Part shown: positions 1-7,545 of the stretch, one piece after another
How positions within the stretch are numbered: position 1 is the stretch's first letter
Layout of the letters: each line of letters starts with the position of its first letter
Virus record (IMG/VR): IMGVR_UViG_2547132488_000010
Location: 1-7,545 of that record
Length of the DNA stretch: 7,545 nt
Direction: 5' to 3' (one strand)
Source of the DNA: a virus
Lineage: Duplodnaviria; Heunggongvirae; Uroviricota; Caudoviricetes
Position numbers and translations under genes: made by a program
The notes under the pieces: generated by a model
The model's database searches: none
Told to the model about the DNA's origin: nothing
What the model saw: the letters and a program-made list of their open reading frames with translations, nothing else

Positions 1-18
1 ATCACGTACACGAATTAA
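1..18 (+). CDS. 3' end of upstream gene, probably a U-like tail terminator protein (partial, only the last 5 codons plus stop)
   Basis: Frame reads ...I-T-Y-T-N then TAA at 16-18, directly upstream of V as in lambda gene order. Resemblance to the lambda gpU C-terminus is from memory; far too short to be sure. Confidence 0.3.
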   Translation: MTYTN

Positions 19-23
19 GGAGG
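17..23 (+). promoter_or_regulatory. Shine-Dalgarno for the major tail protein gene
   Basis: AAGGAGG at 17-23, 5 nt upstream of ATG at 29. Confidence 0.6.
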
Positions 24-28
24 TGGTA

Positions 29-799
29 ATGACCACACCAAATCCACTGGCAAAGACGAAAGGTGCGGGGACAACGTTCTGGATGTATACCGGCAACGGC
101 GATGCGTTTGCGAACCCTTTGTCGGACACTGCCTGGCTGCGTCTTGCGATGGTGAAGGATCTGCAACCTGGCGAAATGACCGCTGATGCAGAAGATGACA
201 CGTATCTTGATGATGAGAATGCGGACTGGAAGAGCACATCTCAGGGCCAGAAAACCGCTGGCGATACGTCTGCCACACTGGCATGGCGTCCGGGCGACAG
301 CGGACAGAAAAAACTGGTTGAGTTGTTTTATTCCGGCGAGGTTTGTGCGTTTCGCATTCTGTACCCCAACGGCACAGTTGATGTTTTTCGTGGCTGGTTG
401 AGTTCGCTGGGCAAGGCGGTGACGTCAACGGAAGTGATGACCCGGACCATCAAAATCACTGGGATTGGGCGTCCGTACCTGGCGGAAGAGTGTCAGGAGG
501 TGGTCAGCGTCACCGGTGTGACGGTGACACCGACGGCGGTGACACTGCACCCTGGTGAAACGTCCGTACTGACGTTTGCGCTTGTACCGGAAAACGCCTC
601 GGATAAAACGCTCACGGTGTTTTCCACGGATCCGCAGACAGCAACGGTAAGCCTGAGCGGCCTTGTGGCTACGGTATCTGCCCGCCAGGAAGGTGTGGTC
701 AATATTGTGGGTATGAGCGGTAATGGCAGTACGGGGCAGGTGGTCACGGTGACCGTGGCCCCTGCTGAGGAGAAGAGTACCGGACGCGCCCGGGGATAA
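29..799 (+). CDS. V: Major tail tube protein (lambda gpV family) with C-terminal Ig-like (Big_2-type) domain
   Basis: ORF track 23..799 begins at GTG 23, but ATG at 29 sits 5 nt after a strong AAGGAGG, so 29 is the likelier start. The translation (PLAKTKGAGTTFWMYTGNGDAFANPLSD ... NGTVDVFRGWLSSLGKAVT) aligns along its length with lambda gpV as I recall it. C-terminal part is Thr/Val-rich (VTVTPTAVTLHPGETSVLTFALVP...). Stop TAA 797-799. Confidence 0.92.
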   Translation: MTTPNPLAKTKGAGTTFWMYTGNGDAFANPLSDTAWLRLAMVKDLQPGEMTADAEDDTYLDDENADWKSTSQGQKTAGDTSATLAWRPGDSGQKKLVELFYSGEVCAFRILYPNGTVDVFRGWLSSLGKAVTSTEVMTRTIKITGIGRPYLAEECQEVVSVTGVTVTPTAVTLHPGETSVLTFALVPENASDKTLTVFSTDPQTATVSLSGLVATVSARQEGVVNIVGMSGNGSTGQVVTVTVAPAEEKSTGRARG

Positions 800-820
800 C
801 AGGGCCATATTTATCATCAG

Positions 821-842
821 CCCCGGTTCGCCGGGTTTTTTT
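821..842 (+). terminator. Putative rho-independent terminator or attenuator downstream of V
   Basis: Stem CCCGG (822-826), TTCG loop (827-830), stem CCGGG (831-835), then seven T (836-842). Stem is only 5 bp, so likely partial. Confidence 0.5.
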
Positions 843-859
843 ATTCGGGGAGAAGAGAG

Positions 860-1249
860 ATGTTTCTGAAACAGGATACGTTTAATTACGGCAATCAGTC
901 GGTGGTACTGAATGAACTGTCTGGTCTGCAGCGTGTGGAATACCTGGCTTATGCCCGTGAACGCGCGGCGCAGTTTGATGAGGCTTCTGCAGGAATGGAA
1001 GAAGGGGCCCGCCAGATTGCTTTTATGGAAATGGGGATGGACATCAACGCTTGGCTGGTTTCCCGTTCGTTGTGGAATGCCGACCAGTCTCAGAATGTGG
1101 CGGCGCTTTTTTCCTCCGTGCGCGTGACATGGTCCTGGGATGCGCTGGGGGTGGCGGCGGAAAGCATTCTGGCGCTGAGCGGTATGGCACTGACAGTGGC
1201 GACAGAGGGGGATGATGTGAAGGAGGTGCTGACGCCGGAAAAGTCCTGA
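860..1249 (+). CDS. G: Tail assembly chaperone G (lambda gpG family)
   Basis: 129 aa ORF starting MFLKQDTFNYGNQSVVLNELSGLQRVEYLA, similar to the lambda gpG N-terminus (MFLK...LSELSALQRIEHLA). GGAG 8 nt upstream of the ATG. Position between V and the tape measure is as expected. Stop TGA 1247-1249. Confidence 0.9.
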   Translation: MFLKQDTFNYGNQSVVLNELSGLQRVEYLAYARERAAQFDEASAGMEEGARQIAFMEMGMDINAWLVSRSLWNADQSQNVAALFSSVRVTWSWDALGVAAESILALSGMALTVATEGDDVKEVLTPEKS

Positions 1250-1572
1250 CGCAGGAAATGCAGTTTGTCATGCGGCTGGCCCGGGAGTTCCGGCGGGGCG
1301 ACTGGCGGCGAATGCTGTCAGAAATGTCAGCCACAGAACTGGGAGAGTGGGGGGATTATTTCCGGCGGCAGAGTTTCAGTGATGTGTGGCTGGATGCGCA
1401 ATTTGCCACACTGAAAACGCTGATTGTGCAGATGGTTTCCGGAAAAACCGTAGCGGCGGATATGTTCAGCCTGTTGCCCTCAGAGACAGAAGCGCTCGTC
1501 CGGACAGATGAAGAACTGATGTTTCTGGGGGAAGGTATCGCGGGAGGAATAAGAATTGAGCCAGATAGCTGA
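860..1572 (+). CDS. GT: Tail assembly chaperone G-T fusion made by programmed -1 ribosomal frameshift near the 3' end of G (T-specific part about 1216/1240 to 1572)
   Basis: The -1 frame relative to G is open from 1216 (after TGA 1213-1215) through stop TGA 1570-1572 and encodes 1258..1572 in the track (MQFVMRLAREFRRGDWRR...). This matches the conserved G/GT arrangement of long-tailed phages. The exact shift position is not determined. Confidence 0.7.
1237..1243 (+). promoter_or_regulatory. Candidate -1 frameshift (slippery) site for G-T
   Basis: In the G frame: CCG GAA AAG TCC TGA. GGAAAAG at 1237-1243 lets tRNA-Lys on AAG re-pair with AAA in the -1 frame. It lies 4 nt before the G stop and inside the 1216-1246 overlap of the two frames. 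Not the canonical lambda GGGAAAG. Confidence 0.4.
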
Positions 1573-2440
1573 TCTTGTTATTGATTTAAGTGTTGATGCG
1601 GCTGATTTTAAGGAACAGCTTCCGCGTATCAAAGCACAGCTCAACGGTACCGCCAGCGAAGCGGCGCGTGCGGAGGCGCGGGTCAGGCAGTTTGAAGCGA
1701 GTCAGAAGCAGGCGGCGACCACCGCAGTGAAACAGGCTCAGGCGCTGGCAGGGAATGCGCAGAAGCATGTTTCGCTGGCGGAGAATGTGGAGAAGACCCG
1801 TCAGCGACTTGATGCCCTGAACCGGAAAATGCGCGAGGAGCAGGCGCAGGCGGCGGCACTGGCTGCTGCTCAGGATAAAGCCGCTGCTGCATTTTACCGT
1901 CAGATTGACAGTGTGAAACAGGCGGGGGCCGGACTGCAGGAGCTGCAGCGTATTCAGCAGCAGGTCCGTCAGGCCAGAAACAATGGTGGCATCGCGCAGC
2001 AGGATTATCTGGCGTTAATCTCCGAAGTGACGGCAAAAACCCGCGTGCTGGCTCAGGCTGAAGAATCCGCCGCCCGCCAGAAGACGGCCTTTATCCGGCG
2101 GCTGAAGGAGCAGGTATCCGCTCAGAATCTTTCATCCACGGAGCTGCTCAGGGCAAAAGCCGCGCAGCTGGGTGTCAGTAGTGCGGCTGAGGTGTATATC
2201 AGCAAAATGGAAAAAGCCGGGAAGGTCACGCATTCGCTGGGGCTGAAAAGTGCGGCGGCCCGCCAGGAGATGGGTGTTCTGATAGGTGAAATTGCCCGGG
2301 GTAATTTCGGTGCGCTTCGTGGCTCCGGGATCACCCTGGCTAACCGTGCCGGCTGGATTGATAAATTAATGACTCCGAAAGGCCTGGCGGTGGGGGGGGG
2401 TTATCGGAGGGATCACTGCTGCGGTTATTGGTCTGGGTAA
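1556..2440 (+). CDS. H: Tail tape measure protein, N-terminal segment (first of two ORFs of a frame-disrupted H-like gene)
   Basis: Begins MSQIADLVIDLSVDAADFKEQ, resembling the lambda gpH N-terminus (MAEPVGDLVVDLSLDAARFDEQ). Apparent TTG start at 1556 with GGAGG 8 nt upstream; the frame only opens at 1553. Overlaps the T stop. A/Q/R-rich predicted coiled coil. Frame ends at TAA 2438-2440, just after the G9 tract. Confidence 0.85.
   Translation: MSQIADLVIDLSVDAADFKEQLPRIKAQLNGTASEAARAEARVRQFEASQKQAATTAVKQAQALAGNAQKHVSLAENVEKTRQRLDALNRKMREEQAQAAALAAAQDKAAAAFYRQIDSVKQAGAGLQELQRIQQQVRQARNNGGIAQQDYLALISEVTAKTRVLAQAEESAARQKTAFIRRLKEQVSAQNLSSTELLRAKAAQLGVSSAAEVYISKMEKAGKVTHSLGLKSAAARQEMGVLIGEIARGNFGALRGSGITLANRAGWIDKLMTPKGLAVGGGYRRDHCCGYWSG
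2392..2400 (+). repeat. Homopolymeric G9 tract at the junction of the two tape-measure ORFs
   Basis: tGGGGGGGGGtt read directly from the sequence. Upstream ORF is in frame 2, downstream ORF in frame 0; the downstream frame is open from 2373. Confidence 0.95.
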
Positions 2441-2447
2441 AGCCTGG

Positions 2448-4589
2448 ATGGAGGGGCGGGAAGAAGGCGAAGCCTTTAACCGGCAGCTTGAGCTCACCGG
2501 ACACTATGCCGGTGTGACAGTCGGGCAGTTGTGGGCGCTCAGTAAAAATCTTTCCGGTAATGGCATCACGCAACATGCCATGGCGGGGTCACTGGCGCAG
2601 GTAGTGGGGAGCGGTGCATTTCACGGTAACGATATTGGTATGGTGGCGAAAGCTGCCGCACAGATGGAACGCTCGGTAGGGCAGTCTGTCAGTGACACCA
2701 TCAGTCAGTTTAAACGGCTGAAGGATGATCCGGTCAGTGCTGCGAAGGCGCTGGATGATGAACTGCATTTTCTGACAGCCACCCAGCTTGAACAGATCCG
2801 TGTGCTCGGAGAGCAGGGGCGCACCAGTGACGCCGCCCGGATAGCCATGTCTGCACTGGCAGAGGAAACCGGTAAACGTACGTCGGATATTGATAATAAC
2901 CTCAATGCGCTGGGCAGTACGCTGCAAACCTTGTCTGACTGGTGGAAGCAGTTCTGGGATGCGGCCATGAACATTGGTCGGGAAGATTCCCTTGATGCGC
3001 AGATTGCGTCGCTGCAGGAAAAAATTCAGCGGGCGAAGAAATTTCCGTGGACTAAGGCGTCCACCACGGTGGAATACGATCAGCAACAACTGGATGCGCT
3101 GCAAGAGCGAAAGCGCCAGCAGGATTTGCAGGATGCAAAAGAGCAGGCTGAGCGAAATTATCAGGAGCAGCAGAAACGCCGGAATGCTGAAAATGCCGCG
3201 CTGAACCGGATGAACGAAACGGAAGCAGCACGACATCAGCGTGAAATTGCGCGTATTAATGCCATGCAGTACGCCGATCAGGCGGTCAGGGACGCAGCGA
3301 TACAGCGTGAAAATGAACGTTACGAAAAAGCCATTAAGAAAAAAACATCTGAAAACCGCAATGATGAAGCTACCCGGTTGCTGTTGCAGTACAGTCAGCA
3401 GCAGGCGCAGGTGGAGGGGCAGATCGCCGCCGCCAGACAGTCCGCGGGACTGACCACGGAAAAAATGACGGAAGCGCATAAGCAGCTTCTGGCCCTGCAG
3501 CAGCGTATCAGTGATTTAGCCGGTAAAAAGCTGACGGCAGATGAAAAAAGCGTGCTGGCGCATAAGGATGAACTGATTCAGGCGCTGACGCTGCTGGATG
3601 CAAAACAGCAGGAGCTGCAGAAGCAGACGGCGCTGAATGACCTTAAGAAAAAATCTATTCAGCTTGCCAGCCAGCTGGCGGAAGAGGAACGGACTCTGCG
3701 TCAGCAACATGACCTGGATATCGCCACGACAGGGATGGGGGATAAACAGCGTCAGCGATACCAGGCGCAGTTCAGTCTGCAACAAAAATACCAGCAGCAA
3801 CTGGAACAGCTGGAGCGTGACAGTAAGCAGAAAGGAACATACGGCACAGATGAATACCGGAATGCTGAGCAGATGCTGACAGACAGTCTTAACCGGCAAC
3901 TGAACGAAAACAGACGTTACTGGCAGGAGCAGGAACTGATGCAGGCAGACTGGAAAAACGGTGCCATGCGGGCGTTTCAGAATTTTACAGAGAGTGCGGA
4001 TAACGCGGCAGGTACCGCTGAGCAGATGTTTACAGCGGCATTTAACAGCGCAGGTAATGCACTGGCGACGTTCTGTACCACCGGAAAACTGAACTTCAAA
4101 TCCTTTACCGCCTCGCTCCTTTCTGATCTAGCAAAAATCATGTCGCAGATGGCCATGATGCAGGCAGTTAAGGGGATTGGTTCGGCGTTTGGCTGGGGGA
4201 GTGCAGCAGCTGCCAGCGTGACGCCAAATGCGGATGGCGGTGTTTATCAGTCTGCTGATTTGAGTCGCTACAGTGGCACGGTGGTTAACCGTCCGACGTT
4301 TTTTGCTTTTGCAAAAGGCGCGGGTGTGATGGGAGAAGCGGGGCCTGAAGCCATTCTGCCACTGCGTCGTGGTGCTGATGGCAAGCTGGGAGTTGTGGCG
4401 GATATTGGTGGTTCAGGTATGGTGATGTTTGCCCCGCAGTACAACATCGAGATCAATAACGATGGTACGAACGGGCAGATAGGTCCGGCTGCCCTGAAGG
4501 TGGTTTATGACCTCGGGAAAAAAGCAGCAGCGGACTTTATGCAACAGCAGTCCCGTGATGGTGGTCAGTTAAGCGGAGCGTATCGGTAA
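2448..4589 (+). CDS. H: Tail tape measure protein, C-terminal segment (second ORF of the frame-disrupted H-like gene)
   Basis: 713 aa from the first ATG, but the frame is open from 2373 and encodes a Gly-rich hydrophobic stretch (VIGGITAAVIGLGKAW) before that ATG. Q/E/R-rich coiled-coil core. C-terminus ...INNDGTNGQIGPAALKVVYDLGKKAAADFMQQQSRDGGQLSGAYR matches the lambda gpH C-terminus (...INNDGTNGQIGPAALKAVYDMARKGARDE...RDGGLFSGGGR) as I recall it. Stop TAA 4587-4589. Confidence 0.88.
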   Translation: MEGREEGEAFNRQLELTGHYAGVTVGQLWALSKNLSGNGITQHAMAGSLAQVVGSGAFHGNDIGMVAKAAAQMERSVGQSVSDTISQFKRLKDDPVSAAKALDDELHFLTATQLEQIRVLGEQGRTSDAARIAMSALAEETGKRTSDIDNNLNALGSTLQTLSDWWKQFWDAAMNIGREDSLDAQIASLQEKIQRAKKFPWTKASTTVEYDQQQLDALQERKRQQDLQDAKEQAERNYQEQQKRRNAENAALNRMNETEAARHQREIARINAMQYADQAVRDAAIQRENERYEKAIKKKTSENRNDEATRLLLQYSQQQAQVEGQIAAARQSAGLTTEKMTEAHKQLLALQQRISDLAGKKLTADEKSVLAHKDELIQALTLLDAKQQELQKQTALNDLKKKSIQLASQLAEEERTLRQQHDLDIATTGMGDKQRQRYQAQFSLQQKYQQQLEQLERDSKQKGTYGTDEYRNAEQMLTDSLNRQLNENRRYWQEQELMQADWKNGAMRAFQNFTESADNAAGTAEQMFTAAFNSAGNALATFCTTGKLNFKSFTASLLSDLAKIMSQMAMMQAVKGIGSAFGWGSAAAASVTPNADGGVYQSADLSRYSGTVVNRPTFFAFAKGAGVMGEAGPEAILPLRRGADGKLGVVADIGGSGMVMFAPQYNIEINNDGTNGQIGPAALKVVYDLGKKAAADFMQQQSRDGGQLSGAYR

Positions 4590-4918
4590 TGGAAACTTTT
4601 CACTGGAAAATTCGCCCTGATATGACTGTGGCATCGGAGCCGAAGGTGGTGACAGTGAAGCTGGGCGATGGTTATGAACAGCGTCGTGCGGCGGGACTGA
4701 ATAACCAGTTGTCGACTTACAGCGTGACGATACGTGTTCGTAAATGTGAACACCCATCTTTAAAAGCCTTTCTGGAACGGCACGGTGGCGTCCGCGCATT
4801 TCAGTGGACGCCACCTTATGACTGGAAGCCGATCAGGGTGGTTTGTCGTAAATGGTCGGCAAGCGTGGGGGCGTTGTGGGTAACCATAACGGCAGATTTT
4901 GAACAGGTCGTGGCATAG
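4589..4918 (+). CDS. M: Minor tail protein M (lambda gpM family)
   Basis: METFHWKIRPDMTVASEPKVVTVKLGDGYEQRRAAGLNNQLSTYSVT..., similar to lambda gpM (MKTFRWKVKPGMDVASVPSVRKVRFGDGYSQRAPAGLNANLKTYSVT...). ATG overlaps the H stop (TAATG), consistent with translational coupling. Confidence 0.92.
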   Translation: METFHWKIRPDMTVASEPKVVTVKLGDGYEQRRAAGLNNQLSTYSVTIRVRKCEHPSLKAFLERHGGVRAFQWTPPYDWKPIRVVCRKWSASVGALWVTITADFEQVVA

Positions 4919-4927
4919 GAGGCTCTG

Positions 4928-5626
4928 ATGCAGGATATTCCACAGGAAACACATCATGAGACGACACGCTTCACTCAGTCAGCCCAGGTGGTGCTCTGGG
5001 AAATCGACCTGACAGAGGTCGGTGGTGAACGTTATTTTTTCTGTAATGAGCAGAACGAAAAAGGTGAGCCGGCCACCTGGCAGGGGCGACAGTATCAGGC
5101 GTATCCCATTCAGGGGAGCGGTTTTGAACTGAACGGCAAGGGCAGTGCTGCCCGTCCGACACTGACGGTCTCTAACCTGTACGGCATGGTCACCGGGATG
5201 GCGGAAGATCTGCAGAGTCTGGTCGGCGGAACGGTGGTCCGGCGTAAGGTTTACGCCCGTTTTCTGGATGCGGTGAACTTCGTCAACGGAAACAGCGAAG
5301 CCGATCCGGAGCAGGAGATTATCAGCCGCTGGCGCATCGAGCAGTGTAGCAATTTAACAGCGGTAAGTGCCTCCTTTGCACTGTCCACGCCGACGGAAAC
5401 GGATGGCGCTGTTTTTCCGGGACGTATCATGCTGGCCAACACCTGCACCTGGACCTATCGCGGTGATGAGTGCGGTTATCACGGTCCGGCGGTCGCGGAT
5501 GAATATGACCAGCCGACGTCCGATATCACGAAGGATAAATGCAGCAAATGCCTGAGTGGCTGTAAGTTTCGCAATAACGTCGGCAACTTTGGCGGCTTCC
5601 TTTCCATTAACAAACTTTCGCAGTAA
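4928..5626 (+). CDS. L: Minor tail protein L (lambda gpL family), C-terminal cysteine cluster
   Basis: 232 aa, same length as lambda gpL. AGGAGG at 4917-4922 overlaps the M stop, 5 nt before the ATG. Cys at residues 173, 182, 205, 208, 212 (NTCTWTYRGDECGY ... DKCSKCLSGC). Confidence 0.92.
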   Translation: MQDIPQETHHETTRFTQSAQVVLWEIDLTEVGGERYFFCNEQNEKGEPATWQGRQYQAYPIQGSGFELNGKGSAARPTLTVSNLYGMVTGMAEDLQSLVGGTVVRRKVYARFLDAVNFVNGNSEADPEQEIISRWRIEQCSNLTAVSASFALSTPTETDGAVFPGRIMLANTCTWTYRGDECGYHGPAVADEYDQPTSDITKDKCSKCLSGCKFRNNVGNFGGFLSINKLSQ

Positions 5627-5631
5627 ATCCC

Positions 5632-6375
5632 ATGACAGAGACAGAATCAGCGATTCTGGCGCACGCCCGGCGATGTGCGCCAGCGGAGTCGTGCGGCTTC
5701 GTGGTGAGAACGCCGGAGGAGGAAAGATATTTTCCCTGCGTGAATATCTCCGGTGAACCGGAGGATTATTTCCGGATGGCTCCGGAGGACTGGCTGCGGG
5801 CCAAAATGCAGGGTGAGATTGTGGCGCTGGTCCACAGTCACCCCGGTGGTCTGCCCTGGCTGAGTGAGGCTGACCGGCGGCTGCAGGTGCAGAGTGATTT
5901 GCCGTGGTGGCTGGTCTGCCGGGGTGAGATTCACAAGTTCCGCTGTGTGTCGCATCTCACCGGGCGTCGCTTTGAGCACGGGGTGACGGACTGTTACACG
6001 CTGTTCCGGGATGCTTACCATCTGGCGGGGATTGAGATGCCGGATTTTCATCGCGGGGATGACTGGTGGCGTAACGGTCAGAATCTCTATCTTGACAATA
6101 TGGAGGCGACGGGTTTTTACCGTGTCGCACTGACAGAGGCGCAGCCGGGCGATGTGCTGCTGTGCTGCTTTGGATCATCGGTGCCGAATCATGCCGCCAT
6201 TTACTGTGGCGGCGGCGAGCTGCTGCACCATATTCCTGAACAACTGAGCAAACGAGAGAGGTACACCGACAAATGGCAGCGACGCACACACTCCCTCTGG
6301 CGTCACCGGGCATGGCACGCATCTGCCTTTACGGGGATTTACAACGATTTGGCCGCCGCATCGATCTGCGTGTGA
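5632..6375 (+). CDS. K: Tail tip assembly protein K (lambda gpK family), MPN/JAMM-like plus NlpC/P60-like domains
   Basis: JAMM-type motif visible as HSHPGGLPWLSEAD (H-x-H-x7-S-x2-D). Downstream Cys and His (VTDCYTLF, NHAAIY, ELLHHIPEQ) fit an NlpC/P60-type Cys-His-His arrangement. C-terminus ...LLHHIPEQLSKRERYTDKWQRRTHSLWRHRAW... matches lambda gpK as recalled. Starts 5 nt after the L stop. Confidence 0.9.
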   Translation: MTETESAILAHARRCAPAESCGFVVRTPEEERYFPCVNISGEPEDYFRMAPEDWLRAKMQGEIVALVHSHPGGLPWLSEADRRLQVQSDLPWWLVCRGEIHKFRCVSHLTGRRFEHGVTDCYTLFRDAYHLAGIEMPDFHRGDDWWRNGQNLYLDNMEATGFYRVALTEAQPGDVLLCCFGSSVPNHAAIYCGGGELLHHIPEQLSKRERYTDKWQRRTHSLWRHRAWHASAFTGIYNDLAAASICV

Positions 6376-6920
6376 AAACGGGGGCCGAAGCCATCCGGGC
6401 GCTGGCCATGCAGATCCCGGCGTTTCGTCAGAAGCTGAGCGACGGCTGGTATCAGGTACGCATTGCCGGGCGGGATACAGGCGAAAACGAATTATCTGCC
6501 CGTCTTAATGAGCCGCTGGCAAATGGTGCAGTGATCCACATCGTACCGCGTCTGGCGGGTGCCAAAAGTGGCGGTGTGTTTCAGGCTGTGCTGGGGGCTG
6601 CGCTGATTGCGGTGGCATGGTGGAACCCTGTGGGCTGGCTGGGTGCCGCGGCTGTATCGGGTATGTATGCGGCAGGGGCCAGTATGATCCTGGGCGGTGT
6701 GGCGCAGATGCTGGCACCGAAAGCCAGAACTCCCCGCACACAGGCAACAGATAACGGCAAACAGAACACCTATTTCTCCTCACTGGATAACATGGTTGCA
6801 CAGGGTAATTCGCTGCCGGTGCTGTATGGCGAAATGCGCGTGGGGTCGCGGGTGGTTTCTCAGGAGATCAGCACGGCAGATGAAGGTGATGGTGGTCAGG
6901 TTGTGGTGATTGGTCGCTGA
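6273..6920 (+). CDS. I: Tail tip assembly protein I (lambda gpI family)
   Basis: MAATHTLPLASPGMARICLYGDLQRFGRRIDLRVKTGAEAIRALA... and C-terminus ...KQNTYFSSLDNMVAQGNSLPVLYGEMRVGSRVVSQEISTADEGDGGQVVVIGR are near-identical to lambda gpI as I recall it. Overlaps the 3' end of K by 103 nt in another frame. Alternative in-frame ATG at 6312 has no obvious RBS. Confidence 0.88.
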   Translation: MAATHTLPLASPGMARICLYGDLQRFGRRIDLRVKTGAEAIRALAMQIPAFRQKLSDGWYQVRIAGRDTGENELSARLNEPLANGAVIHIVPRLAGAKSGGVFQAVLGAALIAVAWWNPVGWLGAAAVSGMYAAGASMILGGVAQMLAPKARTPRTQATDNGKQNTYFSSLDNMVAQGNSLPVLYGEMRVGSRVVSQEISTADEGDGGQVVVIGR

Positions 6921-6938
6921 TGAAAAACGTTTTATGTG

Positions 6939-6958
6939 AAACCGCCTCCGGGCGGTTT
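6939..6958 (+). other. Intergenic stem-loop between I and J (possible terminator or RNA stability element)
   Basis: AAACCGCC (6939-6946), TCCG loop, GGCGGTTT (6951-6958): a perfect 8-bp stem, with the T-run partly inside the stem and followed by TGTCGTT. Confidence 0.35.
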
Positions 6959-6979
6959 TGTCGTTATGGAGCGTGAGAA

Positions 6980-7545
6980 ATGGGTAAAGGCAGCAGTAAG
7001 GGGCATACCCCGCGCGAAGCGAAGGACAACCTGAAGTCCACGCAGTTGCTGAGTGTGATTGATGCCATCAGTGAAGGGCCGATTGAAGGTCCGGTGGATG
7101 GATTAAAAAGCGTGCTGCTGAACAGTACACCGGTGCTGGACAGTGAGGGGAATACCAACATCTCCGGTGTCACGGTGGTGTTCCGGGCAGGTGAGCAAGA
7201 GCAGACACCGCCGGAGGGATTTGAATCCTCCGGCTCCGAGACGGTGCTGGGTACGGAAGTGAAATACGACACGCCGATCACCCGGACCATCACGTCTGCA
7301 AACATCGACCGTCTGCGCTTTACCTTCGGTGTGCAGGCACTGGTGGAAACCACCTCAAAGGGGGACCGGAATCCGTCGGAAGTCCGCCTGCTGGTTCAGA
7401 TCCAGCGTAATGGTGGCTGGGTGACGGAAAAAGACATCACCATTAAGGGCAAAACCACCTCGCAGTATCTGGCCTCGGTGGTGGTGGGTAACCTGCCGCC
7501 GCGCCCGTTCAATATACGGATGCGCAGGATGACGCCGGACAGCAC
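6980..7545 (+). CDS. J: Tail tip / host specificity protein J (lambda gpJ family), 5' partial, runs off the window
   Basis: I translated the frame from ATG 6980 by hand: MGKGSSKGHTPREAKDNLKSTQLLSVIDAISEGPIEGPVDGLKSVLLNSTPVLD..., with no stop to the window end. This matches the lambda gpJ N-terminus as recalled. GGAG 8 nt upstream. Absent from the ORF track only because it lacks a stop in the window. Confidence 0.93.
   Translation, partial: MGKGSSKGHTPREAKDNLKSTQLLSVIDAISEGPIEGPVDGLKSVLLNSTPVLDSEGNTNISGVTVVFRAGEQEQTPPEGFESSGSETVLGTEVKYDTPITRTITSANIDRLRFTFGVQALVETTSKGDRNPSEVRLLVQIQRNGGWVTEKDITIKGKTTSQYLASVVVGNLPPRPFNIRMRRMTPDS

What the first reader, a model, noticed from the sequence alone, without database searches (positions are those of the whole stretch)
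1216..1258. G-T programmed frameshift appears to use a non-canonical slippery sequence
The G/GT arrangement is conserved: the -1 frame is open from 1216 and continues through the T-like ORF to 1572. The only slippery-looking sequence in the 1216-1246 overlap is CCG GAA AAG (1235-1243), not the lambda GGGAAAG heptamer. A single-tRNA slip of tRNA-Lys from AAG to AAA would give the junction ...VLTPEK/VLTQEMQFVMRLA... The shift site and efficiency set the G:GT ratio needed for tail assembly.
Basis: partly seen in the sequence, partly recalled or inferred. Interest (0 to 1): 0.5.

Follow-up and report, generated by a model that had tools for sequence, protein, structure and literature searches.

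The report
Ordinary phage tail G-T frameshift site
This is the usual programmed -1 ribosomal frameshift that makes the G-T tail-assembly fusion protein of a lambda-like prophage, and its GGAAAAG slip site differs from lambda's by one base but is the commonest form in this gene family and is already annotated in phage N15.

Summary
Gene G (860-1249, Pfam Phage_TAC_2) is overlapped by a -1 frame that is open from 1216 to 1572 and encodes a T domain (Phage_tail_T). The only in-frame slip motif in the overlap is G_GAA_AAG at 1237-1243. A slip there gives a 237-aa fusion, ...VLTPEK/VLTQEMQFVMRLAREF, which aligns without a gap to the lambda and N15 GT junctions.

The site is not unusual for this family. 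It sits exactly where lambda has G_GGA_AAG. GGAAAAG was found in 33 of 38 distinct junction contexts and GGGAAAG in the other 5. The N15 GenBank record annotates the same heptamer as the slippery sequence.

All 21 diverged representatives keep the G before GAA (CCG, GCG or CTG), GAA rather than GAG, and AAG rather than AAA, while the neighbouring codon varies freely.

No conserved downstream structure was found. A 9-nt Shine-Dalgarno-like AAGGAGGTG (1220-1228) lies at dnaX-like spacing, but it is not conserved across the family, so it is only a candidate stimulator.

Verdict: already known, low interest.

The parts
860..1249 (+). Gene G, the tail assembly chaperone (129 aa), in the zero frame
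   Evidence: ORF listed. Pfam PF06894 Phage_TAC_2, E=6.5e-35. RefSeq annotates the 98.8%-identical E. coli copy as gpG.
1237..1243 (+). Slippery heptamer G_GAA_AAG, the -1 shift site. It contains the A_AAG tetramer at 1240-1243.
   Evidence: Only in-frame slip motif in the overlap and the only GGRAAAG in the window. Positional homologue of lambda G_GGA_AAG and identical to the heptamer annotated as slippery in N15. Invariant as GGRAAAG in 38 distinct contexts. Synonymous positions are fixed in 21 of 21 representatives.
1216..1572 (+). The -1 frame ORF. After the slip, 1243-1569 encodes the 109-aa T domain of the 237-aa GT fusion. 1216-1242 is open but is inferred not to be translated.
   Evidence: Frame boundaries. 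Pfam PF06223 Phage_tail_T, E=5.3e-11. The conceptual fusion aligns through the junction with lambda GT and N15 GT without a gap there.
1213..1215 (+). TGA stop in the -1 frame that sets the 5' limit of the shift window
   Evidence: In relatives the equivalent stop leaves only 22 nt (O157-type) or 16 nt (L227) of overlap, and these still contain the heptamer.
1247..1249 (+). TGA stop of G, one codon after the shift site
1220..1228 (+). Shine-Dalgarno-like AAGGAGGTG inside G. Candidate upstream frameshift stimulator (inferred, not shown).
   Evidence: One of three matches of 8 nt or more to the SD consensus on the + strand of the window. SD-like motifs end 9-13 nt before base 2 of the heptamer, which meets the published 6-17 nt criterion (PMC4066793). 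By my own count from the sequence, 11 nt separate the end of AAGGAG (1225) from the heptamer (1237). An SD-like motif in range is present in only 8 of 21 representatives, against an 18% background, and in 2 of 4 further Salmonella copies.
1244..1256 (+). Small hairpin TCCTG-ACG-CAGGA directly after the heptamer. Probably irrelevant.
   Evidence: Predicted. It has no spacer, so it would lie inside the ribosome. It is absent in Gifsy-2, lambda and N15. No conserved structure appears in the 24-sequence alignment.
822..845 (+). Terminator-like hairpin plus T-run between V and G (context)
   Evidence: A terminator or stem-loop is annotated at the same place in phages Ayreon, N15 and HK225.
23..799 (+). 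Major tail protein V homologue (context). By reading the sequence, the true start is probably ATG at 29, after the SD at 17-25.
   Evidence: Pfam PF16461 and Big_2. SD match.
1556..4589 (+). Tape measure gene H homologue (context), split here into 1556-2440 and 2448-4589
   Evidence: Pfam TMP_2, TMP_4 and Tape_meas_lam_C. The relative L002 has one intact 1010-aa ORF. The extra G lies in the G9 run at 2392-2400.

Best explanation
The window carries the V-G-T-H tail module of a lambda-like prophage. Most ribosomes translating G (860-1249) terminate at TGA 1247 and produce the 129-aa chaperone G. A minority shift back one base at G_GAA_AAG (1237-1243), when GAA is in the P site and AAG in the A site. 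tRNA-Lys re-pairs perfectly from AAG to AAA. tRNA-Glu re-pairs from GAA to GGA with G-C, G.U and A-U pairs. Translation then continues in the -1 frame from GTC 1243 to TGA 1570-1572. The product is a 237-aa G-T fusion with the junction ...VLTPEK/VLTQEMQFVMR.... By analogy with lambda, this fusion links the tape measure protein to the major tail protein in a fixed low ratio to G. Shown here: the gene identities, the frame geometry, the uniqueness of the motif, its positional homology with the lambda and N15 sites, and its selective conservation at synonymous positions. Inferred: that shifting actually occurs, its efficiency, the contribution of the P-site tRNA, and any help from the upstream SD-like AAGGAGGTG.
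For: G is PF06894 and the -1 ORF is PF06223, lying between the V and tape measure homologues. The -1 frame is open only from 1216, and A_AAG at 1240-1243 is the sole slip motif in the overlap. The lambda, N15, phi80, HK225, mEp043 and Gifsy-2 junctions align codon for codon: lambda GCG GGA AAG, N15 GCG GAA AAG, window CCG GAA AAG. The N15 record marks GGAAAAG as the slippery sequence. The conceptual fusion aligns through the junction with lambda GT (E=1e-34) and N15 GT (E=1e-38), with no gap at the junction. GGRAAAG is invariant in 38 distinct contexts from about 220 loci in Escherichia, Salmonella, Serratia, Erwinia, Kluyvera, Buttiauxella, Citrobacter, Enterobacter and others. In 21 representatives sharing less than 80% amino-acid identity, the preceding codon ends in G in 21 of 21, although only about 39% of Pro and Ala codons and about 63% of Leu codons elsewhere in these genes end in G. 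Lys is AAG in 21 of 21 (AAG is 35% of Lys codons elsewhere). Glu is GAA in 19 of 19 (62% elsewhere). The third base of the next codon upstream takes all four values. The shortest overlaps, 22 nt and 16 nt, still contain the heptamer. Literature: A_AA.G is the most shift-prone tetramer in E. coli (PMC4066793). A_AAG sites with non-slippery 5' codons are used naturally, for example IS1222 G_CGA_AAG, and their efficiency depends on the 5' codon (PMC5009743). Lambda needs only a low G:GT ratio of about 30:1.
Against: No protein data exist for this element. In a reconstituted E. coli system the same heptamer (AUG GAA AAG) gave mainly zero-frame product and was treated as 'less slippery', because the tRNA-Glu/GGA pairing has a second-position mismatch (PMC6924986). 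A_AA.G tetramers without a stimulator were barely above background, about 0.15% (PMC4066793). No conserved downstream stimulator was found. The tape measure gene in this copy is broken by one extra G, so the tail module may be non-functional here. The conservation statistics are not corrected for shared ancestry.
Confidence: 0.9

Rival explanations
1. Pure single-tRNA slip. Only A-site tRNA-Lys moves from AAG to AAA. The P-site tRNA-Glu does not need to re-pair, so the functional motif is the tetramer A_AAG. The junction peptide would be the same.
For: [quoted passage not shown] A_AAG tetramer and hexamer sites are used naturally, for example in IS1222 and Bacillus cdd.
Against: The first base of the heptamer is G in every representative, although it is a degenerate third position of three different codons, while the next codon upstream varies freely. 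A tetramer-only mechanism places no constraint on that base. The only alternative seen at heptamer position 3 is G (lambda type), which also allows P-site re-pairing.
Confidence: 0.3
2. No frameshift occurs. T is made on its own from ATG 1258 as a 104-aa protein, as RefSeq and most phage records annotate it.
For: ATG at 1258 with an ORF to 1572. PGAP and several phage records list T as a separate CDS.
Against: The aligned codon is CTG (Leu) in lambda, N15, phi80 and relatives, so the ATG is not a conserved start. By reading the sequence, the only SD-like bases (AGGA, 1253-1256) lie 1 nt from the ATG. Amino-acid conservation of the -1 frame begins right at the heptamer (K-V-L/F...E-L/M-x-F), five codons before the ATG. 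The synonymous-site fixation of the heptamer would be unexplained. Per the review of the lambda work, the T part is described only as a domain of the frameshift product gpGT.
Confidence: 0.05
3. The frame change happens elsewhere or by another mechanism, such as another site in 1216-1246 or RNA polymerase slippage on the A4 run.
For: None specific. A 31-nt overlap in principle allows other sites.
Against: The overlap contains no other Z_ZZN or X_XXY_YYZ motif. Relatives narrow the permissive window to 16-22 nt around the heptamer. From general knowledge, four A residues are far below the run length usually needed for transcriptional slippage. The family consensus keeps AAG rather than lengthening the A run.
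Confidence: 0.02
4. The site is intact but idle. This copy belongs to a decaying prophage whose tail genes no longer work, so the frameshift currently has no function in this genome.
For: The tape measure gene is split by an extra G in a G9 run (2392-2400), whereas the closest relative has an intact 1010-aa ORF.
Against: A single-base difference in a homopolymer is a typical sequencing or assembly error. All other tail ORFs in the window are intact. G, T and the heptamer show no damage.
Confidence: 0.25

Closest known systems
Phage lambda G/GT programmed -1 frameshift (G_GGA_AAG). Levin, Hendrix and Casjens 1993, and Xu, Hendrix and Duda 2004/2013/2014, as summarised in PMC5009743.
   Same: The Pfam families match (G is PF06894, T is PF06223). 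The gene order V-G-T-H matches. The -1 overlap lies at the 3' end of G, and the shift codon AAG is at the homologous position. The junction is colinear. No conserved downstream stimulator was found.
   Different: Heptamer position 3 is A rather than G, so the P-site codon is GAA (Glu) rather than GGA (Gly), and re-pairing needs a G.U pair at the middle position. The G stop lies 1 codon after the site rather than 5. G shares only about 32% identity with lambda G.
Phage N15 genes 14/15 (also phi80, HK225, mEp043, Gifsy-2 G/T)
   Same: The heptamer GGAAAAG is identical and at the same position. In N15 it is explicitly annotated as 'slippery sequence for -1 translational frameshift'.
   Different: The preceding codon is GCG (Ala) in N15, phi80, HK225 and mEp043, and CCG (Pro) in the window and in Gifsy-2. 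N15, phi80, HK225 and mEp043 have no SD-like motif upstream.
E. coli dnaX -1 frameshift (A_AAA_AAG with an upstream SD-like element and a downstream hairpin)
   Same: The A-site slip is AAG to AAA by the single E. coli tRNA-Lys. The window has an internal SD-like sequence within the published 6-17 nt stimulatory range. By my own count the gap is 11 nt, against 10 nt in dnaX from general knowledge.
   Different: There is no downstream hairpin. The P-site codon is not slippery. The SD-like element is not conserved in the family. The expected efficiency is low rather than about 50%.
Tetramer and hexamer A_AAG sites (IS1222 G_CGA_AAG, Bacillus cdd A_CGA_AAG)
   Same: An A_AAG A-site slip follows a P-site codon that cannot re-pair perfectly. 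The frameshifting is low-level and its efficiency depends on the 5' codon.
   Different: Here the 5' codon is GAA and the preceding base is conserved as G. This allows near-cognate P-site re-pairing, so the site behaves more like a degenerate heptamer than a pure tetramer.

Membership tests
Lambda-type G/GT tail assembly chaperone with programmed -1 frameshift | The upstream ORF is a lambda-G-type tail assembly chaperone | tested here: met
   PF06894, E=6.5e-35, covering residues 1-118.
Lambda-type G/GT tail assembly chaperone with programmed -1 frameshift | The downstream ORF is in the -1 frame, overlaps the 3' end of G and encodes a T domain | tested here: met
   The -1 frame is open from 1216 to 1572, a 31-nt overlap. 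PF06223, E=5.3e-11.
Lambda-type G/GT tail assembly chaperone with programmed -1 frameshift | The gene pair lies between the major tail protein gene and the tape measure gene | tested here: met
   V homologue at 23-799 and tape measure at 1556-4589. The order is the same in the annotated relatives.
Lambda-type G/GT tail assembly chaperone with programmed -1 frameshift | An in-frame slippery motif lies within the overlap, conserved among homologues and homologous to the lambda site | tested here: met
   G_GAA_AAG at 1237-1243. GGRAAAG is invariant in 38 contexts. Synonymous sites are fixed in 21 of 21 representatives.
Lambda-type G/GT tail assembly chaperone with programmed -1 frameshift | T has no independent initiation and is made only as a fusion | tested here: inconclusive
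   An ATG exists at 1258, but it aligns to CTG in lambda and N15, and by reading the sequence it has only an AGGA 1 nt upstream. This needs protein data.
Lambda-type G/GT tail assembly chaperone with programmed -1 frameshift | A GT fusion protein is produced at a low fixed ratio to G and is required for tail assembly | not testable with these tools
   No expression data. The large protein collection holds no slippage product with a PEK/VLT junction, only deletion fusions.
Canonical X_XXY_YYZ tandem-slippage heptamer | The first three bases are identical, so the P-site tRNA re-pairs with a change only at the wobble position | tested here: not met
   The heptamer is G_GAA_AAG. The -1 P-site codon is GGA against the zero-frame GAA, which is a second-position G.U pair (PMC6924986).
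Canonical X_XXY_YYZ tandem-slippage heptamer | The A-site codon is YYZ with a YYY -1 codon read by the same tRNA | tested here: met
   A_AAG goes to AAA, and both are read by the single E. coli tRNA-Lys.
SD-stimulated -1 frameshift (dnaX and IS911 type) | [quoted passage not shown] | tested here: met
   AAGGAGGTG at 1220-1228, with SD-like motifs ending 9-13 nt upstream.
SD-stimulated -1 frameshift (dnaX and IS911 type) | The SD-like element is conserved among homologues (at least 50% of the cluster, the criterion of PMC4066793) | tested here: inconclusive
   It is present in 8 of 21 representatives against an 18% background. It is present in 5 of 5 representatives of the window's own Pro-Glu-Lys clade, but in only 2 of 4 further Salmonella members. 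It also coincides with a conserved Glu codon followed by an Ala or Val codon.

The most novel reading that the evidence does not exclude
The commonest natural G-T shift site in lambda-G-family phages is a heptamer that mechanistic work treats as a poorly slippery control (G_GAA_AAG). The fixed G at its first position would then mean that second-position G.U re-pairing of P-site tRNA-Glu contributes in vivo. In the window's clade (E. coli O157-type prophages, Gifsy-2), a dnaX-like internal Shine-Dalgarno element, strongest in this window as AAGGAGGTG, would have been recruited to raise the efficiency of this weak site to the level that tail assembly needs.
Probability: 0.3. Interest if true: 0.35.

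Novelty: already known. Interest (0 to 1): 0.15.

Why it matters
The practical value is for annotation. RefSeq and most phage records for this clade list T as a separate 104-120-aa protein and omit the 237-aa GT fusion, so the shift site given here (1237-1243) could be used to annotate it correctly. For frameshift mechanics there is a small point. Natural selection keeps all seven bases of G_GAA_AAG, including the first G, in a heptamer that in vitro work uses as a 'less slippery' control. This suggests that near-cognate P-site re-pairing matters at low-efficiency sites. Neither point changes what is known about tail assembly.

Tried and rejected
(1) Downstream stimulatory structure. Folding 1244-1340 gave z=-1.06, which is not significant. 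Per-sequence folds of 24 homologues show a GGCGCG...CGCGCC hairpin about 33 nt downstream in the lambda, N15 and phi80 group but not in the window. RNAalifold found no conserved structure and no covariation. Rejected.

(2) The 5-bp hairpin at 1244-1256. It has no spacer and is absent in other clades. Rejected as a stimulator.

(3) Other slip sites in the overlap. None exist.

(4) Literature on GGAAAAG in phage tails. Full-text searches found no phage paper. Xu et al. 2004 is not held. The PRFect supplement has no entry. PRFect does list non-XXXYYYZ motif classes, including one named 'twofour', and discusses tRNA-Glu re-binding GGA through G.U. I could not see the definition of 'twofour', which is in a supplementary figure.

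(5) Database evidence for an annotated fusion. The four proteins carrying both G and T domains (P0044, P0086, P0114, P0121) are deletion fusions, not slippage products.

(6) The SD-like element as a family-wide feature. It is not conserved.

(7) Ribosome queuing at the nearby UGA stop. By geometry, a trailing ribosome would sit about 10 codons upstream, not on the heptamer. This was considered by reasoning only and not pursued.

Full report
What is in the window. The + strand carries a lambda-like tail module. It has a major tail protein V homologue (23-799; Pfam Phage_TTP_12 plus Big_2) and G (860-1249; Phage_TAC_2, E=6.5e-35). A -1 frame ORF carries a T domain (Phage_tail_T, E=5.3e-11). A tape measure gene follows (1556-4589; TMP_2, TMP_4, Tape_meas_lam_C), and then homologues of the lambda M, L, K, I and J region, as annotated in the closest relative. 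The nearest public copy is a prophage in E. coli MB06234, which is 98.8% identical over 820-1600 and 94.6% over the whole window. About 1,300 complete E. coli genomes carry a 77%-identical G-T region, and named phages (Ayreon, phi458 and others) are at 77%.

Checking the observation. The G frame ends ...GTG AAG GAG GTG CTG ACG CCG GAA AAG TCC TGA (1217-1249). The -1 frame has TGA at 1213-1215 and is then open to 1572. Enumerating every G-frame codon in the overlap finds one Z_ZZN motif, A_AAG at 1240-1243, and no X_XXY_YYZ heptamer. In-frame A_AAG is rare in this window, at 4 in 2187 codons, so about 0.02 would be expected in the overlap. GGRAAAG occurs only once in 7.5 kb on either strand.

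What the site is. Placing the window beside annotated phages shows that the heptamer is the positional homologue of the lambda shift site. Lambda has ...TCT GCG GGA AAG TGT... and N15 has ...ACT GCG GAA AAG CCC.... Phi80, HK225 and mEp043 have GCG GAA AAG. Gifsy-2 has ACG CCG GAA AAG TCC TGA, and the window has ACG CCG GAA AAG TCC TGA. The N15 RefSeq record carries a misc_feature, 'slippery sequence for -1 translational frameshift', whose coordinates fall exactly on GGAAAAG. Gifsy-2 and HK225 annotate the downstream ORF as part of the G-T frameshift product. The conceptual 237-aa fusion (G residues 1-128 plus 109 residues from 1243) aligns with lambda GT (E=1e-34) and N15 GT (E=1e-38). There is no gap at the junction: KEVLTPEK-VLTQEMQFVMRLAREF against AEPVSAGK-VFDGELSFALKLAREM and AEPVTAEK-ALASELKFAMKLAREF. 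Conservation in the -1 frame begins at the heptamer. Upstream of it the -1 frame is unrelated between phages, and the overlap length ranges from 16 to 82 nt.

How general the heptamer is. I collected about 220 loci from IMG/VR, GTDB genomes, GenBank phages and assemblies. They give 38 distinct 70-nt junction contexts, of which 33 have GGAAAAG and 5 have GGGAAAG. The GGGAAAG group comprises lambda, Stx2a phages and E. albertii or Escherichia prophages. GGAAAAG is found in Escherichia, Shigella, Salmonella, Serratia, Symbiopectobacterium, Erwinia, Kluyvera, Buttiauxella, Citrobacter, Enterobacter, Yokenella, Superficieibacter and Entomohabitans. The 'non-canonical' form is thus the norm for this family, and lambda is the minority variant.

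Mechanism. I reduced the set to 21 G genes that share less than 80% amino-acid identity.
- The Lys codon is AAG in 21 of 21. Elsewhere in the same genes AAG is 35% of Lys codons.
- The preceding codon is GAA in 19 and GGA in 2, and never GAG. GAA is 62% of Glu codons elsewhere.
- The codon before that is CCG, GCG or CTG, three different amino acids, and always ends in G. G-ending codons are about 39% of Pro and Ala codons and about 63% of Leu codons elsewhere.
- The next codon upstream uses all four bases at its third position (ACG, TCG, TCT, ACT, ACA, CCA, AGT, AGC).

Upstream of the shift the -1 frame is not translated, so the fixed G cannot be a coding constraint. It is the base that lets the P-site tRNA (tRNA-Glu, anticodon UUC, or tRNA-Gly in lambda) keep its first-position G-C pair after moving back one base. 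The counts are not corrected for phylogeny, and the two models give the same peptide, so this remains an inference.

The literature fits a low-efficiency site. A_AA.G is the best tetramer in E. coli, but it is barely above background without a stimulator and reaches 5.6% with a pseudoknot (PMC4066793). A_AAG sites with non-slippery 5' codons are used naturally, and their efficiency depends on the 5' codon (PMC5009743). In a reconstituted system AUG GAA AAG gave mainly zero-frame product and was called 'less slippery' (PMC6924986). Lambda needs only about one GT per 30 G.

Stimulators. Downstream, the 97-nt fold is not significant (z=-1.06), and a 24-sequence alignment has no consensus structure or covariation. 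The small hairpin at 1244-1256 abuts the heptamer and is not conserved. Upstream, the window has AAGGAGGTG at 1220-1228, a 9-nt match to the SD consensus and one of only three matches of 8 nt or more on the + strand. SD-like motifs there end 9-13 nt before base 2 of the heptamer, inside the 6-17 nt range that PMC4066793 used for experimentally validated SD stimulators. By my own count from the sequence, 11 nt separate the end of AAGGAG from the heptamer; from general knowledge the gap in dnaX is 10 nt. An SD-like motif in range is present in 8 of 21 representatives, against an 18% background. It is present in all five representatives of the window's Pro-Glu-Lys clade, but in only two of four additional Salmonella members. 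It also coincides with a conserved Glu codon followed by an Ala or Val codon. It is a plausible modulator in this particular phage, not a defining part of the signal.

Rivals. Independent initiation of T at ATG 1258, as annotated by PGAP and several phage records, is unlikely. The ATG aligns with CTG in lambda and N15. By reading the sequence, its only SD-like bases are 1 nt away. Conservation of the -1 frame starts five codons upstream, and the heptamer's synonymous-site fixation would be unexplained. Another site, or transcriptional slippage on four A residues, has no support. Whether the site still functions in this genome depends on the tape measure gene, which is split here by one extra G in a G9 run. 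That could equally be a homopolymer sequencing error.

Comparison and novelty. This is a member of the lambda G/GT frameshift system, and all sequence-testable defining features are met. Its heptamer is the type already annotated in N15. It fails the formal X_XXY_YYZ rule at one position, as do most members of its family. Searches of open full text found no experimental paper on GGAAAAG in phage tails, and Xu et al. 2004 could not be read. I therefore cannot say whether shifting at this exact heptamer has been shown at the protein level. The protein collection holds only deletion-type G-T fusions, with no slippage product annotated for this clade. I rate it already known and of low interest. 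Two modest open points remain: the role of the P-site G.U re-pairing and the SD-like element.

Noticed in passing
window 2392-2400 (tape measure gene 1556-4589): The tape measure ORF is split into 1556-2440 and 2448-4589 by one extra G in a run of nine G. The closest relative (L002) reads GTCGGCGGGGTT there and has one intact 1010-aa ORF. This could be a sequencing error, a real pseudogene or a slippage-prone tract.
   Followed up: partly
window 822-845: A terminator-like hairpin (CCCGG-TTCG-CCGGG) followed by a T-run lies between V and G. Phage Ayreon annotates a terminator, N15 a stem-loop noted as a putative rho-independent terminator, and HK225 a stem-loop at the same place. It may lower G, T and H expression relative to V.
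   Followed up: partly
L085, L087, L089, L100, L108-L110 and L112, about 33-70 nt after the heptamer: The lambda, N15 and phi80 group shares a stable hairpin (GGCGCGYGAG...CGCGCC) in the LAREFGRPDWRAM coding region of T. The window's clade has a different, weaker pairing there. No covariation was seen in the family alignment.
   Followed up: partly
proteins P0044, P0086, P0114 and P0121: Public collections hold a few single-ORF G-T fusions of 212-233 aa. In-frame deletions across the G 3' end created them. P0121, for example, reads ...DNADAGKVLTREMQ, which uses the -1 frame upstream of the heptamer. They may be assembly artefacts or natural fused variants that bypass the frameshift.
   Followed up: no
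window 16-31: A strong SD (TAAGGAGGTG, 16-25) precedes ATG 29. The V protein therefore probably starts at 29 (MTTPNPL...) rather than at the GTG at 23 given by the mechanical ORF list.
   Followed up: no
L002 12551-13093 compared with window 6273-6920: The tail assembly protein (lambda I-like) is flagged as a pseudogene with an internal stop in the closest E. coli relative, but is an intact 215-aa ORF in the window. The two copies differ by many small indels in 6599-6669.
   Followed up: no
L118-L130 (genome-contig hits): Lambda-identical G-T sequence appears on short, low-coverage contigs in assemblies of unrelated organisms such as Neobacillus, Kitasatospora, Pseudoxanthomonas, Psychrobacter and Shewanella. 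This is most likely lambda DNA contamination of the sequencing libraries.
   Followed up: no

What the first reader, a model, noticed from the sequence alone, without database searches (positions are those of the whole stretch)
2373..2448. Tape-measure gene is split at a G9 homopolymer; removing one G restores a single ORF of about 1010 aa
The N-terminal ORF (1556..2440, frame 2) and the C-terminal ORF (frame 0, open from 2373 to 4589) overlap only across 2373-2440, and the nine-G run at 2392-2400 lies inside that overlap. With eight G the junction reads ...KGLAVGG-VIGGITAAVIGLGKAWMEGREEG..., a continuous Gly-rich hydrophobic segment that looks like genuine protein. Four explanations fit: a homopolymer sequencing or assembly error, a real inactivating mutation in a decaying prophage, a slippage-prone tract giving phase-variable tail production, or recoding by transcriptional or ribosomal slippage. 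Without an intact tape measure no tail is made, so which one applies decides whether this phage is viable.
Basis: partly seen in the sequence, partly recalled or inferred. Interest (0 to 1): 0.75.

Follow-up and report, generated by a model that had tools for sequence, protein, structure and literature searches.

The report
One-G insertion splits prophage tape-measure gene
A lambda-like E. coli prophage has its tail tape-measure gene broken by one extra G in a run of eight; the same broken allele turns up in many independent datasets, so it is a real, ordinary slippage mutation rather than a sequencing error or programmed recoding.

Summary
There is a G9 run at 2392-2400. ORF 1556-2440 and the frame open from 2373 to 4589 overlap only across that run. 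Removing one G gives a 1010-aa protein.

That repaired protein is an existing E. coli tape-measure protein, WP_096997849.1, listed in 66 blocks of the public collection. Two contigs carrying it match the whole 7,545-nt window except for G8 in place of G9. G8 is therefore the intact parental state.

G9 is not a one-off artefact:
- The exact 294-aa truncated ORF occurs on at least 17 contigs from several projects.
- One substitution (4449A) was found only on G9 contigs; another (733A) was seen only on G9 contigs among those compared.
- A G7 allele also exists.

More distant relatives interrupt the tract (GGGGGGAG, CGGCGGGG) and are in frame. All 120 best homologues are single proteins of 1009-1010 aa. 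The break falls inside the Pfam TMP_2 domain. I found no frameshift-stimulating signals.

Best reading: a synonymous GGA>GGG change created a G8 hot spot, and a +1 replication slippage then produced a heritable frameshift allele. This prophage lineage is tail-defective but has no other lesion in the regions compared. Rescue by reversion or low-level leakiness is possible but unproven. The finding is ordinary and of low interest.

The parts
2392..2400 (+). G9 homopolymer, the site of the +1 G insertion. Intact siblings have G8, one contig has G7, and more distant relatives have GGGGGGAG or CGGCGGGG.
1556..4589 (+). Whole lambda-gpH-type tail tape-measure gene, disrupted by the frameshift. With G8 it encodes 1010 aa, identical to WP_096997849.1.
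1556..2440 (+). N-terminal fragment ORF of 294 aa: 281 native residues plus a 13-aa out-of-frame tail (GYRRDHCCGYWSG). It stops at TAA 2438-2440. It is annotated as ENE18730.1 in E. coli P0304799.3.
2373..4589 (+). C-terminal reading frame, open from 2373 after TGA at 2370-2372. The first start codon is ATG 2448, giving 713 aa, 7 nt after the upstream stop and without a clear Shine-Dalgarno sequence. The precomputed annotation lists hits to all three Pfam families on this fragment, but in the repaired protein the TMP_2 match begins at residue 217, upstream of the break.
2330..3300 (+). Mosaic segment inside the gene (approximate bounds). It is 98-100% identical to RM11911-type tape-measure genes, whereas 1556-2300 and 3300-4589 follow the MB06234 type. 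The G tract lies just inside the left junction.
860..1572 (+). Tail assembly chaperone genes G (860-1249) and T (1258-1572, in the -1 frame relative to G), directly upstream of the tape-measure gene.
4589..7545 (+). Downstream tail-tip genes M (4589-4918), L (4928-5626), K (5632-6375), I (6273-6920) and the start of J (about 6980 onwards). All are identical to those of G8 siblings.

Best explanation
This is a genuine, heritable +1 G insertion in the tail tape-measure gene of a lambda-like E. coli prophage. It most likely arose by replication slippage at a G8 homopolymer. The inferred history has three steps. A recombinant patch brought in a Gly-Gly-Val coding stretch reading GTG GGG GGA GTT. 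A synonymous GGA>GGG change turned it into an uninterrupted G8 run, which is the intact and commoner allele. One further G was then added. With G9, translation ends 13 codons after the run, giving a 294-aa N-terminal fragment. The remaining 70% of the protein is out of frame. The cut falls inside the hydrophobic Gly-rich segment and inside the conserved TMP_2 domain. From lambda biology, the G9 prophage should be unable to build tails, and it would be carried vertically by its host. Because the tract is itself mutable, G9>G8 revertants should arise at low frequency, and a trace of spontaneous +1 ribosomal slippage on the G run could occur. Neither is a programmed mechanism. Shown here: the sequence, the allele series, its reproducibility, and the absence of conservation or stimulatory signals. 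Inferred: the slippage mechanism, the tail-less phenotype, and reversibility.
For: (1) Contigs L035 (Logan SRR5185888, standing for 16 further similar places) and L036 (NCBI GCA_044931585.1) are identical to all 7,545 nt of the window except G8 for G9. (2) The repaired 1010-aa protein is exactly WP_096997849.1. It was counted on 31 contigs and is listed in 66 blocks of the collection. (3) The exact 294-aa truncated ORF was found on 17 contigs. These include ENA assemblies ERZ28620082, ERZ28644791, ERZ28644121, ERZ27289100, ERZ19661733 and ERZ1034949, and Logan runs SRR18174213, ERR4899719 and ERR2933045 (that contig seen in 11 samples). Every contig that extends far enough also shows the downstream ORF beginning at the same ATG (713 aa where it is complete). 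(4) G9 contigs carry substitutions of their own. 733A is in L010 and L011, from different projects. 4449A is in L009 and L006. The full-length G8 protein with the 4449A change is absent from the collection, while the G9 C-fragment with it is on 3 contigs. (5) The same projects yield both alleles: VATA22-2 samples, and ERZ1035001 (G8) versus ERZ1034949 (G9). The pipelines therefore resolve the two lengths. (6) A 319-aa protein in the collection equals the simulated G7 allele residue for residue, which marks the tract as a hot spot. (7) Twenty more distant loci have GGGGGGAG and one has CGGCGGGG, all 8 nt and in frame. (8) All 120 best homologues are single proteins of 1009-1010 aa. TMP_2 spans residues 217-415, so the break at residue 281 cuts a domain. 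Lambda gpH aligns with both halves. (9) G9 contigs show no other indel against a G8 contig over 8.9 kb. (10) Indel rates in E. coli rise exponentially with homopolymer length (PMC8510543).
Against: No raw reads could be inspected, so the G count in this particular assembly (GCA_000357685.2) is not directly verified. It rests on the same allele and haplotype recurring in other runs. No expression or phenotype data exist, so the tail-less phenotype is inferred. A G9 contig (L004/L007) shares a mosaic patch in gene L with G8 contigs (L037/L038). That could mean repeated switching rather than a single mutation followed by recombination. The frameshifted alleles make up a sizeable minority of this lineage's occurrences, which is high for a lethal phage defect unless carriage is mostly vertical.
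Confidence: 0.8

Rival explanations
1. Sequencing or assembly error. The true sequence of this strain has G8, and the ninth G is a homopolymer miscall in this 2013 draft assembly.
For: Siblings identical over all 7,545 nt have G8. Homopolymers are the classic site of indel miscalls. The sequencing platform of this assembly is unknown to me, and no reads were available.
Against: The same G9 on the same haplotype appears in at least four other independent runs (L005, L012, L013, L014). It also appears on further haplotypes in other projects, 17 contigs in all. G9 contigs carry linked substitutions (733A, 4449A), and the 4449A change was not found on any G8 protein. The same projects report G8 in other samples. 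Even if this one assembly were wrong, the allele itself is real.
Confidence: 0.07
2. Phase-variable (contingency) switch. The G tract is maintained because reversible G8/G9/G7 slippage turns tail production on and off, to the benefit of phage or host.
For: Three tract lengths (G7, G8, G9) occur in otherwise identical genes. The out-of-frame alleles are a sizeable minority. A mosaic patch in gene L is shared by G8 and G9 contigs. G8-G9 tracts are mutable.
Against: The tract is not conserved. Relatives interrupt it (GGGGGGAG in 20 loci, CGGCGGGG in one), so it looks like a recent accident of a synonymous change. The 4449A substitution is found only with G9, not with G8, as expected for a stable lineage rather than rapid toggling. 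No in-frame G5 or G11 alleles and no G6, G10 or G12 alleles were found. No benefit of a tail-off state is evident.
Confidence: 0.08
3. Recoding. Full-length tape measure is made from the G9 template by programmed +1 ribosomal frameshifting, or by transcriptional slippage that drops one G.
For: A +1 slip of tRNA-Gly on GGG GGG G would re-pair perfectly and would give the native protein sequence. Low-level compensatory frameshifting on a G string is documented for herpes simplex thymidine kinase mutants (PMC5009743). Only a few tape-measure copies are needed per tail.
Against: The out-of-frame arrangement is not conserved. All diverged relatives are in frame. The codon after the slip position is the common GGT, not a slow or stop codon. 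I saw no separate Shine-Dalgarno-like element placed upstream of the run (reading). The downstream fold is not better than shuffles (z = -1.45, 19 of 200 shuffles as good). There is no Rfam match. In E. coli transcriptomes all homopolymer insertions were in A or T runs, and G/C runs were judged not prone to slippage (PMC5574713). Any rescue would be adventitious and of low level, not programmed.
Confidence: 0.04
4. A natural two-gene arrangement, with the tape measure encoded as two separate polypeptides that both function.
For: A stop at 2438-2440 followed 7 nt later by ATG 2448 could allow coupled reinitiation. The precomputed annotation lists all three Pfam families on the 713-aa fragment.
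Against: Every one of the 120 best homologues is a single protein of 1009-1010 aa. The break falls inside TMP_2 (residues 217-415) and inside the hydrophobic segment. Lambda gpH covers both halves in one chain. The arrangement differs from intact siblings by a single base.
Confidence: 0.01

Closest known systems
Phage lambda gpH (tail length tape-measure protein) and its E. coli prophage homologues such as WP_096997849.1
   Same: Same gene position (V-G-T-H-M-L-K-I-J). The Pfam domains TMP_2, TMP_4 and Tape_meas_lam_C are present. The protein is collinear with lambda gpH at the N-terminus and from residue 281 to the end. The repaired protein is 100% identical to WP_096997849.1.
   Different: In the window the gene is interrupted by a +1 frameshift. 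The protein would be 1010 aa against lambda's 853 aa, with only 25% identity to lambda.
Herpes simplex virus thymidine kinase G-string mutants (one G added to or removed from a G7 run), with low-level compensatory ribosomal frameshifting (reviewed in PMC5009743)
   Same: A single-G indel in a run of G inactivates a viral gene. A slip on the G run could in principle restore the frame and give a little active protein.
   Different: That system is eukaryotic. The indel is selected by drug treatment and the leak has been measured. Here no selection for the indel is evident and no leak has been measured.
Poly-G/C contingency loci of Campylobacter, Neisseria and Haemophilus (phase variation by slipped-strand mispairing)
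   Same: Length polymorphism of a G tract (G7/G8/G9) switches a reading frame on and off among otherwise identical sequences.
   Different: The tract is not conserved among relatives. It arose from a recent synonymous change. The G9 lineage has at least one substitution of its own, which argues against rapid toggling. Repair-proficient E. coli is not known, to my knowledge, to use such loci.
The lambda G-T programmed -1 frameshift (tail assembly chaperone), present just upstream in this window
   Same: It is a frameshift in the tail-gene cluster, and it produces a protein that works with the tape measure (PMC5009743).
   Different: G-T frameshifting is conserved across long-tailed phages at a slippery heptamer, and both products are needed. 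The G9 site is a lineage-specific lesion in gene H with no conservation.
Defective (cryptic) lambdoid prophages of E. coli with mutationally inactivated structural genes
   Same: A prophage made unable to form particles by a point lesion and then inherited vertically. This is my own general knowledge, not tested here.
   Different: Here the lesion is the only one seen in the regions compared, so the element is at the very first step of inactivation and could revert.

Membership tests
Lambda gpH-type tail tape-measure protein | Pfam TMP_2, TMP_4 and Tape_meas_lam_C above their gathering scores | tested here: met
   TMP_2 158.1 bits (residues 217-415), TMP_4 64.6 bits, Tape_meas_lam_C 83.9 bits, on the repaired protein.
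Lambda gpH-type tail tape-measure protein | Collinear homology to lambda gpH over both ends of the protein | tested here: met
   residues 281-1010 align with lambda 113-853 (E = 9e-47), and residues 4-57 align with lambda 5-58 (E = 1e-8).
Lambda gpH-type tail tape-measure protein | Gene located between the G/T chaperone genes and gene M | tested here: met
   Phage_TAC_2 (860-1249) and Phage_tail_T (1258-1572) lie upstream. Phage_min_tail (4589-4918) lies downstream.
Lambda gpH-type tail tape-measure protein | One uninterrupted reading frame | tested here: not met
   G9 shifts the frame and a stop follows at 2438-2440. The feature is met in G8 siblings. The window therefore holds a frameshifted allele of a member gene.
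Programmed ribosomal frameshift site | Out-of-frame arrangement and shift site conserved among diverged relatives | tested here: not met
   relatives have an in-frame 8-nt stretch, usually interrupted. All 120 best homologues are single ORFs.
Programmed ribosomal frameshift site | Stimulatory context: a slow or stop codon in the A site, a correctly spaced upstream Shine-Dalgarno sequence, or a downstream structure | tested here: not met
   Sequence: the next codon is GGT, and I saw no separate upstream Shine-Dalgarno-like element; the downstream fold has z = -1.45; no Rfam match.
Programmed ribosomal frameshift site | Trans-frame protein product detected | not testable with these tools
   Needs proteomics, a western blot or a reporter assay.
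Transcriptional slippage site (bacterial) | Slippage-prone run, with A or T runs of about 9 or more being the documented substrate in E. coli | tested here: not met
   The run is G9. PMC5574713 found that all homopolymer insertions in E. coli were in A/T runs and that G/C runs were not prone to slippage.
Simple-sequence contingency (phase-variable) locus | Tract-length polymorphism among otherwise identical sequences | tested here: met
   G7 (1 contig), G8 (66 blocks) and G9 (17 contigs).
Simple-sequence contingency (phase-variable) locus | Tract maintained uninterrupted across related lineages | tested here: not met
   20 loci have GGGGGGAG and one has CGGCGGGG.
Simple-sequence contingency (phase-variable) locus | Repeated switching, seen as the same derived haplotypes in both ON and OFF states | tested here: inconclusive
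   4449A occurs only with G9. A mosaic patch in gene L is shared by G8 and G9 contigs, which recombination could also explain.
Simple-sequence contingency (phase-variable) locus | Measurable high-frequency switching within a clonal culture | not testable with these tools
   Needs deep amplicon sequencing or a reporter.
Sequencing artefact | Variant confined to one assembly and not reproducible | tested here: not met
   G9 is present on 17 contigs from several projects and assemblers.

The most novel reading that the evidence does not exclude
The G8/G9/G7 tract acts as a reversible on/off switch for tail production in a lambdoid E. coli prophage. Alternatively, a G9 prophage remains infectious at a low level through +1 ribosomal slippage on the G run. 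Either way a 'grounded' prophage could escape again, and the frameshifted state would be tolerated or even favoured in lysogens.
Probability: 0.1. Interest if true: 0.55.

Novelty: new member of a known kind. Interest (0 to 1): 0.2.

Why it matters
The split is a true allele, not a one-off assembly error, and it is a simple mutation, not recoding. For annotation, 1556-4589 should be treated as one frameshifted tape-measure gene rather than two genes. This prophage copy should be scored as probably tail-defective but otherwise intact in the regions compared. More generally, it is a clean natural example of the first step of prophage inactivation. A synonymous change created a homopolymer hot spot, and one-base slippage variants now circulate alongside the intact allele. 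It is also a reminder that finding intact close relatives does not prove that a homopolymer frameshift is an artefact.

Tried and rejected
- **Species-representative genomes:** an exact-pattern scan spanning the tract found nothing. The lineage is absent from the one-genome-per-species set.
- **Complete E. coli genomes:** the best match to 2200-2600 is only 94%. No complete RefSeq genome carries this mosaic allele, so there was no curated annotation to lean on.
- **Isolated phages:** the nearest is 81-84% identical. No cultured phage with this gene is available to show viability.
- **Direct look-up of the repaired protein's contigs:** It worked after the homologue search.
- **Other tract lengths:** look-ups of G5, G6, G10, G11 and G12, and of the G8 allele with the 4449A change, found none.
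- **Stimulatory RNA structure or known RNA family:** the downstream fold is not significant and there is no Rfam match.
- **Literature on tape-measure homopolymer frameshifts and on phage tail phase variation by poly-G**: nothing specific was found. A search for the strain name returned only a paper on the RADAR defence system.
- **Selection test on the downstream fragment:** not feasible. Only one substitution (4449 G>A, Glu>Lys) separates G9 variants within the gene.
- **Two-gene arrangement:** rejected because the break cuts the TMP_2 domain and all homologues are single chains.
Full report
**1. The observation**

The window is the tail module of a lambda-like prophage:
- V (23-799)
- G (860-1249)
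- T (1258-1572)
- the tape-measure gene (1556-4589)
- M, L, K, I and the start of J

These assignments rest.

Nine G occupy 2392-2400. ORF 1556-2440 encodes 294 aa. The downstream frame is open from 2373, after TGA at 2370-2372, and runs to 4589. Its first start codon is ATG 2448. The two frames overlap over 68 nt, and the run lies inside that overlap.

The run is the longest homopolymer in the window.

**2. What the gene is**

The repaired protein carries TMP_2 (residues 217-415), TMP_4 and Tape_meas_lam_C, all above the Pfam thresholds. It is collinear with lambda gpH at its N-terminus and from residue 281 to the end. All 120 best database homologues are single proteins of 1009-1010 aa.

The frameshift at residue 281 lies inside TMP_2 and inside the hydrophobic Gly-rich segment. 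The split is therefore a lesion in one gene, not a two-gene design.

**3. The intact parent exists and differs by one base**

The window is contig APZX01000190.1 of E. coli P0304799.3. The repaired protein is exactly WP_096997849.1. It was counted on 31 contigs and is listed in 66 blocks of the collection.

Contigs L035 (Logan SRR5185888, standing for 16 further similar places) and L036 (GCA_044931585.1) are identical to all 7,545 nt of the window except G8 instead of G9.

**4. G9 is nevertheless reproducible**

- The exact 294-aa truncated ORF occurs on 17 contigs from ENA metagenome assemblies of several projects and from Logan assemblies of individual runs. One of those contigs was seen in 11 samples.
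- All eleven fetched carrier loci (L004-L014) have G9 and are 99.7-100% identical to the window.
- The same projects also give G8 in other samples.
- G9 contigs have substitutions of their own. 733A is shared by L010 and L011, which come from different projects. 4449A is shared by L009 and L006.
- A full-length G8 protein with the 4449A change is not in the collection, whereas the G9 C-fragment with it is on three contigs.

An allele that is linked to its own substitutions and recovered by different assemblers is a heritable variant, not random miscalling. The G count in this particular assembly cannot be verified without reads. I give about 7% to the possibility that this one record is wrong.

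**5. Origin of the tract**

The gene is a mosaic:
- 1556 to about 2300 is about 100% identical to the MB06234 type.
- About 2330-3300 is 98-100% identical to the RM11911 type.
- The remainder follows the MB06234 type again.

The tract lies just inside the left junction. RM11911-type genes read GTG GGG GGA GTT. Twenty fetched loci have GGGGGGAG here, and MB06234 has CGGCGGGG.

A synonymous GGA>GGG change therefore created G8, and a further G gave G9. A 319-aa protein in the collection equals the simulated G7 allele exactly. G5, G6, G10, G11 and G12 alleles were not found.

Indel rates in E. coli rise exponentially with homopolymer length (PMC8510543). A G8 tract is thus an expected hot spot.

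**6. Mechanism and consequences**

The best explanation is replication slippage producing a frameshift allele. The predicted products are:
- a 294-aa N-terminal fragment with a 13-residue missense tail;
- at most, a poorly initiated 713-aa C-terminal fragment, starting at ATG 2448, 7 nt after the stop, with no clear Shine-Dalgarno sequence.

From lambda biology, tails should not form (inference). Nothing else is damaged. The window is otherwise identical to intact siblings, and G9 contigs show no other indel over 8.9 kb that include upstream head genes. The element is therefore newly disabled rather than decaying.

**7. Rival explanations**

Recoding:
- The out-of-frame arrangement is not conserved.
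- The codon after the slip position is the common GGT.
- The downstream fold is unremarkable (z = -1.45).
- There is no Rfam match.
- G/C runs were found not to be prone to transcriptional slippage in E. coli (PMC5574713).
- A trace of adventitious +1 slippage remains possible, as measured for herpes simplex thymidine kinase G-string mutants (PMC5009743). It would not be programmed.

Phase variation:
- The G7/G8/G9 series and a patch in gene L shared between G8 and G9 contigs are compatible with it.
- Against it, the tract is not conserved in relatives, and the 4449A substitution is confined to G9. That fits a stable lineage better than rapid toggling.

**8. Verdict**

This is a real but ordinary homopolymer frameshift in a prophage tape-measure gene, a new instance of a well-known kind of lesion. 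Its list of explanations contained the right one. Its rule that G8 relatives would prove an artefact was mistaken.

Noticed in passing
window 1235-1262: Gene G ends CCG GAA AAG TCC TGA, and T lies in the -1 frame. The likely G-T slip site is therefore G GAA AAG (1237-1243) rather than lambda's G GGA AAG. The same GGAAAAG occurs in the isolated phage PhiR40_1 (L003) and in other relatives.
   Followed up: partly
window 1556-4589: The tape-measure gene is a three-part mosaic. The outer parts are about 100% and 95-99% identical to the MB06234 type. The middle (about 2330-3300) is 98-100% identical to the RM11911 type. The frameshift tract sits just inside the left junction.
   Followed up: yes
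window 55-132 (V), 5296-5481 and 5467-5871 (L/K), 5925-5967 and 6138-6264 (K), 6473-6575 (I), 7198-7516 (J): Otherwise identical prophage copies differ by short clustered patches of substitutions, which look like gene-conversion tracts from other lambdoid prophages. One patch in gene L includes a compensated +1/-1 indel pair at 5350/5359.
   Followed up: partly
window 5632-6375 and 6273-6920: Gene callers disagree on the starts of K (247 versus 199 aa) and I (215 versus 182 aa) on identical DNA. The longer calls overlap by 103 nt.
   Followed up: no
cluster of the 294-aa protein (P0012, P0013, P0014): Other truncated or frameshifted versions of closely related tape-measure genes exist, for example a 302-aa form that diverges upstream of the G tract. 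Breakage of this long gene in E. coli prophages therefore does not appear to be rare.
   Followed up: no
whole window (source strain): The source strain, E. coli P0304799.3, appears in a paper on the RADAR anti-phage defence system (PMC9994260). The paper was not read. This has no apparent bearing on the finding.
   Followed up: no

Follow-up and report, generated by a model that had tools for sequence, protein, structure and literature searches.

Gene I of a lambda-type tail module probably starts inside gene K, and K appears to read through into it

Genes K and I of the 7,545-nt window (the whole stretch of viral DNA analysed here) are read out of frame from the same 103 nt, positions 6273-6375, which is the standard layout of lambda-type phages, already known and long annotated. 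The overlap is probably best explained as a lambda-type one, in which K carries a read-through tail and I is initiated at ATG 6273 on its own Shine-Dalgarno (SD) sequence. The comparisons described below are suggestive of double constraint on about 30 nt at most.

The window is a lambda-type tail module with the ORF order ...H, M, L, K, I, J, as in annotated phages, and a megablast of the region against phage records gave 268 matches, the best full-length one being mEp460_ev081 (93.9%). The two genes and the layout of their products are as follows.

5632..6375, + strand: gene K (gpK, tail tip assembly peptidase), an ORF of 247 aa closed by TGA 6373-6375; annotated in lambda, 434 and lambda imm434
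gpK, Pfam domains: Prok-JAB/MPN (PF14464) at aa 4-105, NlpC/P60 (PF00877) at aa 111-224, then a 23-residue tail
6273..6920, + strand: gene I (gpI), an ORF of 215 aa
gpI, layout: 13-residue leader; ubiquitin-like pro-domain, aa 14 to ~97; Gly-rich/hydrophobic linker; C-terminal tip-plug domain

The JAMM motifs ESCGF, HSHPGG and SEAD and the NlpC/P60 Cys-His motifs DCYTL and NHAAIY are visible in the translation of K; with both peptidase domains and their catalytic motifs present, the ORF can be assigned to gpK, its catalysis being predicted. The product of I matches PF06805 (Lambda_tail_I; E = 1.5e-23, aa 14-97) and, in the PDB, lambda gpI of entry 8iyk (8iyk_I; E = 1.8e-107), with 9e7m matching as well. 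An AlphaFold2 model of gpI shows aa 1-13 as a coil without secondary structure, beta-1 at aa 14-19 and a beta-grasp-like E-H-E-H...E pattern, with pLDDT >90 for about aa 11-90, and G96/G108 are invariant in the family alignment. I lies between K and J in the module, the location of gpI, and we identify it with lambda gpI, or TAPI, a protein with a ThiS/MoaD-like ubiquitin-fold domain ending in a conserved Gly, a linker and a tip plug (for the TAPI domain see Iyer et al. 2006, PMC1779556).

The ORF coordinates bear out the 103-nt overlap that the first-pass annotation had reported, and the sequence likewise confirms that the K frame has no earlier stop. The lambda reference (NC_001416) has K at 14276..14875 and I at 14773..15444, hence the same 103-nt overlap, and this is also annotated in 434, lambda imm434, Stx2a_WGPS2 and phage 2851. 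Lambda and the window have in common the genes, the L-K-I-J synteny, both candidate ATGs of I, the SD and an identical first 35 residues of gpI. They differ as alleles do, being about 92-94% identical in nucleotides across K and the start of I, and their gpI proteins (215 aa in the window, 223 aa in lambda) reach only 78% amino acid identity because the mid-region is variable. The RefSeq lambda K begins at an internal Met, whereas the window ORF and the phage 434 record include the full JAB domain. That RefSeq start (14276, 199 aa) corresponds to Met49 of the window ORF, nt 5776, and omits the first 48 JAB residues, among them the ESCGF glutamate; the 434 record holds the 247-aa form.

Outside this group the arrangement differs. 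In phi80, the T1-like phage haarsle, Dhillonvirus bov15_1, Serratianator and PseuP_224, K and I are homologous and adjacent, the overlap is 4-20 nt, and K ends at the end of NlpC/P60 without a tail, unlike in the window. Overlaps of the ATGA type or of 8-20 nt have a size generally tied to termination-reinitiation coupling, which is not so for the 103 nt of the window: here K stops 100 nt downstream of the I start, and the ATGA/TGATG-type feature present in many relatives is absent. Lambda Rz/Rz1 and phiX174 D/E, which are overprinted or out-of-frame pairs, and the dual start of lambda S107/S105 are cases in which both products are functional over shared DNA. The window resembles them in that one DNA is read in two frames or from two starts, but differs in that most of the shared DNA would serve I while the K frame looks like read-through.

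The bare ORF geometry of the overlap is not beyond chance. The I frame, which is the -1 frame of K, is open from 6240. With the K protein fixed, 72% of synonymous recodings left 13 or more codons of the I frame open upstream, and 45% of all recodings contained an in-frame ATG within the open upstream stretch. With the I protein fixed, 77% of recodings left the K frame open for 20 codons or more beyond ATG 6312, the median being exactly 20. Since open frames are thus expected by chance, evidence of use must rest on conservation among relatives. Position 1 of the I codons falls on position 3 of the K codons, and position 3 of I on position 2 of K, an offset that makes selection on each frame separable.

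We compared the two candidate starts of I across 154 distinct intact K/I junctions drawn from IMG/VR and genome contigs. Two contigs (L038, L040) that had seemed to be distant relatives with both ATGs were dropped as frameshifted pseudogene copies. The elements concerned are these.

6237-6239, + strand: TGA closing the I frame upstream, which limits any I start to 6240 or later
6254..6261, + strand: putative SD for I, GAGAGAGG, 11 nt before ATG 6273; anti-SD duplex -9.3 kcal/mol
6312..6314, + strand: second in-frame ATG (Met14), first residue of beta-1; no SD, anti-SD -1.5 kcal/mol
Leader peptide of gpI: AATHTLPLASPG; the product from 6273 (lambda 14773) would begin (M)AATHTLPLASPGMAR, (M)AATHTLPL
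Product of a 6312 start (lambda 14812): would begin (M)ARICLYGDLQR

ATG 6273 is present in 154/154 junctions, and GAGAGG/GGGAGAGG upstream of it is kept in 152 of them. The SD core, GAGAGG at 6256-6261, lies inside the K codons R208-E209-R210, the Arg codon used being AGG, and its duplex (-9.3 kcal/mol) falls in the top 3.9% of window positions and is comparable to those of genes H and L. In the Stx-type junction the duplex at the first ATG reaches -10.8 kcal/mol. An RBS of I, 10 nt before the I start, is annotated in the phage 434 and lambda imm434 records (OM418626, OL657226). The position of ATG 6312, by comparison, is ATG in 87/154 junctions (lambda-type and two Citrobacter) and CTG in 67/154 (Stx-type); the Stx2c phage 2851, an isolate, has CTG at this place (...ccgccaCTGgca...). 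The Stx-type loci have no other in-frame I start up to +60. Their next one is a GTG 20 codons further on, and a start there would remove beta-1, the family's most conserved strand, so that only the first ATG is left to encode this invariant strand. From the SD and from the loss of the second ATG in the Stx-type clade, we infer that I is translated from the first ATG. ATG 6273, which the first-pass annotation had preferred, is the better supported of the two on account of its universal presence, its real SD and the CTG that a whole clade carries at 6312, and it is probably the main start of I.

The first-pass annotation had also pointed, with correct arithmetic, to the start at ATG 6312, which would shorten the overlap to 64 nt; the upstream ATG would then be an accident of the Lys-Trp codons of K (AAA TGG), as the appearance of an in-frame ATG in 45% of synonymous recodings allows. 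Such a start would agree with the Pfam domain and the predicted fold, both of which begin at aa 14, with nearly all divergent homologs, which begin at the Met14 position, with the large NCBI clusters called there (P0058, 200 aa), and with the poor conservation of the 13-residue leader between clades. Moreover, the SD spacing of 11 nt at ATG 6273 is longer than optimal, and the second ATG is kept in each of the 87 lambda-type and Citrobacter sequences, the family otherwise starting there, so that some initiation at ATG 6312 may occur. We nevertheless regard a start at Met14 as unlikely: the site has no SD, 67 distinct Stx-type sequences, among them that of an isolated phage, have CTG there, the first ATG and its SD are almost universally kept, and the very DNA under the 200-aa calls carries both.

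If lambda-type phages used both ATGs, making a long and a short gpI after the manner of lambda S107/S105, this would account for the conservation of both codons throughout the 87 lambda-type and Citrobacter sequences; the short form would be the family-wide protein. However, the second ATG lacks an SD and is dispensable in the Stx-type clade (CTG in 67 sequences), which departs from the S107/S105 pattern. In addition, this Met opens strand beta-1, which may be reason enough for its retention, and the literature searches gave no experimental hint of two forms. We consider this reading improbable. Those searches returned nothing on the I start or on the K/I overlap, and the mass-spectrometry supplement of PMC10721106 contains one gpI peptide, listed without its sequence.

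The relatives of gpI indicate how the upstream start may have arisen. A scan of 1.84 billion representative proteins gave 3144 gpI relatives, and in the full-length ones (32-47% identity) query aa 14-17 almost always aligns to the relative's own residue 1-5. Most relatives have their I start 0-4 codons from Met14, preceded by an SD of -5 to -12 kcal/mol; relative to the Met14 codon, their K stop lies at -15 to +14 nt. Since the domain begins at Met14 and the homologs start there, the 13-residue leader would be a lineage-specific addition, and the model of gpI predicts it to be unstructured.

Three relatives have a longer overlap. A stop codon immediately precedes the I start of ES18 and mEp013, which is at the Met14 position, and their K runs on for 58 nt beyond it; in an IMG/VR contig (L060) whose gpI is about 44% identical, TGA TAA directly precedes the I ATG and K ends 64 nt later. 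As in the window, K of these three extends 58-64 nt into I with the same frame offset. The HS.WR motif of K lies just upstream of their I start; unlike the window, they have no 13-residue leader. In L060 and ES18 the SD of I is a GGAG placed inside the conserved Trp-Arg of K (TGG AGA); the Arg codon of the window is CGT, so the GGAG that would serve a Met14 start is gone.

We therefore propose the following order of steps, read from the distribution of states among the sampled lineages rather than from a rooted phylogeny. The ancestral layout would have been a short coupling overlap, with the K stop a few codons from an I start at the Met14 position. One lineage (ES18, mEp013, L060, lambda) may then have lost the K stop, so that K reads 58-64 nt into I. 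The branch leading to the lambda, Stx and Citrobacter types would next have lost the GGAG serving Met14 (TGG AGA to TGG CGT) and have shifted I initiation 39 nt upstream. A related lineage among the IMG/VR contigs (L046-L058, e.g. L046 1140-2151) carries, in this order, L, a JAB-only ORF of about 125 aa without NlpC/P60, I and J; its gpI has no Met at the beta-1 position, and the leader, of 12-14 residues, is variable in both length and sequence.

For the question of constraint, the overlap falls into two parts.

6273..6303, + strand: overlap part A, I codons 1-10 over K aa 214-224, the NlpC/P60 end QRRTHSLWR
6304..6375, + strand: overlap part B, K aa 225-247 and the TGA across I codons 11-35

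The first-pass annotation had taken all 103 nt to be under double constraint, citing the conserved look of both translations, and had proposed a comparison of both frames across homologous phages. The conserved look proves nothing of the kind: FTGIYNDLAA in K mirrors the I motif YGDLQRFGRR in the other frame, and TGIYNDL looks conserved because YGDLQRFG is being read one base off. The proposed comparison, which we carried out, indicates an unconstrained K tail in 6304-6375, where the I frame dominates, and leaves at most 6273-6303 with a suggestive signal in both frames.

In 85 lambda-type sequences, none of the common polymorphisms at 6315-6373 alters gpI and all of them change the K protein, often radically: H229R (24), Y237C (27), A241V (15), T/I245 (23), F/C246 (19) and V247E. 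Changes that replace I residues occur there as rare variants only, and gpI aa 1-35 are identical in 75 of the 85 sequences, against a dozen versions of the K tail. Second-position sites of K are variable at 10/19 in the tail and 31/107 in the K domain. The tail of ES18 is unrelated in sequence to that of the window, most relatives have no tail, and the tail length is what chance read-through would give (P = 0.77). Given common polymorphisms that are silent in I and replacing in K, and an unrelated tail in ES18, the tail of K behaves like a passenger, with the I frame apparently under selection in 6304-6375. A dual-coding stretch would be depleted of variation in both directions; here I-synonymous, K-replacing polymorphisms are common, which implies that only I is constrained in this part.

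That the whole 103 nt is truly dual-coding, with K aa 225-247 forming a functional peptide under its own selection, might be argued from the stop at +64, which is common to lambda-type, Stx-type, Citrobacter and the distant L060, and from a somewhat lower variability of I-synonymous sites in +3..+35 (4/11, against 27/38 for I-only sequence). The radical Y/C, F/C, T/I, H/R and V/E polymorphisms, all silent in I, the greater variability of K second positions in the tail than in the domain, the unrelated or missing tails of relatives and a length equal to the chance expectation speak against it, and we consider it improbable.

In part A, K is clearly constrained to about R224: it differs between clades at 1/10 residues, and L060 and ES18 retain its HS.WR motif. 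The I leader over the same DNA differs at 4-7/10 residues between clades, like unconstrained sequence, which suggests little long-term constraint on the leader peptide at that distance. A within-clade test, in which K-synonymous sites of the leader were variable at 0/12 and 1/12 against 66/107 and 60/107 in K-only sequence (P ~1e-5), was withdrawn as biased, because the clades are defined by the adjacent codon of the second ATG and linkage deflates diversity there; between clades, K-synonymous divergence in the leader interval is normal. A classification-free count over 152 sequences found rare K-synonymous variants at 0/12 sites in 6273-6303 and at 28/107 elsewhere in K (binomial P = 0.026, Fisher P = 0.067), a zero also reached in 2/95 control windows. 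The leader interval has 9 haplotypes, the fewest of any 36-nt window (others 14-51). RNA structure was rejected as a cause of this invariant block (z = +1.1).

It is possible, and we offer it tentatively, that the leader is a young coding segment created by the 39-nt upstream shift of the start and now selected within each clade, with Met14 perhaps serving as a minor start. If so, 6273-6303 would be a small, true dual-coding patch, a minor start at Met14 would give two gpI precursors, and the locus would offer a dated, stepwise growth of an overlap by stop loss followed by start migration.

A programmed -1 frameshift in the overlap, producing a K-I fusion as G-T does upstream, is close to refuted. 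It would fit the position of I in the -1 frame of K and the existence of K-I fusion ORFs in databases, as well as the rare fusions of TAPI to TAPK or TAPJ, including a TAPI-JAB of an E. coli prophage (Iyer et al., PMC1779556). However, where both frames are open (6238-6372) the K frame contains no X XXY YYZ heptamer of the kind found at the lambda G-T junction (GGGAAAG), the only run of at least four identical bases is GGGG at 6333, no stable RNA structure is predicted (z = +1.1), and I has its own SD and ATG. The database fusions, moreover, stem from differing deletions of 2 or 8 nt, none seen on more than one contig, and K is truncated in several. Six such ORFs were seen (P0006, P0007, P0020, P0042, P0047 and P0050), with junctions at the equivalents of window 6250-6300; examples of the deletions are one AG lost from the GAGAGAGG repeat and AC lost from TACACC, and several of the six are also without the K N-terminus.

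In the preferred reading, K would be translated from 5632 past the end of NlpC/P60 (residue 224, nt 6303) and on through 23 more codons to the TGA at 6373, and I would be initiated at ATG 6273 from its own SD as ribosomes translating K move across it. Initiation of I would then be independent of K termination, unlike in the termination-coupled relatives. K itself would be made by coupling to L, to judge from an ATG that lacks an SD (+0.7 kcal/mol) and follows the L stop by 5 nt.

The gpI product would begin with the unstructured 13-residue leader followed by the N-terminal ubiquitin-like domain. gpK is absent from virions and is a non-virion assembly peptidase, and of the gpI in the tail tip only residues about 134-223 are seen, the N-terminus not being resolved in virions. 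The JAB domain of K has been predicted to cleave after the C-terminal glycine of the ubiquitin-like domain (Iyer et al., PMC1779556), and in the F-pyocin homolog PA0640 the N-terminal domain is removed during tip maturation. The absence of the N-terminal part of gpI from virions, together with the predicted cleavage, implies that the overlap encodes the start of a transient pro-domain; the N-terminal domain of gpI is probably removed during assembly.

The main value of these results lies in annotation. The comparison favours the longer gpI in lambda- and Stx-type phages, while the short call is correct for ES18-like phages and most other relatives. At present, identical junction DNA (L260-L264, 401-1003; P0058 vs P0003) is given an NCBI gpI of either 200 aa or 213-215 aa, the 200-aa cluster P0058 having 1198 members on DNA that carries the first ATG and SD. 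A third set of calls (P0067) gives 182 aa from the equivalent of GTG 6372, a start that would delete the invariant beta-1. For sequence scans in general, two conserved-looking translations over one stretch do not demonstrate double constraint, since a motif such as YGDLQRFG in one frame forces apparent conservation (TGIYNDL) in the other. When lambda tail genes are recoded, the sensitive part would be 6254-6303, which holds the SD and the end of the K domain; K codons 225-247 appear free to change if I is preserved.

Two further features of the window concern neighbouring genes. The tape-measure gene H is split into ORFs 1556-2440 and 2448-4589, in different frames, at a run of nine G (2392-2400), a site that is one base shorter (GGT-GGGGGGAG) in E. 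coli RM11911, a relative in which the gene is intact (1007-aa tape-measure protein); the split is either a homopolymer sequencing error or a +1 frameshift mutation, as in a defective prophage. At the end of G (1237-1243), the window reads the non-canonical heptamer G GAA AAG where the lambda G/T junction reads G GGA AAG (L270, 410-416); the T frame (-1) is open there, and the G allele is a shorter one, of 129 aa.
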